Positions 1 through 64,000 of a stretch of DNA of 64,000 nucleotides are shown here, in pieces. Position 1 is the stretch's first letter; the number at the start of each line of letters is the position of its first letter. The position numbers were made by a program, and so were the translations under genes. Below the pieces are notes generated by a model, which saw only the letters and a program-made list of their open reading frames with translations, was not told the origin of the DNA and made no database searches. The stretch lies in contig PLWS01000001.1 of assembly GCA_003151115.1 (NCBI GenBank), positions 51,438 through 115,437 on the forward strand. Direction: 5' to 3'. This DNA is from Vulcanimicrobiota bacterium. GTDB lineage: Bacteria > Vulcanimicrobiota > Vulcanimicrobiia > Vulcanimicrobiales > Vulcanimicrobiaceae.

Positions 1-313
1 AAAGTTTGCGGAAGATCGAGTTTTCTTGCGCCAGGTAACCGATGCCGCGGCGCGAGCGCTGATACATCGGCGCAGACGTCAGGTCGACTTCGCCTGCGTC
101 CGTCTCGAGCAGCACCGATCCGCCGTCGGCTTTGACCAACCCGACGACCATGTAAAACGTGGTTGTCTTGCCCGCCCCGTTAGGGCCGAGCAGACCGACG
201 ATTTCGCCGGTCCGGACTTCGGCGCTGACGCCGTCGACGACGGTCCGCTCGCCGTAACGCTTCCGCAAGTCTCTCAGTTGTATTTCGCGCGCCGGAAGCT
301 GCTGCGCGCTCAT
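1..313 (-). CDS. lptB: LPS export ABC transporter ATP-binding protein LptB, N-terminal part (gene runs off the window edge)
   Basis: Not in the ORF track because it is open at the edge. Hand translation of the minus strand from ATG 313..311 gives [60 protein letters not shown].., with Walker [14 protein letters not shown] overlap with the stop of the upstream OstA-like gene. Confidence 0.85.
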
Positions 314-852
314 CTCATCACCATACGCGTCAATCTGATGTCGGAGGTAAAGGTATTACCGGTCAGCACTTCGCGCGATCCGTTCTGATCGGCGGTCATG
401 CGCACGTTACCGCTCCCTGCCAGCATGCTCGTCGCGCGATCGTAGGTCAGGCGGTCGCAGGTGAGCGTCGCGCCCGTACTCGTGTGCGCTTGAACGCCGC
501 CTGAAAGGGTGACTTGTTTGGTGCGTTCGTCGACGGCGGCTTGCGGAGCTTGCGCGGTGAGCGACGAGCCACCCTTATCGTAAAACGTCACGGTTGCTTC
601 ACGAAAAGTTGCTTGCGCGACGTTGTGCGCGGAACGGCTGACGTAGGAACGCGCCAGGAGTTCGTACACTTTCCGGTTGCCCGCCTGTTCGAACGTGCGC
701 ACGGGCGACTGCGCCGTTCCGTGCCCGGTGATCTTGAGCGGGGGCACGCCCTGCGGCGACGGAGACGGCGTCGGCGCGGGATTGCGCACCGGCTGAGGAT
801 TGCACGCGGTCAGCGCTGCAGCCGCAACGAGAATCGTGCCGATACTTTTCAT
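310..852 (-). CDS. LptA/OstA-like periplasmic LPS-transport protein, predicted lipoprotein
   Basis: ORF 310..1068 trimmed to ATG 852..850, giving [17 protein letters not shown] (lipobox LTAC). OstA-like beta-rich body (..[32 protein letters not shown]..). Sits between lptB and lipid A genes, with ATGA overlaps on both sides. Confidence 0.7.
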
Positions 853-2060
853 GACGATCGCGATTGCTCTCCAAGTCCATCCGTGGCCGTGACCAATGCG
901 AGCGCCATTGACGGCAGCCATAATCCTAAAGTGACGACGCTCACGGTATCGATGAGCCCTTGCACCCACGTGCCGACGAGTCCCGCCGCGACCGCGAGCG
1001 CGATGGTCGAGTTCGCGGGCGACGCGCCGTGCAGCCTGCGCAGCAGCTCGAGCGCGAAGCGCCACCAAGCAAAGAGCACCGCGAGCAGTCCGACGAGGCC
1101 CGTCTCGGCAAAGATCGTCAGCAAAAAGCTGTGCGCGTGAAACGCGGCAGCGTCGCCGTCGGGCAGGCGCACGAGCGGGTAGATGCGCGCGAAATTAAAC
1201 GGACCGACGCCCGTAAGCGGAAAGCGCCGCACGATTTCGATGCCCGCTTGCCAGATGGAGAGGCGTGTGTAGTTTTCCGAAGGATTGTGATGCGCGTTGA
1301 AGACCACGAGCACCGCCGCGAGTCCACCCAGCAAAATGAGCGGCGCATAGCGCCGCCGCACGTGGCCGCCGAAAAAGAGATAGAACGCGATCGCCGCCGC
1401 CAGTCCCATCCATCCGGCGCGCGAAAACGTCATGAGAAATGCGGCCGCGCCGGCAGCCAGCGCGCCCCAGGCCAGCGCGCGCATGCGCGCGTCCGATGAA
1501 ACGCGCGCGACCGCATACGCGATCGGCAAGAAGATGATCAAATAACCCGCCAACTCGCCGGTTAGCATGAACGTTCCGATCGCGCGGCCGTGACCGATTG
1601 CGTATTGCGAGGCCGGGAGCCGCGTGATGACCATGACGATCGCGGCGAGCGAAGACAGCGCGCCGGATACCAGATAGGTCGTGAAGATCGCACGGCTCAC
1701 ACCGGGAGCTCCGTAGTACCGCAAGATGGCCAGATGCCAGACCAGTGCTAAACCGAAGGTTCCGATGAAGAGCAGCCCGCCGCGCGGATCGAAACCGAGC
1801 GCGGCCGAGAGCAGCGCTGCACCCATCCAAACCAGCAGCGGCCAAAACGTCGCAGGCGTTTCGCGCGGCGGAACGAGCAGCGTTACGATCGCGTAGACCG
1901 CGACGATAGCCATCAGTACGAACAGCGCCACTGCGAACCAGCGCGGCACCAGCGAAACGCCTGGAACGGTAACCGCCGTCAACGTAATGAACGCGGGAAA
2001 AAACGGGATGACGAAATTCGTCACCGCAAACGCGAGCGGCAGTCCGCGCGTCAAGCGCAA
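849..2060 (-). CDS. O-antigen ligase / Wzy_C-family polytopic membrane protein
   Basis: 403-aa ORF with many hydrophobic segments. Loop FSRAGWMGLAAAIAF and HAHSFLLTIFAETGLVG are typical of WaaL/O-antigen polymerase-like proteins. Embedded in the LPS cluster. Confidence 0.7.
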   Translation of the reverse strand: MRLTRGLPLAFAVTNFVIPFFPAFITLTAVTVPGVSLVPRWFAVALFVLMAIVAVYAIVTLLVPPRETPATFWPLLVWMGAALLSAALGFDPRGGLLFIGTFGLALVWHLAILRYYGAPGVSRAIFTTYLVSGALSSLAAIVMVITRLPASQYAIGHGRAIGTFMLTGELAGYLIIFLPIAYAVARVSSDARMRALAWGALAAGAAAFLMTFSRAGWMGLAAAIAFYLFFGGHVRRRYAPLILLGGLAAVLVVFNAHHNPSENYTRLSIWQAGIEIVRRFPLTGVGPFNFARIYPLVRLPDGDAAAFHAHSFLLTIFAETGLVGLLAVLFAWWRFALELLRRLHGASPANSTIALAVAAGLVGTWVQGLIDTVSVVTLGLWLPSMALALVTATDGLGEQSRSS

Positions 2061-3181
2061 CGGCGCACGATCTCTTCAGCGATGCGCCGCGCCGCGCCGG
2101 GAGCTCCCAAACGCTCGCGGCCGATGCGCGCCATGCTCATCCGCTCGCGCTCGTCTTCCAATAGAGCCGCGACTTCACGCGCGCCCGACTGCACGTCGCG
2201 CGGCAGGACGCGCAGCGCGCCCCCCAATAGCGCCACCTGGCGCCGGCGGTACCATCCGCCGCCTTCGAATGCGATCACCGGCACGCCCGCGGCGGCCGCA
2301 GCTTCGTTTGCCGTGCCGGCTTGCCCCAACAGCAGTTGCGCGACGGCAATCGCCGCGCCGATCTCGCCGGCCCATGCGCGCGCGATCTCGTTTCCCTCCG
2401 CACAGACCGAAAATGGTTCCATCGGAACGCCGCGCGGAATAACTTCAAAGCCCGCGCGCTGCAGTGCGTCGGCGAAACGTTCGGCGGTTAAGCCGGGCGC
2501 AACCGAGAGCACGCCGTGGACTCCCGGCCGCAGCTTCTGCGCACCGGCGAGCACGGCGAGCAAGAACGCGGCTTGATCGTAAGCATCATCCCGGCTGCCG
2601 GGAAAGATCGCCACGATCGAATCGCCCGCCGAGCTCGGACGCCGCGGATGCTCGGCGACGCCGAGATCGGCCATGACGTTCGCATCGCTCGCGCGAATGC
2701 CGTGGGCCTCCAGGCGCTGCACGGTTGCGGCATCGCGCACGAACGCGGCCGCCGCGCGCCGGATCAGCCGCTCTTCAAAACGTCCGTAAGGCGCGACGTA
2801 GACGCTCTTGGCCGTTCCGACAAAAATGACCGGCACGCTCGCACGCAACGCCATGAACAGCGCGAACGAATCGCCGACGGCGACCACCGCGGAATAATCC
2901 CGGCCGCTGCGCGCCAAAAAACGCCATTGCGCGAACGTCAGCGGGGCGAGCCCGGCGGCAATGTCGCGCGCGAGGTTGCGGACGTTTCCCATCGCGACCA
3001 TTCCGCCGCTCGGCATCTTTCTGCGCGGTCCCACGTCGTGGAGCGCCGGCGAATGGCCGGCGTCACCGACGAGCGCGATATGGTCGCAGCGCAGCTCAGA
3101 GAGCTTCTCCGTTTCGCGCGCTATGCGCGCTGCGATCGCCGTCTCTCCGTGCCCGTTCGAAACGAACAGCACGGATTTCAT
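2051..3181 (-). CDS. Lipid-A-disaccharide-synthase-related GT-B protein (LpxB paralog of unknown function)
   Basis: 376 aa. The N-terminus MKSVLFVSNGHGETAIAARI and C-terminal ..GQAGTANEAAAAAGVPVI.. resemble the 'LpxB-related protein' family as I remember it. Adjacent to lpxB. Confidence 0.55.
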   Translation of the reverse strand: MKSVLFVSNGHGETAIAARIARETEKLSELRCDHIALVGDAGHSPALHDVGPRRKMPSGGMVAMGNVRNLARDIAAGLAPLTFAQWRFLARSGRDYSAVVAVGDSFALFMALRASVPVIFVGTAKSVYVAPYGRFEERLIRRAAAAFVRDAATVQRLEAHGIRASDANVMADLGVAEHPRRPSSAGDSIVAIFPGSRDDAYDQAAFLLAVLAGAQKLRPGVHGVLSVAPGLTAERFADALQRAGFEVIPRGVPMEPFSVCAEGNEIARAWAGEIGAAIAVAQLLLGQAGTANEAAAAAGVPVIAFEGGGWYRRRQVALLGGALRVLPRDVQSGAREVAALLEDERERMSMARIGRERLGAPGAARRIAEEIVRRCA

Positions 3182-3915
3182 GCGGCCGCCAGCAGCGGGA
3201 CGAGCGCGAACGACGAGAGTGACCAGCGGCCGCGCGTCACGTCGTAGTCCAAATCGGTTTGCGAGACGTACTGTCCGTAGGGTCCGGCATGCACGATCGG
3301 AACGCCGCCGCGCACTTCAGGTTCGAAGAGCGTGTCGTGGCTGTGCCCGCCGAGCAGCAGATCGACGCGCGGATTGGCGGCGGCCAGCTCTCGGTCGCGG
3401 TGCAAACCCAAATGCGAAAGCACGATCAAAACGTCGTCCGCCGGAACGGTCGCTGCGTATTCCCGCAGCACGGTCTGCGGATCCAAAAAACGCCAGCCGA
3501 AGATGCGCTCCCACGGACTTCCGGCCGGGTACTGTGTGACGAGCATTGCGACGAAGTGCACGCGAACCCTCGCGCCTTCCGCCCCATATTCGATGGTGTG
3601 AAAGCGCGAGAACGGCAGCTCGCGCCCTTTGAGATCGATCAGGTTGCTGCACAAGAGCGGGTGATGCATTTGCGCCGCGCGCGCGCGCAAGCATCCGAAG
3701 AGATAATGAAATTCGCGGTTGCCGACGGCCTGCGCGTCATATCCGGCGTTGTCGATCTCAGCGATGATCGGTTCGCTGCGATGGTAGACGGTCTGGCTGC
3801 CGCGCAACGAGTCGCCGCAGTCGAGCAGCAGTCCCGGCGAGTTCTGCCGCAGCGAACGCAATCGCGGCGCTATGCCGCGGCGATCGTGCAAGTCGGACGT
3901 ATGATAGACGCGCAT
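3178..3915 (-). CDS. Calcineurin-like metallophosphoesterase inside the lipid A operon
   Basis: ORF 3178..4359 trimmed to ATG 3915..3913 (ATGA overlap with the lpxB stop), 245 aa. Motifs: SDLHD, DCGDSLRGS, GNREFH, LSHLG, GGHSHD. Confidence 0.8.
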   Translation of the reverse strand: MRVYHTSDLHDRRGIAPRLRSLRQNSPGLLLDCGDSLRGSQTVYHRSEPIIAEIDNAGYDAQAVGNREFHYLFGCLRARAAQMHHPLLCSNLIDLKGRELPFSRFHTIEYGAEGARVRVHFVAMLVTQYPAGSPWERIFGWRFLDPQTVLREYAATVPADDVLIVLSHLGLHRDRELAAANPRVDLLLGGHSHDTLFEPEVRGGVPIVHAGPYGQYVSQTDLDYDVTRGRWSLSSFALVPLLAAA

Positions 3916-5030
3916 CAGTTCTTTCCGCTCTTCGCCAGCCCAAAGGCAAACGCCGCGCAGCGGTCGATCGCGCCCGGCGGCCCGAGCGCTTCGCGCAGCG
4001 CCGTAAACTCGGCATACTGCCGCGACGGATCGCGCAGCAGCTCGTCCATTTCCCCGGCCAAGCTTTCCGGAGTCGCCAGCTCTTGCAGTAGTTCGGGTAC
4101 GATCCGCCTGCGCATGACCAAATTCGGAAGCGCGATGAAACGTCCGGCGCGTACGCGCTGCGCGTAGGCTTCCAAGCGTGGCGAGACAACGTAGAGCGCG
4201 ACCAGCGGAACGGCCGAGAGCGCGCATTCGAGCACCGCAGTTCCCGACGATACCCAGGCTGCATCGGCGCCGGCAATCGCGGCGCTCGTGCCGGATACGT
4301 ACGAGATGTCCGTGATGCCTTCGCGCGCCGCGGCTTCTCGGATATACCGTTCGCCGCATTCGTCCGCCGGACCGGCGATCGCGCGCAGCTGTGGACGCTT
4401 CGCTTTCAATAGCCGCAAAGCGCGCAACAGCAGCGGTACGTGGTATTTCAGTTCGCTCGGACGGCTGCCCGGTAAAATTGCGACCGTGCCGCCGTCGAAC
4501 GGCGGCGCCGGGCGCGGCGGACGCATCGCATAGCGGTCAGCCAGCGGATGTCCGAAGTAGGCGATCGGCAATCCGAGCGTTTGAAAGAAATCGCGCTGAT
4601 GCGCGAACGCCGTCAGGGGCGTTGCGACGCGGGCGACGTCCTTCGCGCGTTTGGGGTCGTCGAGCCACGTTCCGGGCGGATAGAGATCGATCACCGGTTT
4701 GCGAAATCCGAGCGCACGCAAAACTTTGGCAAACCGCACGTTGAAAGCGCCGAAGTCGACGAGCACCACGAGATCCGGCGGCGAGAGCGCGAGCCCAGCG
4801 GCGATGCGCAATCCGATCGCCAGCAGTTTGGGAATGCGCGGAATAGCCGCGAGCGGTCCCATACTCGCCCATCCGCCGTTGTCTTGCCGGATCGTAAAGC
4901 CGGCCGCCCGCATGCGCTGCGACCCGATCCCTTCGAATCGCGCGTCCGGATCGAGGCGCGCTATCGCTTCGGCCAGCGCGACGGCCGTCAGTTCTCCCGA
5001 GGCTTCGCCGGTCGAGAAAAAATAGCGCAT
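3915..5030 (-). CDS. lpxB: Lipid-A-disaccharide synthase
   Basis: 371 aa. Starts MRYFFSTGEASGELTAVALAEAI.. (LpxB N-terminal GEASGD-type motif). Directly downstream of lpxA. Confidence 0.9.
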   Translation of the reverse strand: MRYFFSTGEASGELTAVALAEAIARLDPDARFEGIGSQRMRAAGFTIRQDNGGWASMGPLAAIPRIPKLLAIGLRIAAGLALSPPDLVVLVDFGAFNVRFAKVLRALGFRKPVIDLYPPGTWLDDPKRAKDVARVATPLTAFAHQRDFFQTLGLPIAYFGHPLADRYAMRPPRPAPPFDGGTVAILPGSRPSELKYHVPLLLRALRLLKAKRPQLRAIAGPADECGERYIREAAAREGITDISYVSGTSAAIAGADAAWVSSGTAVLECALSAVPLVALYVVSPRLEAYAQRVRAGRFIALPNLVMRRRIVPELLQELATPESLAGEMDELLRDPSRQYAEFTALREALGPPGAIDRCAAFAFGLAKSGKN

Positions 5031-5051
5031 GTTAGGAGCCCTGCCGGCTCC

Positions 5052-5822
5052 TCACTTCAGGAGTATGCCTTGCTGAGAGTCGGCTTCCAGGAACTCGATC
5101 ATGTGTTTGCCGGAGGCTGTCGCGGCCTCGGCTTTCATCGTCTCGATCGCTTGCGAAAGATTCAGCTTCGAACCGTACAGGATCTTATAAAACTTCTTGA
5201 TCTCGGCGCGCTCTTCGGCCGAGAACTCGGCACGCCGCAAGCCGACGCTGTTGAGCCCGTACGGTTCGGCCGGATTGCCGGCCACCAGAAAGAACGGCGG
5301 AACGTCGCGAGTGAGGCGGCTCGCGCCGCCGACCATCGCGTACGAGCCCACGCGCGTAAACTGATGCAGCGCCGTCATGCCGCCGATCAGCGCGTTGTCT
5401 TCGATAATGCAGTGCCCCGCCAGCTGCGCGAGGTTGCTCATCGTCACGCTGTTTCCGATGATGCAATTGTGCGCGATGTGGACGTAGGCCAGGAACAGGC
5501 AGTCGTCGCCGACCGAGGTCACTTGATCCTCGCCCGTAGCGCGCTGGATGCTGACGTATTCGCGCACCGTCGTCCGGCTTCCGACCCGCGTGTAGGCGCG
5601 TTCGCCCTGATATTTCTTGTCTTGCGACGGCGCGCCGATCGTCGCGAACGGAAAGATCTTGCAGTCTTCGCCGATCGTCGTCCAGCCGTTGACGACGACG
5701 TGGGACTGCAACACCGATCCACGTCCGATCGAAACGTTTTCGCCGACGATGCAAAACGGCCCGATCTCGACGCCACGATCTATGTTGGCGTTCGGGTGAA
5801 CGATCGCGGTCGGATGGATCAA
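5052..5822 (-). CDS. lpxA: UDP-N-acetylglucosamine acyltransferase
   Basis: 256 aa with left-handed beta-helix hexapeptide repeats (MIHPTAIVHPNANIDRGVEIGPFCIVGENVSIG..). C-terminal helical domain ..GLNSVGLRRAEFSAEERAEIKKFYKILY. TTG start. Confidence 0.93.
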   Translation of the reverse strand: MIHPTAIVHPNANIDRGVEIGPFCIVGENVSIGRGSVLQSHVVVNGWTTIGEDCKIFPFATIGAPSQDKKYQGERAYTRVGSRTTVREYVSIQRATGEDQVTSVGDDCLFLAYVHIAHNCIIGNSVTMSNLAQLAGHCIIEDNALIGGMTALHQFTRVGSYAMVGGASRLTRDVPPFFLVAGNPAEPYGLNSVGLRRAEFSAEERAEIKKFYKILYGSKLNLSQAIETMKAEAATASGKHMIEFLEADSQQGILLK

Positions 5823-5831
5823 GGGCGAACC

Positions 5832-6305
5832 TTAGACGTGCAGAACGGCCGCGTCGTAACCGAGCAGCCGTGGATCCGAAGAGATCGAGAACATGAGCTC
5901 CGCCGACACCGCGAACTCGTTGCCGACGCGTCCTTCCGCCTGCACCCAGCCGATGTTGCGCTTGTACTTGATCAGCGTCGCTTCCATCATGAAGCAGTCT
6001 CCGGGAATAACGGGGCGCCGAAACTTGGCGCGGTCGATCCCGGCCAGGTACGGGATCTTGCGCGAAAACTCTCCCGGCTCCAGCACGACGCAGCCGCCGA
6101 GCTGCGCGAGCGCTTCGATCATGTAGACGCCGGGCAACACCGGATTTCCCGGAAAATGTCCGGTGAAGACCGGTTCGTTATTGGTGATGTTTTTGTAGCC
6201 ACGCGCGCGCACGCCGGCTTCCAATTCCAGGATGCGATCGACGAGCAGCAACGGATAGCGGTGCGGCAGTATCTCCATGATCTGCCGGATGTCGAGCTCG
6301 GCCAT
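5832..6305 (-). CDS. fabZ: 3-hydroxyacyl-ACP dehydratase
   Basis: 157 aa. LPHRYPLLLVDRILE..FTGHFPGNPVLPGVYMIEALAQ is a canonical FabZ hot-dog motif. Confidence 0.95.
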   Translation of the reverse strand: MAELDIRQIMEILPHRYPLLLVDRILELEAGVRARGYKNITNNEPVFTGHFPGNPVLPGVYMIEALAQLGGCVVLEPGEFSRKIPYLAGIDRAKFRRPVIPGDCFMMEATLIKYKRNIGWVQAEGRVGNEFAVSAELMFSISSDPRLLGYDAAVLHV

Positions 6306-7148
6306 TTACGAACTCGCTTTCGCGGAAAGCTTGCTGCCAATTTGGCTGCGCAGCTGTTGCGTCATGATGCAGTGGAGTTTGTGGCCGCTCTTGATCGCGA
6401 TGATCTCGCACTGCGGCCACGCGCCGAGCAGCGCGAAGTCTCCCAGCAAGTCGAGCACCTTGTGGCGCACCGGCTCGTTCTCCCAGCGCAGCGGCTGCAG
6501 AGGCCCCGAGGGTGCGAAGACGAGCGCGTTCTCGAGCGTTCCGCCCTTGGCAAGGCCGCGCTTGAGCAGCGCTTCGACTTCGTGGACGTACCCGAACGTG
6601 CGCGCGCCGGCGATCTCCTTCAAGAACATCTCGGGGTCGATCTCCCCGTCAAAGAATTGCGTTCCGATCGGCGCCGCAAAATCTGCAACGAACTTCACGC
6701 GCAGCGCGCCCGCCGGCAGCACCGCGACCACGCGGTCGCCATCGCGCGCGAACGCGGGCACAGCCGGAACAAAGTTCTCGCGCGCTTCATGCTGCGTCGC
6801 GATGCCGGCGGCGGCGATCGCTTCGGCAAAAACTTTTGCGCTGCCGTCGGCTACGGGAATCTCCGGGCCGTCCACGGCCAGTTCGGCATTCGATACGCCC
6901 ATACCGAACAGTGCGGCCAAGACGTGCTCGATGGTCGAAATGGTGACGCCGTCTTTTCCGATGACGGTCGCGCGCGCCGTTTCGACGACATACTCCGCGA
7001 GCGCCGGTATCGCGACGCCGGAACTGACAAATTTGAATCCCGTACCCGGCGCCGCCGGCCGGATCTCCACTCGGCACGGGGCGCCCGAATGCAAACCTAC
7101 GCCTTCAAAGGCGAGCGGTTCACGAAGGGTCGTTTGGTAGTGAGTCAC
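6306..7148 (-). CDS. lpxC: UDP-3-O-acyl-GlcNAc deacetylase
   Basis: 280 aa. ..FEGVGLHSGAPCRVEIRPA..TISTIEHVLAALFGMGV..HKVLDLLGD.. are LpxC signatures. GTG start overlaps the lpxD stop (GTGA). Confidence 0.95.
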   Translation of the reverse strand: MTHYQTTLREPLAFEGVGLHSGAPCRVEIRPAAPGTGFKFVSSGVAIPALAEYVVETARATVIGKDGVTISTIEHVLAALFGMGVSNAELAVDGPEIPVADGSAKVFAEAIAAAGIATQHEARENFVPAVPAFARDGDRVVAVLPAGALRVKFVADFAAPIGTQFFDGEIDPEMFLKEIAGARTFGYVHEVEALLKRGLAKGGTLENALVFAPSGPLQPLRWENEPVRHKVLDLLGDFALLGAWPQCEIIAIKSGHKLHCIMTQQLRSQIGSKLSAKASS

Positions 7149-8167
7149 TGACGTTTTTCAAGCGCGTCGACACGGGCGACGAGCTTAGCCAGGTTGCGAA
7201 TCATGACCTCTCGCCGCATTTGCTGCTCGTGCGGACGAGCGGGCACGCCGCTGTAAAAAGCGCATTCGGGAACATCTTTCCAGACCTCGCTTCCGCCGCC
7301 GATGCGGGCGCGCGATCCGACCGTGAGATGTCCCGAGAAGCCGGCCTTTCCGCCGACCAAAACGTAATCGCCCAAGATCGTACTGCCCGCCAGCCCCACT
7401 TCGGCCGCGAGTCCGCAGTGTTTGCCGATGCGGCAGTTGTGACCGATCTGGCAAAGGTTGTCGATCTTCGTTCCGTCGCCGATCTGCGTGCTTCCCGTCT
7501 GCGCGCGATCGACACACGTGTTCGCGCCGATCTCTACGTCGTCGCCGAGCACCACGTTGCCGACCTGCGGGATCCTTTCAAACTTGCCGTCGATGAAGAC
7601 GTAGCCGAAACCGTCCGCGCCGATCACGGATCCGCTGTGAAGGATCGCGCGGTCACCGACGATGCATCCATCGAGCACGCTCGCGTGCGGATGCAGCAAG
7701 GTGTCGGCGCCGATCTTCGATTGCGCGCCGACGTACGATCCGGCTTCGAGCACGGCGCGTGCGCCGATGTGCGCTCCCTCGCTCACGACGGCGTGCGGTC
7801 CGATGTAGACGTCCGGACCGACGACAGCGTCGCCGGCAATTACCGCCGACGAATGGCGGAACGGACCCGTCTTACGCGGGCGCTCGAGTGTTTGGAGAAG
7901 CGCCGCGAGCGCGGCGCGCGCGTTTGGAACCGCGACGAGCGGCTTCTTCGGACGTTCGGTAAGTTCGGGTGAGAGCAGCGATTCTTCGACCAACACTGCG
8001 CCCGCGCGCGATTTCAGCGCCTCCTCGAGATAGGACGGCGTCGTCGCAAAAGTCAGCGTCTCGGAGTCCGCGTCGTCGATCGCCGCGATGCGCGCAACCT
8101 GGAACGTGCCGTCGCCGATCGCGCGGCCGCCGAGCCGCTGCGCCAGCTGACCGAGCGTTCCGAGCAC
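7145..8167 (-). CDS. lpxD: UDP-3-O-acylglucosamine N-acyltransferase
   Basis: 340 aa. N-terminal uridine-binding domain followed by long hexapeptide repeats (..IGADGFGYV..IPQVGNVVLGDDVEIGANTCVDR..). Confidence 0.93.
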   Translation of the reverse strand: MLGTLGQLAQRLGGRAIGDGTFQVARIAAIDDADSETLTFATTPSYLEEALKSRAGAVLVEESLLSPELTERPKKPLVAVPNARAALAALLQTLERPRKTGPFRHSSAVIAGDAVVGPDVYIGPHAVVSEGAHIGARAVLEAGSYVGAQSKIGADTLLHPHASVLDGCIVGDRAILHSGSVIGADGFGYVFIDGKFERIPQVGNVVLGDDVEIGANTCVDRAQTGSTQIGDGTKIDNLCQIGHNCRIGKHCGLAAEVGLAGSTILGDYVLVGGKAGFSGHLTVGSRARIGGGSEVWKDVPECAFYSGVPARPHEQQMRREVMIRNLAKLVARVDALEKRQ

Positions 8168-8571
8168 TATGGCGTAGGCGTCGGTTTTTCGGTAATGCCG
8201 AGCAGCTTTTCAACGTCTCCCGTGATGTCGGTCCCGCCGTATCCGACGAACTCGCGCGTCACGACCAGCTTCAGCTGTTTCTGCCCGGCCACTTTTGCAG
8301 CCGCGGCACGCACCTGCGAAACGAGCTGATTGGAGATTTGTGAGTAGCGCTGCTGCAGCTGCATCACCTGCCGCTGCTTGTCGGCGTTGGAACCCTTGCT
8401 CGCAGCGATGGCGCGCTGATCGGCCACCAGCTGATTCTGGGCGTTCGTGTAGACCGGCCAGTTCGCGGTCAGCCGCTGCACGTCGAGCAAGCCGATCGGG
8501 CTTCCGGAGCCGGCGCAGCCGGCGAGTAAGGCCGCTCCGAGAGCGGCGATGAAAACAATGTGCTTTTTCAC
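8167..8571 (-). CDS. Skp/OmpH-family periplasmic chaperone, lipoprotein form (paralog 1)
   Basis: 134 aa. Signal plus lipobox (LLAGC). Q-rich coiled coil. C-terminal ..KQLKLVVTREFVGYGGTDITGDVEKLL is a typical OmpH end. Confidence 0.8.
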   Translation of the reverse strand: MKKHIVFIAALGAALLAGCAGSGSPIGLLDVQRLTANWPVYTNAQNQLVADQRAIAASKGSNADKQRQVMQLQQRYSQISNQLVSQVRAAAAKVAGQKQLKLVVTREFVGYGGTDITGDVEKLLGITEKPTPTP

Positions 8572-9878
8572 TCGTGTAAACTCTCGATGTCCCTTTCGAC
8601 GTCGTTGGTCAGATCGATACCGCCCGGCGCGGCTTCGATATTGATCAGAACGACTTGCAATCCGCGTTTCGCCGCCACTGTTCCGGCGTCACGCCGTATC
8701 TGTTCCACCATTTTGTTGTAGAGATCGTCCCGCTCGCGCTGCAGCTGTCCCAGCTGGGTGTTCGCAGCGCCGGTCGCCGACGCATCCGCGCCTTGCAGTT
8801 CGGCATAGCGGGCGTCGAGCTCGGCCTTGGTCGCTTGGTACTGCGCGATGGTCTTCTGCGCGTCCGTTTGGAATTGCGCCTTGAAATTGCGATCGATTTG
8901 CGCGATGCGGTCGCGCGTGGCCGCCGGCAGGTTAGAAGGCACGGCGTTCGGGCGCAGACCTTGGAGCTGCGACGATACCGCTTGGGAAACTTCGTTGCGG
9001 CGCGTCTGCAGCTTGGCTTGCGTGTCCGCGTGAATCTTCGCGGACTGCGCGGTCATCTCGCTGCGCACTTGGCCATTCAGCTGCGCGCGGTAAGCCGCAA
9101 GGGTCTGCTGATCGCGGGCGCGTTGCGCCGTTACGGCGGCTGCTTCGCGTTGGTCGAGGGCGGCCAGCTCGTCGCGGTATTGTTTGCGTGTAGCGTCGGG
9201 CAGCGCCAGGCCGTTCAGCTTCATGCGCAGCTGCAAACGCTTGTCGGCGTCAGCCTGCGAAAGTTCGAGGGAGAGCTGCGACTCGCGCTCTTGGAGCTGC
9301 GTTGCACGCTGGCCGAATGCGCGATCCGCGCGTGCGCTCAGTTGCGCGCCGATCGATTGGAGCGCGGCATTCGACTGCGTGACGACGCTCTGCTGATACT
9401 GCGCGAAATCACTGTTCGCTTGCGCGGTGACTTGCTGCGCTTGCGAAGCGGTGATGCTCTGCATCGCCTGCGCGCTCTGCGCGCCGTTGGTTCCGGCGCC
9501 CGCCGCGGCCAGGGCCGCCGAGATCGCCGCTTGTTCGCGCTGCGCGTAGTCCAGCTGTTTTTGACGCAAGATGCCGTTGGCGCGATCTTGTGCGGCTTTC
9601 AGCTCGGCGTTGAGTTCCTTGGTTTGCACCGCAATCTGCTTGCCTGTGTGCGGCACGGCGCCAGCGCCGAGCGAATGCAAACCGAGGGCGTCGATCGAGT
9701 CGTCGATCTGAGAGAGCTGCGGATATAGCGGATGCTTCTTCAGAACTTCTTCGAGCCGCACGTAGCCGATGCCGCGCACGTTCGGATCGTCGGCGCGCTG
9801 CTGAGCGCATCCCGCAAGCACAACGATCGCTGCCGCTAGCCCTGCGAAGATGTTCCTACTTGACTGCATTTTGGACAT
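8568..9878 (-). CDS. Giant Skp/OmpH-like lipoprotein with a greatly extended coiled coil (paralog 2)
   Basis: ORF 8568..9902; I prefer the start at MSKMQSS.. Lipobox VLAGC. OmpH-like N-end (IGYVRLEEVLKKHPLY) and C-end (RGLQVVLINIEAAPGGIDLTNDVERDI) are separated by more than 300 aa of Q/A/L-rich heptad-like sequence. Confidence 0.7.
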   Translation of the reverse strand: MSKMQSSRNIFAGLAAAIVVLAGCAQQRADDPNVRGIGYVRLEEVLKKHPLYPQLSQIDDSIDALGLHSLGAGAVPHTGKQIAVQTKELNAELKAAQDRANGILRQKQLDYAQREQAAISAALAAAGAGTNGAQSAQAMQSITASQAQQVTAQANSDFAQYQQSVVTQSNAALQSIGAQLSARADRAFGQRATQLQERESQLSLELSQADADKRLQLRMKLNGLALPDATRKQYRDELAALDQREAAAVTAQRARDQQTLAAYRAQLNGQVRSEMTAQSAKIHADTQAKLQTRRNEVSQAVSSQLQGLRPNAVPSNLPAATRDRIAQIDRNFKAQFQTDAQKTIAQYQATKAELDARYAELQGADASATGAANTQLGQLQRERDDLYNKMVEQIRRDAGTVAAKRGLQVVLINIEAAPGGIDLTNDVERDIESLHE

Positions 9879-10659
9879 CGGCAGTGATGTCCGCCCCGCC
9901 ATAGATGATATCGGCCCTATCGATCACGAGGATCAGATGCTTCTGGCCGGCGACATTGGCCATGGCGCTGCGCGTCTGATCGACAAGCGGCTTGAGCGTC
10001 TTGTTCTGTTCGTCGGTGAGCGATTTCTGATACTGCTGGAAGATCTGCTGCTGCTGCTGTTGGTTGTTTTTGGCAGCCTGCATTTTTTGCAGTGCGCTTT
10101 GCCGCGCATCGTTGGCGAATTTCAGAAAGTTGTCGTTGGCCGCTTTGATCTTCGGCAGCTGATCGATCTGAGATTGATCGACGAAACCGATGACCGCGGG
10201 AGGCGGCGTACTCGCGGGCGGCACGACCGGTCCCGGACCGTTGACGAGATCTACCACGCTTTTGGTGATATTCGTTCCGCCGAAAACGACGATGCGTTTG
10301 TCGACGACAACGGAAAGCCGCTGGTTAGACGCGATCTGCGCGATGGCGGTCTGCGCGCGCGCAAAGAGCGGGCCGAGCACTTGCCGCTGTTTGTCGAGAA
10401 ACTTCTGTTGGAATTCTCCCGAGATGCGCTGCCGGTCGGCGTCGTTGCGGGCGTGTTTCATCGCGGCCGAAAACTGCGGATCGAGTTGCGCCTTATATTG
10501 CGCTACCTGCGCATTCGCGCGTTGGAATTGCGGAAGCGCGCCGACCGCGGCTTGATCCAAGTAGCCGACGTCGGTGAGATCCGCTGCGATCGCGGCCGGA
10601 GCGGCGAGCAGTGCCGCTAACGCGGCTGCCGCCAATACTATTGCTGATGTACTCTTCAT
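9856..10659 (-). CDS. Tandem double-OmpH-domain periplasmic protein (paralog 3)
   Basis: 267 aa with a cleavable signal (AIA/AD). Two OmpH modules, ending ..RLSVVVDKRIVVFGGTNITKSVVDLV and ..KHLILVIDRADIIYGGADITADVQNAV. They are joined by the proline-rich linker PGPVVPPASTPPPA. Confidence 0.75.
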   Translation of the reverse strand: MKSTSAIVLAAAALAALLAAPAAIAADLTDVGYLDQAAVGALPQFQRANAQVAQYKAQLDPQFSAAMKHARNDADRQRISGEFQQKFLDKQRQVLGPLFARAQTAIAQIASNQRLSVVVDKRIVVFGGTNITKSVVDLVNGPGPVVPPASTPPPAVIGFVDQSQIDQLPKIKAANDNFLKFANDARQSALQKMQAAKNNQQQQQQIFQQYQKSLTDEQNKTLKPLVDQTRSAMANVAGQKHLILVIDRADIIYGGADITADVQNAVK

Positions 10660-10664
10660 AGCTC

Positions 10665-12935
10665 CTAGAAGCTTTGGCCAATGCCGAAGCTGGTGTGATT
10701 GCCGTTGGCACCCTTCGCGAAGTCGATGCGAATTGTATGCAAGCCGAGCTGCGGAACATCGAAACGCAATCCGAAGCCGATGTCGCCAAGGTACGACCAG
10801 TTGGCGGGGAATCCGATGATTCTGTTCGTGTAGGGATCGAGCAGTGGAGCCGCACCGCGCACGCGCCAGCCGCCTTCATCCGCGAAGAGCGCGACCGAGA
10901 ATTTGCGGTCGGCCGTCACCGGTTTGCGCAGCTCGATCTGTCCGAGAACGGTATCGGTACCGTAGTAGACGCTGTTGTAACCGCGCAGATTCTGATCGGA
11001 GAACGTGAACAGCGCGCTCGGTGGAATCGCGCCCGTCGAAGCGCGGACCTGCCCGTGCAGCGCGAGCGTCGAGTCTTTGAGGATCGGAAAGAACTTGGCG
11101 ACGTCCAGCGTGCCTTGCGTGAACGAGAAGTTCGAGCCGATCGACGGCGTGGAGACGGTCTCGCTGAACGAGACCGTGCCGCCGCGCCGCGGATTGAAGA
11201 TGTCGTCGAGCGTCGCCGCGGGGATCGATCCCACCGAGAACGACAGCGAATTGAGCCGGTAGGGCTGGCCGGTGTTGATGTTGGCGATCGACGTCGCTTG
11301 AATGCCGAAGCTCCCGGTATTCGTCGTTAAGTTGCTGAGCGGTCCCGGCGTCGGCCCGATGATGATGTTTGGCTGGCTGGTCTGGAAGAAATACGGCGAC
11401 GGCACGGTGGTGCTGTTCGTGACGTTTTCGGCATTGATGCCGATTTGCGCCAGCAAGCTCTCTGACATGCGCCGCCCGACTTGCAGCGAGACGCCGGCGG
11501 TCTTCGCGGTGCTCGTCGCAACCACGCCGCTAAGCAGCGCCGCATTATTGGAAGGCAGCAGCGTCACCGGAATAGGCTGCGTCAGATCGGTTGCTGTGTT
11601 GCCGATTGCGGTCGTATACACCGGATAGAAATACGTGTTGCCGTTGGCAAAGATCGTCGCGCCGAAGCTGTAACGTTGTGACTTCGCCGAGTTGCCGAAG
11701 TACGGAATGGTGACCGAGGCTTGCGTGACGTAACTGCTCGATCCGCGTTCGAACTGGACGCTCGCGCCGTTACCGGTGCCGTGCAGGTTGTTGTCGCTGT
11801 ATCCGATCGTTCCGTAGAGGCCTTGACCCGTGATGCCGCCGGAATAGCCCGCGCCGATCGAAGCTTGCGCGGTCTTCTGCTCGGTGACGACCCAGTCGAG
11901 CACGACGCAGCCCGGATCTTTTTTCTCCATCTCGTCGGGGCAGGGTTTGGGATTGATGTCGACCTTCGAAAAGAACTGCGTGTTGTTCAGGCGTTCCAAA
12001 TCGCGCTGCACGCCTCCCTTCGTCACGATCTGCCCCGGCTGAAGCGCGAGCTGACGGCGGATGACCTGATCTTTCGTCTTGGTGTTGCCCGTGATTTGAA
12101 CCAGGCCCACGCGTGCGACGTAGATGTCGTAGGTTACGGCGGCCGTTCCGGCTTTCGGATCGACGGTGGTCGCGTCGATGCCGCCTTCAAACCCGCCGAG
12201 GATCAGGTTGTACTTGTCCTGATAGAGCGCTTGCAGCGTCTGATAATCTTTATCGCGCAACGCGTCCGAATACTCGACGCCCGGTTTAACGCTGAGCGCC
12301 GGCAAAATCAATGTAGGCGGAATCACCGGGTCGCCGCCGATCTTGACGGCCGTGATCGTCAAGCCTTCTTTGATGTCCAGCGTGACGGAGCCGGTCTGAC
12401 TATTGATGTCGAGGTTGGCCACGTGAGACGGAAGCTGTCCCTGGTAGCCGATGCGATCGTAATAAGAATTGATCTTCAGGAAGTCTTGCCGCATCGTATT
12501 GGTGTTGAGAACTTGGCCGACCGACGAGTCCATCAGCGCCAGCAGCGTGTCCGCCGGCACGTGGGTATTTCCCTGAAAGCTAATCTTCGTGATGACCGGA
12601 TTTTCGATCACGCGATAGGTGATCGCGATTCCATTGGGGCGCTGGCGGATCAGCGGCGCGGCCTGATCGGCAAAATAGCCCAGCGCGAAGATGCGCTGCA
12701 GGTCGCCTTGCACGACCTTGGGATCGTAGGCCTGGCCAGGCTTGGCCGCGATGACGTTCATGATGGTCGCGGTGGGTACGTGAACGTTTCCGGAGACGTC
12801 GACTGAGACGATCGGCGGCGCAGTCGCGGAGATCGCTTGGGCAGGCGTCAACAGCGATGTTATCGTGGCGAGTGTGAGGACGATGCCAGCACACCGTTGG
12901 AGCACGCCGCGCGCACCCCGGAAGCTCGAGGTCAT
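10665..12935 (-). CDS. bamA: Outer membrane protein assembly factor BamA (POTRA domains plus beta-barrel)
   Basis: ORF 10665..13295 trimmed to ATG 12935..12933 with an AGGAAG RBS 9 nt upstream. Signal peptide, POTRA-like repeats (VSVDVSGNVHVPTATIMNVIAAKPGQAYD..), aromatic-rich barrel ending ..GNHTSFGIGQSF. Confidence 0.9.
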   Translation of the reverse strand: MTSSFRGARGVLQRCAGIVLTLATITSLLTPAQAISATAPPIVSVDVSGNVHVPTATIMNVIAAKPGQAYDPKVVQGDLQRIFALGYFADQAAPLIRQRPNGIAITYRVIENPVITKISFQGNTHVPADTLLALMDSSVGQVLNTNTMRQDFLKINSYYDRIGYQGQLPSHVANLDINSQTGSVTLDIKEGLTITAVKIGGDPVIPPTLILPALSVKPGVEYSDALRDKDYQTLQALYQDKYNLILGGFEGGIDATTVDPKAGTAAVTYDIYVARVGLVQITGNTKTKDQVIRRQLALQPGQIVTKGGVQRDLERLNNTQFFSKVDINPKPCPDEMEKKDPGCVVLDWVVTEQKTAQASIGAGYSGGITGQGLYGTIGYSDNNLHGTGNGASVQFERGSSSYVTQASVTIPYFGNSAKSQRYSFGATIFANGNTYFYPVYTTAIGNTATDLTQPIPVTLLPSNNAALLSGVVATSTAKTAGVSLQVGRRMSESLLAQIGINAENVTNSTTVPSPYFFQTSQPNIIIGPTPGPLSNLTTNTGSFGIQATSIANINTGQPYRLNSLSFSVGSIPAATLDDIFNPRRGGTVSFSETVSTPSIGSNFSFTQGTLDVAKFFPILKDSTLALHGQVRASTGAIPPSALFTFSDQNLRGYNSVYYGTDTVLGQIELRKPVTADRKFSVALFADEGGWRVRGAAPLLDPYTNRIIGFPANWSYLGDIGFGLRFDVPQLGLHTIRIDFAKGANGNHTSFGIGQSF

Positions 12936-13068
12936 CAACAATATCTTCCTTGAGAATACGAGTGGTCTAACGCCCGTGGCGTCAGCTCCGTAACGCGTCC
13001 GACGCCCGCGCCGTTTCGGCCCGCACCGCCTGTTCGAGGCCACCCCCGACCATCCTTGCCAAGCGTGG

Positions 13069-16000
13069 TTAAAACAGCCTCTGATAAAGGAACGTGAAGC
13101 CGTTGGTTCCTTGCAAGGCTTGCCCGGTTGCCGCGCGCTGGTTGGTCTGGAGGGCCTGGGTAGCGGACTGAAAGAGCGGCGTGGGCCCCTGCTGCATGAA
13201 CATCGTGAACTGAGCCGAGGTGAAGGTGTTGGGCTGGTAGACGAACCCGACGGTCTGCCGGACGGGCACGCCCAGCGTCGTACCGTAGAGCGCATAGAAA
13301 TTCTTGGCCAGCAAGCGGCGGAAGTTAACGCCGAAATTGCCGGTGTAATCGAGCGTCAGATTGACGTCGTTGAGACCCAGGTTCGTTCCGAGCGCGTTCT
13401 CGATCGGCGCCAGCAGACCGCTAACGAACTGGGCGTTGAAAATATTGAAGGCTTCCTGTCCGATCGTGAGCACGCCGTTCTCGCGCTGCACGTAGAGGTT
13501 TGGCGGCAGCAGGCCGGTCGAGGTGCCGGGCGGAGGCGCACCGTTCAATTGCCCGGGCGGCAGCGGAATGCCGGTATCGCTGAACTGGATCGGGCCGATT
13601 AAGTTGCCGAAGGGCAAGAGCAGCGCGATGATCTGCTGCTGGGTATAGCCCGCCGGATCGGACTGGAAGGCGAGGTGAGGGCTGGTCACCGGACCGTTGA
13701 CGGTGACCGTGATATCGGCGGAGCCGGTGGGATTGCGCGCGCCGTTGGGATCGGGATTGGTGACGTGCGTCGTACCAACCGCATAGATGTCGGGAATAAC
13801 GCCGTTGGCCGGATCGAACGTGACCGTTCCCGTGCGAACCTTAAATGCGTGATCGATGTACGTTAGGGTACCACCGGCGGAATTGAATTCTCCTGAGAGC
13901 GTCGGCTGCAAAAGCGTTCCCGCCAATAAAACGGAGCCTTCACCCGCGATATCCAGGCCGAAAATGCCGGCGCCTCCGCCGCGCACGCGCACGTTCTTGC
14001 CCGCGGTGATCGCCAGATTGAAACCGAGATTGAACGGCGGTCCCGACGGCGCCTCACCCGGCGTCGCCGGCGTGCCTCCAAATTTCAGGAACGCGGCGAA
14101 CGGCACGGTGGAATCGGTGAGCGACGCGGTGCCGGTCAGCGTAGCCAAACGCCCGGGCACGCGCGCCAGCGTCGCCGCCGACGTCAGCGTATACGTTCCG
14201 TACTGCGGCAGATTCAATTGCGCGCGCGTCGTTTTCACTGCGATCGAATATCCGAGCGGTCCGCCGTGAATGCCGCCGCCGAAGTCGAGCCGCCCCGAAC
14301 CCGTGAGCGTTCCCGTTCCGGGACTGGCCTGCAGACGGTCGAGCGTCGCGTGCGTTCCCAAGAACGTGATCTGCGCGACGGTTTTCGTGATCGGCGTCGT
14401 TTCGATCGCGCTGCTGTACGATCCGCCGGCCACCGCGAGTTGTCCGAGAATAAGCGGGTTGCCGACGGTTCCCGACACGCCCATGTGTCCGCTCAGCGTG
14501 CCGCCGAGCTTCGTATCGTTTCCGAGAAACGCGCTGAACGACGAAAGGTCGACGGCATTGGCGAGAAAGTCCATCGAGACCGGCGCGGACGGCGGTCCGA
14601 ACGTAAACGGCGACAACTGGATCGGCAGCGACCCCGCAATCGCCGCGCTGCCTTTGACGAAGCTGAACTCCGCGTTGCGCACGACTAAGTCGTTGCCGCG
14701 CAGCGCGACCTGCCCGGCCAGCGACGGCATCACGATACCGTAAGCGTTGACGTTCGTCCCGGCGACGGCGGCCGAAATCGCCGGGTTGCTAAAGGTTCCG
14801 TTCAAGTGCAGCGTCGTTTCGAGCTGCCCAGTTACGTCGATGTGCTTCTTGGTCGCTTGCGCGACGAGCCGCGGCAGATCGGTGGTGACCGCGTGCACGG
14901 TCAAATCGATCGGGGACTTCGGCGCAAAGCCGAAGCTGCCCGAACCGCTGGCGTCGAGTGCCGGCAGCGCGAGCGTGAGCCGCGTTACGTCGATCCGGTC
15001 GCCCGACGAACGCACCGCGACTTCGCCGCGTTCGATCGGCAGCGGCCCGAGCGTCCCTTGCAAGATCGCCGCGTTTCCGGTCAAGCCTAAGTGCGGATAT
15101 GCACCGCTTACCGCGACCGTGCCATTGATGCGGCCCGTGATCGGCGCCTGCGGGAATCCGAAGGCCGGGAGCCACGTGCCGAGATCGATGTCGCTAAGCG
15201 TCCCCGAAATCTGGTAGCGCGAGCGCGTGATCAGCGATCTCAGATCCCCGGTGTGCGCGAACGCGACCGTTCCGGCAGCGCGCAGACGCCCGTGGCTGCC
15301 GCCCACCGCGACGTTGAGCTGCAGTATGTTGCGCAAGCTGGTCCAGTGCGCGTACGTGTCGCCGATCGGGAAACGTCTGTACCGCAAGTTGGCTATGCCG
15401 ACGTCGCCGGAAGTAAAAACCAGCCCGTCGTACTGCGCGAACGCCAAGTTCAAGTTTCCGTGACCGGCGAGCGTGTCGCCGGTATCGAAGTAGTCGTTGA
15501 AGTCGGAAAGATCGGCCTTGCGCGATTGCAGCGAAAACGCCGTCTCGCCCCTGGCGACCGTCGCGGAGAAATTCGCTTTCGTCGTCACGACTTGCACCGT
15601 GCCGTTGCGCACGGCGACGCCGCCGCGGCTTGCCGAAAGCTGTCCGGCCGCGTCGGAAAATCCCAACCCGTTGATCTCGCCCACCGGCACGCCGACCGAG
15701 CCCGTTATCGACGGGCTGCTGCCGGTGCCGCCCACGTTCACGTCGGCGACGAAACTTCCGTCCGCGCGGTAGGTCGGCACGTGCGCGATGCGCGCGACCT
15801 CCGAAATATTGCCGACCGGAACTTGCGCGCGCAGATCGTACTGCGGCGAACCCGACGTCAAGCCGTCAATCGCGCCGTTGACGTCGGCAAACGTCGTGCC
15901 GAGCGCGGCTAAGCCGTTGCGCACTTGCAGCGTGTCGTTTGCGACGCCGATCTCCGCGCTGGCCGAAAACGGACCGTAGCCGGCCGCGGTGCCGTTTTGC

Positions 16001-18318
16001 AAAACGATGCCGGCGTCGATGCCGGGAATGCCTTGACCGGGCATGATCGCACCGAACGCGACGAGCGATCCTCCGCTGACCGGAACGCCGAAGCTCGCGA
16101 GCATGCCGGCGTCGAGCTGCGTGGTGGCGATCGCCATCCGCGATTGCGTGGCGGGAGAGTTCGTGTTGAACGAACCCGCCGCGACGATGTCGCCTCCGGC
16201 CGCGTGCGCTTGTGCCGAATACACGGTCAACACGCCGCGATCGTAAGCCATCGTACCGGAAATGCTTTGCACCGGGATGCCGCGGATCGTCGCGCCCCGC
16301 AGCTGAGCGTTCTGCGCCTGCACGTAGATCTTGCCTTGCGCGATCGCTATTCCAACGGCGCCGTTAATCGAGCCTTGCGCGGGGAAATTGCCGATGAACG
16401 GGCGCAAGCCTTGCAGCGTGCCGGAGTAGTTGCCGCGCGCGATGAGCGCCGAGGGCGAGAACGACCCGCGCCCGTCAAACGTGCCCCACGGCCCGGTCGC
16501 GCGCACCGAGCTCAATTCCGCGGCTTCAAACGGGCCGGCAAACTGCGCGTGAATACTTTTGAACGGTACGCCGGAGATCAGCGCGGGCGCCATGTCGACC
16601 GATCCGCCGATCACGGAGTTCGCCGCCGATCCCGTGCCCGCGATATTCGCTTGCACGATGTGCGCGTCGATGGGCGGCAGTTCGGGAATCTGCACGCCCG
16701 GCAATCCCACGGGCGAGGGCTGGAGCAGCCGCACGTTATCGACCGACGCCCAGAAGGCGCTGTTTCCGTGCGGCCGGTCCAAAGCAAACGCGGCGACGAG
16801 CGTGCCGCCCGCCGCAGTCCGCACCGAGATCGGACCGAACGTGCCGGTACCGTTTTGATCGATGTTGTAAAACCCGTTGATGTCGTTGGGATGGCTCAGC
16901 GAAACCAGATATCCGCGGCCATTGATCTTCAGATCAGTTCCGCTCAGCAAGGCTTCGGCGTTGATCGTTTGATCGGCAACGAGCGCGCCTATGTATGGCA
17001 GCCTGTTCGACGGACCGAACGCGTGGAGGACCAAAGTGGACGCGACCTGACGGCCCAGCTGCATCGTGCCTTGGACGTGCAGACTCATGCCGCTGTACTG
17101 CCCGTGGAACGGCAAGATGACCAAGTCGCTTCCATAGAGTGCGACCATGCCGCGCGGATTATCGATCGGAACGTCCTGATAGTTGAAGCGCTTTCCGTCA
17201 AAGCCGATCCAGAGCAGCGGGTTGTCGATATTGCCTTCGACCAGCGCGTGAATGCGCAGGCCACCGTATACCGGCAGACCTTTGGCGAAGCTCGCGATCT
17301 CTTTGAGGTAACGCAGATCGCCGCGTCCCTCGAATCCGAGCCGGAACTGCGGGTTACGGAAATTGAAGATGCCGCCGGCGATCACGATTGGAATGTGACC
17401 CACGGTGGCGCTCAAACGCCGGGCGGCGAAACCGCCGTCGAAAATGTTGATCGGTCCGTCGAGCTGGCGGATCGGCGAGTCGAGTCCGCGCACTTCCATC
17501 GATCCTTTGGCCAAGTATCCCGCACCGATGATGTGATAGGCGGTCGTCTCGTTCGGCTTGACATCGAAGGCGTACATGCGTACGTCCATGCCGCGCACCA
17601 CGCCGCCGAGCAAACGCGCGGCCGGCGAATCGATGAAGTAATTGCCGATCGTTTGGATGGGAATCGCGCGCACCTGCACGTGGTGCAAAGCGTAGCCTTT
17701 GATGTAGTCGATCGTGCCGACAGCGCGGAACGGCTGCGTGCCGGCGTCTTCGAGATCGCCGGTAGCCACGTAATGCGTTACCTTCACCGTATCGAGGTTG
17801 AGGTCGACGTTGATATGGTCGACGCGCTGCAAGCGGCTTTCCTTATAATAGCGGTACTGATCGATCAGCGAGGCGCGCCCGTCGCGGATGCGCAGCGTCA
17901 TTTGCATCGGGATCGCGTTGGGGTGCGGAAGGTGGGCCGGCCCGGCCGCCGCGCTCGGAGGCAGCGCGACGTTGTACGTGCCGTTCTGATTGTGGATCAG
18001 CGTGATGTATGGACGGTCGATCGTAACGGCCAGCAGCCCAAAACGGTGCTTACTGCCGGGCAGCAGATCGCGCAAGCTGTAAAAGACGTCGACTCGGTTG
18101 GCGTCGAGCACCGTCTGTCCGTGTCGCGAGATGTGCACGCCGACGAAAGCCGCATGGCCGCCGCCGTAGCGCAGATCCTTCATTTGAATGGAATAGCCGG
18201 TGGCAATGCCCGAAAGAGAGGTGATCGCGACGCGCGTCACACTGTTGTGGAAAATCACCACGACCGCAATCGCCGCAAGCACCAGCGCTGCGGCTGCGGT
18301 CCAGATCCCTTTGCGCAA
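13069..18318 (-). CDS. tamB: TamB/AsmA-like translocation and assembly module protein
   Basis: 1749 aa. N-terminal membrane anchor (AAAALVLAAIAVVVIF). Very long beta-rich G/T/A/V body. DUF490-like C-terminus. Immediately upstream of bamA. Confidence 0.8.
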   Translation of the reverse strand: MRKGIWTAAAALVLAAIAVVVIFHNSVTRVAITSLSGIATGYSIQMKDLRYGGGHAAFVGVHISRHGQTVLDANRVDVFYSLRDLLPGSKHRFGLLAVTIDRPYITLIHNQNGTYNVALPPSAAAGPAHLPHPNAIPMQMTLRIRDGRASLIDQYRYYKESRLQRVDHINVDLNLDTVKVTHYVATGDLEDAGTQPFRAVGTIDYIKGYALHHVQVRAIPIQTIGNYFIDSPAARLLGGVVRGMDVRMYAFDVKPNETTAYHIIGAGYLAKGSMEVRGLDSPIRQLDGPINIFDGGFAARRLSATVGHIPIVIAGGIFNFRNPQFRLGFEGRGDLRYLKEIASFAKGLPVYGGLRIHALVEGNIDNPLLWIGFDGKRFNYQDVPIDNPRGMVALYGSDLVILPFHGQYSGMSLHVQGTMQLGRQVASTLVLHAFGPSNRLPYIGALVADQTINAEALLSGTDLKINGRGYLVSLSHPNDINGFYNIDQNGTGTFGPISVRTAAGGTLVAAFALDRPHGNSAFWASVDNVRLLQPSPVGLPGVQIPELPPIDAHIVQANIAGTGSAANSVIGGSVDMAPALISGVPFKSIHAQFAGPFEAAELSSVRATGPWGTFDGRGSFSPSALIARGNYSGTLQGLRPFIGNFPAQGSINGAVGIAIAQGKIYVQAQNAQLRGATIRGIPVQSISGTMAYDRGVLTVYSAQAHAAGGDIVAAGSFNTNSPATQSRMAIATTQLDAGMLASFGVPVSGGSLVAFGAIMPGQGIPGIDAGIVLQNGTAAGYGPFSASAEIGVANDTLQVRNGLAALGTTFADVNGAIDGLTSGSPQYDLRAQVPVGNISEVARIAHVPTYRADGSFVADVNVGGTGSSPSITGSVGVPVGEINGLGFSDAAGQLSASRGGVAVRNGTVQVVTTKANFSATVARGETAFSLQSRKADLSDFNDYFDTGDTLAGHGNLNLAFAQYDGLVFTSGDVGIANLRYRRFPIGDTYAHWTSLRNILQLNVAVGGSHGRLRAAGTVAFAHTGDLRSLITRSRYQISGTLSDIDLGTWLPAFGFPQAPITGRINGTVAVSGAYPHLGLTGNAAILQGTLGPLPIERGEVAVRSSGDRIDVTRLTLALPALDASGSGSFGFAPKSPIDLTVHAVTTDLPRLVAQATKKHIDVTGQLETTLHLNGTFSNPAISAAVAGTNVNAYGIVMPSLAGQVALRGNDLVVRNAEFSFVKGSAAIAGSLPIQLSPFTFGPPSAPVSMDFLANAVDLSSFSAFLGNDTKLGGTLSGHMGVSGTVGNPLILGQLAVAGGSYSSAIETTPITKTVAQITFLGTHATLDRLQASPGTGTLTGSGRLDFGGGIHGGPLGYSIAVKTTRAQLNLPQYGTYTLTSAATLARVPGRLATLTGTASLTDSTVPFAAFLKFGGTPATPGEAPSGPPFNLGFNLAITAGKNVRVRGGGAGIFGLDIAGEGSVLLAGTLLQPTLSGEFNSAGGTLTYIDHAFKVRTGTVTFDPANGVIPDIYAVGTTHVTNPDPNGARNPTGSADITVTVNGPVTSPHLAFQSDPAGYTQQQIIALLLPFGNLIGPIQFSDTGIPLPPGQLNGAPPPGTSTGLLPPNLYVQRENGVLTIGQEAFNIFNAQFVSGLLAPIENALGTNLGLNDVNLTLDYTGNFGVNFRRLLAKNFYALYGTTLGVPVRQTVGFVYQPNTFTSAQFTMFMQQGPTPLFQSATQALQTNQRAATGQALQGTNGFTFLYQRLF

Positions 18319-18379
18319 AGGTCCCTCCGCGGCCAGTTATACCCCTAACGTTGGCGGAAGCCCCGCAATCGCGGGGGAC

Positions 18380-21094
<2,715 letters not shown>

Positions 21095-21095
<1 letters not shown>

Positions 21096-22201
21096 CAGCT
21101 TGGGCCCGGAATCACGCGCGCGTCGCGGATCTCGTAGACTGATGCCAAGGAGAGCGCGCCCGGCAGCTGCGTAGCCGTGATGAACGCCTGTTCGAACTCG
21201 CCGACGCCTTCCAAAAACGCGCGCGCACGCTGCGGATCGAGCTCGGAAAGAACGTCATCCAGCAGCAAGAGCGGGGCTTCGCCCGAGCGTTCGTGCATGA
21301 CGGCGTATTCGCCAACCTTGACCGCAAGTACCGCCGTCCGCTGCTGGCCTTGCGAACCGAATGCCGCGAGCGAACGGCCATCCAAATCGAGCGCGAGATC
21401 GTCGCGGTGCGGGCCGACCAGTGCGACCCGGCGCAGCCGTTCCATCTCGGCGCCGGCGCGCAAGCGCTCTTCAAAGCTCCCCGCGATCGAGTCTTCGGTT
21501 TCGGCTTCGAACTGCACGTTCGGACGGTACGTCAATTCCAAGTGCTCGCGGCCGTCGCTCCAGCGAGCGTGGACTTTCGACGCCGCCGCTCCCAACGCGC
21601 GCACGAAATGATTGCGCGCAATCATCAGCGCCGTCCCCGAGGTCACGAGCGTCTCGTCGTAGATCTTCAACAGCTCGGGATCCGGCGCGGCCTCGGCGCG
21701 CAGCAGCGCGGTCTTTTGCGAGAGCGCCTTCTGGTAGCGCGCCAACTCGCGGTAGTACGACTTCTGTTCCTGCGCGAGGGCGCTGTTCAGGAACGACCGC
21801 CTCACCGACGGCGGCCCGTCGACCAGATGCAGATCGGCCGGCACGAAGCTCACGACGCGCAAACTCCCGAGAAAGGTCGCGTAACGCACACTGCGGCCGT
21901 TCACGGTGTAGAGCTTGCGCGAGCCGCGCGGCGTTGCCGTCAGCGTGCAGCCCAGACGTATGGCGCCGGCTTTTACGTGCGCTTCGCCGGAAATGGTCGC
22001 GAGTTCGAAGCCGTCGCGGATCAGATCGCGCTCGCGGTTCGTTCGAAAAGATTTGCCCGTTCCAAGCAGCGAGATCGCCTCGAGCAGATTACTCTTGCCT
22101 TGCGCGTTGGCTCCCACGAAAACGTTCAATCCGGGAGCCGGCTGCAGCTCGAGGTGCGCGTAGTTGCGCACGTTCGAGAGCGTCAGCGAATCCAGCCTAA
22201 T
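21095..22201 (-). CDS. recF: DNA replication/repair protein RecF (start proposed at a non-canonical ATT)
   Basis: ORF track starts at GTG 22171 (MRNYAHLELQPAPGLNVFVGANAQGKSNLLEAI..). The in-frame upstream codons read I-R-L-D-S-L-T-L-S-N-V-RNY, which is the conserved RecF N-terminus. ATT 22201..22199 overlaps the TAG stop of the upstream gene. Confidence 0.9.
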
Positions 22202-23681
22202 AGTCGGCGGGTTCGGTCGGAGGCTTCTGATGCATGATAGCGGTCACCGTCAGCGTGGTCGAAATTGGTTTAAAGACCGACGGCGACTGCGTGAAATCGA
22301 ACATGTCGTCGAGCGCGTCAGCGCGCGCGTCGGCGGTATACGTTTGAATTGAGGTCAGCCCGAAGATCTTTTCGATAAAGTGCAGGCTGCTGGCGACTTC
22401 GTGCTGCGTGTGCGACACATAGTTGTGCTTCGAGTACGGCGACACCACGATCAGTATGGTGCGAATGCCGAGGCCCTCATACGCGCCGGTCCGCGCGTCG
22501 GCGACTTGCGGCGGCACGACGTGATCGTACCAGCCGCCCCAGTCGTCGTACATGATGATGATGGCCGTGTTGTTCCAATACTTGCTCTTGCCGACGGCAT
22601 TGATGATGTTGGCAACCCATTGCGGGCCGGTCGTGCTGAGCGAGCCGGCGTGATCGGAGTTCAAGAACGACGGCATGACCCAGGAAACTTGCGGCAGATT
22701 GCCGGCAGCGAGGTCGGTAAAGAACGTGCTCTCCGGTGATTTGACGTTGCGCACCCAATCGGCGCCGAATCTGACCGGATAGATGACGTCGAAGGCCGAC
22801 CAGATGTCGCCCAGATTCAATCCGATCGTCGGGCTGTAAAATCCCCACGAAATGCCCTTGTTGTCGAGTTGCGTTGCGATCGTGCTGTATGAAAAGCATG
22901 GGAACGGCCCCGGTAATTCCATTCCAAACTGCGTCGGAAACGGAAAGTACGCCGGCGGCGGGTTGACGAGCTGCAAAACAGCGGTCGTGGTCGCGGCCGG
23001 TGCGTCGCATCCCCACGTTTGGTTGAAGTCGCTGGGAATTTCTGCCACGTGGCCGGATTCGCCGGCGATCATGTATTGATGCGAAACGTAGCTCGGACCG
23101 TTGTTGGAGGGAAAGAAATTGTCGCCGATCGCGTACTGCGCTGCCATATCCCAATAGGGCTGCACTTCAGTTCTCGGCACGTATGAGTAAGCCAGCGGAA
23201 AACTGTTGCCGTCCGGATTTTTGCCCGGGTCCGTCGATCCCGATGGGTAGAAATGCGTCCCGTAGACCCAGCAGGACGGATCGTTCAGGTAATCCTTTGA
23301 GGGACAAGGGCATATTGCGCTGACGCCGCAAAAACCGAAGATCTCCTTGTCGAAACCGTCCATCTTCCCACCATCGTAGTTGGCCAGGAATTGAATCCGC
23401 AGGTGATTGATGTCAACGGGATTGGCAAGACTGACCGGCACCAGCGTGCGCGTGATGCCCTTTGAATCGACTCCCGAGCTCACGGTGTTCGCTCCGGGAT
23501 AGCCTTGGAAGACGCCGTCGAACGTCCGGTTCTCTTGCATGATCACGACGACGTGTTGAATGAGCGGGCCGGCCGGCGTCGAGGTCGGAATCACAGGCCC
23601 CGGAAGGCCGGTGCCACCGCCGTTGCAAGCGGTCAGCGTCGTTACGGCCACCGCCGTTGCAAGGGCGAGACAGCGCCGCAT
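22197..23681 (-). CDS. Secreted phosphoesterase-family lipoprotein (phospholipase C / AcpA-like)
   Basis: ORF 22197..23690; I prefer ATG 23681, giving MRRCLALATAVAVTTLTAC (lipobox). HVVVIMQENRTFDGVFQGYPG is the phosphoesterase-family signature. Also ..MYDDWGGWYDHV.. Confidence 0.8.
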   Translation of the reverse strand: MRRCLALATAVAVTTLTACNGGGTGLPGPVIPTSTPAGPLIQHVVVIMQENRTFDGVFQGYPGANTVSSGVDSKGITRTLVPVSLANPVDINHLRIQFLANYDGGKMDGFDKEIFGFCGVSAICPCPSKDYLNDPSCWVYGTHFYPSGSTDPGKNPDGNSFPLAYSYVPRTEVQPYWDMAAQYAIGDNFFPSNNGPSYVSHQYMIAGESGHVAEIPSDFNQTWGCDAPAATTTAVLQLVNPPPAYFPFPTQFGMELPGPFPCFSYSTIATQLDNKGISWGFYSPTIGLNLGDIWSAFDVIYPVRFGADWVRNVKSPESTFFTDLAAGNLPQVSWVMPSFLNSDHAGSLSTTGPQWVANIINAVGKSKYWNNTAIIIMYDDWGGWYDHVVPPQVADARTGAYEGLGIRTILIVVSPYSKHNYVSHTQHEVASSLHFIEKIFGLTSIQTYTADARADALDDMFDFTQSPSVFKPISTTLTVTAIMHQKPPTEPADY

Positions 23682-23689
23682 GATGCCCA

Positions 23690-24805
23690 CTATTGCCGCA
23701 GCGGCATCAAGACGTACAGTTGCTGCGCACCCTCCGTCGGCTCGACCGGTTTGATCGCTGCCGGCGAAAGCGGTCCCAGGAATTCCATCACGGTTTGCGC
23801 GCTCTCGATGTGATTCAAAATCTCCACGAGATAACGCGCATTGAAGGCGATCGTTAAATCTTCGCCTTGCTGTTCGACCTCGAGTTCTTCGTACGCGTTG
23901 CCCGAAACGTCAGAGCTTGCAGTGACGATCAGCGTTTGATTTGAAACGGCCAACTTTACCATGCTCGCGCGATCGCCGGCGACCAGTTCGGCGCGGCGCA
24001 GCGCGGCGATCAAACTCGGCGTGCTGACGGTCATCGAGCGATCGAACTTTGCCGGGATCACTTGTCCGTAGTTCGGGTATTGTCCATCCACGAGCCGCAC
24101 CGTAATCGATGCGTCACCCGCGGAAAACATCAGCTGGTTGCTTTGCGCGCCGAGCGCGGTGACGTCGACGAATTCCGCGCCGCCCAGATTGCGTGCAGCC
24201 TCGATGAGCGCTCGCGAAGGCACGATGTATTTTTCGCTGCCGGAGATTCCGCTCTCGAGAGTCGTTTGATACTTTGCCAGGCGATAGCCGTCGGTGGCGA
24301 CCAGAGTGATCGAGTCGCCTTCGATTTCGAGCAGCGTCCCCATCAGGACGGCGCCGCGCGCTTCTTCGCTCGAGGCCGCAAAGATCGCGGCATTCACGCC
24401 GTCGCGAAAGCGTTTGGCCGAGATCCGGAAGTTCTGACCTTTTTGAGCCGCGGGAAGCGGCGGATACTCTTCGGCCGGCAAGGCGTGGAAATCGTAACTG
24501 CTGCGCTCGTATTTAACGCTGGCGCGGGTCGGCGTTCCGGTCAATTCCATGAGTCCGGCTTGCAGGTTGCCTAAATAGCTGCTGAACAGTTTGGCCGGAA
24601 CCGTCACGCTGCCCGATTCGCTGACCTCGGCCGGAAAGGCGTGCTCGAGCGTCACTTCGAGATCGGTCGCGCGCACCGAGATTTTGCCCCCGTCTGCGCT
24701 AAGCAGCACATTGGACAAGATCGGAACGGTCGTATGCGCGTTGACGACCTTGCTGGCGGCGCCGACTGCGCCGGAGATATCTTTCGTGTTACAGGTGAAC
24801 TTCAT
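23690..24805 (-). CDS. dnaN: DNA polymerase III beta sliding clamp
   Basis: 371 aa. MKFTCNTKDISGAVGAASKVVNAHTTVPILSNVLLSADGGKISVRATDLEV.., ending ..YVLMPLRQ. Confidence 0.96.
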   Translation of the reverse strand: MKFTCNTKDISGAVGAASKVVNAHTTVPILSNVLLSADGGKISVRATDLEVTLEHAFPAEVSESGSVTVPAKLFSSYLGNLQAGLMELTGTPTRASVKYERSSYDFHALPAEEYPPLPAAQKGQNFRISAKRFRDGVNAAIFAASSEEARGAVLMGTLLEIEGDSITLVATDGYRLAKYQTTLESGISGSEKYIVPSRALIEAARNLGGAEFVDVTALGAQSNQLMFSAGDASITVRLVDGQYPNYGQVIPAKFDRSMTVSTPSLIAALRRAELVAGDRASMVKLAVSNQTLIVTASSDVSGNAYEELEVEQQGEDLTIAFNARYLVEILNHIESAQTVMEFLGPLSPAAIKPVEPTEGAQQLYVLMPLRQ

Positions 24806-24833
24806 TCCACACTCATTGCTGTCGTCGTTCGCT

Positions 24834-24870
24834 CTTTATTATAAAAAGATCTAATAGTATTAGTAGTAAG
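24834..24870. promoter_or_regulatory. AT-rich stretch in the dnaA-dnaN spacer, candidate DNA-unwinding element
   Basis: tttattataaaaagatctaatagtattagtagtaag is by far the most AT-rich run I saw in this high-GC window. It lies between dnaA and dnaN, as incC/DUE does in Bacillus-type origins. Confidence 0.45.
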
Positions 24871-24991
24871 GCGGTGCATTCTGCGAAGAAGCCCCGATTC
24901 GCTTGCTACGATGCGGGTTTGTGCCCGGCATAACCTGTGCAAGACCTTGGGGAGTTCCTACACATTTACACCGCCGGCCGCCTCCGGCCAG

Positions 24992-25000
24992 TTATCCACG
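24992..25000 (+). promoter_or_regulatory. DnaA-box-like 9-mer TTATCCACG
   Basis: One mismatch to TTATCCACA. In the dnaA-dnaN spacer, about 120 bp from the AT-rich stretch. Confidence 0.45.
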
Positions 25001-25048
25001 CGTTCAAAGCCGCCCTGTGCACCATACCGTGTATTAGATGTAGAAACG

Positions 25049-26419
25049 CTAGTCGGTCTGGCAGAGCGCCAGGAGCGAGCGGATCTTGTTGCGGTAGGCT
25101 TCGTCGCGCTGCATTTGGTCCTTCACTTTATCCCGCGCGTACATCACCGTCGTGTGGTCCTTCTTGTTGAACTCTCGCGCGATGTGGGGCAGAGAGCAGT
25201 CGGTCAGCTCGGTGCAGACGAACATCGCGATCTGGCGCGGTCCGGCCACCCGCTGGTCGCGCCGGTGGTTGTCCATCTCCTTGATAGTCAACCCGTGCGC
25301 CTTGGCGATCTTGTCTTTGATGGTATCGATGGTCACGCGCCGCAGCGGCATCTGGGCGACCGCGTTCTTGAGCACTTCGGCTGCGAGGTCGACCGTGATG
25401 GAAGACTTCGTTAGCGACGAAAACGCGACCACGCGAATTAGCGCGCCTTCGAGCTCGCGGATGTTGGACGGAATGACTTTCGCGATGTACGACGTCACTT
25501 CGTCGGGCACGGGAATCTTCTCCGACTCCGCCTTCTTGCGCAGAATCGCTTCGCGCGTTTCCAAATCGGGCGGCTGAATATCGGTGAGCAGTCCCCATTC
25601 GAACCGCGAGCGCAGACGATTTTCCAGCGTCTGAATCTCTTTGGGCGGCCGATCGCTGGAGATGACGAGCTGGCGCCCGGATTCATGCAGCGCGTTGAAT
25701 GTGTGGAAGAACTCTTCTTGCGTGCCTTCCTTGCCTTCCAAGAATTGGATGTCGTCGATCAGCAACACGTCGACCAAACGGTACTTGTTGCGAAACTCGA
25801 GCGTCTTGTTGTTTTGCACCGCGATGATGAACTCGTTCGTGAATTTTTCGCTCGACACGTACACGACGTTGGCGTCGGGAATATCTTGCAGCACGCGATG
25901 ACCGATCGCGTGCATGAGGTGCGTTTTGCCCAACCCCACGCCGCCGTAGAGGAAGAGCGGATTGTACGCGCGGGCCGGAGCGGCTGCGACCGCCTGCGCG
26001 GCTGCGTGCGCGAACCGGTTGGAGTTGCCGATGACGAACTCTTCAAACGTGTAGCGCGTATTCAGATTGCCGGGGCGGAAGTCGGTTTGCAGGCGGGCGC
26101 CGCCGGTAGCGGGCGCTGCGGCCCCCTCGGGAGCGGGCGTTTCGCCGGGTTGTTCGACGATCACGAACTGCAGCTCGAAAACGGTGCCGAATGTTTCGGC
26201 GAGCGCTTCGACGATCTGCACTTTGAGGCGGTTCTCAACCCACTCGCGGGCAAATGTGTTCTGGACCGCCAGCAGCAGTTCGTTTCCGTTGAGGGAAACC
26301 AGCCGGAGCGGCTTGATCCACATCTCGTAGATCGGTTTGGAGAATTTTCGTTCTAGCGCTTGAAGTGCGGATTGCCACAGTTCATTGGAAATATCGGTGT
26401 TTCCAGCCGCAAGCGCCAT
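25049..26419 (-). CDS. dnaA: Chromosomal replication initiator DnaA
   Basis: ORF 25049..26467 (TTG); I prefer ATG 26419 ([16 protein letters not shown]..). AAA+ motifs [16 protein letters not shown] and [14 protein letters not shown]-terminal DnaA-box-binding domain ..[12 protein letters not shown].. Confidence 0.96.
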
Positions 26420-26548
26420 CCTAATTCCGTCCCGTCGTCGTCTAGTTCGGAACTCCGCCACCGACAAAAGTCTAACGGCGGGGTCCCTTCTTGGAGGCGC
26501 ACAGGTTGGCGCTATCGGGGTCGTATCCTGCGGTAAATTAAGAGATTC

Positions 26549-26726
26549 TTATCCACTTATCCACAGGTGTAGAACCATCGATTTTTCGGGTGAAAACACA
26601 CATATTCCACCGCTGCGCCACATGTATTGACAAGCGGAAAAATGCCCGCCGTGCCGGGCTTTTCGGCGCAAGTCTAGCAAGCGTCCGCGAAGCGCTGTCC
26701 ACAGCCTTTTCCACAAGTGTGGAGAG
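26549..26726. promoter_or_regulatory. Cluster of DnaA-box-like 9-mers upstream of dnaA (oriC candidate)
   Basis: Tandem TTATCCAC-TTATCCACA at 26549-26565 (the second is a perfect consensus). CTGTCCACA at 26695-26703. TTTTCCACA at 26707-26715. Inverted CTCTCCACA at 26718-26726. All genes to the left are on the minus strand and all to the right on the plus strand. Confidence 0.65.
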
Positions 26727-26753
26727 CGGCCGTTTCTCAAGGTAGTGGTCCCT

Positions 26754-26837
26754 TTTGCTTGACGACCCCAATCGGGAGCTCTATACTAGTCCGCTTTACG
26801 AGAAAGGTCGGGATTTTACGTACGAAAGATTGACAAA
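26754..26837 (+). repeat. Direct repeat, left copy (84 bp), carrying a TTGACG-17-TATACT promoter
   Basis: 79/84 identical, ungapped, to 30123-30206 (hand alignment). -35 at 26759-26764, -10 at 26782-26787. A second TTGACA at 26830-26835. An extra shared 11-mer ccgtttctcaa lies just upstream (26730-26740 and 30110-30120). Confidence 0.9.
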
Positions 26838-26867
26838 TGGCCTGGGTCGGTGTGGTAAGCTGGGGCT

Positions 26868-27032
26868 ATGAAGGAACCGGATCGCAAGCGTCCCGAGGAC
26901 GCAAACCAGTCCGCCGCGAGGGTGGTCCGAGAAGCCACAGGCGGGTGGTATTGCCCCGCTTGTGAGCCGGAGCGCCTTCCGTCCTCAGAACAAGGCAAGC
27001 CCCACAAGCATACCTGCGGACGCGAAAACTAG
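26868..27032 (+). CDS. Hypothetical 54-aa Zn-ribbon-like protein (below the ORF-track size cutoff)
   Basis: Hand translation: MKEPDRKRPEDANQSAARVVREATGGWYCPACEPERLPSSEQGKPHKHTCGREN*. Has CPAC plus HKHTC. Third-position G+C is roughly two-thirds. Lies about 80 nt downstream of the left-repeat promoter. Confidence 0.4.
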   Translation: MKEPDRKRPEDANQSAARVVREATGGWYCPACEPERLPSSEQGKPHKHTCGREN

Positions 27033-27053
27033 CTGAAAGACCCAGAATCGCCT

Positions 27054-27194
27054 TTGGAGGGAACGCTCCGAGGTTGCGGGTCGGTAGCGGGTATCGTCCT
27101 CGGCGTCGTCCTCGCCGTCGTCCTCGGCGTGATCGTAATCCTGGCGCTGCTTTTAAACCAACCCTACTGCCGGCATCACCCCTGCTTACCATAA
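27054..27194 (+). CDS. Hypothetical 46-aa single-TM peptide (below the ORF-track size cutoff)
   Basis: TTG start within ttTGGAGGg. Hand translation: (M)EGTLRGCGSVAGIVLGVVLAVVLGVIVILALLLNQPYCRHHPCLP*. The hydrophobic core is encoded by a 3 x 12-bp tandem repeat (27095-27130). Third-position G+C is high. Confidence 0.35.
   Translation: MEGTLRGCGSVAGIVLGVVLAVVLGVIVILALLLNQPYCRHHPCLP
27095..27130 (+). repeat. 3 x 12-bp tandem repeat cgtcctcg(g/c)cgt
   Basis: cgtcctcggcgt / cgtcctcgccgt / cgtcctcggcgt, read directly. In frame it encodes the VLGV/VLAV units of the putative TM peptide. Confidence 0.9.
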
Positions 27195-27199
27195 CGGTC

Positions 27200-28228
27200 T
27201 TAGCCGTCATCCTCGGGCACTTGTTCTTTGCCCCACTCTAGCAACGGAAGATTTAGGTTCTCGGCGTGACGCGGAAGATATTTGTCCATCGACGTTTTGA
27301 AGTCGTCCCAATTCTCTGAGCCCCGCATGATCGTGACCACGGTCGCAAGGTGTTGGTTCAAAGCCGGGACGCCGAAATCTTCAGTCAGAAATTGCGTGTG
27401 CTTGTGACGCCGATGCTTCCCGACTTTCGGGTTGAGCTGTTCGAGTTTCGGTAGAATCCCCGGCGTGAGCCGGGCGTAAACATAATCCTTCGTGTAGTGC
27501 GCGACTATACCGGGCGGGTTAATTGAGCGGCCTTTCCAGGTCCATCCGCGCAACCGGAAGATTTGTTCGTAGAACTCGTCGGGAAAAAGTTTAGTCCATC
27601 GCGCCAATTCCTCTCGCAGAAAGCGTTGCAGTAGCGTTTGCAACAGCTCTGCGCGTGTATATCCGGTCGCCTCGTCAATCAAGGCGATAATCCCGACTTT
27701 GGCTACTGCTCGAACGATGACATCGGCCCTGATTGCAACGTCGGCGTAAACGTCGTCCAGCGTTTTGTTATCGCGAGAGCTTAGTACGGCGTTACAAACA
27801 TCGACAAGCAGCGGGGCCTTGTATGTAAAAGCGAGCGGCCCGCCTCGCGGTTGCCGCATGCGAAGCGGATTTCGCAAGGCCGCGACAGTTTCAGCGGACA
27901 TATACGCTTCGAGGTGCGCGTGGGTGATAAAGCGGTCCATCTCACCGCCGCGTGACGTGATTCCCAGGGCGTCGAAGAAACCGCGCTGCGAGAGTACGCG
28001 TTCGGTGTCTTCGAGGACGTAGCAAGGGACCTTAACTCCGCCGATAAGCAGCGGGTGTTCCTCGTCGCCATACTCCGCCACACGGATACTCGGGTCCCAA
28101 CGAGCGGCCGCGCCGCGCTTCCCGATCTCGCTACGTCGCTTGGCCGGTAGAGCTTTAGCCCTGGCTTCGCCACCACGCGCTCGGCCTGGTTTCTGCGCGT
28201 CGGAATCTTGAGGCATATCTTTATCCAT
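27200..28228 (-). CDS. P63C-domain-like phage protein
   Basis: ORF 27200..28447 trimmed to ATG 28228 (MDKDMPQDSD..), 342 aa. N-terminal basic motif ARGGEARAKALPAKRRSEIGKRGAAARW. Core ..IALIDEATGY..LFPDEFYEQIFRLRGW..YARLTPGILPKLEQLNP..HTQFLTEDFG..L..HL..V..IMR.. matches my memory of the P63C family. Confidence 0.55.
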   Translation of the reverse strand: MDKDMPQDSDAQKPGRARGGEARAKALPAKRRSEIGKRGAAARWDPSIRVAEYGDEEHPLLIGGVKVPCYVLEDTERVLSQRGFFDALGITSRGGEMDRFITHAHLEAYMSAETVAALRNPLRMRQPRGGPLAFTYKAPLLVDVCNAVLSSRDNKTLDDVYADVAIRADVIVRAVAKVGIIALIDEATGYTRAELLQTLLQRFLREELARWTKLFPDEFYEQIFRLRGWTWKGRSINPPGIVAHYTKDYVYARLTPGILPKLEQLNPKVGKHRRHKHTQFLTEDFGVPALNQHLATVVTIMRGSENWDDFKTSMDKYLPRHAENLNLPLLEWGKEQVPEDDG

Positions 28229-28264
28229 GCTTGCATTGTACCACGGATATGCTATAATGCAAGC
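28229..28264. promoter_or_regulatory. Perfect 9-bp inverted repeat (GCTTGCATT..AATGCAAGC) overlapping a TTGCAT-16-TATAAT promoter
   Basis: Arms at 28229-28237 and 28256-28264. -35 TTGCAT at 28231-28236 and -10 TATAAT at 28253-28258, facing the transposase gene. Abuts the ATG of the divergent P63C gene. Confidence 0.55.
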
Positions 28265-28337
28265 ATACCGCAAAGCGATGGTTGCAAAGTACGGGGCAAA
28301 TTGGCCCGTTTCCTGCGCAACGAAAGGGTAACAGGCC

Positions 28338-29204
28338 ATGAACCGCCTCCCGCTTGAAGACCGCGTCCGCGCCCTAGCCGCCCTGGTAGAGGGCAATTCC
28401 ATTCGCGGTACGGCCCGGATGGTCGGCCTGGACAAGAAAACGGTCATGCGGCTCTTGGAGGAGGTCGGAGACGCCTGCGACCTTTACCAGCACGACAACC
28501 TGCGCAACCTAAGCTGCGTTCGCGTCCAATGCGATGAGGTATGGTCCTTCTGCCACGCTAAAGAGCGCAACATTCGACCCGACAAGAAACGCCGGGATAT
28601 TGGCGACGTTTGGACCTGGACGGCAATAGACGCCAATACGAAGCTTATTATCACTTGGCACGTTGGGAAGCGGACGCATTGGGATGCGCGTCGTTTCATC
28701 CACGATCTCTCGCGACGCATCAAGTCTTTCGTGCAAATCACGACGGACGGCCTCAATATGTATATTGACCCTATCATAAAAGAATTCAAGTATCGCGCCG
28801 ACTACGGTCAGGATGTAAAAGTCTTTGGGCATGAGCCGATCCCGGAGGTAGCGAGGGGTCAAGATTCACGCTACAGCCCGCCGAAGCTCCTGGAAATGCG
28901 ACGGACGCAAGTGTGGGGCGTTCCCGATCTAGGTACTACCTCAACGGCCTATGTCGAGCGGCAGAATCTTACCATGCGTATGTCCATGCGCCGCTTCACG
29001 CGCTTGACCAATGCGTTCTCGAAAAAGATTATCAACCACCAGCGAGCGTTGGCGCTTCACTTCATGCACTACAACTTTTGCCGCGTTCATCAAACGCTTA
29101 AGACGACGCCAGCAATAAAACACGGCCTTACGGATCGCATTTGGACGTTGCATGACTTGGCGCGATTGCCAGAATTGATACGCGGTGAGGGAGCCGCCGC
29201 TTAA
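28338..29204 (+). CDS. IS1-family DDE transposase with an N-terminal HTH
   Basis: 288 aa. ..LVEGNSIRGTARMVGLDKKTVMRLL.. (HTH), CDEVWSF, TWTAIDANTKL, QITTDGLNMY, STAYVERQNLTMRMSMRRFTRLTNAFSKKIINHQRALALHFMHYNFCRVHQTLKTTPA. I could not find terminal inverted repeats by eye. Confidence 0.75.
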   Translation: MNRLPLEDRVRALAALVEGNSIRGTARMVGLDKKTVMRLLEEVGDACDLYQHDNLRNLSCVRVQCDEVWSFCHAKERNIRPDKKRRDIGDVWTWTAIDANTKLIITWHVGKRTHWDARRFIHDLSRRIKSFVQITTDGLNMYIDPIIKEFKYRADYGQDVKVFGHEPIPEVARGQDSRYSPPKLLEMRRTQVWGVPDLGTTSTAYVERQNLTMRMSMRRFTRLTNAFSKKIINHQRALALHFMHYNFCRVHQTLKTTPAIKHGLTDRIWTLHDLARLPELIRGEGAAA

Positions 29205-29211
29205 AAGAATG

Positions 29212-29232
29212 AGGGAGCGTAGTTACCGCTCC
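29212..29232 (+). terminator. Stem-loop after the transposase gene (GGGAGCG-tagttac-CGCTCCC)
   Basis: Perfect 7-bp GC-rich stem, 8 nt after the stop. No clear U-tract. A second hairpin, TCCCC-ttgc-GGGGA, lies at 29253-29266 between the convergent genes. Confidence 0.4.
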
Positions 29233-29329
29233 CGCATCCGACTGCCCGTGCTATCCCCTTGCGGGGAAGTGCCAGTGGGCCCTTATCACTCGGCCAGAAC
29301 CTTCAGTCTCAGTATAGCTGAACATTAGC

Positions 29330-30049
29330 TTATGTGCAAGCGTATTGGTAAAATTCTGTTGTTCCATATCGGAATAACGGAAATTCGCTTCGCAGTTTGT
29401 TCGAGATAAGCTTGTATGACCTGTCGTCCCCGCGCTCATATTTCCGAAAGATTGCCCACGCTATATAATCGCTGACTTGCAACATGTGGTGCGAATTCGC
29501 CGGGTGAAAATGGAGAAAGTACTTGATATTCTCGTCGGCTAACACCGATTTTAGACCGGCAATAAAAGCGTCTTTCTTGCCACGAAGCTCAAAGGATGCC
29601 GCGAAGATATGCAAGGTGTCATCCCGTAGTTCGTCGGCCTTTCCTATCCTGCGCAGAATGCCGAGCGCCAAGCCGCGGAACACTAACCCGTAAAATGCTC
29701 GTCGCTCTTGTCGCTTCGGGTGCGTTTTGTTCTTTTGAACCACGACAGAGTAGGCGTTAAACTGAAGCGCCGAGATGAGATCAAAAACTTCGTCCCGCAC
29801 AGCTTGCGGGTCTTCCGTGCAGTGGAACCCCGCAAATTGGTGCGGTCGTGTTATCCGCAGAGTCGCCGGATCGCGGCGCAAGATGTCGTGTCGCAAAGCG
29901 AGCAGCGGAAGGCACCCTTGAGAGGGGTCTTCGGTCGCCACTGCCGCTAGGATGAAATACTTGGTGTCGTTGGGACCAAAATCGAATGTCCCGGACTCAT
30001 CAATGAAGATGTAGATATTGCGACCCGCCATCCCGGACGGTTCGGACAA
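29330..30049 (-). CDS. DUF3800-family protein
   Basis: 239 aa. N-terminal IYIFIDESGTFDF and C-terminal ..HHMLQVSDYIAWAIFRKYERGD match the two hallmark DUF3800 motifs (DESG, Q-x-[AS]-D). Lowest-GC gene in the window. An alternative ATG is at 30031. Confidence 0.65.
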   Translation of the reverse strand: MSEPSGMAGRNIYIFIDESGTFDFGPNDTKYFILAAVATEDPSQGCLPLLALRHDILRRDPATLRITRPHQFAGFHCTEDPQAVRDEVFDLISALQFNAYSVVVQKNKTHPKRQERRAFYGLVFRGLALGILRRIGKADELRDDTLHIFAASFELRGKKDAFIAGLKSVLADENIKYFLHFHPANSHHMLQVSDYIAWAIFRKYERGDDRSYKLISNKLRSEFPLFRYGTTEFYQYACT

Positions 30050-30122
30050 GCGGACGAGATTAGCCTGTTGCCCCTCGAATCATCACCTAATTCTATAAGT
30101 CGTACAGTACCGTTTCTCAATC

Positions 30123-30206
30123 TTTGCTTGACGGCCCCAATCGGGAGCTCTATACTAGTCCGCTTTGCGAGAAAGGCTGGAATTTTACGTACGAAAGATT
30201 GACAAA
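30123..30206 (+). repeat. Direct repeat, right copy (84 bp), carrying a TTGACG-17-TATACT promoter
   Basis: 79/84 identical to 26754-26837. -35 at 30128-30133, -10 at 30151-30156, TTGACA at 30199-30204. Confidence 0.9.
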
Positions 30207-30228
30207 GCAGAGTAGCTAGAGGCTCGGC

Positions 30229-30258
30229 TTGACGCCTCCGCCGTGCTAGACCTATACT
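30229..30258 (+). promoter_or_regulatory. Proximal rpmH promoter, TTGACG-18-TATACT
   Basis: -35 at 30229-30234, -10 at 30253-30258. Shares gcTTGACG and CTATACTAG with the two repeat-borne promoters. AGGAG RBS at 30298-30302. Confidence 0.6.
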
Positions 30259-30313
30259 AGGTGGCTGTGCCGGCGGGTGCATCCCCGGCTAGTCCCCAGG
30301 AGTACATTCCTTC

Positions 30314-30448
30314 ATGAAGCGGACCTTCCAACCGCATAACCGCCGGCGCAAACGCGTCCACGGCTTTCGCGAGCGTATGTCCACCAAGAACGGCCGCCGC
30401 GTCATCGCGGCCCGCCGCAGAAAGGGCCGCAAGCGCCTCAGCGTCTGA
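30314..30448 (+). CDS. rpmH: 50S ribosomal protein L34
   Basis: Below the ORF-track cutoff. Hand translation: [44 protein letters not shown]. The stop overlaps the rnpA ATG (TGATG). Confidence 0.97.
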
Positions 30449-30768
30449 TGCGACGCTTTGCCAGCCTGCGCCGCCAAGCGGACTTCGCCCGCCTGCGCCA
30501 GCGCGGCCGGCGCATGGCTACCCCGAACTTAACCGTGTACCGCGGCGAAGGCGCCCCGCAGGGCGAACGACCACTCGTGGGCATTACCGTTTCGACCGCC
30601 GTAGGCAAAGCCGTCATCCGCAATAAAGTGAAGCGCCGCATCGCGGCCTGCATGCACGATCTCGTTCCCGCCGATCCGCAGGTCCGGATTTTGGTCGTCG
30701 CGCGGCCTTCGACAGCCGGCGCGACCTATACGGATCTTCGCTCCGAACTTGCGCGAGCGTTAGCCTAG
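30448..30768 (+). CDS. rnpA: Ribonuclease P protein component
   Basis: 106 aa, basic. ..[22 protein letters not shown].. is the RnpA RNR-type motif. Canonical position after rpmH. Confidence 0.92.
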
Positions 30769-30983
30769 TGCGCCGTATCGCCGTCGCGGCGCTGCGCGTC
30801 TATAAGCTTGTGATTTCGCCGCTTCTCCCGCCTGCATGCCGCTTCTATCCGAGCTGTTCGGAATACGCCGCGCAGGCCATTGCAAAGCACGGCGTGATTC
30901 GCGGAGGCGCGATGGCCGCAGGCCGCGTCGCGCGCTGTCACCCGTGGCATCCCGGCGGTTTCGATCCGGTAGCGGAGCGCTAG
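30768..30983 (+). CDS. yidD: Membrane protein insertion efficiency factor YidD
   Basis: 71 aa. ..[45 protein letters not shown]. Confidence 0.93.
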
Positions 30984-30986
30984 ATC

Positions 30987-31856
30987 TTGCACTTCATTCT
31001 GGCCACCAACGCGTTTCTCGATCCGATCGTCAACGGCATCATCGCCATTCTCGACGCGATCAACTCGGTCGTGCACAGCCGCGGCTGGAGCTTGGTCATC
31101 TTTGCGCTGGGCTTCAAATTGATCTCGTGGCCGCTGAACACCAAACAGTTCATGTCGATGATCAAGATGCAGAAGCTCGCGCCGCAAATGAAAGCGCTGC
31201 AAGCCAAGTACGCCAAGAGCGATCCGCAGCGCTATCAAAAAGAAACGATGGAGCTCTACAAGCGGGAAGGCGCCAATCCGCTGGCCGGCTGCTGGCCGAT
31301 GCTCGTGCAGTACCCGATCATCATCAGCGTCTATTATGCGGTCTGGTCGCACAAAGCGCTGTACGCGAACGAGCACTGGCTCTGGGTCGGCGCACCATTC
31401 ACGCGGCACGTGGCACCGCTTTTATGGAAGGCCTATCTCTTCGCGCCGAACTTGGCGGCGGCCGACATCGTGCTGCTGCTGCTCTACGCGATCTCGATGT
31501 ATTTCTATTCGCGCTACGCGACGATGCCGTCGGCCGATCCGCAGCAGGCGCAGACGCAAAAGCTGATGGCGATCTTCTCGCCGCTGATGCTCGGATTCTT
31601 GGGGCTGCGCTACAACTGGCCCTCGGCGATGGTGCTCTACTGGTTCTCCTATAACTTGTTCACGATGGGCCAACAATTTTATCTGCTCGGCAAGTACCAC
31701 CAGCCGCTCTCCGCGCTGGACGATTTTCATGCGATCACCGACTTGCCGGATGACGCGAAGACCAAAGCGCTGCCCAACCCCAATGGGGAAGTCAGCGGCC
31801 AGCAGCGGGGCGGTGCGCGCAGAAATAAAAAGAAAAAGAGAGGCGCAAGAAGGTAG
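30987..31856 (+). CDS. yidC: YidC/Oxa1-family membrane insertase, short form without a large periplasmic domain
   Basis: 289 aa, TTG start. ..WSLVIFALGFKLISWPLNTKQFMSMIKMQKLAPQMKALQAKYAKSDPQRYQKETMELYKREGANPLAGCWPMLVQYPI.. Basic C-terminal tail. Confidence 0.92.
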   Translation: MHFILATNAFLDPIVNGIIAILDAINSVVHSRGWSLVIFALGFKLISWPLNTKQFMSMIKMQKLAPQMKALQAKYAKSDPQRYQKETMELYKREGANPLAGCWPMLVQYPIIISVYYAVWSHKALYANEHWLWVGAPFTRHVAPLLWKAYLFAPNLAAADIVLLLLYAISMYFYSRYATMPSADPQQAQTQKLMAIFSPLMLGFLGLRYNWPSAMVLYWFSYNLFTMGQQFYLLGKYHQPLSALDDFHAITDLPDDAKTKALPNPNGEVSGQQRGGARRNKKKKRGARR

Positions 31857-31858
31857 CT

Positions 31859-32485
31859 ATGTTTGAAGACGACATCGAGCCCGAAGATCAGCAGCCCGCC
31901 GAGATTCGCGACCGCGACATTCCCGGATCGGGAACGCGCGTGCGGCGCGGCGGCGCCGGACGCCGTCCTCCCAGCGACGGCACGCGGCGCAGTGCGCCTG
32001 CGGCGCCCCGCCGTGGGCCGAAGACCGCGATGCCCGAGGCGGCCAAACCTGCGCGCGACTTGCTCGTAGAAATCTTAGGAAAGATGGGCGTGCCGCACGC
32101 CGAGATCGAGTATCTCTCGCGGCCCGAGGGCGAGTACTTCGAAGTGACCGGCCCGGATTTGGCGATGCTGATCGGCCGTCATGGAAACACGCTCGAGTCG
32201 CTCAACCTCGTCTTCAACAATATTCTGAACGCGGGCGTGAAGACGGGCCGCAAGTATTACACGATCGATGCTGAGGGCTATCGCGCGCGCCGCGCCGATC
32301 AACTCAAGAACCTCGCGCTGATGACGCTCGAACGCTGCGTTCGCGAGAAGACGCCGCAAAAGCTCGAACCGATGCTTCCGTCGGAGCGAAAGATCGTGCA
32401 CATTGCGCTGGCTGAAAACGCGATGGTGCGCACCGAATCCGAAGGCGTCGAACCCGAGCGCCGCGTCGTGGTATTTCCCAAGTAA
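31859..32485 (+). CDS. jag: Jag/KhpB RNA-binding protein (KH plus R3H)
   Basis: 208 aa. Disordered R/P-rich N-terminus, then ..LIGRHGNTLESLNLV.. (KH GxxG) and ..EPMLPSERKIVHIALAE.. (R3H). Position after yidC. Confidence 0.88.
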   Translation: MFEDDIEPEDQQPAEIRDRDIPGSGTRVRRGGAGRRPPSDGTRRSAPAAPRRGPKTAMPEAAKPARDLLVEILGKMGVPHAEIEYLSRPEGEYFEVTGPDLAMLIGRHGNTLESLNLVFNNILNAGVKTGRKYYTIDAEGYRARRADQLKNLALMTLERCVREKTPQKLEPMLPSERKIVHIALAENAMVRTESEGVEPERRVVVFPK

Positions 32486-32496
32486 ACTCCGAGACG

Positions 32497-33828
32497 ATTT
32501 GTGCGATCGCTACGCCGGCCGGCGCGGGTGCGATTGCGATCGTGCGCGTCAGCGGCCCGGAGACCCGCTCGCTTGCAGCGCGACTGTTTCATTCAACTCA
32601 CGCGTTGGAGCCGAAGATTGCAACCTACGGTACGGTCGTCGACGAAAACGGCGCGACGCTCGATCGCGGCATAGCGATTCTTTCGATCGCGCCGCACAGC
32701 TACACCGGCGAAGACACGCTCGAATTACAGATCCACGGTTCGCCGATCGTGGCGCGCGAAGTCGTGCGCGCGCTGCTGGCCTGCGGTGCGCGCTATGCCA
32801 ATGCCGGTGAGTTCAGCCGGCGCGCGCTCCTCAACGGAAAGATGGACGTGCACGAAGCGTCCGCGGTCGCCGATCTGATTGCGGCTGAGTCGCGATCGGC
32901 CGCGCGGGCGGCGGCAGCAAATCTCGGCGGCGGCCTTGCGCGCGAAGTGCAAACGCTGCGCTCGCGCCTTTCAACGATCCTCGAAGAACTGGCGGCCGCG
33001 ATCGATTTTCCTGACGAAGTTCGCGATCCGGATCGGGCGCAGCTCGAAGCTTCGCTGGAAACGATCGCTGCGGAACTGCAGCGCTTGCAGCGCGAGGGCG
33101 AGGCCGGAAGGCTGATTCGCGAAGGCGTCGGCGTTGCGATCGTCGGCCCGCCAAACGCCGGCAAGTCTTCGTTGCTCAATGCGCTGCTCGGCGAGGACCG
33201 CGCGATCGTCTCGGAGATTCCGGGCACGACGCGCGACACGATTGAGGAGACGATTGCGGTCGACGGCGTACCCGTGCGCCTGATCGACACGGCCGGCATC
33301 CGCGCGCACTCCGATCGGCTCGAAAGCGCGGGAATCGAACGGACGCGCCGCGCGCTTTCCGAAGCGCGCGCGGCGATCGTGGTCTTGGACGGCTCGCAAC
33401 CGCTCAGCCCGGAAGCGCGTGAAGTGCTCGCGTTGACGGACGACCGGTCGCGCGTAATCTTCTGTAACAAAAGCGATTTGGGCGATGCGGGTGCGCGCGA
33501 GCTCGGCGAACGCGCCGAAGTCTGCGGCTCGGTTTTTGATTCCGCGACGCTCGCGGCGCTGCGGGCCGCACTTGCGCGCGCGGCGTGGGGAGGCAAGCTG
33601 CCGGATCTGGAGCGGCCGCACCTGGCGGCGCTGTTCGAACTCGAGGCGGTCGCTCGGGCGCTCGAAGCGCTCAGCCGCGCGCGCGAAACCCTGCGGCGCG
33701 GCGAGCCGCCGGACTTGATCGCGGGCGAACTTCAGCGTGCCTATGCTGCGCTCGGCCACCTCACCGGCGAGGCGGCCGGCGAGGAGCTGCTCACCAAAAT
33801 CTTTGCGCGGTTCTGCATCGGGAAATAG
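32497..33828 (+). CDS. mnmE: tRNA modification GTPase MnmE (start proposed at a non-canonical ATT)
   Basis: ORF track starts at GTG 32542, but in-frame upstream codons encode E-T-I-C-A-I-A-T-P-A-G-A-G-A-I-A-I-V-RVSG, the conserved MnmE N-terminus. No ATG/GTG/TTG occurs between the frame's stop (32413-32415) and 32542. G-domain GPPNAGKSSLLNAL. C-terminal ..FCIGK. Confidence 0.9.
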   Translation: MCAIATPAGAGAIAIVRVSGPETRSLAARLFHSTHALEPKIATYGTVVDENGATLDRGIAILSIAPHSYTGEDTLELQIHGSPIVAREVVRALLACGARYANAGEFSRRALLNGKMDVHEASAVADLIAAESRSAARAAAANLGGGLAREVQTLRSRLSTILEELAAAIDFPDEVRDPDRAQLEASLETIAAELQRLQREGEAGRLIREGVGVAIVGPPNAGKSSLLNALLGEDRAIVSEIPGTTRDTIEETIAVDGVPVRLIDTAGIRAHSDRLESAGIERTRRALSEARAAIVVLDGSQPLSPEAREVLALTDDRSRVIFCNKSDLGDAGARELGERAEVCGSVFDSATLAALRAALARAAWGGKLPDLERPHLAALFELEAVARALEALSRARETLRRGEPPDLIAGELQRAYAALGHLTGEAAGEELLTKIFARFCIGK

Positions 33829-33855
33829 CGGCAGGGCGGCGAACGTTCAGTCACT

Positions 33856-34413
33856 ATGCTTGACGTACTTTGTCGTAACTGGTGGACATTTGCAATCCGC
33901 GGCGCTGCGGCGGTGATCTTCGGAATTCTGGCGCTTGCGATGCCCGGTATCGCGCTCTATGTGCTGGTGATACTCTTCGGCGCTTACTGCATGGTGGACG
34001 GCATATTTGCGCTGATCGGCGCGGTGCGCGAAGCCGAGGCGCATAACCGCTGGGCGCACCTGCTCTTCGTCGGGATCTTCGGGATACTCGTCGGCGCGAT
34101 CACGTTCTTCTTCTGGCAAATAACGGCGTTTGCGCTGCTCTATCTGATCGCGGCTTGGGCTATCGTCACCGGCATTCTCGAGCTGGTCGGCGCCTTCGAA
34201 CTGCGCCGGCATCTGCCGGGCGATCTGTGGTGGGTGCTCGCCGGTTTGGTCTCGATCGCGTTCGGCGTGCTGCTGATAGTTCGCCCGCTGGGCGGCGCGC
34301 TCGCGGTCGTGTGGATCATCGGGTTTTACGCCATCATCTTCGGCGGCTTCCTGATCGGGCTGGCCTTCCGTTTGCGCAGCCTGAAAGGCGCTTCAACGGC
34401 GGCGACGGGCTAA
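33856..34413 (+). CDS. HdeD/DUF308-family membrane protein
   Basis: 185 aa with six hydrophobic segments. ..WWTFAIRGAAAVIFGILAL.., ..IVTGILELVGAFELR.. are typical DUF308 repeats. Confidence 0.75.
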   Translation: MLDVLCRNWWTFAIRGAAAVIFGILALAMPGIALYVLVILFGAYCMVDGIFALIGAVREAEAHNRWAHLLFVGIFGILVGAITFFFWQITAFALLYLIAAWAIVTGILELVGAFELRRHLPGDLWWVLAGLVSIAFGVLLIVRPLGGALAVVWIIGFYAIIFGGFLIGLAFRLRSLKGASTAATG

Positions 34414-34452
34414 CCGGAACCCGCGAACCGTCTGCTACAATAGCGGGCGGTT

Positions 34453-36300
34453 ATGGAAGCGCGAATTCATTTGGACGACGCCGGCGTCATCGTCGTCGGC
34501 GGCGGTCATGCGGGCGTCGAAGCAGCGCTGGCTTCGGCGCGGCTGGGCGTGCCGACGCTTCTGCTGACGGGCGATCCGGACCGCATCTGCACGCTTCCGT
34601 GTAATCCGTCGATCGGCGGCAGCGCCAAGGGTCAACTCGTGCGCGAAATCGACGCGCTCGGCGGCGAGATGGCGCGCATCATCGACAAGTGCTCGCTGCA
34701 CTCCCGTTTTTTGAACGAGTCCAAGGGCCCGGCGGTGCGCGCGCTGCGCGCGCAGGCCGATAAGCCTGCGTACGCGCGTCTTGCAATCGAAGTCTTACGC
34801 GCGCAGCCGAATCTGCGCATCGAGCGAGCGATGGTGGAATCGTTGATCGTGAACGCGGGCGAGATCCGCGGCGTTACATGCGCGGACGGATCGCAGTATT
34901 ACGCGCGCCGCGTTGTTTTGGCGACCGGAACGTTTTTGGGCGGCAAATCTTTTCGCGGCGACGTCGTACAATCCGAAGGGCGCTTCGGGGAACCGCCGGC
35001 GATCGGTCTGGCGCAATCGCTGCGCGACGCCGGTTTCCCCACGCAGCGGCTGAAGACCGGAACGCCGCCGCGTTTGGACCGCGCGACCGTCAATACCCTT
35101 GCGATGAAGGTGCAGCCCGCGAGCCCGGTTCCATTGATGTTTTCCTACGACAGCGAACCGCGCTTTGCCGGCCCGCAGCTGCCGTGCTACATCACCGAAA
35201 CCAACGAACGCACGCACCGGCTCGTTCGCGACAATCTGCATAAGTCGCCGCTGTATGGGCTCGATCTCATCAAAGGGATCGGTCCGCGCTATTGCCCATC
35301 GATCGAAGACAAGGTTGTGAAGTTCGCGCACAATCCGACGCATCAGATCTTTATCGAACCCGAAGGTTGGGACGAACCGACGTGGTACGTCGGCGGTTTT
35401 TCCACATCGCTCCCGGCGGACGTACAGCTTGAGATGTTGCGCACACTGCCTGGTTTGGAAGAATGCGAGATGTTGCGCGCCGGTTACGCCGTCGAATACG
35501 ACATGGTTCCGCCGACCGAGCTCTCCGAGACGCTCGAAACGCGGCGCATACGCGGGCTTTATCACTGCGGGCAGCTCAACGGCACGTCGGGCTACGAGGA
35601 AGCCGCCGCACAAGGAATGATCGCGGGAATCAACGCCGCGCGAGCAGCGCTGGGGCGCGAAGCGCTGCGTTTGAGCCGCAGTCAGGCGTTTATCGGCGTG
35701 CTGATCGACGATCTCGTGAACAAAGGCGTCGACGAACCGTACCGGATGCTCACCTCGCGAGCCGAACACCGCATTCTGCTGCGACACGACAACGCCGACC
35801 GCCGGCTGACACCGGTCGGCCGCGGCCTCGGCCTGGTCGGCGATGGGGCATGGGCGCGCTACGAGGCGCGTTGTTCGGATCTCGAACGCGCGCGCCGCTT
35901 CGTAGACTCCACGCGTATCGGCGTATCGGTCAAGGGTGTCGGACCCGGTTCGACGCTCGCACATGCGCTACGGCGTCCGGAAATCGAGTTTGCCGACATC
36001 GCGGAGCAGGTACAGAATGTTGAGCCCTCCGTCGGCGAGCGTGTGGCAATTGAAGTGAAGATCGAAGGCTACGTACGCCGCGAGGAGCTCGCGATCGAGA
36101 AGGCGGCCAAGAGTGAAGCTGCGGCGCTGCCGGCGGCACTCGATTACGCCGGCCTGCGTGCGCTGTCGCGCGAGGCGCGGGAGAAGCTCGCCACGAGGCG
36201 CCCGGCGACGCTTGGAGCGGCCTCACGCATCCCCGGCGTCACTCCGGCGGACATCGCCATCCTCACGCTCTACGCAGGCGTTGAAGCCCAACCCGCGTGA
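34453..36300 (+). CDS. mnmG: tRNA uridine 5-carboxymethylaminomethyl modification enzyme MnmG (GidA)
   Basis: 615 aa. ..[21 protein letters not shown].., ..[20 protein letters not shown].., ..[12 protein letters not shown]... Confidence 0.96.
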
Positions 36301-36929
36301 GTGCGGAGGAAGAGCTGCTCGCCCTCTACACCCGGCTCGTACTCGAAGCCAACGCGAAATTCAATCTGACCGGCGCCCAGAACGAGGCCGAGTTCGCATC
36401 GCATATCGCGGATAGCCTGACCGTTGTGCCGTACATTCGGGGTCCTTACATCGACGTCGGCAGCGGCGCGGGGCTTCCAGGGATCCCTGTCGCGCTAGCG
36501 AGCGGAGTCGAAACGACGTTGCTCGAGGCCACCCAAAAAAAGGCCAAATTCCTGACCGAGGCACTCGAGGCGCTGGGCCTCAGCGCACGCGTCATCGCCG
36601 CTCGAGCTGAGGATGCGGGGCGCGACCCGCAATGGCGGGAGCAGTTCCAAAGCGCCACGATCCGCGCAGTCGCCTCGGCGCCGGCCGCGCTAGAATTGGT
36701 CGCACCGTTCCTGGCCGCCGGCGGGCTGGCGATTCTGCAGCGCGGCGCCCCGGAAGATGGAGAGGGCGAGGCTCTCCCCGCGGCTGCCACCGAGCTGGCG
36801 TGCGCCGTTGAAGGCGAGGTCCGAATCGATGCGGACCGTCGCTTGGTCTTGATCCGGAAGACGGGCCCTACGCCTGACCGCTTTCCCCGCCGGGCCGGCA
36901 TCGCCCAAAAGCGACCCCTCGGCGGCTAA
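36297..36929 (+). CDS. rsmG: 16S rRNA (guanine527-N7)-methyltransferase RsmG (GidB)
   Basis: 210 aa. ..[41 protein letters not shown].. GTGA overlap with the mnmG stop. Confidence 0.9.
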
Positions 36930-36962
36930 AGGTCCCGGCGGAAATGTTCTACGGGGAACATC

Positions 36963-38384
36963 GTGCTCGCCGAACATGGTACTCTCATAGTCGCGATGCC
37001 ACAGATCCTCGACATCGACCGTGAACTTGCCGCCACTTTGCCGGCCGGGTCGCTCTTTGCCGTTGGAGGCCGGGTCCGCGACGAACTGCGCGGCGAGATC
37101 GAAGGCTTCGTCCCGGATCTCAAGGACCTAGACTATGTCGTCACTGGGTTACCCCAGGCCGAACTGGAGAAGCGCCTCAAGGCCCTAGGACGAGTCGACC
37201 TCGTCGGGGCCTCGTTCTCCATATTTAAGGTAACCACTAAAGGCGTTACGGTGGATATCGCCCTGCCCAGGCGGGAGCGGTCGACCGGCGCGGGCCATCG
37301 CGATTTCGAAGTTGAGAGCGGCCCGGACATTTCACTAGAGGACGACCTCGGCCGGCGCGACTTTCGCATGAACATGATCGCGCGGGCGCTGCCGTCGGGC
37401 GAGCTCGTCGACCCGCACGGCGGGCAAGCCGATATCCGCGAGCGGCGGATCGATATTCTGAGCGAGCGCGCCTTCGGTGAAGACCCGCTGCGCATGCTGC
37501 GCGCCGCGCAGTTCTCCGCGCGTTTCGAATATGCGCCGACCGAGCGCACGCGCAACGCGATGACCGCCGCGGCGCCCGCCATAACGACCGTTTCGGCCGA
37601 GCGCATGGCCGACGAATTTACGAAACTCTTGACGCTTGCGCGCAAGCCCTCGATCGGCATCGAGCTGCTGCGCGAGACAGGCGTGCTGCAGCACATCTGG
37701 CCGGAGATCCTCGAGGGCGTGGGCGTCGAGCAGAATCAATGGCACGCCTACGATTGCTACCGCCACAGTTTGGCGACGCTCGACTCGTCGCCGCCGGGTG
37801 ACTTGGTCGTCCGCCTAGCGGCGCTTTTGCACGACGTCGGCAAGCCGCGCACGAAGGATGGGCCGCATTTTTACCGCCACGAGCAAGTCGGCGCCGATAT
37901 GGCGCGCGATATGCTCGGACGGCTGCGCTTTTCCAACGACGTCATCGACTGCGTCACGCACTTGGTGCGCCAGCACATGTACGTGGGCGATCCCGATCTC
38001 TCCGATCCGGCGCTACGCCGCTTCATCAGGCGCATCGGGCCCGAAAACCTCGACCGGCAATTCGCCGTGCGGGCGGCTGACATCGCCGGAAGCGGGTTGC
38101 CCAAACGCAACGATTCGAACGAGCGTTTTCAGGCGCGCGTGCATGAGGAAGTCGCGCGCAAGCCGGCGTTTTCCGTCGCGGATCTGCAAATCGGAGGAAG
38201 CGACGTGATTGCGGCGATGGTGCGCAAAGGCCTGGCGCAGAAGGGTTTTGCGGGCGATACGCGCGTCGGCGAGGCTTTGCGCGAGCTCTTCGAGCAGGTC
38301 ACCGAACAGCCCGAGCGTAACGAGCCCGGCACGCTGCAACACCTTTTGGAAACCTACTTGGACGCGCAGCGCGATGCAAGCTAA
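36963..38384 (+). CDS. cca: CCA-adding enzyme / poly(A) polymerase-family tRNA nucleotidyltransferase with an HD domain
   Basis: 473 aa. ..LFAVGGRVRDELRG..DLDYVV.., ..RRDFRMNMIA.., HD region ..LLHDVGKP... An alternative ATG is at 36996. Confidence 0.85.
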   Translation: MLAEHGTLIVAMPQILDIDRELAATLPAGSLFAVGGRVRDELRGEIEGFVPDLKDLDYVVTGLPQAELEKRLKALGRVDLVGASFSIFKVTTKGVTVDIALPRRERSTGAGHRDFEVESGPDISLEDDLGRRDFRMNMIARALPSGELVDPHGGQADIRERRIDILSERAFGEDPLRMLRAAQFSARFEYAPTERTRNAMTAAAPAITTVSAERMADEFTKLLTLARKPSIGIELLRETGVLQHIWPEILEGVGVEQNQWHAYDCYRHSLATLDSSPPGDLVVRLAALLHDVGKPRTKDGPHFYRHEQVGADMARDMLGRLRFSNDVIDCVTHLVRQHMYVGDPDLSDPALRRFIRRIGPENLDRQFAVRAADIAGSGLPKRNDSNERFQARVHEEVARKPAFSVADLQIGGSDVIAAMVRKGLAQKGFAGDTRVGEALRELFEQVTEQPERNEPGTLQHLLETYLDAQRDAS

Positions 38385-39174
38385 GGAGTCCACACTGTCG
38401 CGAATCATCGCACTGGTCAATCAAAAAGGCGGTGTCGGCAAGAGCACAACGACAGTGAATCTCGGCGCGGCGCTCGCGGTGCTCGGCAAGCGCGTGCTGG
38501 TGGTCGATCTCGATCCGCAAGGCAACACGACGACCGGACTGGGCATCAACAAAGCCGAGATCAAACGCGATATCTACGATTTGCTGATGCACTTTGCGTC
38601 GATCGACGAAGTGCTCTGCGAGACCGAGATTCCCGGCCTGCAGATCATTCCGGCAACGATCAATTTGGCCGGCGCCGAGATCGAACTCGTATCGGCGCTC
38701 TCGCGCGAAAACCGGCTCAAAGGCGTGGTCGGGCCGATCGCGGGCGCCTACGATTTCGTGCTGATCGATTGCCCGCCGTCGCTCGGATTGCTCACGATTA
38801 ACGCGTTGACCGCGACCCGCGAGATCATTATCCCGGTGCAGGCGGAATACTATGCGCTCGAAGGACTCTCGCAGCTCACCAACGTCGTGCGCCGCGTGCA
38901 AGAAGCGCTCAACCCGGACCTGCAAGTGACGGGCGTGCTGGTCACGATGTTCGATGGCCGGACCAAACTCGCGATGGAAGTGCTTGAAGAACTCAACGCC
39001 TATTTTCCGCAGCAAATGTTCAAGACGCAGATTCCCCGCAATATCCGCCTTTCGGAGGCGCCGTCTTATGGGAAGCCGGTTATCTTGTTTGATTTGAAGT
39101 CGCGCGGCGCGCAAGCGTACATGGCGTTGGCGGCGGAAATACTGGCGGCGCAAGCCGCGGCCGTGGCGCGATGA
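38374..39174 (+). CDS. parA: Chromosome partitioning ATPase ParA/Soj
   Basis: ORF 38209..39174 trimmed to ATG 38374 (MQAKESTLSRIIALVNQKGGVGKSTTTVNLGAALA..), with the deviant Walker A KGGVGKST. Confidence 0.93.
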   Translation: MQAKESTLSRIIALVNQKGGVGKSTTTVNLGAALAVLGKRVLVVDLDPQGNTTTGLGINKAEIKRDIYDLLMHFASIDEVLCETEIPGLQIIPATINLAGAEIELVSALSRENRLKGVVGPIAGAYDFVLIDCPPSLGLLTINALTATREIIIPVQAEYYALEGLSQLTNVVRRVQEALNPDLQVTGVLVTMFDGRTKLAMEVLEELNAYFPQQMFKTQIPRNIRLSEAPSYGKPVILFDLKSRGAQAYMALAAEILAAQAAAVAR

Positions 39175-40040
39175 GCAACGCTCCGAAGCGCGGGCTCGGA
39201 CGCGGATTGGGCGCATTGCTCGGCGACGCGCACGCGACTGCCGCGCCGGCGTCGATCGCCGAGGGCATCCGCGAGATTCCGATCGATCGCATCCGGCCCA
39301 ACCCGCACCAGCCGCGCAAACATTTTGACGCCGAGGGCTTGAACGAATTGCAGGCGTCGATCGCCGAACTCGGCGTGCTCGTTCCGATTCTGGTGCGCGA
39401 GCGCGGCGATTCCTACGAACTGATTGCAGGCGAGCGGCGCTGGCGCGCGTGCGCCGGGCTACAGCGTCCCAACATCCCGGCGATCGTCCGCCGCAGCGAC
39501 GATCGCGAGAGCCTGGAAGTTGCGATTGTCGAGAACCTGCAGCGCGAAGATCTCAACGCGCTGGAAGAAGCGGCCGGCATCGCGGACCTGATCGAGACCC
39601 ACAACTTTACGCAAGAACAGGTCGCGCAGCGTTTGGGAAAGAGCCGGCCCACGGTCACCAACGCGCTGCGGATTTTGACGCTATCGGAGCCGATTAAGGC
39701 GCTGATCGCCGAGGGCCAAGTCAGCTCGGGGCACGCGAAGGCGATCCTCGGGGCTCCCGAGGGCGCACGCTTGCAACTTGCGCGCCGAGTCGCGAGCGAC
39801 GGACTCAGCGTCCGCGCGCTCGAACGCATCGTGGCGCGGCTGCAGTCTCCGCCCGCGGCCGGCAAATCCGTAGCTCGAAGCATTTCAGCAGACGATCGCG
39901 ACTTCGAAGATCGCCTCCGGCGGCGGCTCGGAACGCGGGTCGCCTTGCGCAGAGCGCAACAGGGCGGGACGATCGAGATCAAATATTCCGACGAATCGGA
40001 TCTCATGCGCATCGCGGAGCTGTTGCTCGAATCAGAGTAG
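39171..40040 (+). CDS. parB: Chromosome partitioning protein ParB/Spo0J
   Basis: 289 aa. ..RGLGRGLGALL.., ..IRPNPHQPRKHFD.., ..ELIAGERRWRA.., HTH ..TQEQVAQRLGKSRPTVTNALRIL.. Confidence 0.94.
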   Translation: MSNAPKRGLGRGLGALLGDAHATAAPASIAEGIREIPIDRIRPNPHQPRKHFDAEGLNELQASIAELGVLVPILVRERGDSYELIAGERRWRACAGLQRPNIPAIVRRSDDRESLEVAIVENLQREDLNALEEAAGIADLIETHNFTQEQVAQRLGKSRPTVTNALRILTLSEPIKALIAEGQVSSGHAKAILGAPEGARLQLARRVASDGLSVRALERIVARLQSPPAAGKSVARSISADDRDFEDRLRRRLGTRVALRRAQQGGTIEIKYSDESDLMRIAELLLESE

Positions 40041-40066
40041 AACGGCTGCGCGGCATCTATGCGATC

Positions 40067-40639
40067 GTGAATGCGGAAGGCGACCCGCTCGGCCTGACGC
40101 GCGCCATCCTGGAAGGCGGCGTGCGGATCGTTCAATATCGCGCAAAAGCCGGAATCGTCCCCGCGCAGGCCGAGGCGCTGCGCGAACTGACGCGCGCTTG
40201 TAACGCGCTCTTCCTTATAAATGATGATTGGCGCGCAGTCGAGACGTACGACGCCGACGGCGTGCACCTTGGGCCCGATGATGTCGGGTTCGATATGCTG
40301 CCGGATATCCGGCGCAGCTTAGGCGAGCGGATCATCGGCGTTTCATGCGGGACCTCGGACGAAGCGCGCGCGGCGCGAGCGGCCGACTACATCGGCGTGG
40401 GTTCGGTTTACGCGACGAGCTCGAAGAGCGACGCCGGCAATCCGATCGGCCTCGCGGGACTTAAGGAGATTGCGGCCGCGACGGCGCTTCCGATTGCGGC
40501 GATCGGCGGTATCACCGCCGAGAATCTTCGCGACGTGCGCGAAACGGGCGTGGCGATGGCCGCGATGATCTCGGCGTTCTCGTCTGCCGCCGACCCCCGC
40601 AAAGCCGCCGCCGCCTTGGTCGGGATTTGGAACGCATGA
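40067..40639 (+). CDS. thiE: Thiamine-phosphate synthase (the true start is probably upstream of the GTG in the ORF track)
   Basis: 190 aa. ..GVRIVQYRAKAG.., ..LFLINDDWRAVETYDADGVHLGPDD.., ..IGVGSVYATSSK.. In-frame upstream codons read R-L-R-G-I-Y-A-I-V-N, like the conserved G-L-Y-x-V-x-D first strand. CTG at 40046 or ATC at 40055 are possible starts. Confidence 0.85.
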   Translation: MNAEGDPLGLTRAILEGGVRIVQYRAKAGIVPAQAEALRELTRACNALFLINDDWRAVETYDADGVHLGPDDVGFDMLPDIRRSLGERIIGVSCGTSDEARAARAADYIGVGSVYATSSKSDAGNPIGLAGLKEIAAATALPIAAIGGITAENLRDVRETGVAMAAMISAFSSAADPRKAAAALVGIWNA

Positions 40640-41397
40640 GTATCATCGTCGCATCGATCGGCACGACCCATCCTTGGAATATCGCCGGCGTCGGTCTCGA
40701 CGCGCGCGTTGCCGCCGAGTATGGAGTCGGGCACGTCGTTGCGGTGGCCGGAGTCAGCGCGCAAGACGCCGAGCGCGTCACAGCGGTGCTGCCGGTCCCC
40801 GGCCGCATCGTGCAAGCTCAGCTCGACTCGCTGCCGTCCGGCGTTGCCGCGTATCGAGTCGGCGCGCTGATTTCGGCCGAGAACGTGCGCATCGTCGCGG
40901 ATTTCTTGCGCTCGCCTACCGCGACGCCGATCGTCGTGGACCCGGTCCTCGGCTCGTCAACCGGACAAGCGCTGTGGACCAACGCTGCCTACATCGACGA
41001 ACTGCGTGACGTACTGCTGCGCCTGCCCGTGATCGTGACGCCGAACCTCGATGAAGCGGCGCTGCTGCTGCATACTAAACCGCTGCGCGATCGCGAGGCG
41101 ATGGCGTCGGCCGGCGCGCAGTTTGTCGCTGCCGGTGCGCGTGCAGCTCTCGTGAAGGGCGGGCATCTTGCGGGCGATCCGGCGGATATTCTCACGACGC
41201 CGGGCGATTCGCAGCTCCTCGAAGGATCGCGTATAGCGGGTGAGATGCGCGGAACGGGCTGCGTCCTGGCCATGTCGCTGGCGTGCGAACTCGCGCTCGG
41301 GCGTGAGCTTCAAACCGCCGTCGTCAACGCGCGCGAGTACGTGCGCGGAAAAATCGAAGCAGGTACGCGCTTCGGTTCACTGCAAACCGCGTTCTGA
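40636..41397 (+). CDS. thiD: Hydroxymethylpyrimidine/phosphomethylpyrimidine kinase-like protein
   Basis: ORF 40627 trimmed to ATG 40636 (ATGA overlap with the thiE stop). ..SIGTTHPWNIAGVGLD.., ..VVDPVL.., ..VTPNLDEAALL.., ..LVKGGHL.., ..GTGC... Ribokinase-fold ThiD-like. Confidence 0.8.
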   Translation: MSIIVASIGTTHPWNIAGVGLDARVAAEYGVGHVVAVAGVSAQDAERVTAVLPVPGRIVQAQLDSLPSGVAAYRVGALISAENVRIVADFLRSPTATPIVVDPVLGSSTGQALWTNAAYIDELRDVLLRLPVIVTPNLDEAALLLHTKPLRDREAMASAGAQFVAAGARAALVKGGHLAGDPADILTTPGDSQLLEGSRIAGEMRGTGCVLAMSLACELALGRELQTAVVNAREYVRGKIEAGTRFGSLQTAF

Positions 41398-42401
41398 TGG
41401 CGACCGCAACCGCGAAGCGACCGCGCGTGATGTCGGGCATGCGTCCGACGGGCAATCTGCACCTCGGACATTATGTCGGTGTGCTGACGCAATGGGTCAA
41501 CTATTGCGAAACGGCCGACGCATTTTTCGAGATCGCCGACCTGCATGCGTTTACGACGGGATTTTCCGATCCGCAGTCGATTCGCGACGCACGCAATGCG
41601 ATAGTGGTGGATTGGTTGGCCGCCGGCGTCGATCCGAAGAAATCGACGTTCTACCTGCAATCGGGAATACCGGAGATCTCCGAGCTCGAGGTTCTCCTCG
41701 GGATGATCACGCCGATTTCATGGCTCGAACGCGTGCCCACGTTTAAGGGTCAGATCGAGGCGCTCGGAACCGACATTGCAACATACGGTTTCTTGGGCTA
41801 TCCGCTGCTGCAGCTCTGCGACATCGCGATCTTTCGCGGTGAGTTCGTTCCGGTCGGAAAGGACCAAGTCGCGCATTTGGAATTCGCGCGCGAGGTCGTG
41901 CGCCGGTTCAATTATCTCTACGGCGGTGGGGACTCGATCTTGGTCGAGCCCAAGGCCATGCTTTCAGCATTTCCCGAAGTGCCGGGTATCGACGGCCGCA
42001 AGATGAGCAAGTCCTACGACAACGTCATCTCGCTTTCGGACGACGAAGCCACCACGACGGAAAAAGTCCGCCGCATGATTACCGATCCGCTGAAGATCCG
42101 CCGCAACGATCCGGGGCGGCCGGAGATTTGCCCGGTCTTTCATCTTTGGAAGTTCGTCAAGCCCGAACATGTCCCGATCGTCGAGCGCGATTGCCGGTCC
42201 GGCGCGCTCGGCTGCGTGCAAGACAAAAGCGATTTTGCTGAAGCGCTGAACGAATTCTTACGGCCGCTGCGCGAGCGCCGCAAGATGTTCGCCGCCGACG
42301 AAGCGTATGTCGAGAAGGTCATCGCTGAAGGAACCGCGCGAGCGCGTGAGATAGCGGCTCAGACGTTAAACGACGTCAAGCGCGCGATGAAGCTCAGTTA
42401 G
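41397..42401 (+). CDS. trpS: Tryptophan--tRNA ligase
   Basis: 334 aa. ..SGMRPTGNLHLGHYVGVL.. (HIGH-type) and ..KMSKSY.. (KMSKS). Confidence 0.95.
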   Translation: MATATAKRPRVMSGMRPTGNLHLGHYVGVLTQWVNYCETADAFFEIADLHAFTTGFSDPQSIRDARNAIVVDWLAAGVDPKKSTFYLQSGIPEISELEVLLGMITPISWLERVPTFKGQIEALGTDIATYGFLGYPLLQLCDIAIFRGEFVPVGKDQVAHLEFAREVVRRFNYLYGGGDSILVEPKAMLSAFPEVPGIDGRKMSKSYDNVISLSDDEATTTEKVRRMITDPLKIRRNDPGRPEICPVFHLWKFVKPEHVPIVERDCRSGALGCVQDKSDFAEALNEFLRPLRERRKMFAADEAYVEKVIAEGTARAREIAAQTLNDVKRAMKLS

Positions 42402-43257
42402 ACTTCTGCGCTTCTAAGACATACTTCGGATCTTTCGCCGAGGCGCAGCCCGCACGGTAGACCGCGAAACGTTCGGTGAGGCCGCCCGCGAGCAGTAGCG
42501 CGCCGGCGATCCTTGAGATCGCATTGGAGTCTTTCCCCAAGGCCGCGCAGACGATGCCGCTCACGTTGAGGAGTCGGGCCGAACGCGCGAGCGCGCCTGC
42601 TTCACCTTTCGAGTATGCTTGAGCTTGCGCCGGACCGATCTCATGATGCAAAGCTTGCAATACCGCAACCATGGCCGTACCGCCGACGAGCGCTAAGCGG
42701 CGCGCCGAACCGTTGTCTCGCGCGGATGCGAAGAGCAGCCCCCACGCGCCGGCGCTCGTGGCGGACGTCGCTGCGAAGAGTCCCGGCAAAGTTTTGCGCG
42801 GCAGATGCCACGCCGGCATGACCGTATCGCCCACGAGTACCGCCGTGTACACGGACATAACCGGCCCGATCAATCCCGCGATCGCTTCGAAGAAACGCCC
42901 CGCGGATCGCGCGACGCCCGTTATTTCGGAACCCGCGGCGATAAACACCGAGCCGCTGAACGCAGAGAAGATGTAGACGCCGACGCTCATCGGCGACGTC
43001 GGCTTGACGACGCGCAGCATGTTCATGAAGCGTTCGGGTTTTTTTAGGTCGGCAATCAAACAGAACGCGCTGACCGCGCAGCCGGCGGCAGCGCCAAAAA
43101 TCATCGCGCGCGCGAGGCGATCGTTGCGCGCGGTCCGTTCCGCGAACGCCAGCGTCGCGGCCGCACCTGCTAATCCGCCCGCGAAGAAATATGTCGGAAT
43201 GAGATCCGTCCACGTCGGCGGCTTGACGATCGGGCGGCCGTAGTAGCCCTCGCTCAT
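42394..43257 (-). CDS. NrfD/PsrC-like integral membrane subunit of formate dehydrogenase
   Basis: 287 aa, polytopic. N-terminus MSEGYYGRPIVKPPTWTDLIPTYFFAGGLAGAAATLAF is typical of NrfD-family quinone-interacting subunits. Downstream of the Fe-S subunit. Confidence 0.7.
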   Translation of the reverse strand: MSEGYYGRPIVKPPTWTDLIPTYFFAGGLAGAAATLAFAERTARNDRLARAMIFGAAAGCAVSAFCLIADLKKPERFMNMLRVVKPTSPMSVGVYIFSAFSGSVFIAAGSEITGVARSAGRFFEAIAGLIGPVMSVYTAVLVGDTVMPAWHLPRKTLPGLFAATSATSAGAWGLLFASARDNGSARRLALVGGTAMVAVLQALHHEIGPAQAQAYSKGEAGALARSARLLNVSGIVCAALGKDSNAISRIAGALLLAGGLTERFAVYRAGCASAKDPKYVLEAQKSN

Positions 43258-44099
43258 CGCCGCGACACCGCGCAGAGAACCACCGCGCCGAACAATGCTG
43301 CCGCAGCGATGCCGGCCGTGCGCCAGCGCTGCGGAAGATCTTTGGTCGGCACGATGGGATTGGGCGGAAGTCCGTAGACTTGCGGTTTGTCGAGCAGCAA
43401 AAAGAGCGAACCGCCTCCGCCGACTCCGTCGTTCGGGTCGTTCAAGTAGAGCTGCGCGCCGTCAAACTTTTGCTGAACCTTTTCCAGACGCTTTTCGGCG
43501 CGCTCGCGCAGTTCGTCGACGACGCCGTACTGGATCGACTCGGTCGGACACGCTTTCGCGCACGCGGGCTGTTCGCCGACTTTGAGACGGTCGTAGCAGA
43601 GCGTGCATTTCCCCATCGTGTGATCTTCTTGCTTCTCGCCGATTACGCCGAACGGACACGCGACCACGCAGTAGCCGCAGCCGTTGCAAATGTCGTCTTG
43701 AATAACGACCGTACCGAACTCGGTCCGGATGATCGCGCCGGTCGGGCAGACGTCCAGGCATCCGGCGTGCGTGCAATGTTTGCAGACGTCGGATTCCATG
43801 AGCCAGCGCCCGGTGTCGCGCTCCGGTTCCATCTGCTCGACAAACGCGACGTGACGCCATGTATTGCCGCTCAACTCTTTAGTGTTGTCGTACGATTCGC
43901 CGGTGAATTCGTAGCCGTCGCTCGGGAGCTGATTCCATTCCTTGCAGGCAACTTCACAGGCTTTGCAGCCGATGCACAGCGTCGTGTCGGTGAAGAAGCC
44001 CATGCGGTCGCGTTCCTCGGCGCCGTACGTCGCCGACTCCGCGGCTGCCGAAGTGAGATCGATGAACCCTTCGACAGGCTCAGGACAGGCTCTACTCAT
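43254..44099 (-). CDS. Formate dehydrogenase iron-sulfur (beta) subunit, 4x[4Fe-4S], with a C-terminal TM anchor
   Basis: 281 aa. ..GFFTDTTLCIGCKACEVACKEWN.., ..CKHCTHAGCLDVCPTGA.., ..CNGCGYCVVACPFG.., ..CTLCYDR..PACAKACPT.. C-terminal hydrophobic helix. ATGA overlap with the alpha-subunit stop. Confidence 0.88.
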   Translation of the reverse strand: MSRACPEPVEGFIDLTSAAAESATYGAEERDRMGFFTDTTLCIGCKACEVACKEWNQLPSDGYEFTGESYDNTKELSGNTWRHVAFVEQMEPERDTGRWLMESDVCKHCTHAGCLDVCPTGAIIRTEFGTVVIQDDICNGCGYCVVACPFGVIGEKQEDHTMGKCTLCYDRLKVGEQPACAKACPTESIQYGVVDELRERAEKRLEKVQQKFDGAQLYLNDPNDGVGGGGSLFLLLDKPQVYGLPPNPIVPTKDLPQRWRTAGIAAAALFGAVVLCAVSRR

Positions 44100-47000
44100 T
44101 CTTGGCCTTCCAAGTGAGACCGCGTGCGAACGGCGTTCATGAAGTCGGGCACGTCTTTACCGCGCGGGCGACGCCCGGAAATGATGTCGCACGTCAAACC
44201 CTTGGTCTCTTGAATATGCGCGTTCGGATCCAGCGTGATGTTCAGCAGATCATTGGCGGAATCACCGGTCACCAGCCCGCGCGAGCCCCAGTGATATGGA
44301 AGGCCGACCGAATGCAGCGTCTTTCCGTCAACGCGCATCGGTTTGACGCGGTCGGTGACCATCACGCGCGCCTCGATGACGGCGCGCGAGGTGAAGATCG
44401 TCGCCCAATCGCCGTGCGTTAATCCGCGGAGCTGCGCCAATTCGGGGCTGACCTCGCAGAAAAACTCCGGCTGCAGTTCGCTCAAGTGAGGCACGGTGCG
44501 ACTCATTCCACCGGCGGTATGATGTTCGGTGAGCCTATAGGTATGCAGCACGAACGGAAAGACATCGCCGTGCGCGTCGCTCGGCGACGGGTTGGATTCG
44601 TTGAACGTGCGCGGGAATTGCTGGCGGCACGGATTGGCCTGCTGCGAGTAGAGCGCGTTTTTCACCGGCGATTCGTGCGGTTCGTAAAACACCGGGAGCG
44701 GTCCATCCACGATGCCGTTGGGAACGAAGAGCCAGCCCAAACCATCCTCTTGCATCACGAACGGCTGCCAGCCGGCGATCGCGTCTTCAGCTTTCGCGCC
44801 CGCTTCCGGAGTGTAATCGGGGCGTTTGGTTTTGTTGAAGTCGGGCACGTCGTGGCCGGTCCATTCGGCTTTTTCCTCATCCCACCACACGTATTTCTTG
44901 CGCTCGCTCCACGGCTTGCCTTGCGGATCGGCCGAGGCGCGATTGTAGATGATGCGGCGGTTTGCCGGCCACGCCCACGCCCACTCCGGCGCGACCCAAG
45001 ACTGCTCGCTTCCCGGTTTGCGCCGGGCGGTTTGATTGACTTCGTCTTTGAAGCAGCCACAGTAAATCCAGCAGCCGCACGCGGTGCTGCCGTCGGCTTT
45101 GAGGCCGTTGTAATCGGAAAGCGCTCTGCCGTTTGCGTCCCATCCGTTGATCTCGCGCAGCACGGCCTGCGCGTCGGGATCGGCTGTCTCGCCCTTTTCC
45201 GGATAGTTCCACGTGAGAAATGCGATCGGATCGGAGAACGGCTCTTCTTGCGCTGCGATTTTTTCTTTGATGCGCTTGCCCAAGTGATAGTAGAACCACA
45301 GGTCCGAATGCGCCTCGCCCTTCGGTTCGACAGCCTGATGATGCCACTGCAGCAGGCGCTGCGTGTTGGTGAACGAGCCGTCTTTCTCGGCGTGCGCGGC
45401 CGCCGGCATCCAGAAAACTTCGGTGGGAATGGATTCGGTGTGCAGCTCGCCCGATTCGATCTCCGGCGCGTCGTACCAAAACGAGGCGCTTTCGATTTCG
45501 CTGAAGTCGCGTACTACCAGCCATTCGAGATTTGCCAGCGCGCGGCGGTGAAGTCCGGAATTTGCCGAGCCGACCGCCGGGTTTTCGCCGATGCAAAAGA
45601 AGCCTTTGACGGTGCCGTCGAGCATGCCCATGATGCTGCGGTACGAAGAATGATCGCCGTTGATGCGCGGCAGCAGGTCAAAACAAAAATCGTTTTGTTC
45701 CGTGGCGCGTTCGCCGAACCACGCTTTGAGCAAGCTGACGATATACTTGTCCATGTTGCCCCAAGAGCCGGTCTTCGCGCCTTCGGATTCGATAAAATCT
45801 TTGAGATCGTCGTGCGCATGTGCGTGCGGCATCGGAATGTAACCGGGCAAGATATTGAAAAGCGTCGGAATGTCGGTGGAACCTTGAATCGAGGCGTGAC
45901 CGCGCAGCGCCAGAATGCCGCCGCCGGGCCGCCCGATGTTTCCAAGAAGCAGTTGAATGATGGCCGCGCCGCGGATCGTCTGCACGCCGGTCGTGTGCTG
46001 GGTCCAGGCAACCGAATAACAAAACGCCGACGTGCGCTCGCGTCCGCTGTTCGCGCAGAGCGCTTCGGCGACGTCGATGACGTGCTGCGGCTCGGTGCCG
46101 CAGATGCGCGCGACGGTTTCGGGCGTGTAGCGCGCGTAGTGGCGTTTTAGTACTTGGTAGACGCAGCGCGGATCTTGCAGCGTTTTATCCGTGTCCGGCG
46201 GCTCGCCGTGCGTGTCCATGTCTTTGTACTGCCAGGTCTCGTGCGTGTAGCCGTTCTTATCCGCGTGCCAGCCCGAGAAGAAACCATCGAGCTCTTCGCT
46301 GTCTTTGAAATCGTCCCGCAAGAGGACTGGGCCATTGGTGTAGTTGACGACGTACTCTTTAAACGCGCGATCGTTCTTGAGAATGTAGTGAATGATGCCG
46401 CCCAGGAACGCGATGTCGCTGCCCGCGCGAATGGGCACGTGCTTTGTGGCCGCGGCGCTGGTGCGAGTGAAACGCGGATCGACGTGAATGACGGTCGCTC
46501 CGCGCTCGCGAGCTTCCATGACCCATTGAAATCCGACCGGATGATTCTCGGCCATGTTGGATCCCATGATCACGATGCAGTCGGAATTCTGCAGATCTTG
46601 CTGGAATGTCGTCGCGCCGCCGCGTCCGAACGAGGTTCCCAAACTGGGAACCGTCGAGCTATGTCATAATCGGGCCTGATTTTCAACCTGCACGACGCCC
46701 AGCGCCGTGTAGAGTTTTTTCATCAGGTAATTCTCTTCGTTATCCAGCGTCGCGCCGCCGAGATGCGCGATCCCGTAGCAGCGGTTGAGCGTATTGCCCT
46801 CGTCGTCTTTGGCTTCCCACGTTTCGCGCCGCGTCTTCAGAACGCGATCGGCGATCATCTCCATCGCGCGTTCGAGCGGGAGCTCTTCCCAGTGCGTACC
46901 GTAGGGGCGGCGGTACTTCACGCGATACTCGCGCAGCAGGCTTTCGATCAGCGATAGGCTCGCCGAACCTTTCGGGCAGAGCCGCCCGCGCGAGATCGGG

Positions 47001-47221
47001 CTGTCCGGATCGCCCTCGATCTGTACGATCGTATCGTCTTTGACGTAGACGTTTTGTCCGCAGCCCACAGCGCAGTACGGGCAGATCGATTTGACGACTT
47101 TGGCGCCGTCGGTGCGGGCTTTCCAGTCAGCCGTTCTCAGCGATTGGGCTGCAGAACCCAACGCCAGCGGATCTTTTCCGCCGGCCTGGCGCAAGACAGG
47201 CCAAAGCGCGTGCTCACTCAT
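44096..47221 (-). CDS. fdhA: Formate dehydrogenase alpha subunit (molybdopterin), with selenocysteine encoded by the in-frame TGA at 46666..46664
   Basis: ORFs 44096..46642 and 46664..47431 are in the same frame (44096-47221 is 3126 nt). The junction reads ..VQVENQARL-TGA-HSSTVPSLGTSFGRGGATTF.., the FDH active-site Sec context. N-terminal Fe-S motif CPYCAVGCGQ. Start chosen at ATG 47221 (MSEHALWPVLRQ..). Confidence 0.88.
46634..46652 (-). promoter_or_regulatory. SECIS-like hairpin 11 nt downstream of the in-frame UGA
   Basis: mRNA: UGA CAUAGCUCGAC GGUUCCC-AGUUU-GGGAACC. Perfect 7-bp stem with G and U in the apical loop. Confidence 0.65.
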
Positions 47222-47339
47222 GGTTTTGCCAACTCTTGCGCCGTTCGTACCCGGAATTCCGCCGCGCAGGGCTTCGTCTGTAAGCGGACCAAGACACAGC
47301 GTCTTGACCACGAGTGACGCGAGCGCTTGGGCGCATGGC

Positions 47340-47708
47340 TTGATCGAACAGGCTGCGGAAACAGCGGCCGGTTCGTTGCGCAAATTTTGCCGGAAACCGC
47401 GTTCGGCCAAACGGCTGCATCGTGCCCGCAAGGGGTTGGCGCGCCTCCTGGCAGGGCTAGACGATTTGGGGGATGCCGCCGGTACGGACCGGCAATTACT
47501 CGAGCGGGTACGCGACGTGCATAGCCGCGCCGGGAAAGTGCGCGACGCCGACGTGCTGCTCCGGCGCGTGAAAGCCTATCGCAAGCTCGCCACCGGGACC
47601 GAATGCGACGAGTTGCGAGCGATCGCGCGGAAGCTTCGCAAGCGGCGTAAAAAGGCGCGGCGGCGGCTGCAATCCCTGATCGCCGAGCTGCCGGGTTTGC
47701 GCGTTTGA
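47340..47708 (+). CDS. CHAD-like half-domain protein 1
   Basis: ORF 47091..47708 overlaps the divergent fdhA start, so it is trimmed to in-frame TTG 47340. ..RLHRARKGLARLLAGLDDLG.., ..VRDADVLL.. resemble the CHAD helix motifs. The start is uncertain. Confidence 0.45.
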   Translation: MIEQAAETAAGSLRKFCRKPRSAKRLHRARKGLARLLAGLDDLGDAAGTDRQLLERVRDVHSRAGKVRDADVLLRRVKAYRKLATGTECDELRAIARKLRKRRKKARRRLQSLIAELPGLRV

Positions 47709-48067
47709 CGCAAGAAATTGCGAACCGCATCGTCCGTCAGCACGTAAGCGAGTGCTTAAGGCTGCAGCGCGCGCTGGATTCAAGCGATGACGATGCCGTT
47801 CACCAGTTCCGGCTGGCATGCAAACGCCTACGCTATGCTATCGAACGCTTCGAGCTACCCGCGCGGGCGGCGGACGCCGCTGTCCTCGCTCGCATCACCG
47901 ACGAGCTGGGCTCCGCTCATGACTGCGTGTTGCTGATAAAGCTCGCCAGGAAGTTCGCTGCTTCCGCCGTTGCGTGGCGCGCCACGCAAGATCGAAGCCG
48001 CCACATGAAAAACGGACGCGCGCTTTGGCACGCGCTGCTGCCCACACTCGAACGGCGCGTCGCGTGA
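47705..48067 (+). CDS. CHAD-like half-domain protein 2
   Basis: 120 aa. ..DDAVHQFRLACKRLRYAIERF.., ..ITDELGSAHDCVLL.. (CHAD signature). TTGA overlap with the previous ORF. Confidence 0.55.
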   Translation: MTQEIANRIVRQHVSECLRLQRALDSSDDDAVHQFRLACKRLRYAIERFELPARAADAAVLARITDELGSAHDCVLLIKLARKFAASAVAWRATQDRSRHMKNGRALWHALLPTLERRVA

Positions 48068-49626
48068 CTCTGTGCCGCCGGCAATCTCTGTATTGCGTTT
48101 GGTTGTGCTCGTTATTGCTGGCGCCCATGACAGGGGTTGGAAAGGCCGCGCCCGTGCGGCCGACGCTCGGTGCGGCCGTAAATGCGATCGTAGAAAAGTA
48201 TCCGCACACGCAATTCGGGATTGCGGTTTACGACCTCGATGCGCGCAAGATGGTCTACTCGCTCGACGCGCAGCGGTTCTTTCTGGCCGCATCCACGACG
48301 AAATTATTGACAGAAGGAACGACGCTCGCGCTTCTTGGTCCGGACTATCGCTTTACGACAAACGTGTACCGCACCGGACCGATCGATGCGAACGGTACGC
48401 TGCAAGGCGACGTCGTCCTAAAAGCCTCAGGCGATCCGAATCTTTCCGGCCGCATCCAACCCGACGGCACGCTCGCCTTTGAAAACGAGGATCACTCCTA
48501 CGACGGGTCGCCCGACACCAAAGCCGTACCGGGAAATCCGCTGGCGGTGATCGACGATCTCGCGGCGCAGATTGCTGCTCGCGGGATCAAAAAGGTCAAT
48601 GGCGCGGTGATTGTCGACGATACGATGTTCGCAGGCGGCTACCCGGAGTCGGGCACGGGCGTCGTCGTTTCGCCGATCGTCGTCAACGACAACATCATTG
48701 ACGTCACCGTGACGCCCGGTGCCAAGCAGGGCGATCCAGTTTCGATTCAAGTGTCGCCGGAAACGCCATATCCCATGTTCGCGATTAATGCCTCGACGGG
48801 AGCGCCAAAGAGCGACCGCAGTATCTCTGTTCCGGAGGGCGACGCTGCGCAAGACGGTTCGCGTACCGTAACGATTACCGGAACGCTGCCGGCTGGGTCT
48901 TCACCCATCCTGTATGCGTACGACGTGCCGTCTCCGCGCGTCTTCGCCGAGATGGCTTTGACACAGGCGCTCAAGAATCGCGGAATCGCGTTCGGAGACA
49001 TATTTGTCGTGGATACTGGCGTGGGCTTCGGTGAAATACCCGCGAACGTCATCGCGACGCACGTCTCTCCTCCGTTGAGTCAAGACGTCAAAGTGACGCT
49101 CAAAGTGAGCGATAATTTGCACGCGTCGATCATGCCGTACTTGTGGTCTCCCAAACATACGCTGCAGGCTGGCTTCGGTCTCGAACGTGCGTTCATGCAG
49201 CGAGCCGGACTCGACACGAGCCAAATCGTTCAAAGCGATGGGCTCGGCGCTTTCGCTTTCATTCAGCCTCAGTATATGGTGCGCTATCTCGCGTATCTGC
49301 GCACCCAGCCGTACTTTTCGGTGTTGTATTCCGCACTGCCAATCTTGGGCGTCGACGGCACACTTTTCAATATCGCCAACAACTCGCCGGCGCGCGGCAA
49401 AGTTCATGCGAAGACTGGAACCTGGAGCGGCGGTGATCTACTCAACCAGCGCGCAATGGTTTCGGGAAAAGGCCTCGCGGGCTATATGACGACCGCTTCA
49501 GGGCGGCACATCGCGTTTTGCTTTTACATCAATAATCTCGCCGTTCCGCGCGGGCAAGATGCGAGCCGCGTGTCCGGACAGATCAACGGCGCGCTAGCAA
49601 CCGCAGTCTATCTGCATGCACCATAG
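48064..49626 (+). CDS. dacB: D-alanyl-D-alanine carboxypeptidase/endopeptidase PBP4 (peptidase S13)
   Basis: ORF 47974 trimmed to GTG 48064 (GTGA overlap; signal peptide MTLCRRQSLYCVWLCSLLLAP..). SxxK ASTTKL, SxN KVSDNLH, KTG HAKTGTW. Confidence 0.88.
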   Translation: MTLCRRQSLYCVWLCSLLLAPMTGVGKAAPVRPTLGAAVNAIVEKYPHTQFGIAVYDLDARKMVYSLDAQRFFLAASTTKLLTEGTTLALLGPDYRFTTNVYRTGPIDANGTLQGDVVLKASGDPNLSGRIQPDGTLAFENEDHSYDGSPDTKAVPGNPLAVIDDLAAQIAARGIKKVNGAVIVDDTMFAGGYPESGTGVVVSPIVVNDNIIDVTVTPGAKQGDPVSIQVSPETPYPMFAINASTGAPKSDRSISVPEGDAAQDGSRTVTITGTLPAGSSPILYAYDVPSPRVFAEMALTQALKNRGIAFGDIFVVDTGVGFGEIPANVIATHVSPPLSQDVKVTLKVSDNLHASIMPYLWSPKHTLQAGFGLERAFMQRAGLDTSQIVQSDGLGAFAFIQPQYMVRYLAYLRTQPYFSVLYSALPILGVDGTLFNIANNSPARGKVHAKTGTWSGGDLLNQRAMVSGKGLAGYMTTASGRHIAFCFYINNLAVPRGQDASRVSGQINGALATAVYLHAP

Positions 49627-49813
49627 AATTCTGACACGATTTACGAGGCTTTTCCAAAGCCTCTTAGCAATCGCGATTATTCTCGGGCTCATAAATACGT
49701 TCGTGCGTCCAAGTCCTAACGTATCGGAGTGGCTGAGCTTTGTGAGCATCGCTTTGTCGATTGCAGCGCTTCTCGTCTGGGGTATTACTTTCGGAATGAA
49801 AATCGAAGGTTAG
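49616..49813 (+). CDS. Hypothetical 65-aa two-TM protein
   Basis: MHHRILTRFTRLFQSLLAIAIILGLINTF..WLSFVSIALSIAALLVWGITFG.. Lower GC than the surroundings (31/60 at 49681-49740), with third-position G+C only about half. Weak coding evidence. Confidence 0.3.
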   Translation: MHHRILTRFTRLFQSLLAIAIILGLINTFVRPSPNVSEWLSFVSIALSIAALLVWGITFGMKIEG

Positions 49814-50898
49814 TGCGTCGTTTGCGATAGCAGCTGCGCCAAGTATTTCTGCCAAACAAGCGGCAGCGTGTGCGTGCCGTGTCCGCGAGTTTGTGACGTG
49901 ATCGGCAGCAGAACGAACTTTGCGTGCTTGACCTTGCCGATCTCCCGCTCGACAATATGGAGTTCCGGCGGGTTAATCTGGTCGTCGGCGCTGTTGACGG
50001 CCATGACCGTCGCCTGAATCGTTCCGAGCAATGGTTCTGGATTGTAGTCGCGGGATGAGGCTACTTGGTACAGCACGTCGTTTGCATCCTCGCCGGCGCG
50101 TACTTGCGAGAGCCGCGACTTGAAATAGGCGTCGGCAATGTCGCGGGTCGGCATGATCGACTGATCGTACAGCGGAGCGCTGCCGACGAACCACGTGATG
50201 TCGTTGACGGCTTTTAGGCCGGAAGGCTGAGTGGTGTAATCGCCGTTGTTGTAATCCGGTGAACTCGTGATGAGATCCATCTCCATGTCGCGCCAGACAC
50301 GGTTGCGTCCCGAGATTTCGATCGGCAGGCACGCTAGCGGCATGAGTGCATCCATCATCGCCGGATAAGCCTCACCCCACATCCAGCTATGCATGCAGCC
50401 CATAGACATGCCCATGACGAGCCGCAAGTGGTTGACGTGCAGTCCATCGCTGACAAGGGCATGTTCCGCGATCACCATATCGTTATAATCGTAATGCGGG
50501 AATTTCGCGCGCAGACCATCGCTTGGTTTACTCGACTCGCCGTGTCCGATATCGTCGGGAAGAATGATGAAATATTTGCTCGCATCGAGCAGGCCGCCCG
50601 GCGAAAAGAGCACTCCCGCAAAGCGCTCCGGTGGATTGAGGAATTGTTTTCCCGAGCCGCCGGTTCCGTGCATGATCAGAACCGCATTCGAATGTCCGCT
50701 TGCGTCGGTCCGCAGCGTGCCCAGCGTATAGTAATGAATGCGCAGCTCGGGCAGCGTTTCGCCGTCGTCGAACTTGAAGTTGGAAATCGTGTAATTTCCC
50801 TCGACGGGTGTGGAGAACGCCGCCGCCGCCGCCGATGTCGCAATCGTGGATATCGCGGCAAAGACGATGCTAGCGAGAAACAAAAGCGACTTCTTCAT
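49810..50898 (-). CDS. Secreted alpha/beta-fold hydrolase (MetX/homoserine-acetyltransferase-like fold)
   Basis: 362 aa with a signal peptide (MKKSLLFLASIVFAAISTIATSAAAAA). ..VLIMHGTGGSG.., nucleophile elbow GMSMGCM, C-terminal ..RGHGTH... Confidence 0.75.
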   Translation of the reverse strand: MKKSLLFLASIVFAAISTIATSAAAAAFSTPVEGNYTISNFKFDDGETLPELRIHYYTLGTLRTDASGHSNAVLIMHGTGGSGKQFLNPPERFAGVLFSPGGLLDASKYFIILPDDIGHGESSKPSDGLRAKFPHYDYNDMVIAEHALVSDGLHVNHLRLVMGMSMGCMHSWMWGEAYPAMMDALMPLACLPIEISGRNRVWRDMEMDLITSSPDYNNGDYTTQPSGLKAVNDITWFVGSAPLYDQSIMPTRDIADAYFKSRLSQVRAGEDANDVLYQVASSRDYNPEPLLGTIQATVMAVNSADDQINPPELHIVEREIGKVKHAKFVLLPITSQTRGHGTHTLPLVWQKYLAQLLSQTTH

Positions 50899-50971
50899 AT
50901 CAAGACTGTTCCTTCGACACGCGCATCGGAGATGCGCTACTCAGGTCCTTCGACAAGCTCAGGATGACAGA

Positions 50972-52162
50972 TCAGCCCTTAAATTGTGGTATTTTCTTGG
51001 CCATCTGGTCGAGCGCGTAATGGATGTCGTCGAGCGACGCCGCATACGAGAAGCGCAGATAGCCTTTGCCGGCCGCGCCGAAAGCGGAGCCGCCCAGGCA
51101 CGCGACGCCTGATTCCTGCAACAGATACGACGCCAGCGCTTTGTCGTCGGACGTAATCTTCGTGATGTTTGGAAAGGCATAGAACGCGCCTTCGGGCATC
51201 GTGCACGACATGCCGTCGATCTTGTTGATTCCGTTGATCAAGGCATCGCGGCGCTCGCGGAAGATGTTGTTCATGCGCACGACGGGCTCGTCGTCGCCGG
51301 TCAGCGCGGCGATGCCGGCTTGCTGCACGAAGCTGGCAACGCACGAGAACGTATTATTATTGAAGAGCGTGACGACTTTGGCGATCTCGGGCGCCATGAT
51401 CGCGTAACCCAAACGCCAGCCGGTCATTGCGTACGCTTTCGAAAAGCCGTCGATAACGATCGTGCGATCGCGCATGCCGGGAACGCTTACGATTGAATGA
51501 AATTCGCGGTCGTAAAAGTTGCGGCTGTAAATCTCATCGGAGAGGACGACGAAATCGTGGCGCTGCGCCATGTCCGCAATCCGTTCGAGGTCTTCTTTGG
51601 TGAGCACGCCGCCGGTCGGGTTGTGCGGCGAGTTGATCATGATGGCTTTGGTGCGGTCCGAGACGCGGCGTTCCAGCTCGTCCAAGTCCATGCGCCAGTT
51701 TTTTTGTTCCAGCAGCGGAATCGGAACGGTCTTGGCGCCGAGGTAGGTCGCGCACGATGCGTACGCCGGATAGGCGGGATCGAAATAGACGAATTCGTCG
51801 CCCGGGCTCAGCAGCGCGCTGAGGATGTTCCAGATGATCGGTTTGGCGCCCGGCGAGAGCACCACGTTTTCCGCGGTCCACGGTTCGATATGGCGGAACT
51901 TGGAGGCGTAGAGCGCGACGACGTCGCGCAATTCGAGTATGCCCTGCGACGGCGTATAGTGACTGTGATTTTCGCGGATCGCTTGGATGCCCGCTTCCTT
52001 GATGTGATCGGGCGTATCGAAATCGGGTTCACCGATCTCCATATGCACCACACGCTTGCCTTGCGCTTCGAGCGCTCGAGCGCGCGCGAGAACTTCGAAG
52101 GCGCTTTCGGATCCGAGCCGCGACACGGCTTCGGCGAAACGATCGGCTTTCGTTGCGAGCAT
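50972..52162 (-). CDS. Class I/II pyridoxal-phosphate aminotransferase (aspartate aminotransferase-like)
   Basis: 396 aa. ..INSPHNPTGGVL.., ..DEIYSR.., PLP-lysine context ..DGFSKAYAMTGWRLGY... Confidence 0.88.
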   Translation of the reverse strand: MLATKADRFAEAVSRLGSESAFEVLARARALEAQGKRVVHMEIGEPDFDTPDHIKEAGIQAIRENHSHYTPSQGILELRDVVALYASKFRHIEPWTAENVVLSPGAKPIIWNILSALLSPGDEFVYFDPAYPAYASCATYLGAKTVPIPLLEQKNWRMDLDELERRVSDRTKAIMINSPHNPTGGVLTKEDLERIADMAQRHDFVVLSDEIYSRNFYDREFHSIVSVPGMRDRTIVIDGFSKAYAMTGWRLGYAIMAPEIAKVVTLFNNNTFSCVASFVQQAGIAALTGDDEPVVRMNNIFRERRDALINGINKIDGMSCTMPEGAFYAFPNITKITSDDKALASYLLQESGVACLGGSAFGAAGKGYLRFSYAASLDDIHYALDQMAKKIPQFKG

Positions 52163-52244
52163 CTTTACAGTGCAAACCTTTCGCTAAGAGGTCAGTAATG
52201 CGTCAAGGGGCCGTTGTGCCCGCGGCGAAGACTCGCGAACGGTC

Positions 52245-55200
52245 ATGCGCACCCTGACGGACGTGTTTGCGCCGGGTACTCCGACGCTTCCCGAGGGTCT
52301 ACGAACCCTCGTCGTTTCGCCTGAGCGCGAGTTGGAACCTGGAATGACCGTGCGCGCGACGTTCACGTTCCGCAACCAGGGCGGCGCGCCGGCAACCGGC
52401 GTACGCGTGCGTTTTAATCTCCCCGAAGGTTTGGTCTATCTGGTCGGCAGCGGCAAGCTCGACGAAGAGCCGCTTGACGACGAGCAAGGCAGCTCTCCGC
52501 TGCTCGCGCGCGCCGGAGCGCAGATCGGTGACGTCGCGCCGGGTGAAGAGCGGCGCATCGACATTGCATACAGCGTCGCTGGCGCGATCGAAAATGGTTC
52601 CACCGTCGAACTGCAGGCCGCGGTCGCTGCATTCGAACTCGCTCCGGTCGGATCCAACGTCGTCCGCTTGGCCGCTCACAGCCGTCCCGCGCTGGAAAAT
52701 GCGCTTACCAATGTCGCGATCGAAACGCGTCACGGGGCGGCGGGCGCCGCGGCTCCCGGGGGCGAGGCAAACGTGACCGTTCGCGTTCACAACGCCGGCG
52801 AATCCAGCGCGCACGACGTGGTCATCGTTGCGCCGATTCCCGAACACACCAGTTACGTTCCAAACTCAGCGCGCGTCAACGGGCGCGAGTTCGAACGCGA
52901 GCTGCTGGCGTCGTTCGATCGCGTGCACGCGCCGATCGTGGCAGCGTCGTTGCCGGCCAGCGCGACGGTCACGCTGCAGTATCGCGTCCGCGTCGACGAT
53001 CCGCTTGCCGACGGAACCGCAATCGTCGTGCGCGCGCAGATCGCTTCACAAGAGACGGCAGCTTTCGCGGCCGAGCCCGCGAGCTTGACCGTCCGCGCGC
53101 AAGCCGACTTTGAAGACGATCGCACCTCGGTGACGGTCGAACCCGAATACGACGTGACGCCCGGCTCGCACGTCGTCGTGCGTGCTATCGCATTTAACGC
53201 AGGCACGACCACCGCCGAAAACGTTTCGTTCACGCTCGAGTTTCCCGATCTCGTCATGCCGGTGCGCGGAAGTTTCCGGATCGACGGACAGCCGCTGCGC
53301 GAACGCAAGAAAGAGAGTTTCACCTTCGATCTCGGCGCGATTGGCGCGCGCGAGGGCGTCGAGTTCATCGCCGAAGGCGCGGTGCTTTCACCGATTGCCG
53401 ACGGCACCACGCTGTCGATTCGCGCCAAGCTGAACTGGGCGCCGGAAGGTGAGCGCAGCTTCGAGTGTTCGGCCGTCGTGCGTTCGCAGCCGCGGTTCTC
53501 CGCGCGCCACAACCGTATCGCACGCGTCGGCGGCGCTTCCGTTCAGCCGTCGGACGAGTGCGAGGCCACAATCCTTTTAAGCAACGACGGCAGCGCGCCC
53601 GCGACCGACGCGCGCCTGCATTTGGTGCTCGATCCCGCGCTCGACGAAGTGCGCGTCTTCGATAAGACAGTACGCTTGCAGATGGATCGCGATGAGGTCG
53701 ACTTGGGAAAGATCGATCCGTATACGTCGCGCCGGTTGACCGTGCGCGCGCGCGTGCGTACGCCGTACGCCAACCGCAGCGATATCCGTCTGGGTGGATC
53801 GATGCACGCGCGCGAGGCGGGCGAAGTCGTTTTAGGTGAAGCCAACTGGCGCGTCGAGTCGCACCCGGCCTTCTCGGCCGAAACGTCACACCTGCAGCTC
53901 GTGCAAGACGACGTCTTCCGCCCCAATCAGCTCGTCGAAGTGCACGTGCGCTTGCGCAACGAGGGCACCGACATCGCCAACAACGTGCGCTTGCGTTTGT
54001 ACGTGTCGCCGGAAGCGCGGCTGGAAAGCGTCGAAGGCGCGACACGCGAACGGTCGGCGCTGCTCTTCGGAGAGATCCGTCCGGGCGGAACGGTTGAAGC
54101 GAAGCTCGGTATCCGGCTGCTGCGCAGCTTAGCCAAAGCCTATCCCGTGACGATAGAATCGGTGCTGACGGCGGATGCCATGCTGCCGGTTCAGCTGACG
54201 CGCCTCACGATCGTTACGACCGCGGAGCCGAACTTCTCGGTCGGCACGCTGCACAGCGAACCGGCCGACGTGGCCGACGCCGGCGACGAAGTCGAGTTCG
54301 TGCTGCACGTTCGCAACGGCGGCGACGGCCCGGCCCGCCGCGTGAAGATCTCCGTCGACTCGCTTGACGAGTTGATCTACGTTCCGAACAGCACCACGGT
54401 CAACGAGCTTCCGGTACGCGACGTCGGCGCGCAGTCGCCGCTGACCAGCGAACAGGGGATCATGCTCAGCGATGTCGACCCCGGCGTCGAAGCCGCCATT
54501 GCGTGGCGCGAAGTCGTGCACAACGGCTTAGCTTCGGGCGAAACGATCGTGCGCACGGCGCGCGTCGCTTACGATGGCGAACGCCTGGACGAGATTGCGG
54601 CGGATGAATTGAAGGTGCGGTGTTCGCCGGTATTCGCCAACGCGATCGCGGGATTGCCGTTCGGTTTGGACGGCATGCTTGGTCCGGCGTTTGCGGGCGG
54701 ACAGCGTGCGCTGCCCGACGCCGGCGATCGCTTCGTGCAGCTTCCACCCGCGATGCCGGTCGCGGCGTCGCTCCTTTCGCTGGGATCGAGCGGTAACGGT
54801 CATGCCAGGGACGATTCCGAGCCGCACCTCGTCGAAACGGTCGCCGCGTTCGATCGCGATCGTTTGGGAAGAACGCTAAAATTTCTTACCGAGGCACGCT
54901 TTGGCGGATTAACGAGTCACCTGTTTGCGCTGCGCGCATTTTTTCCCGACGAAGCGGGCTCCTCGAGTGAAGCCGCGCTCGAAGAGGTTCGCGACGCGTT
55001 GCGAGAGACGCTCGACCGGCTCTTCATTAAACTGCGTCTGCCGAATTATGTCATTGCGCCGCGCGATCTCGAAACCGCCGGAGCGCGTGCGGGAATCATC
55101 GCGCTGCTCAACACCGTCCAACCGGGGCAGGCGACGATCTCAAACGGCGCCGCGGTTCTGCGCGGCGCATGCGACGCCGACGAATTGCGCGCGCTGGCCG

Positions 55201-55433
55201 CGCGCTTGGAAGACGCGCCGCTCGCAACCGCACTGCCGTGGGCGGCGCTCGCGCGCCTGCTGCCCAGCGAATCGGACGCCGAAGCGAACTACCGGCGCAT
55301 GCTCGTAACGTCGCTCGACGATTTGGCTGGCGTTGACGAAACCGCTTTCATCGACGCCCTCCAACGTCGTCCGTATCCGGTGCTCGATGCGGCGCTCAAC
55401 GTGGTCTGCGCGCAGATTTCCGCGCGCGTGTGA
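52245..55433 (+). CDS. Large protein with six DUF11/CARDB-like Ig-fold repeats and an alpha-helical C-terminal domain; no signal peptide
   Basis: 1062 aa. Six modules of roughly 100-120 aa, each with a pattern like V.V.VRN.G...A..V.V....P..L.YV..S (for example ATFTFRNQGGAPATGVRVRFNLPEGLVYLVGSG, VTVRVHNAGESSAHDVVIVAPIPEHTSYVPNS, FVLHVRNGGDGPARRVKISVDSLDELIYVPNS). The last 280 aa or so are A/L/R-rich and helical. The N-terminus MRTLTDVFAPGTPTLPEG is not signal-like. Confidence 0.7.
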   Translation: MRTLTDVFAPGTPTLPEGLRTLVVSPERELEPGMTVRATFTFRNQGGAPATGVRVRFNLPEGLVYLVGSGKLDEEPLDDEQGSSPLLARAGAQIGDVAPGEERRIDIAYSVAGAIENGSTVELQAAVAAFELAPVGSNVVRLAAHSRPALENALTNVAIETRHGAAGAAAPGGEANVTVRVHNAGESSAHDVVIVAPIPEHTSYVPNSARVNGREFERELLASFDRVHAPIVAASLPASATVTLQYRVRVDDPLADGTAIVVRAQIASQETAAFAAEPASLTVRAQADFEDDRTSVTVEPEYDVTPGSHVVVRAIAFNAGTTTAENVSFTLEFPDLVMPVRGSFRIDGQPLRERKKESFTFDLGAIGAREGVEFIAEGAVLSPIADGTTLSIRAKLNWAPEGERSFECSAVVRSQPRFSARHNRIARVGGASVQPSDECEATILLSNDGSAPATDARLHLVLDPALDEVRVFDKTVRLQMDRDEVDLGKIDPYTSRRLTVRARVRTPYANRSDIRLGGSMHAREAGEVVLGEANWRVESHPAFSAETSHLQLVQDDVFRPNQLVEVHVRLRNEGTDIANNVRLRLYVSPEARLESVEGATRERSALLFGEIRPGGTVEAKLGIRLLRSLAKAYPVTIESVLTADAMLPVQLTRLTIVTTAEPNFSVGTLHSEPADVADAGDEVEFVLHVRNGGDGPARRVKISVDSLDELIYVPNSTTVNELPVRDVGAQSPLTSEQGIMLSDVDPGVEAAIAWREVVHNGLASGETIVRTARVAYDGERLDEIAADELKVRCSPVFANAIAGLPFGLDGMLGPAFAGGQRALPDAGDRFVQLPPAMPVAASLLSLGSSGNGHARDDSEPHLVETVAAFDRDRLGRTLKFLTEARFGGLTSHLFALRAFFPDEAGSSSEAALEEVRDALRETLDRLFIKLRLPNYVIAPRDLETAGARAGIIALLNTVQPGQATISNGAAVLRGACDADELRALAARLEDAPLATALPWAALARLLPSESDAEANYRRMLVTSLDDLAGVDETAFIDALQRRPYPVLDAALNVVCAQISARV

Positions 55434-55834
55434 ACGCGCTCGTCATCGGTTTGCTGATCGTCGTCGCAATTGCGGTGTGCGTCGGCGCGTATGCATGGCT
55501 CTCACCGGAGCGAAAAGCGATCGAAGAGCCGGTGCCGGCGCCGAACGAACCCTGGCAACCCGACGATGCTTGGACCGCGCAGGCCGGCGAAGAATTCGCG
55601 ACGCTCTCCGAAGCCGCGCGCTGCGACCTAGTTTTTGCCGTTGCCGATCTTCACGACGAGCGCGCCGATGGTCTGCTCTTGCACGCGCTCGACGATCCGT
55701 CCGAACCGGTCGCGCTCGCAGCCGCGCATGTGCTTGACAAACGCGGCGCTGCCGATCGCGTTCGCGCGCACGTCAAACGCCATCCCGGTGCACGAGCGGA
55801 ACGAATCGAAGAAACCCTCAGCCTCTTACAATAG
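55430..55834 (+). CDS. Single-pass membrane protein with a HEAT-like repeat domain
   Basis: 134 aa. GTGA overlap with the upstream stop. N-terminal TM LVIGLLIVVAIAVCVGAYAWL followed by R/K. ..GLLLHALDDPSEPVALAAAHVLDKRG.. is HEAT-like. Confidence 0.6.
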   Translation: MNALVIGLLIVVAIAVCVGAYAWLSPERKAIEEPVPAPNEPWQPDDAWTAQAGEEFATLSEAARCDLVFAVADLHDERADGLLLHALDDPSEPVALAAAHVLDKRGAADRVRAHVKRHPGARAERIEETLSLLQ

Positions 55835-55868
55835 CCCCGCCTACATGCCGGTTCTCACGGACACTTGC

Positions 55869-55887
55869 CGGGCACGTCCTGTGCCCG
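55869..55887 (+). terminator. Stem-loop CGGGCAC-gtcct-GTGCCCG downstream of the TM-HEAT gene
   Basis: Perfect 7-bp stem, 35 nt after the stop, followed by tctgcgtt (weak U-tract). Confidence 0.4.
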
Positions 55888-55988
55888 TCTGCGTTCCTGA
55901 ATTCAGACCGCTCTCGCCATCCATGGCTTCGCGGTGAATTCAGAGCCGTGCGAACCGGCACGTAGCCGAGGCTTATTGACAATAAGAC

Positions 55989-57836
55989 TTAGGGTTTTTT
56001 GTGGAAGTATTCCACCATGATCGCGCGCGCGATAGGCGCCGCCACTTGCGCGCCGTAGCCGCCGGAGCGATCGACGAAGACCGCCATGGCGATCTGCGCA
56101 TGTTTGGCGGGCGCGTAGGCGACGAACCACGTTGTGTTGGGTCCCGCTCCGCCTGCTGTCTCCGCAGTGCCGGTTTTTCCGCCGAATCGAAAGCCCGGGA
56201 TCGCTAAGCCGTAAGCCGTCCCGCCGGGATCGGTCACTTCATCCATGCCTTGACGCACGGCCTTAAGGGCTTCTTGCGTAACGGGAACGTGCCGGATGAT
56301 CTGCGGATCGTACCGCTTCACAAGCCGGCCGAGCGGATCGCGAATCTCGGCGACGATGTGCGGATGGTACAGCGTTCCGCCGTTGACGACGGCGGACTCG
56401 ACGTTTGCCATTTGCAGCGGTGTCGCTTGCATCGCGCCTTGCCCGATCGCCAAGCTGCAGACGTCGGATGGTTCTAAAGGAAGGCCGGAGCTTTTGAGCA
56501 TCGAGGCGTTCGTCGGCCAATTGCCTTCGAACTCACCCGGCAGATCGATGCCGCTTTTTGCGGCGAGCCCAAACGCAAGCGCGTATTTGCGTAGGCGCGC
56601 GTTCCCTAAGCGCCAGCCCATTTGAAAGAAATAACCGTCGGAAGAAGCCGCGAGCGCGCGCACGAATCCGGTCGGGCCCAGACCTCCGGCCGCCAAATCG
56701 CGGAAGAGCGCGCCGTAGCAATTCCAGGCGCCGCTGTCGTAGACGATCTCGTTGACCTTGACGACGCCGGCGGTCAGCGCTGCGGATCCGGTCACCATTT
56801 TAAAGGTCGATCCGGTCGGCGTCCCGGCCCCGATTGCGCGGTTAAAGAGGGCGGGCGGAGCTGCGGTCAGATAGTGCGCGATTTTCTTGGAATCGTTTGA
56901 CGCGAACGCGTTCGGATCGAAACTCGGATAGCTCGCAATCGCGCGGATCGCTCCCGTCCACGGATCCTCGATGACGACCGCGCCGCCGACTCCGGCGCGG
57001 CTGCCCGCCCACGAATGGATGCCGTTGGCCAGCGCGCGTTCGACGATGCGCTGCAGCCGCCAATCGATGTTCAGCACGAGCGTGTCGCCCGGAACCGGCT
57101 GTTTTTTGGGAAGCTTGATTCCCGGCACCACTTGGCTCTGCGCGTCGACGACCACACGTTCGCCGCCCGGTTCGCCGCGCAAATACCGATCGTAGGTATA
57201 TTCGAGGCCGTCTTTACCGACAACGTCGTTGGGCGAATAGCCTAAATTGCGCAGCTCTTTATATTCGGCTTCGCTGATCTGCCCGACGTATCCGACGAAC
57301 GCCGATCCTTGCGCGCCGTACGGATAGTCGCGGACGGCTTGCGCTTCGACATCGAAACCCGGCAGATCGACGAGCAGCTCCGTAAGTTTAACGACCTGCT
57401 GCACGGATAGGTCACTCGCAACGATGACGGGGCCGTAAGGTTCGTTGGCGTCGAGTTCGTCGAACGTAGTGTAGCTGACGCCGTGATGGTGGAAGAGGCG
57501 GTCACGCAACTGCGCGACGGGAACGCCGATAGCTTGCGATACACTCTTCAGCTCGCTGACCAGATCGGTCAACTCCGATGGAATGACGGCGACGACGAAC
57601 GACGGCCGGCTGCGGACGATCGGGACGCCGTTGCGATCGACGATCGATCCGCGCGGGGCGGCAACCGGAATCAGACGGATCTGATTTTCTTGGGCCGCCG
57701 CGCGAAAGGCGTCGCCTTGCACGAGTTGCACTTGAATGAGCCGCGCGAACAAGCCGATGAGCGCAAGCGCGACGAGGAAGGCGAAAATCGCAATCCGCCA
57801 CGTCGATCGTTCCCACGCGGGTTTGCGCCGGTACAT
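55989..57836 (-). CDS. mrdA: Penicillin-binding protein 2 (elongasome transpeptidase)
   Basis: 615 aa. N-terminal anchor, ..RGSIVDRNGVPI.., SxxK GSTFKMV, KTG GGKTGTAE. Downstream of mreCD. Confidence 0.92.
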   Translation of the reverse strand: MYRRKPAWERSTWRIAIFAFLVALALIGLFARLIQVQLVQGDAFRAAAQENQIRLIPVAAPRGSIVDRNGVPIVRSRPSFVVAVIPSELTDLVSELKSVSQAIGVPVAQLRDRLFHHHGVSYTTFDELDANEPYGPVIVASDLSVQQVVKLTELLVDLPGFDVEAQAVRDYPYGAQGSAFVGYVGQISEAEYKELRNLGYSPNDVVGKDGLEYTYDRYLRGEPGGERVVVDAQSQVVPGIKLPKKQPVPGDTLVLNIDWRLQRIVERALANGIHSWAGSRAGVGGAVVIEDPWTGAIRAIASYPSFDPNAFASNDSKKIAHYLTAAPPALFNRAIGAGTPTGSTFKMVTGSAALTAGVVKVNEIVYDSGAWNCYGALFRDLAAGGLGPTGFVRALAASSDGYFFQMGWRLGNARLRKYALAFGLAAKSGIDLPGEFEGNWPTNASMLKSSGLPLEPSDVCSLAIGQGAMQATPLQMANVESAVVNGGTLYHPHIVAEIRDPLGRLVKRYDPQIIRHVPVTQEALKAVRQGMDEVTDPGGTAYGLAIPGFRFGGKTGTAETAGGAGPNTTWFVAYAPAKHAQIAMAVFVDRSGGYGAQVAAPIARAIMVEYFHKKP

Positions 57837-58378
57837 TACGCTCTACGCCGTTCCATGAGACGCAAAACCAGCATCAACGCCGCAGCGATCGCCGCATTCA
57901 TGAGCGCTTCCCAAAGCGCTTGATGCGCGTGGACGCCGGCGTACCCGCGCGGATACCCCTCCAGCGAGAGTACGCTCCAAAAGATAAGACGCCGGAGGAG
58001 CGTGCCAATCGCGACGGCCGCCGTGAGCACGGGAATGGAATCTGCAAAGAACCCTTGCGAGAGCGATCCCACCAAGAGTGCAGTTCCCGTCGTTGCGATC
58101 GTCCAGCCGCCGCCGGTTGCGGCTCCGGTCAGCGCTCCGCCCAAGATGTCTTCGCATGCGCCCGCGATCAGGCCGAAAAGCACCGCGCGCCGGACGTCGG
58201 TGCGCAGTGCATACCAGACGACCGCAACCAGAACCAAACTCGGCTCGGCGTGATGCCACGTGAGGAAGTGCATGAACTCGATCTGCGTGACCAAAGCGAT
58301 CGCCAAAAAAATAGCGGCTTGCCACCAATAGGGACCCGCGAACGGAGTTTCTTGAGGTTTAGCGCGGAAGGACGACAA
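57836..58378 (-). CDS. mreD: Rod shape-determining protein MreD
   Basis: 180 aa, polytopic and hydrophobic. Position between mreC and mrdA. The stop shares one nucleotide with the mrdA ATG (TAATG). Confidence 0.8.
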   Translation of the reverse strand: MSSFRAKPQETPFAGPYWWQAAIFLAIALVTQIEFMHFLTWHHAEPSLVLVAVVWYALRTDVRRAVLFGLIAGACEDILGGALTGAATGGGWTIATTGTALLVGSLSQGFFADSIPVLTAAVAIGTLLRRLIFWSVLSLEGYPRGYAGVHAHQALWEALMNAAIAAALMLVLRLMERRRA

Positions 58379-59162
58379 CGCGATCGAGCGTCGAGAAATC
58401 GACCGCCGGTTTCACGATCGCAGTCTGGTAAAGCGGCGAGTCGCGTTCGATCTTGACGATCGTTCCCAGCAGCGCGCCGGAATGGAACGAGCGCGCTTCG
58501 GCCGTTACGACTCTGTCGCCGGTGCGCAGCTGAGCGTCTTGCGAAACGTATTCGAGCCGAATGGAGTCGGCGTTGCCGCGCGCGATGCCCCAATAGCGGC
58601 CGCGCTGCACGAGCGCCGGAATGGTGCTCGTGAAATCCGTAATAAGCGCGACTTGGCTGGTGAATGGCGACGCTTCGATCACCCGTCCCATCACGCCTGG
58701 TCCGGCGAGCACGCCGTCGTCGCGCGCCACGCCGCTGCGCGTTCCTTTGTCGATCGTTACGGTTTGGATGCCGCCTTCGGGCGGGAAGCCGATGACGCGC
58801 GCTTCGATCGAGCCCGCGTAACTTTGGAGTTCCGGCTGAACGGCAAGCTGGCTGTTCGAAGCGGCCAGCGCTTCATGCAGGCGTGCGTTCTCCCGTTCGA
58901 GTTGCAGGTTCTCGGACTTCAACGCCGCGTTTTGGGCCTTCAGAGCCGGGAGGTTAAGGGCAGTCCGGCCACCCGAACGCACGGCTCCGACGGCGGTCGA
59001 AGCGCCTTCTTCGATGCCGATGCCGAGCGTCGTAGCGATGGTCGTCAGCGGGCTGGGCGTGCCGGTCCGGGCTGCAGTTACCTGCAGCAGCGCGACCAGC
59101 GCCGCCGCGATAATCACCCCGAGTACCGCGAATAGCCTGCGTTCGTCCCGATAAGTAAAGAT
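58359..59162 (-). CDS. mreC: Rod shape-determining protein MreC (start proposed at ATC 59162; the ORF track starts at GTG 59117)
   Basis: Coiled coil ..LKAQNAALKSENLQLERENARLHEAL.. then beta-barrel domains. A GTG start would begin inside the TM helix. In-frame upstream codons give (I)FTYRDERRLFAVLG-VIIAAALVALL, a basic cytoplasmic tail plus TM. A GGGGAG Shine-Dalgarno lies 9 nt before the ATC. Confidence 0.85.
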   Translation of the reverse strand: MFTYRDERRLFAVLGVIIAAALVALLQVTAARTGTPSPLTTIATTLGIGIEEGASTAVGAVRSGGRTALNLPALKAQNAALKSENLQLERENARLHEALAASNSQLAVQPELQSYAGSIEARVIGFPPEGGIQTVTIDKGTRSGVARDDGVLAGPGVMGRVIEASPFTSQVALITDFTSTIPALVQRGRYWGIARGNADSIRLEYVSQDAQLRTGDRVVTAEARSFHSGALLGTIVKIERDSPLYQTAIVKPAVDFSTLDRVVVLPR

Positions 59163-59196
59163 AGTTAAAAACTCCCCTGCTCCAGTAGGGACTCTG

Positions 59197-59760
59197 CTAA
59201 TTCGTTATCGGCAAGACAAATCCCAACCGGCGGAGCGTTCGCACGAAACGGGCCAGCGGGAAGCCCATGACGGTGTAGAAATCGCCGTCGATCCGCTCGA
59301 CGAGCGAGGCGCCGTGCGCCTGAATGCCGTAGCCGCCGGCCTTATCGAAGGGTTCGCCGCTCGCGACGTACCGGTCGATTTCGCCGGGTTCCAGCGGGAA
59401 GAACGTGACGCGCGTGCTCTCGCATTCGACCGTAGTCGTGCCGCCCGCGCAGATTGCCAGCGACGTGTGAACGACATGCGTGCGGCCCGAAAGCGCCGCC
59501 AGCATGCGCCGCGCGTCCGCGGCGTCGGCGGGTTTGTTAAAAGCCGTTCCGTCCACGTCGACGACCGTATCCGCCGCAACCACCACGTCGTTTGGAAAAC
59601 GCATGGCGACGGTTTCACATTTGGCGCGCGCGTGTTCGGTCGCGAGTTCGCGCGGCGCCAGCTCGGCGCGATCCGGTTCGTGATAACCGCTTGGTACGAC
59701 GTGCACGTCGAGGCCCAGCGATTGCAGCAACTCCAAGCGGCGCGGCGATGCGCTCGCCAA
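59197..59760 (-). CDS. maf: Maf-like nucleoside triphosphate pyrophosphatase
   Basis: ORF 59197..59940 trimmed. The conserved start region reads ..VKIVLASASPRRLELLQSLG.. The upstream gene's stop is at 59768-59770. TTG 59760 is the first canonical start (MASASPRR..); ATC 59766 is an alternative. Confidence 0.85.
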   Translation of the reverse strand: MASASPRRLELLQSLGLDVHVVPSGYHEPDRAELAPRELATEHARAKCETVAMRFPNDVVVAADTVVDVDGTAFNKPADAADARRMLAALSGRTHVVHTSLAICAGGTTTVECESTRVTFFPLEPGEIDRYVASGEPFDKAGGYGIQAHGASLVERIDGDFYTVMGFPLARFVRTLRRLGFVLPITN

Positions 59761-59767
59761 AACGATC

Positions 59768-60157
59768 TTAACGGTACGTCTTTCCGCCGGCTTCGATGAA
59801 CCCGCTGATGTGACGTCCACGCGGATCGCGATGCGTCCAGTGGATGACGCCGTCGTTGCATTCGTACTGTCCCTGCAGCGAAACCGGCTCGCCTTTTGAA
59901 AGCGGAATGAGTCCGGTGATGGAAGTGTTGTTCTCGACACGGATCGTCAGCGCGTCGCTGCGCAGCAAGAAACCTTCATGCGATCCGCTGCCCGAGCTGT
60001 ACGTGCCGAGCAGACGCGCGACCGTTCCCGAAGCGGTCACTTCGACGGCGGAAGCTCCGCGCGCGCAGATGCCCATGGCTTTCGCCACGCTCACCGGGCC
60101 GCCCGCACAGCCGCTTAATGCGACCGCGAGCAGCGCAAAAACAATTTTACGATTCAT
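59768..60157 (-). CDS. Small lipoprotein with an HWTH motif (DUF3465-like)
   Basis: 129 aa. Lipobox ALSGC. ..GSHEGFLLRSD..IRVENN.., ..GVIHWTHRDPRGRHISGFI.. The family assignment is from memory only. Confidence 0.55.
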   Translation of the reverse strand: MNRKIVFALLAVALSGCAGGPVSVAKAMGICARGASAVEVTASGTVARLLGTYSSGSGSHEGFLLRSDALTIRVENNTSITGLIPLSKGEPVSLQGQYECNDGVIHWTHRDPRGRHISGFIEAGGKTYR

Positions 60158-60758
60158 CGTGCGCCGCGTAAACGTTGTTGGCGGTGATGTATTCCCAGAC
60201 CGGTTCGGGCACCAAGTATCGTGCGGATCTTCCTTGCGCGAGCAGCGTCCGGATTAGCGTCGCGCTCTCGGGCATTTCGGGAAGATTCAGCGTTTTTATG
60301 CGCGATCGCAAAGCCCCCGGGACCGCGGAAACGACGCGCGAAAGCGTGTCGGCCGCGATGCCGGCGCGCGGCGCAATCACGAACGCTTCGAGCGATTCGA
60401 GCACTTCCTCGAACCTGACCCACGAGCTCTCTGCCAGCGAGTCCGCGCCGGTAACGAAGACGAAGCTGTCGTCGGGATAGCGCGCATGCAGCCGCGGCAG
60501 CAAGTCGGCGGTATATCCGGTTGCGCCGGGTTCCAAGTCGCTGCGATCGAGCGTGAAGCGGTCGTTGGTAGCGATGGCGAGCGTCAGCATCGCGCAGCGC
60601 TGTTCGGCCGAAGCCGCCGGTTTTTCGCGATAGTGCACGTTGTTGGTGGGAACGAAGATCACGCGATCGAGACCTTCGAGCCGGCGCGCGGATTCCGCAA
60701 TAAAGAGATGCAGGTTATGCACGGGATCGAACGTGCCGCCAAAAACTCCTACGCGCAT
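60147..60758 (-). CDS. nadD: Nicotinate-nucleotide adenylyltransferase
   Basis: 203 aa. MRVGVFGGTFDPVHNLHL.. (GxFxPxHxxH) and ..SATLIR.. near the C-terminus. Confidence 0.92.
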   Translation of the reverse strand: MRVGVFGGTFDPVHNLHLFIAESARRLEGLDRVIFVPTNNVHYREKPAASAEQRCAMLTLAIATNDRFTLDRSDLEPGATGYTADLLPRLHARYPDDSFVFVTGADSLAESSWVRFEEVLESLEAFVIAPRAGIAADTLSRVVSAVPGALRSRIKTLNLPEMPESATLIRTLLAQGRSARYLVPEPVWEYITANNVYAAHDES

Positions 60759-62020
60759 TATGAATACAAAAACTCGTATGGGCCGATGCGCACGGTGTCT
60801 CCTTCGGCGGCGCCCAGCTCGCGCAGTTTTTTCTCGACCCCCATCTTGGCAAGAATCTGTTCGAAGCGCGCCAGTCCTTCATCTGAATCGAAGTCGGTCA
60901 TGGCCGCCAGGCGCTCCACGCGGTCGCCAGCGATGACGAAGACTCCCTCTTCCTTTGTAATGGAGAACGGCTCCGACGGCCGCAGGTTGATGACTGCGGC
61001 GCTGTCGGGCGCGAGCTCGACGGGCGGCGCGCCCGCGATCGCCTGCGCGGCCGCATACATCAATTCTTGTACGCCTTCGCGCGTCGCGGCGCTGATGCCG
61101 AAGACGTGCGGAAACTGATCGCGTAATTCGCGCAGCCGTTCGCGCGCCTCCGGCAGATCGAGTTTCGAAACCGCCAGCAGCACGGGTTTTTCGACCAAGC
61201 GCGGATTCCACGCGCGCAGCTCGTTTTCGATCGTCGCTTTGTCGGCCAAAATCTCGTCGAGCGCTTTACCGCCGTCGAGCAGATGGATCAGCACGCGCGT
61301 ACGTTCGACGTGCCGCAAGAATTGATCGCCCAGACCCGCGCCGGCATGCGCGCCTTCGATCAATCCCGGGACGTCGACAAGCACGAAAGACTCTTCGTCG
61401 GAGATCCTGACGACGCCGAGTTGCGGTTCGAGCGTCGTGAACGGGTAGTCGGCAATCTTCGGGCGGGCTGCCGAGACCGACGCGAGCAGCGTCGACTTGC
61501 CCGCGTTGGGAACGCCGATGATCCCGCAGTCCGCGAGCAACCGCAGCTCCATTCGCAGGCGAAAGCGCTCGCCGGGCTCGCCCTTTTCGGCGAACCGCGG
61601 CGCTTGCCGCGTGCTCGTTGCGAAATGCTGATTGCCCAAGCCGCCGCGCCCGCCTTTTGCAACGAGCATCCGTTCTCCGGGCGCGCTCAAGTCGGCGAAA
61701 AAATGCTCCGGCTCGTCTTCGACTCCGCGGTAGAGCAGTGTTCCGGGCGGCACTCTGATGATCAGATCCTCGCCGCTGCGCCCCGACTTGTTCGAAGTGC
61801 CGCCGGCTTTGCCGGAGTCGGCCGAAAACTGGCGTTTGAAACGAAATTCGACGAGCGTCGAAAGCTCCGGCGACGCTTCCATATAGATGCTGCCGCCGTG
61901 ACCGCCGTCACCGCCCGCGGGTCCGCCTTTAGGAATGAACTTCTCGCGCCGCCATGCGACCTTGCCGTCGCCGCCCTTTCCGGCCGCCACCACGATCGAG
62001 GCTTCGTCTATAAACTGCAT
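60758..62020 (-). CDS. obg: GTPase Obg/CgtA
   Basis: ORF 60758..62041 (TTG) trimmed to ATG 62020 (MQFIDEASIVVAAGKGGDGKVAWRREKF.PKGGPAGGDGGHGG..). G-domain GVPNAGKSTLL, DVPGLIEGA. OCT-like C-terminal domain. Confidence 0.95.
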   Translation of the reverse strand: MQFIDEASIVVAAGKGGDGKVAWRREKFIPKGGPAGGDGGHGGSIYMEASPELSTLVEFRFKRQFSADSGKAGGTSNKSGRSGEDLIIRVPPGTLLYRGVEDEPEHFFADLSAPGERMLVAKGGRGGLGNQHFATSTRQAPRFAEKGEPGERFRLRMELRLLADCGIIGVPNAGKSTLLASVSAARPKIADYPFTTLEPQLGVVRISDEESFVLVDVPGLIEGAHAGAGLGDQFLRHVERTRVLIHLLDGGKALDEILADKATIENELRAWNPRLVEKPVLLAVSKLDLPEARERLRELRDQFPHVFGISAATREGVQELMYAAAQAIAGAPPVELAPDSAAVINLRPSEPFSITKEEGVFVIAGDRVERLAAMTDFDSDEGLARFEQILAKMGVEKKLRELGAAEGDTVRIGPYEFLYS

Positions 62021-62084
62021 GGTACGAAACGTGCGAAACAAAAAAGGACCCGCAGGCCCTCTTCAGGTGAGACGCGCCGCGGTT

Positions 62085-62363
62085 TCAGGCGACCGCGCGC
62101 ACGTGGATGTGTTTGCGATTACGGTGCATCGCAAACTCTACGACGCCGTCGGCCAGTGCGAAGAGCGTGTGGTCTTTGCCCATGCCGACGTTCTCGCCCG
62201 GACAGACGCGCGTGCCGCGCTGGCGGACCAAGATGTTGCCCGCGATGACGGCCTGCCCGCCGAAGCGCTTGACACCCAGGCGCTGCGCGTTGGAGTCGCG
62301 GCCGTTCCGGGTGGACCCGGCGCCCTTCTTCGAGGCAAAAAGTTGAAGGTCGAATACGAACAT
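62085..62363 (-). CDS. rpmA: 50S ribosomal protein L27 with a Firmicute-type N-terminal propeptide
   Basis: 92 aa. [37 protein letters not shown].. The mature-type ASKKG..NGRDS core is preceded by a 9-residue extension. Confidence 0.95.
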
Positions 62364-62446
62364 GGCCGCAGCACTATATCATAGCCGGGCCTCTTGCGGC
62401 AAGGGCAAAAGGTTCCCGGCTCGGCGCGCCCTAACAGGAGTCCGTT

Positions 62447-63688
62447 TTGACAAAGCGACGCGTCGTCGTCACCGGACTTGGGGCGGTGACGCCCCTGGGC
62501 AACACCACCCAAGAGTTTTGGCGGCGCCTCGTCGCGGGCGAAAGCGGCGTCGGGCCTATTACGGCATTCGACGCAAGCGACTTCGCGACGCGCTTCGCGG
62601 CGGAGGTCAAGGACTTCGACGCCGACAGCTTGATCGGGAAGCGCGAAGCCCGCCGGATGGACCGCTTCTCGCAATACGCCCTCGTCGCGGCGCGCGAGGC
62701 AATCGCGGACGCGAAGCTGCCCGACGATCAGGAATTCAAGAACCGGGTCGGCTCGATACTCGGCACCGGCATCGGCGGCATCCTGACGTTCTGGCACAAC
62801 TCCGACATCGCCAACAAGAACGGCACGTGGTCGAAGGTCACGCCGTTCTTCATTCCGATGCTGATGGCCAACGCGTCGGCGGCGCACATCTCGATGCAAT
62901 TTGGATTTCGCGGGCCGTTCTTTTCGGCGGCGAGCGCGTGCGCCAGCGCCAACGACGCGATCATAACCGCGTACAATTACGTGGTGCTCGGCGACTGCGA
63001 CGCGATGATCGCGGGCGGCACCGAGGCAACCATCTCGCCGCTCGCGGTCGGAGGTTTCAGTTCGATGAAGGCGCTCTCGACGCGCAACGACGAGCCCACG
63101 CGCGCGAGCCGGCCATTCGATAAAGAACGCGACGGTTTCGTGCTGGCTGAAGGCGCCGGCATTCTGGTGCTCGAGGAATACGAGCACGCGAAAGCGCGCG
63201 GCGCGAAGATATACTGCGAAGTTCTTGGCTACGGGCAATCGGCCGACGCTTACAACTTGGTCGCGCCCGATCCCGAAAGCCTGGGGGTCGAGCTCGCGCT
63301 CAAACGCTCGCTGGAACATTCGGGCATCGGTCCGGGCGAAGTCGATTATATCAACGCGCACGGCACGTCGACCCCGCAGGGTGACGTTGCCGAATCGCAA
63401 GCGATCGAACGCGTCTTCGGAGCGGACACGAAGGTCGCGGTCAGTTCTACCAAGTCCATGCACGGCCACGCGCTCGGAGCGGCCGGCGGGATCGAAGGCG
63501 TGGCTTGCGCGCTGGCGGTCGAGCGCGACATTATGCCGCCCACGATCAACTACGAGGTCCCAGATCCGGACTGCACGCTGGACTACGTTCCGAACGTGGC
63601 GCGCAAGGCGCCCGTGCGCGTTGCGCTTTCCAACAGCTTCGGTTTCGGCGGCCACAACAGCGTTTTGGTGTTCGGCAAAGTCCGCTGA
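62447..63688 (+). CDS. fabF: 3-oxoacyl-ACP synthase II
   Basis: 413 aa. TTG start with an AGGAG 7 nt upstream. ..RRVVVTGLGAVTPLGN.., active-site ..SAASACASANDAI.., ..NAHGTSTP.., ..NSFGFGGHN.. Confidence 0.95.
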   Translation: MTKRRVVVTGLGAVTPLGNTTQEFWRRLVAGESGVGPITAFDASDFATRFAAEVKDFDADSLIGKREARRMDRFSQYALVAAREAIADAKLPDDQEFKNRVGSILGTGIGGILTFWHNSDIANKNGTWSKVTPFFIPMLMANASAAHISMQFGFRGPFFSAASACASANDAIITAYNYVVLGDCDAMIAGGTEATISPLAVGGFSSMKALSTRNDEPTRASRPFDKERDGFVLAEGAGILVLEEYEHAKARGAKIYCEVLGYGQSADAYNLVAPDPESLGVELALKRSLEHSGIGPGEVDYINAHGTSTPQGDVAESQAIERVFGADTKVAVSSTKSMHGHALGAAGGIEGVACALAVERDIMPPTINYEVPDPDCTLDYVPNVARKAPVRVALSNSFGFGGHNSVLVFGKVR

Positions 63689-64000
63689 TGGCGGGCGAAG
63701 CGCGGCGCCGCCGGCTGCGCGCGCTGCTCCGGAAAGCCCACGTCGCCCCGACCGACCTCGCCGAGTTCGAGCACGCCTTCGTCCATGAGAGCGCCGCGCG
63801 CGAGCGCCGGAAGCATTCCAACGAACGTCTGGAGTTCTTGGGCGACGCCGTCGTGGGATTGGTCGCGGCCGGATGGCTTTTCGAAGAGCATCCGCAGGCC
63901 AGCGAAGGCTGGCTGACCGCGCGAAAGGCCGCGATCGTACGCGACAGCTCGCTGGCCGCGACCGCGCTCCGGCTCGGGTTCGCCGATTTGGTCGAGCTGG
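63688..64000 (+). CDS. rnc: Ribonuclease III, N-terminal part (runs off the window)
   Basis: Not in the ORF track because it has no stop. Hand translation from ATG 63688 (TGATG overlap with fabF): MAGEARRRRLRALLRKAHVAPTDLAEFEHAFVHESAARERRKHSNERLEFLGDAVVGLVAAGWLF.., with the RNase III signature ERLEFLGDAV. Confidence 0.9.
   Translation, partial: MAGEARRRRLRALLRKAHVAPTDLAEFEHAFVHESAARERRKHSNERLEFLGDAVVGLVAAGWLFEEHPQASEGWLTARKAAIVRDSSLAATALRLGFADLVEL

Follow-up and report, generated by a model that had tools for sequence, protein, structure and literature searches.

In the 64,000-nucleotide stretch of DNA analysed here (the window), from a Vulcanimicrobiota bacterium, oriC and dnaA are separated from rpmH by an insert of 3,371 bp (26741-30111). 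With a probability of roughly 80%, this island is a cargo-carrying IS1-family transposon which has acquired a secondary copy of an 84-bp sequence and belongs to a clade that inserts at the edge of the origin. Such an element would comprise, in order, the tip of a left inverted repeat (IRL), a promoter and a small ORF, a P63C-domain gene on the reverse strand, a DDE transposase gene on the forward strand, a DUF3800 gene on the reverse strand and a degenerate right inverted repeat (IRR) (Table 1). It would have arrived by ordinary DDE transposition, duplicating 9 bp of its target, GTTTCTCAA.

Table 1. Features in and around the island (window positions).
Feature	Position	Strand	Basis or remark
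dnaA	25049-26419	-	Pfam-confirmed
Outermost inverted DnaA-box pair, TTTTCCACA ag TGTGGAGAG	26707-26726	.	DnaA-box scan
Left 9-bp target-site duplication copy, GTTTCTCAA	26732-26740	.	Same 9-mer at 30112-30120; break in L087 alignment
IRL tip, GGTAGTGGTCCCTTTTG	26741-26757	+	17-nt identity to inverted repeats of relatives
Left 84-bp copy: promoter P1 (-35 26759-26764, -10 26782-26787) and leader of ~50 nt	26754-26837	+	
small54	26868-27032	+	Divergent version of the small ORF conserved next to IRL in the family
P63C-domain protein, 343 aa, cargo/accessory	27200-28231	-	Pfam PF10546, E = 6e-28
17-nt palindrome ATGCTTGCATT...AATGCAAGCAT around TATAAT	28227-28266	.	P63C/transposase divergent intergenic region
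IS1-family DDE transposase, single ORF, 288 aa, N-terminal HTH	28338-29204	+	Pfam DDE_Tnp_IS1
DUF3800 protein, defence-associated cargo	29330-30049	-	Pfam PF12686, E = 1e-10; PADLOC DUF3800_VII, E = 5.5e-20
Degenerate IRR, reverse complement GGTACTGTACGACTTATAGAATTAGG	30086-30111	-	17/22 match to relatives
Right 9-bp target-site duplication copy, GTTTCTCAA	30112-30120	.	Sequence
Right 84-bp copy: resident upstream promoter P2 (30128-30156) and leader	30123-30206	+	Native chromosomal sequence
P3, proximal rpmH promoter, TTGACG-18-TATACT	30229-30258	+	Sequence; relatives
rpmH (ribosomal protein L34), followed by rnpA-yidD-yidC	30314-30448	+	rpmH and rnpA Pfam-confirmed

The initial annotation regarded the segment as foreign DNA of atypical composition splitting the dnaA-rpmH junction, and computed profiles and relatives both bear this out. 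The G+C content of the island is 55.4% against 62.5% in the remainder of the window, and none of 539 same-size windows outside it is as low. GC3 is also lower, at 0.60-0.67 in the island genes (0.69 in the short ORF small54) compared with 0.73-0.82 in dnaA, dnaN, rnpA and yidC. Clean empty sites, in which dnaA is joined to rpmH with nothing between, were found in five close relatives (L081, L084, L085, L086 and L087), whose L34 is identical to that of the window and whose DnaA is 95-97% identical (L087 is without DnaA). The alignment of the L087 empty site with the window stops at 26740 and picks up again at 30110.

At the left break lies the IRL tip, GGTAGTGGTCCCTTTTG, which is present once in the window and is identical over 17 nt to inverted repeats of the elements at L107, L111, L189, L196 and L202. 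At 17 of 22 positions, the right end agrees with the IRL of the elements at L101 and L200 and with the end of the L195 mini-element, GGTACTGTCCTAGTTTGAATTAG. The L107 element carries the same P63C/transposase pair between 25-nt inverted repeats (24/25 complementary) that start with GGTAGTGGTCCCTTTTG, and is flanked by a 9-bp duplication. Some 40 further family members, 2.1-4.8 kb in length, have inverted repeats of the form GGTAGTGG...GTTTGAA and mostly duplications of 7-9 bp. Because its IRR is degenerate, the window element may no longer be mobile.

The absence of an integrase, noted initially, was confirmed, but it would be wrong to say that the island has no mobility enzyme: one of its genes, overlooked at first, encodes an IS1-family DDE transposase. 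This protein scores 30.4 bits against Pfam DDE_Tnp_IS1 (cut-off 24.1) and 59 bits against NCBIfam transpos_IS1, under the equivalog cut-off of 100. It has at least 8000 homologues, many labelled 'IS1 family transposase' by their sources, and residues D66, D137, E207 and R214 are invariant in an alignment. The divergently paired P63C gene, whose product matches phrog_2384 along its full length (E = 2e-93), accompanies the transposase in L107, L143, L171 and L174 as well, and the palindrome between the two genes is probably an operator with a promoter. An hmmsearch with a profile built from small ORFs of related elements recovers small54 (E = 2e-7), which argues that this ORF belongs to the element. 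Its N-terminal 25 aa match the family (KRPxDxNQxAxxVVxEATGG), whereas its C-terminus differs (CPxC...HxC). PADLOC cargo matches in the element family include DUF3800_VII, PDC-S42, MTase_II and HEC-09/NYN, and the cargo of related elements consists mostly of defence-type genes.

The 84-bp repeats are 79/84 identical without gaps and share an upstream 11-mer, CCGTTTCTCAA, as first described; in the left copy an extra sequence, GGTAGTGGTCCC, stands between the 11-mer and the repeat. Only two copies occur within the window, with 0 expected by chance. Each indeed contains TTGACG-17-TATACT, at 26759-26787 and 30128-30156. The left copy sits inside the element facing the small ORF, is missing at the equivalent position in related elements, and shows no relation to the left ends of L107 and L111 outside the inverted repeat. 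At the position of the right copy, the empty-site relatives have the same TCTTTGCTTGACGGCC start and a G at repeat position 12, as in the right copy. Judged from these comparisons, the right copy is the resident upstream rpmH promoter and leader, from which the left copy derives secondarily. The proposal that one repeat promoter faces the island and the other rpmH holds, but the right copy provides only an additional upstream promoter since rpmH keeps P3. This proximal promoter is present in L081 and L085-L087, and L084 has a P2/P3 hybrid that retains the -10 of P3. The DnaA boxes are thereby once more adjoined by a strong consensus-like promoter, P1, which is now directed into the element, and rpmH retains both P2, reading toward it, and its own P3.

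On this reading the repeats are neither att sites nor a target duplication. Directly inward of the 17-nt IRL tip, the left copy now occupies the place in which related elements have their own small-ORF promoter, and it partly accounts for the greater distance from tip to small ORF (128 nt in the window vs ~65 nt in relatives). It would most likely have come about by duplication-deletion or a template switch at a TTTG microhomology common to the inverted repeat and the resident sequence. No intermediate allele for the internal copy was found. An unlikely alternative is that circular or linear DNA already carrying a copy of the rpmH-upstream promoter integrated by homologous (Campbell-type) recombination at the resident promoter, leaving the repeat as a trace of integration rather than of a later rearrangement. 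The five differences in 84 positions would suit the origin of one copy in a slightly different strain. Moreover, although the dnaA of contig L092 differs by ~6% in DNA sequence, the contig matches the window at 100% identity from 26492 across the entire island, a pattern which suggests strain-to-strain transfer of the island through recombination in homologous flanks. However, L092 may be a chimeric assembly, and Campbell-type integration predicts that the left copy is preceded by native sequence, where the IR tip instead stands between the 9-bp duplication and the repeat. It also leaves unexplained why that duplication exactly flanks IRL and IRR.

The island was initially placed beside the DnaA-box cluster, and the box positions agree: further boxes occur at 26549 and 26557, and the insertion point lies 14 bp beyond the outermost box, with the -35 of P2 following 17 bp downstream of it. 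Each locus inspected has a single TCCACAnnTGTGGA pattern, in every case upstream of dnaA. Among 10 transposase relatives picked solely for lying on long contigs, seven sit upstream of dnaA, between it and rpmH or rpmA. The IR tip stands exactly 3 nt past the outermost TCCACAnnTGTGGA box at L097, L101, L110, L189, L193, L195 and L200, which represent six of those seven loci and one short metagenome contig. The window element, 14 nt from the box, is off this canonical +3 position. Duplications of 8 bp are intact in all cases with both ends visible (L101, L189, L193, L195 and L200). Either IRL or IRR may face the DnaA box, and orientation differs even between the sister transposases of L101 and L200. 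L193 consists of three tandem elements and L195 of two, with neighbours separated by the same 8-bp duplication, and cargo varies from element to element. Across 80 dnaA loci in other phyla, no homologue of the transposase was present.

In Eremiobacterota/Vulcanimicrobiota, a clade of IS1-family transposons thus prefers the outer edge of the DnaA boxes with nucleotide precision, in a small sample of relatives (10 long contigs and 80 metagenome loci, mostly ~50% identical and located on short contigs). The literature searched yielded no description of such a preference in any IS family, IS1 included. The site could be recognized through the box sequence, through bound DnaA, or through its likeness to the element's own repeats, and the exact offset might have been sharpened by selection against insertions that harm oriC or neighbouring promoters. 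The clade would deliver defence-type cargo to the outer DnaA-box edge.

It is quite unlikely that the transposase is instead an old, vertically inherited resident upstream of dnaA, lost by deletion in close relatives, with no targeting involved. Transposase identity between oriC-located loci (63-72%) is comparable to DnaA identity (72-73%), so that part of the oriC association could reflect vertical inheritance, and the oriC-located copies are scattered over the base of the clade. Against this, the empty sites of the five near-identical relatives are scar-free, and vertical descent fits poorly with intact duplications wherever both ends are visible, insertion in both orientations, different cargo in each element, tandem arrays with one common duplication, and island G+C and GC3 below those of the host.

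The initial annotation likened the repeats to attL/attR, and a site-specific integrative element recombining at them for integration and excision is very improbable. Long direct repeats of 94% identity do bracket most of the island, and contigs of some assemblies break at them, but short-read assemblers break contigs at repeats regardless. The true ends are the IR tip at 26741 and the degenerate end at 30111: the empty-site alignment breaks at 26740/26741, where the left repeat is still 13 nt away, and picks up again 13 nt ahead of the right one. Neither a tyrosine or serine recombinase nor a tRNA gene is present, the sole mobility gene encodes a DDE transposase, and related elements have inverted repeats and 8-9-bp duplications without any such repeat. 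Assembly duplication or chimerism, raised at the outset as a way in which the repeats might prove spurious, has a negligible chance of being right: the sequence does stem from a metagenome-assembled genome (L082, GCA_003167295.1), but the structure was recovered in at least nine contigs of independent assemblies (NCBI, JGI, ENA and Logan), several samples and pipelines gave it identically down to the same five mismatches, and the non-identical copies are each set in different unique sequence.

The transposon reading finds its nearest known counterparts in IS1-family insertion sequences, above all in single-ORF members with passenger genes such as ISfinder's ISMhu11-type group. Shared with IS1 are the DDE_Tnp_IS1 transposase, inverted repeats starting GGT, 8-9-bp duplications and, in some members, extra genes. 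The island differs in having one long transposase ORF rather than an InsA/InsB' frameshift pair and in its size of 3.4 kb with three or four extra genes. Its clade further differs in the conserved small ORF just inside IRL and in preferring, to the nucleotide, the edge of the DnaA-box cluster.

Other systems resemble the island in part. Tn7 and Tn7-like elements insert at attTn7 downstream of glmS and need TnsABC with a target selector, TnsD or TniQ. They likewise use a conserved landmark linked to an essential gene as a safe site, deliver cargo and form arrays through repeated use; however, the island clade has a single IS1-type DDE transposase without a TnsC- or TniQ-like gene, and a DnaA box at oriC, not a gene end, serves as its landmark. 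In the IR targeting of the IS30, IS21 and IS3 families, IS elements target their own ends or palindromes. Head-to-tail arrays, with new insertions abutting existing ends, are common to both (here L111, L193 and L195), and GTGG occurs both in the palindromic DnaA-box pair and in the IR tips of the island family. The spacing of the box pair is nevertheless unlike an IR-IR junction, and the primary target is host sequence rather than a copy of the element. Islands bounded by attL/attR include tRNA-linked islands and SCCmec at rlmH near oriC. Like them, the island is a foreign, low-GC accessory and defence block near the origin bracketed by direct repeats, but it has no tyrosine or serine recombinase, its repeats are not recombination junctions, and it terminates in inverted repeats accompanied by a short duplication.

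The island that separates oriC and dnaA from rpmH is a 3,371-bp IS1-family transposon that was inserted by ordinary transposition, a conclusion drawn from its ends, a 9-bp target duplication and the empty sites of close relatives. The 17-mer GGTAGTGGTCCCTTTTG of the left terminal inverted repeat (IRL) occurs once in the window, at 26741, and the right end reads ...CAGTACC at 30111, so that the reverse complement of the right repeat (IRR) starts GGTACTGT. The 9-mer GTTTCTCAA is present at both ends. The IRR of the window is degenerate, and the reverse complement of the right end, GGTACTGTACGACTTATAGAATTAGG, is identical at 17 of 22 positions to GGTACTGTCCTAGTTTGAATTAG, the left end of the related elements at loci L101 and L200. 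Terminal inverted repeats starting GGT and target duplications of 8-9 bp, both present in the window, are clean in relatives. The element on contig L107 has the same divergent P63C/transposase pair, 25-nt inverted repeats that are 24/25 complementary and likewise start GGTAGTGGTCCCTTTTG, and a 9-bp target duplication. About 40 other metagenome members of the family have inverted repeats of the form GGTAGTGG(G/T)(T/C)C..GTTTGAA and target duplications mostly of 7-9 bp; their size of 2.1-4.8 kb means that passenger genes are carried.

Empty sites, which the initial annotation had proposed to look for, were found in five close relatives (contigs L081, L084, L085, L086 and L087), where dnaA is joined to rpmH across 410-550 bp without an insert. 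Ribosomal protein L34 of these relatives is identical to that of the window, and DnaA is 95-97% identical where it lies on the contig (all except L087). L087 aligns with the window as far as 26740 and again from 30110 onward; the breaks are not at the repeat borders 26754 and 30123. The 84-bp direct repeats around the island had been taken for possible attL/attR sites of an island with no integrase. This reading is rejected, since the repeats are not at the junctions and a tyrosine or serine recombinase gene is absent; the island does encode a 288-aa DDE transposase. The observation itself was confirmed. The two repeats are 79/84 identical without gaps, both contain TTGACG-17-TATACT, and an 11-mer is shared upstream of each copy; it consists of the 9-bp target duplication and two chance bases, and the tip of IRL accounts for the 'extra' 12 nt between it and the left copy. 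The low G+C content, estimated by hand before, was borne out at 55.4% in the island against 62.5% in the rest of the window, lower than in every window of the same size outside. Codon composition agrees, with GC3 values of 0.60-0.67 in the island genes (0.69 in the short small54 ORF) against 0.73-0.82 in neighbouring core genes. The repeats are not an assembly duplication: contigs of several independent assemblies show this structure too, down to the five positions at which the copies differ.

Features of the window at and around the island
Feature	Coordinates	Strand	Remarks
Phosphoesterase-family gene	22197-23690		PF04185, 497 aa, lipoprotein-like signal; between dnaN and recF
AT-rich stretch ctctttattataaaaagatctaatagtattagtagtaagg	24835-24870		dnaA-dnaN intergenic region
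dnaA	25049-26419	minus	one flank of island
AsdA match, sub-threshold	25868-25948	opposite dnaA	Rfam, 30.8 bits (gathering 52), E = 0.003
Target duplication, left	26732-26740		
Transposon	26741-30111		
84-bp repeat, left (P1)	26754-26837		
small54	26868-27032		54-aa ORF
P63C-domain protein	27200-28231	minus	divergent from transposase; full-length match to phrog_2384 (unknown function)
Transposase	28338-29204		
DUF3800 protein	29330-30049	minus	PADLOC DUF3800_VII, E = 5.5e-20
Target duplication, right	30112-30120		
84-bp repeat, right (P2)	30123-30206		
P3	30229-30258		TTGACG/TATACT type
rpmH-rnpA-yidD-yidC			other flank of island

The host is a member of Eremiobacterota/Vulcanimicrobiota, and the window matches contig PMTQ01000001.1 of GCA_003167295.1. 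Contigs L082-L096 derive from samples of Stordalen Mire. The phosphoesterase-family gene is also found in all close relatives, within a gene cluster that is otherwise classical: dnaA-dnaN-recF-(dciA)-gyrB. The AT-rich stretch has a DnaA box beside it (at about 24991) and is a possible DNA-unwinding element, in which case the origin would be bipartite. No tRNA, tmRNA or known RNA family was detected in or near the repeats, apart from the sub-threshold match within dnaA to AsdA, an antisense RNA of dnaA mRNA. Contig L092 differs from the window (25130-30122) by 90 mismatches in dnaA and the upstream region up to 26491, its dnaA being about 6% diverged at the DNA level, and by none over the next 3,631 nt from 26492, which include the whole island. 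Such a mosaic suggests that the island has recently passed between strains through recombination in its flanks, or else that the metagenome assembly is chimeric.

Pfam matches in the island are limited to P63C, the IS1-type DDE transposase and DUF3800. The transposase scores 30.4 bits with DDE_Tnp_IS1 (gathering cut-off 24.1), over residues 202-239 only, and 59 bits with the NCBIfam model transpos_IS1, whose equivalog cut-off is 100. It has at least 8000 homologues, many of them called 'IS1 family transposase' by the source databases. D66, D137, E207 and R214 are invariant in an alignment of 36 sequences; the first three are probably the catalytic DDE triad, and R214 would be the basic residue about seven positions after the glutamate. 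The P63C protein has no PADLOC match, and no partner retron reverse transcriptase for the window's DUF3800 protein is present. The motif GG(L)KGGxARAxxLSxxxRxxIAxxAAxARW is C-terminal in the family's small ORF (e.g. L185:73-315) and N-terminal in the P63C proteins (28100-28231 in the window). The small ORF also matches positions 7-38 of phrog_2384. From these similarities, a short, possibly DNA-binding module seems to be common to the small ORF and P63C.

Of the two 84-bp repeats, the right copy is native: every empty-site relative has CCGTTTCTCAATCTTTGCTTGACGGCC at that position, which holds the promoter P2, and at repeat position 12, within the alignable part, these relatives have the G of the right copy. 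The left copy is internal to the element and follows immediately on the 17-nt repeat tip. The idea that it normally belongs to the left end was rejected, as the elements of contigs L107 and L111 have unrelated sequence there. Relatives encode a conserved small ORF of ~80 aa (KRPRDxNQLAxxIVxEATGE...GGLKGGKARAxxLSxxxRKEIAKKAAxARWKK), of which small54 is a diverged copy with a match over its N-terminal 25 aa (E = 2e-7). The distance from the start of the small ORF to the inverted-repeat tip is typically ~65 nt in relatives versus 128 nt in the window. This longer distance, together with the unrelated sequence in relatives, indicates that the 84-nt segment was either added to the element's own promoter region or replaced part of it. 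Identity between the left copy and P2 of the window is 94%, while divergence from the window is well beyond this in the P2 regions of L081 and L087 (L087 is 81% identical over the first 54 nt, with nothing further at blastn sensitivity). Being closer to the window's P2 than the P2 of these relatives is, the left copy is of recent origin and was taken from the resident sequence, either in this lineage or in one very near to it.

The junction points to how the copy may have been made. The inverted repeat ends TTTTG and the native sequence begins TCTTTG, and exactly the observed junction would result if a tandem duplication occurred first and a microhomology deletion later, or from a double template switch. 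The 84-bp copy probably arose after insertion, via microhomology. An intermediate allele for this copying was not found, and a search of other oriC-located elements for internal copies of flanking DNA gave none. The converse reading, in which the left copy is native and the element was inserted after it, is unparsimonious because it needs a target duplication of ~110 bp and an independent 12-nt inverted-repeat scar, and was rejected. A multi-copy genomic repeat was rejected since the 64-kb window holds only the two copies, with no third. A repeat encoding a structured RNA was dropped on leader folding z-scores of -0.7 to +1.1.

A consensus scan located a third promoter of the same type, P3, just upstream of rpmH. 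P3 is not a paralogue of the repeat; only its two hexamers match and the spacers are unrelated, which reflects a promoter consensus and not duplication. P1, the promoter of the left repeat, points into the element toward small54 and probably drives the small ORF; P2 and P3 point toward rpmH. The P2-P3 interval (window 30207-30228; L081:9790-9930; L084:9895-9930; L087:377-714) varies widely among near-identical relatives, from ~70 nt in the window to ~107 nt in L081, L085 and L086 and ~300 nt in L087, with no interval and a single hybrid promoter in L084, and its flanks are 92-96% identical throughout. In L087 the interval holds a 51-aa Cys/His-rich ORF with a ribosome-binding site; homology of this ORF to the element's small ORF was considered and is not supported (E = 0.026). 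The 84-bp repeat is an example of a transposon end acquiring a resident host promoter, and a caution against assuming att sites wherever an island is surrounded by long direct repeats.

Ten relatives of the transposase (62-70% identical) were chosen solely for their long contigs, and seven of them (P0006, P0007, P0010, P0014, P0020, P0040 and P0054) are intergenic, upstream of dnaA, and have rpmH on the opposite side, or rpmA where gene order differs. The other three (P0021, P0080 and P0111) lie elsewhere and form one derived clade with the non-oriC element of L111 in a neighbour-joining tree. A metagenome scan with the transposase alignment, which is not an unbiased census, listed matches that were mostly ~50% identical and on short contigs; 3 of 80 such distant members listed lie within about 70-135 nt of the rpmH start. 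A scan of the genome collection for DnaA, which gave a single same-phylum contig (L001) because its peptide patterns were too specific, was used as a negative control: no transposase homologue was found in 80 dnaA loci from other phyla.

At the end of the origins in question is a pair of inverted DnaA boxes, TCCACAnnTGTGGA, found once per locus and upstream of dnaA wherever inspected. The same pair occurs exactly once, 40-300 nt upstream of dnaA, in L008, L023, L043, L046, L060, L065, L068, L071, L072, L078 and L079. These loci belong to many unrelated phyla, so the pair is a widespread feature of dnaA promoters or origins and is not specific to transposon hosts.

Insertion at the outer box of this pair is precise. 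In seven loci (L097, L101, L110, L189, L193, L195 and L200) the repeat tip lies exactly 3 nt beyond the outer 9-mer box, and the 8-bp duplication at the box edge comprises the last five bases of the box and three more. Some elements have IRL and others IRR toward the box, with opposite orientations even between the sister transposases of L101 and L200, and the duplications are intact direct repeats wherever both element ends were located. The fixed offset, the two orientations and the intact duplications point to several independent insertion events at the box edge. Two loci hold arrays. One, at L193:5993-9600, has three elements head to tail, neighbours being separated by the 8-bp duplication GAAAGGGC and the middle unit being a 742-bp non-autonomous element. 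Another, at L195:5330-8889, has two head to tail, separated by the 8-bp duplication GAAAGCCG, one of which is a 39-bp mini-element consisting solely of two inverted repeats. This pattern would be expected if each new insertion uses the box-side site regenerated by the previous one. Two elements are off register: that of the window lies at a distance of 14 nt from the box, which exceeds the canonical one by 11 nt (about one turn of the helix), and that of L190 lies 29 nt from the box, adjoining an apparent old repeat remnant. At L111:3880-3930, the right target duplication of one member abuts the left repeat tip of a second, different member, an arrangement that suggests a tendency to insert beside existing ends.

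Passenger genes vary between elements and are largely defence-type genes or candidates. DUF3800 is carried in the window, L190 and L195; a type II methyltransferase (MTase_II), a BglII-like nuclease and DCD in L189; PDC-S42 and SocA_Panacea in L200; NYN/HEC-09 in L193; and methylase-nuclease fusions in L107 and L196. These calls were made with PADLOC models (PDC-S42, MTase_II, HEC-09/NYN) and Pfam domains (BglII, DCD, SocA_Panacea and the MTase-REase domains), and suggest that the cargo acts in defence. A separate small island is found in L085, whose dnaA-rpmH site is empty: at L085:16822-19800, with rsmG (gidB) on one side and the gene of the CCA/poly(A) polymerase on the other, lie an IS1595-family transposase gene, several small ORFs and a further DUF3800 gene. 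In the window this junction is uninterrupted.

The recurrent, offset-precise association of this clade with the outer DnaA box probably reflects target choice by the transposition machinery, and not only selection against harmful insertions. We consider it somewhat likelier than its negation, at a probability of roughly 0.6, that for this Eremiobacterota clade of the IS1 family the outermost DnaA box serves as an attachment site precise to the nucleotide, possibly read as DnaA-bound DNA, and that its elements stack outward into a high-dosage defence island without damage to oriC. It may be the first origin-targeted family. The feature recognized could be the sequence of the box, DnaA bound to the box, or a resemblance to the element's own GTGG-containing ends; if the site is recognized from a single face of the helix, the 11-nt, one-turn offset of the window would be consistent with it. 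Since the box-side site is restored with every insertion, elements arriving one after another would be stacked outward, and stacking would build an island of defence genes at the highest gene dosage with oriC undamaged. If real, such targeting would add a new class of chromosomal safe site for transposons beside attTn7 and tRNA genes, and would offer a simple system, with a single protein, in which to ask how an origin bound by its initiator can be read by a transposase. It would also account for the break that many Eremiobacterota genomes show at the dnaA-rpmH junction, which is otherwise highly conserved, and provide a route for defence genes to accumulate at the highest dosage and earliest replication.

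Literature searches for transposons targeting DnaA boxes or origins and for passenger genes in the IS1 family found nothing relevant, and the literature searched contained no previous description of transposons that as a family target the replication origin of bacteria. The element differs from integrase-type islands with attL and attR sites in that neither the ORFs of 26741-30111 nor its flanks include a gene for a tyrosine or serine recombinase and the direct repeats are not at the empty-site junctions. It is not of the Tn7-like type (TnsA/TnsB/TnsC with TniQ/TnsD) either, with no such Pfam match in the island. Classical IS1 measures about 0.77 kb and has two ORFs, insA and insB', fused by a programmed frameshift, and cargo-carrying insertion sequences are well known. 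The element shares with the IS1 family its inverted repeats starting GGT, the 8-9-bp duplication and a partial profile match. However, its single 288-aa ORF, length of 3,371 bp and passenger genes set it apart from classical IS1, and it is at most a new member of a single-ORF, cargo-carrying branch of the family. Its nearest analogues are Tn7, which uses attTn7, and IS30 and IS21, which target ends; the origin-edge site preference of this clade is a new form of known transposon behaviour.

Follow-up and report, generated by a model that had tools for sequence, protein, structure and literature searches.

The P63C, transposase and DUF3800 genes between dnaA and rpmH probably form one cargo-carrying insertion sequence of the IS1 family

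Introduction

In a 64,000-nucleotide stretch of contig PLWS01000001.1 from a Vulcanimicrobiota bacterium (hereafter the window), the spacer that separates the rpmH promoters from the DnaA-box cluster upstream of dnaA holds genes for a P63C-family protein, an IS1-type DDE transposase and a DUF3800 protein, raising the question of whether these act as one system or share a site for some other reason. The original prediction regarded them as a candidate defence or phage-related module at a hot spot, with a solo and perhaps domesticated transposase, and named a decayed prophage or satellite as the alternative. Here we confirm the underlying observations and find the interpretation partly supported. 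We consider it likely that positions 26741-30111 (3,371 bp) are a single IS1-family cargo-carrying ('transporter IS') insertion sequence and not a three-gene module.

Results

The three island proteins

All three predicted proteins are present, with matches to Pfam, PHROG and PADLOC models. The P63C-family gene (27200-28228, minus strand; 342 aa) matched PF10546 (E=7e-28, 97.5 bits against a cut-off of 26.1) and, at full length, PHROG 2384 (E=3e-93, 317 residues), and its basic N-terminal motif, GG-ARA-L-R-I-A-RW, was at least 90% conserved in 65 homologues. A basic N-terminal helix pair, a Bro-N-like beta domain and the P63C helical domain make up its predicted architecture; with the AF2 model (pLDDT 79) Foldseek returned viral matches to Mx8 p63 (1e-7) and Bro-N/antirepressor proteins, and nothing in the PDB below E=0.37. 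Profile searches of PDB sequences with P63C and with DUF3800 gave no match, and in the literature the name 'P63C' appeared only in unrelated uses.

The transposase (28338-29204, plus strand) is encoded by a single ORF of 288 aa with an N-terminal HTH. Pfam DDE_Tnp_IS1 matched its C-terminal residues 202-239 only (30.4 bits, cut-off 24.1), and NCBIfam transpos_IS1 scored 59.3 bits, below the cut-off of 100; the D66, D137 and E207 columns do not vary among 16 relatives, a search at E<1e-10 recovered at least 8,000 homologues, and relatives are annotated 'IS1 family transposase' by NCBI and JGI. Since HTH and DDE lie in one ORF, with no two-ORF InsA/InsAB' frameshift, the transposase resembles the single-ORF IS1 groups and not classical IS1.

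The DUF3800 gene (29330-30031, minus strand; 233 aa from ATG, or 239 aa from a TTG at 30049) matched PF12686 (E=1.4e-10, 42.5 bits, cut-off 21) and PADLOC DUF3800_VII (E=5.5e-20), and is the sole island protein with a PADLOC match, P63C and the small ORFs having none. Its anticipated DESG and QxSD motifs are found as IDESG and QVSD, with D11 and E12 invariant and Q185 and D188 at least 90% conserved. From its AF2 model (pLDDT 90.8; Foldseek match to RNase HII 1eke, E=7e-6) we predict an RNase HII-like fold and regard the protein as a putative nuclease. It belongs to a small standalone subfamily of 27 homologues, of which four have names, all of them Eremiobacterota or Dormibacterota. An apparent DnaA-DUF3800 fusion (P0122) was discarded as an assembly artefact, since its ORF, on a contig of 1.2 kb, is a chimera whose two parts meet at a 'KTH' tripeptide that they share. 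The gene had been described as the lowest in GC, and the GC minimum of the window indeed falls at 28701-30100 (0.52-0.53). Likewise, the two hairpins expected where the transposase and DUF3800 genes converge were recovered (29213-29277, minus strand); the first (29213-29233) is terminator-like for DUF3800 on the minus strand, and the fold of the whole spacer is unexceptional (z=-1.2).

Ends of the element and the empty site

The reported lack of terminal inverted repeats holds for the sequence adjoining the transposase gene, but repeats at 26741 and 30111 enclose all of the genes. The left repeat, GGTAGTGGTCCCTTTTG (26741-26757, plus strand), equals the subfamily repeat of four relatives (L102, L264, L267 and L273) and has the GGnnnTG start of the approximately 20-nt IS1 repeats. 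The right repeat is degenerate (30084-30111, minus strand; inward GGTACTGTACGACTTATAGAATTAGGTG, starting GGTACTG), matching the right repeat of L102 in 20 of 28 aligned columns with one gap and agreeing with the window's own left repeat at only about 10 of 19 positions. Identical 9-bp copies of GTTTCTCAA, within the 8-9 bp range of IS1 target-site duplications, abut the two ends (26732-26740 and 30112-30120). A search of the window for the consensus repeat GGTAGTGnnTCAGTTTGAA (up to 3 mismatches, and also by weight matrix) found nothing because the window's subfamily, the GGTAGTGGTCCC subfamily, has its own repeat, GGTAGTGGTCCCTTTTGAA, which is recognisable from L102, L267 and L273. GGTAGTG occurs just twice in the 64 kb, and one occurrence is the left tip, exactly at the junction and within an 11-13-nt insertion relative to empty sites. 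Five such sites (L001, L004, L005, L006 and L007) read uninterrupted from CCGTTTCTCAA into TCTTTGC; the first four of these insert-free relatives have an identical RpmH and a 96-97% identical DnaA.

A direct repeat of about 108 nt includes the 9-bp duplication, and the junctions alone are therefore no proof of simple transposition. Just inside the left repeat lies an 84-nt segment (26754-26837, plus strand; direct repeat D1) that is 94% identical to the chromosomal promoter and leader upstream of rpmH (30123-30206, plus strand), and plain insertion does not account for such a copy. L007 is colinear with the internal copy through TTGACAAA plus GGCC, and the promoter scan placed a promoter-like TTGACG-17-TATACT at 26759-26787, directed at a small gene.

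This small gene, sORF54 (26868-27032, plus strand; 54 aa), is a remnant or variant of the small basic protein conserved at the left end of family elements. An HMM built from 36 such proteins matched RKRPEDANQSAARVVREATGG within it (E=1.6e-4), one of just two matches among 3,144 ORFs, and the ORF occupies the canonical position and orientation; its N-terminal half is kept and the C-terminal GGKARA...RW motif is gone. A 58-aa ORF at the empty site of L007 has no homology to sORF54. The adjacent hydrophobic 46-aa ORF (27054-27194, plus strand), with three 12-nt tandem units (repeat family D2), is a doubtful gene with no homologues outside identical contigs.

These borders also bear on the idea of a decayed prophage or phage-satellite fragment, which would suit P63C as a phage family (PHROG 2384, with at least 571 matches in viral contigs) and a GC content below that of the surroundings. 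Instead of att sites, the ends show IS repeats flanked by a short target duplication, the gene order is that of intact IS relatives, and neither an integrase, structural or replication gene nor a tRNA in the window was found, leaving this origin highly improbable.

Relatives share a chassis and exchange cargo

Intact relatives run from repeat to small basic protein, slot 1, transposase, an optional slot 2 and the second repeat, with near-perfect repeat pairs. The window element follows the same plan, its slot 1 gene lying on the strand opposite to the transposase. In metagenomes we found 34 complete relatives of 2.1-4.8 kb, 30 of them with perfect 8-bp duplications; with the genomic paired-repeat elements (6 of 7) this amounts to 36 of 41. 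Within the window's subfamily, 9-bp duplications flank L270 (AGGGACCTA) and L273 (CGCGACGTC).

The cargo changes between copies, and the slots of relatives hold recognised anti-phage and toxin-antitoxin genes, which upholds the anti-phage context of the original prediction without a joint three-gene system. Among ORFs called by a crude longest-ORF rule, Pfam and PADLOC models identified RosmerTA (RmrT, 1e-97, and Peptidase_M78 plus HTH proteins matching RmrA, down to 3e-191), SoFic (1e-54), Fic, dGTPase (1.5e-119), NYN, RES with an Xre antitoxin, a fused methyltransferase/nuclease, and restriction-modification genes that include a type II methyltransferase (1e-67) accompanied by a BglII nuclease and DCD. 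Many of the PADLOC-matching proteins are XRE-M78 and can be regulators rather than effectors. P63C and DUF3800 are further cargo: of the 55 transposase loci that extend far enough to judge, about 7-8 contain P63C, L273 has P63C in slot 1 with a methyltransferase/nuclease occupying slot 2, and L270 and L102 carry DUF3800 in slot 1. In slot 2 of L268 and L270 we also observed an ORF for a 135-137-aa protein.

If the three genes were one co-evolved defence or toxin-antitoxin system, as their compact layout, shared divergent promoter region, convergent terminators and the PADLOC match of DUF3800 might imply, they should be found together. The proposed check on co-occurrence went against this, as this DUF3800 subfamily is missing from all 240 loci fetched by P63C or the transposase (80 genomic P63C, 80 viral P63C and 80 transposase loci, none in each set). 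Moreover, L273 pairs P63C and the transposase with other slot-2 cargo, L270 lacks P63C but has DUF3800 and the transposase, and the transposase retains an intact DDE triad and comes from elements with repeats and target duplications. A joint system is thus very unlikely, and the transposase is neither solo nor visibly domesticated, being the engine of a bounded element. As had been anticipated, the gene combination corresponds to no named defence system: DUF3800 alone matches PADLOC, and no multi-gene PADLOC system was detected. P63C and DUF3800 are independent passengers that are not found travelling together elsewhere.

P63C moves with its own operator

The palindrome foreseen between P63C and the transposase is an inverted repeat, ATGCTTGCAT...ATGCAAGCAT (28227-28266, minus strand), whose arms (28227-28243 and 28250-28266) are 88% complementary. 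It overlaps both a TTGCAT-N17-TACAAT promoter and the ATG of P63C, and the P63C mRNA is probably leaderless. At 47 of 82 P63C loci, as against 4 of 1,560 control windows, the gene has a ATGCTTGC/GCAAGCAT pair upstream, and so does viral P63C at 44 of 79 loci. The palindrome is kept beside four different neighbouring genes, and P63C and its operator travel as a unit; P63C belongs mainly to phages and brings a conserved palindromic operator of its own. At other loci, no small zinc-ribbon ORF is conserved downstream of P63C.

P63C could instead belong to the transposition machinery of the sub-lineage, as a DNA-binding regulator or target-selection factor, with DUF3800 as the only cargo. Of 80 P63C loci, 26 have it beside this transposase, and in 24 of these the two genes diverge, with the palindrome in the shared control region; it is also divergent from IS1595-type and DDE_Tnp_1 transposases, and the basic motif at its N terminus recurs at the C terminus of the IS small protein (E=4e-9). 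However, most family elements do without P63C, most P63C genes do without a transposase (including 79 of 80 viral loci), and gene and operator move together among unrelated neighbours, so that we regard a machinery role as unlikely and treat P63C as cargo.

Recurrent occupation of the dnaA/rpmH site

Four of the five closest transposase relatives, together with L122 and L124, are located at dnaA/rpmH. The accessory hot spot of the original prediction is to this extent real, in that a mobile accessory element sits at a recurrent spot; it is the three-gene module that does not stand. Co-option of the element or lineage for a host role at the replication origin, such as modulating dnaA/rpmH expression or initiation, would explain this recurrence and would agree with the rpmH promoter copy inside the element and with the similar between-lineage identities of DnaA (72-81%) and the transposase (66-77%). 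Against it, the element is missing from the nearest sister genomes, lineages vary in insertion point, duplication and orientation, and the cargo is different in every lineage; L273, moreover, is located elsewhere. We therefore think a host role very unlikely, and the closest relatives at this site represent independent insertions.

Discussion

Collectively, these findings favor a single cargo-carrying element, which would have arrived by DDE transposition with a phage-type P63C and its own operator/promoter in slot 1 and DUF3800 and its own terminator in slot 2. The transposase retains its catalytic triad, and the window copy is nevertheless probably immobile now because its right repeat is degenerate and its small protein lacks the C-terminal half. 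P63C may bind its own palindrome and, because this lies within the divergent promoter region, probably affects expression of the transposase as well. DUF3800, and perhaps P63C, may provide single-gene anti-phage or exclusion functions that favor retention of the element, since the same slots of sister elements hold RosmerTA, SoFic, dGTPase, restriction-modification, RES-Xre and NYN genes; by this analogy each would singly be a reasonable defence candidate.

The annotation accordingly changes from an apparently TIR-less "solo transposase plus two orphans" to a bounded, classifiable element, and the proposed three-gene system leaves the candidate list. A wider reading, which we put forward only tentatively, is that this widespread IS1 lineage, with its at least 8,000 transposase homologues, is a miniature shuttle carrying immune modules of one or two genes, built on a fixed chassis of small basic protein and transposase with two slots, that one sub-lineage prefers or persists at the dnaA-rpmH origin spacer, and that the P63C family and standalone DUF3800 each provide, from a single gene, a new anti-phage or exclusion function. 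Were this true, the cargo slots would form a guilt-by-association catalogue. Repeated occupation of the spacer could mean either that the DDE transposase or its small, putatively DNA-binding partner recognises origin DNA, or that the origin region is merely a tolerated, high-dosage harbour. If the family pattern holds, IS1-type elements of 2-5 kb would be an overlooked vehicle for defence and toxin-antitoxin genes, and mining of their slots could yield new immune genes, P63C and DUF3800 being the first candidates. In the literature we found no description of IS1-type elements with such passenger or defence cargo; a search for 'ISMhu11' gave nothing, and one for 'transporter IS/tIS' only noise.

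Comparison with known systems

The window element is closest in kind to the single-ORF and ISMhu11-like groups of IS1, with which it shares approximately 20-nt repeats starting GGnnnTG (here GGTAGTG) and 8-9 bp duplications, while IS1 models recognise its DDE transposase in part; the longer ISMhu11-group members, which reach about 4.6 kb, reportedly contain extra genes. It lacks the InsA/InsAB' frameshift of classical IS1, and differs further in a separate conserved small basic protein at the far end, in its two slots of changing content and in a sub-lineage concentrated at dnaA/rpmH. Transporter IS of the IS1595 family (the ISNwi1 and ISNha5 groups) reportedly carry passenger genes as well, and are similar in being passenger-carrying IS with a transposase of a related DDE clan. 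In our data set, IS1595-type elements hold DUF3800 within their repeats (L005 and L099) and adjoin P63C in 4-5 loci. They nonetheless have a Zn-ribbon_IS1595 plus DDE_Tnp_IS1595 transposase without similarity to the one studied here, and other ends. The IS1595 transposase and DUF3800 of L005 were considered as homologues of the window pair and rejected, their resemblance being at the family level only, with no sequence similarity.

P63C resembles the P63C/Bro-N/antirepressor-type proteins reported from phages (Mx8 p63) in its P63C C-terminal domain and its predicted Bro-N-like N-terminal beta domain, and departs from the Mx8 p63 type in its distinct conserved architecture of about 340 aa (PHROG 2384), basic N-terminal motif and dedicated palindromic operator. 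DUF3800 proteins are known as accessories of other systems, including the retron type VII effector, the TPR-DUF3800 proteins of Cas12a2/a3 and Csx32 of Cas13 CASK (PMC7736814, PMC10910872, PMC13594972, bioRxiv 10.64898/2026.08.25.746378). The window protein shares with these the Pfam family, the DE and QxxD motifs and the predicted RNase H2-like fold, and differs in having no reverse transcriptase, TPR, CRISPR-Cas gene or DUF3800 RNA motif nearby: no RT domain occurs in any island ORF, as a type VII retron would have together with an msr/msd ncRNA, and a scan of 24500-31500 with eleven DUF3800-associated RNA motifs gave no match, the sole Rfam match there being AsdA, inside dnaA and below its gathering score.

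Integron cassettes are a small mobile platform for interchangeable defence and toxin-antitoxin genes, and Tn7-like transposons reportedly carry defence cargo. The window's family is likewise a small mobile carrier of such interchangeable genes. The mobility of those platforms depends on TnsABC(D)/CAST machinery or on integron integrases, and they are either far larger or organised as cassettes, whereas here one IS1-type transposase moves units of 2-5 kb.

An insertion-sequence family with cargo slots

The original prediction grouped three neighboring island genes into a candidate phage-related or defence module, and profile searches found all three families (P63C, IS1-type DDE transposase and DUF3800), with the transposase matching the Pfam IS1 model partially, above its cut-off, and the NCBIfam IS1 model below cut-off. 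We scanned a P63C alignment against 185,579 species genomes and recovered 80 loci from many phyla, 26 of which carried a homologue of the window transposase adjoining P63C. The transposase was immediately upstream of and divergent from P63C in 24 of these paired loci, as it is in the window, and downstream on the same strand in two. Inverted repeats of about 20 nt (GGTAGTGnnTCAnTTTGAA) enclosed both genes in seven of the 26, and six of these seven carried perfect 8-bp target duplications; the hallmarks of the IS1 family in the ISfinder classification are GGnnnTG ends and 8-9-bp duplications. The P63C-transposase pair is real, and it is an insertion sequence.

A reciprocal scan of the transposase alignment against metagenomes yielded 80 loci, among them 34 complete elements of 2.1-4.8 kb, 30 with perfect 8-bp duplications. 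The family plan runs from a left repeat through a small basic protein, a first cargo position (slot 1, mostly on the opposite strand), the transposase and an occasional slot 2 of up to 1.9 kb to a right repeat. The small protein (~45-80 aa) follows the pattern KRPRDxNQLAxxIV...GGLKGGKARAxxLxxxxRxxIAxxAAxxRW. The same layout is found on plasmids of cultured Mesorhizobium, Hoeflea and Acidiphilium, where the transposase is annotated 'IS1 family transposase' and the small protein of the Mesorhizobium element 'histone H1'.

A ~30-aa basic motif, GGxARAxxLxxxxRxxIAxxAAxxRW, is common to the small-protein C-terminus and the P63C N-terminus, phage copies included, and is covered by no Pfam family; it occurs at window 28079-28228 (P63C N-terminus) and in the small proteins of relatives L101-L180, L181-L183 and L273.

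The window carries one such bounded element

When a small-protein HMM was run over 3,144 ORFs from the window and its relatives, we obtained two matches: the P63C N-terminus, via the shared basic motif, and a 54-aa small ORF (sORF54, 26868-27032) in the canonical position and orientation (E=1.6e-4). GGTAGTG occurs twice in the 64-kb window, and one copy, at 26741, sits exactly on the left junction, within an 11-13-nt insertion relative to empty sites. The left terminal repeat that begins there, GGTAGTGGTCCCTTTTG, is the one specific to the closest relatives (L102, L264, L267 and L273); at the right junction the repeat, read inward, is GGTACTGTACGACTTATAGAATTAGGTG, which matches the L102 right repeat at 20 of 28 aligned columns. 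The target duplication GTTTCTCAA lies outside both tips, and two other members of this subfamily, L270 and L273, likewise generate duplications of 9 bp. Together, the fit to the family plan, the repeats and the duplication place the element at 26741-30111, with DUF3800 inside it in slot 2. The transposase is therefore not solo, as had been proposed, but belongs to a bounded element, an IS1-family transporter IS. Judging from its sequence, the window copy is probably no longer mobile, because its right repeat has degenerated and its small protein lacks the C-terminal half; the catalytic residues D66/D137/E207 are retained.

We also noted a hydrophobic 46-aa ORF (27054-27194, including 27092-27135) containing three 12-nt tandem units GTCGTCCTCGSC, for which a search for homologues found none; it may be no more than non-coding sequence filling the gap from the small gene to the end of P63C.

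Recent insertion at the replication origin

The element is flanked on its left by dnaA (25049-26467, minus strand) and on its right by rpmH-rnpA-yidD-yidC-jag-mnmE (30314 onward, plus strand), and the interval that holds it is the replication-origin region, with DnaA boxes clustered at 26549-26565 and 26707-26715. The window DNA is identical to contig PMTQ01000001.1 of GCA_003167295.1 and to one JGI contig (L002 and L003), and the source names of homologous proteins put it in Candidatus Eremiobacterota. Four relatives found via the exact RpmH sequence (L001, L004, L005 and L006) are without the island, with dnaA and rpmH ~410-550 nt apart; as their DnaA is 96-97% identical, these empty sites indicate that the island is a recent insertion in the window's lineage. 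An Rfam match to AsdA, an antisense RNA of dnaA mRNA, at 25868-25948 was sub-threshold (30.8 bits vs a gathering score of 52) and, lying within the dnaA coding sequence, most likely reflects coding-sequence conservation.

An 84-nt direct repeat (26754-26837 and 30123-30206, 94% identical), containing a strong promoter-like TTGACG-17-TATACT, flanks the island. The right copy is the native rpmH-upstream promoter outside the element; the left copy is inside the IS, beside the left repeat, and points toward the small gene. A third promoter-like copy lies at 30229-30258. In L007, a relative lacking the element, colinearity with the internal copy extends five bases further. The internal copy may be flanking DNA that the element picked up when it previously resided at this locus in a related host; alternatively, a later gene conversion may have produced it. 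The spacer separating two rpmH promoter copies differs among close relatives: it is ~300 nt in L007 (380-720) and holds a 58-aa ORF, ~130 nt in L001, L005 and L006 (~9850-9990), and in L004 the copies are fused into one.

Of five transposase relatives among the closest (65-71% identity), whose contigs we checked, four had their element at dnaA: exactly between rpmH and dnaA in L268 and L270, and just upstream of dnaA in L264 and L267. The exception, L273, is located elsewhere. The rpmH/dnaA location was also found in two of 80 more distant relatives (L122 and L124). Insertion points and duplications differ among these origin elements of different organisms (CGGCGGAA, AGGGACCTA, ACACTCTC and GTTTCTCAA), and the window copy has the opposite orientation to those of L268, L270 and L124, indicating that they are separate insertions. 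A DnaA-box-like ...CCACA abuts three targets of the GGTCCC subfamily. This recurrence may mean that origin DNA is targeted or that copies inserted there survive preferentially; long co-residence at the origin is also possible, because DnaA and the transposase show similar levels of identity from lineage to lineage. The IS1-like element of L264 has an IS200/IS605 element (Y1_Tnp plus TnpB) beside it, which makes the spacer next to the origin look like a general landing site for mobile elements.

Cargo of related elements

Across 29 elements, slot 1 held XRE-HTH plus M78 peptidase proteins (eight by Pfam), which match PADLOC RmrA (E down to 2.6e-70), PD-Lambda-2_B and CapP, with the reservations that such proteins may regulate rather than act as effectors and that ORF calls in the relatives are crude. 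Other slot-1 cargo comprised Fic/SoFic (1e-54), dGTPase (1.5e-119), ClpP-like proteases, NYN, Mrr_N and one DUF3800. The slot-2 and plasmid examples included a complete RmrA (3e-191) and RmrT (1e-97) pair, a RES toxin with an Xre-type antitoxin, proteasome-like and ClpP-like proteases, and GIY-YIG. Within the subfamily nearest the window's element, slot 2 of L267 contains a type II methyltransferase (1e-67) together with a BglII-type nuclease and a gene of the dCTP-deaminase family. In L273, P63C occupies slot 1 and a fused methyltransferase/nuclease slot 2, and the slot-1 gene of both L270 and L102 is a DUF3800. RosmerTA, SoFic, dGTPase and dCTP deaminase are reportedly anti-phage systems.

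Several origin-located elements encode a conserved 135-137-aa slot-2 protein convergent with the transposase (L268 4168-4581, L270 5857-6264, L272 920-1327). It has no Pfam family in the contig tables, and the L268 copy has no PADLOC match either; we regard it as a further unannotated cargo candidate.

P63C as a phage-associated cassette

The window P63C (27200-28228, minus strand) matches PF10546 (E=7e-28) and, over its whole length, PHROG 2384 (E=3e-93). The family numbers at least 3,129 proteins at E<=1e-5, with at least 571 matches in viral contigs, and is mainly phage-borne; the window-type transposase adjoins P63C in one of 80 viral loci fetched. The nearest relatives of the window protein (87% and 60% identical) are arranged divergently to other transposases (SWIM/DDE_Tnp_1), and their DNA similarity to the window is limited to the gene and ~60-100 nt upstream. 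Within this upstream segment, the predicted palindrome between P63C and the transposase was found at 28227-28266 (inverted repeat ATGCTTGCAT...ATGCAAGCAT), overlapping TTGCAT-17-TAnAAT and the start codon. Upstream of P63C, a ATGCTTGC/GCAAGCAT pair occurs in 47 of 82 loci vs 4 of 1,560 control windows. From these features we infer that P63C is a self-contained, autoregulated, probably leaderless gene cassette. In its AF2 model (pLDDT 79), a pair of basic helices is combined with a beta domain and a helical domain; the PDB offers no significant structural neighbor, and the matches in a viral structure library are to Mx8 p63 and Bro-N/antirepressor proteins. The likeliest activity of P63C is DNA binding, and we found no indications of enzyme activity.

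DUF3800 as a separate passenger

The window DUF3800 (29330-30031, minus strand) matches PF12686 (E=1.4e-10) and PADLOC DUF3800_VII (E=5.5e-20); as originally described, the window's GC minimum falls over it and hairpins lie between it and the transposase. A three-gene module did not hold up: the DUF3800 subfamily was absent from all 240 loci, with nothing found by a subfamily HMM plus motif filter in the 80 genomic P63C loci or by the HMM in the 80 viral P63C and 80 transposase loci, and P63C without DUF3800 and DUF3800 without P63C are each seen with the transposase. The subfamily is small (27 homologues; Eremiobacterota or Dormibacterota on the four matches carrying names) and is seen, for example, in an integrative element (L095), beside a PhD/PIN pair (L098) and inside an IS1595-type element (L099/L100). 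DUF3800 appears to be carried regularly by insertion sequences. Inverted repeats of IS1595-type elements enclose a DUF3800 of the window subfamily in L099 (4335-7784) and one of another subfamily in L005 (16761-19500). An apparent DnaA-DUF3800 fusion (P0122, a 244-aa ORF on a 1,242-nt ENA contig), in which a stretch of DnaA runs into the C-terminal 57% of DUF3800 at a 'KTH' present in both, looks like an assembly chimera.

What survives of the earlier interpretation is that the insert is mobile accessory DNA with slots in which defence genes are often found, and the aspects worth pursuing are the cargo pattern across the family and the origin-region bias. The surroundings of the window DUF3800 contain neither a reverse transcriptase nor a Cas gene, and no DUF3800 RNA motif was found there. 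Its structural model (pLDDT 90.8) matches RNase HII (E=7e-6), in agreement with published modelling of the retron type VII DUF3800 and the Cas12a2-associated TPR-DUF3800.
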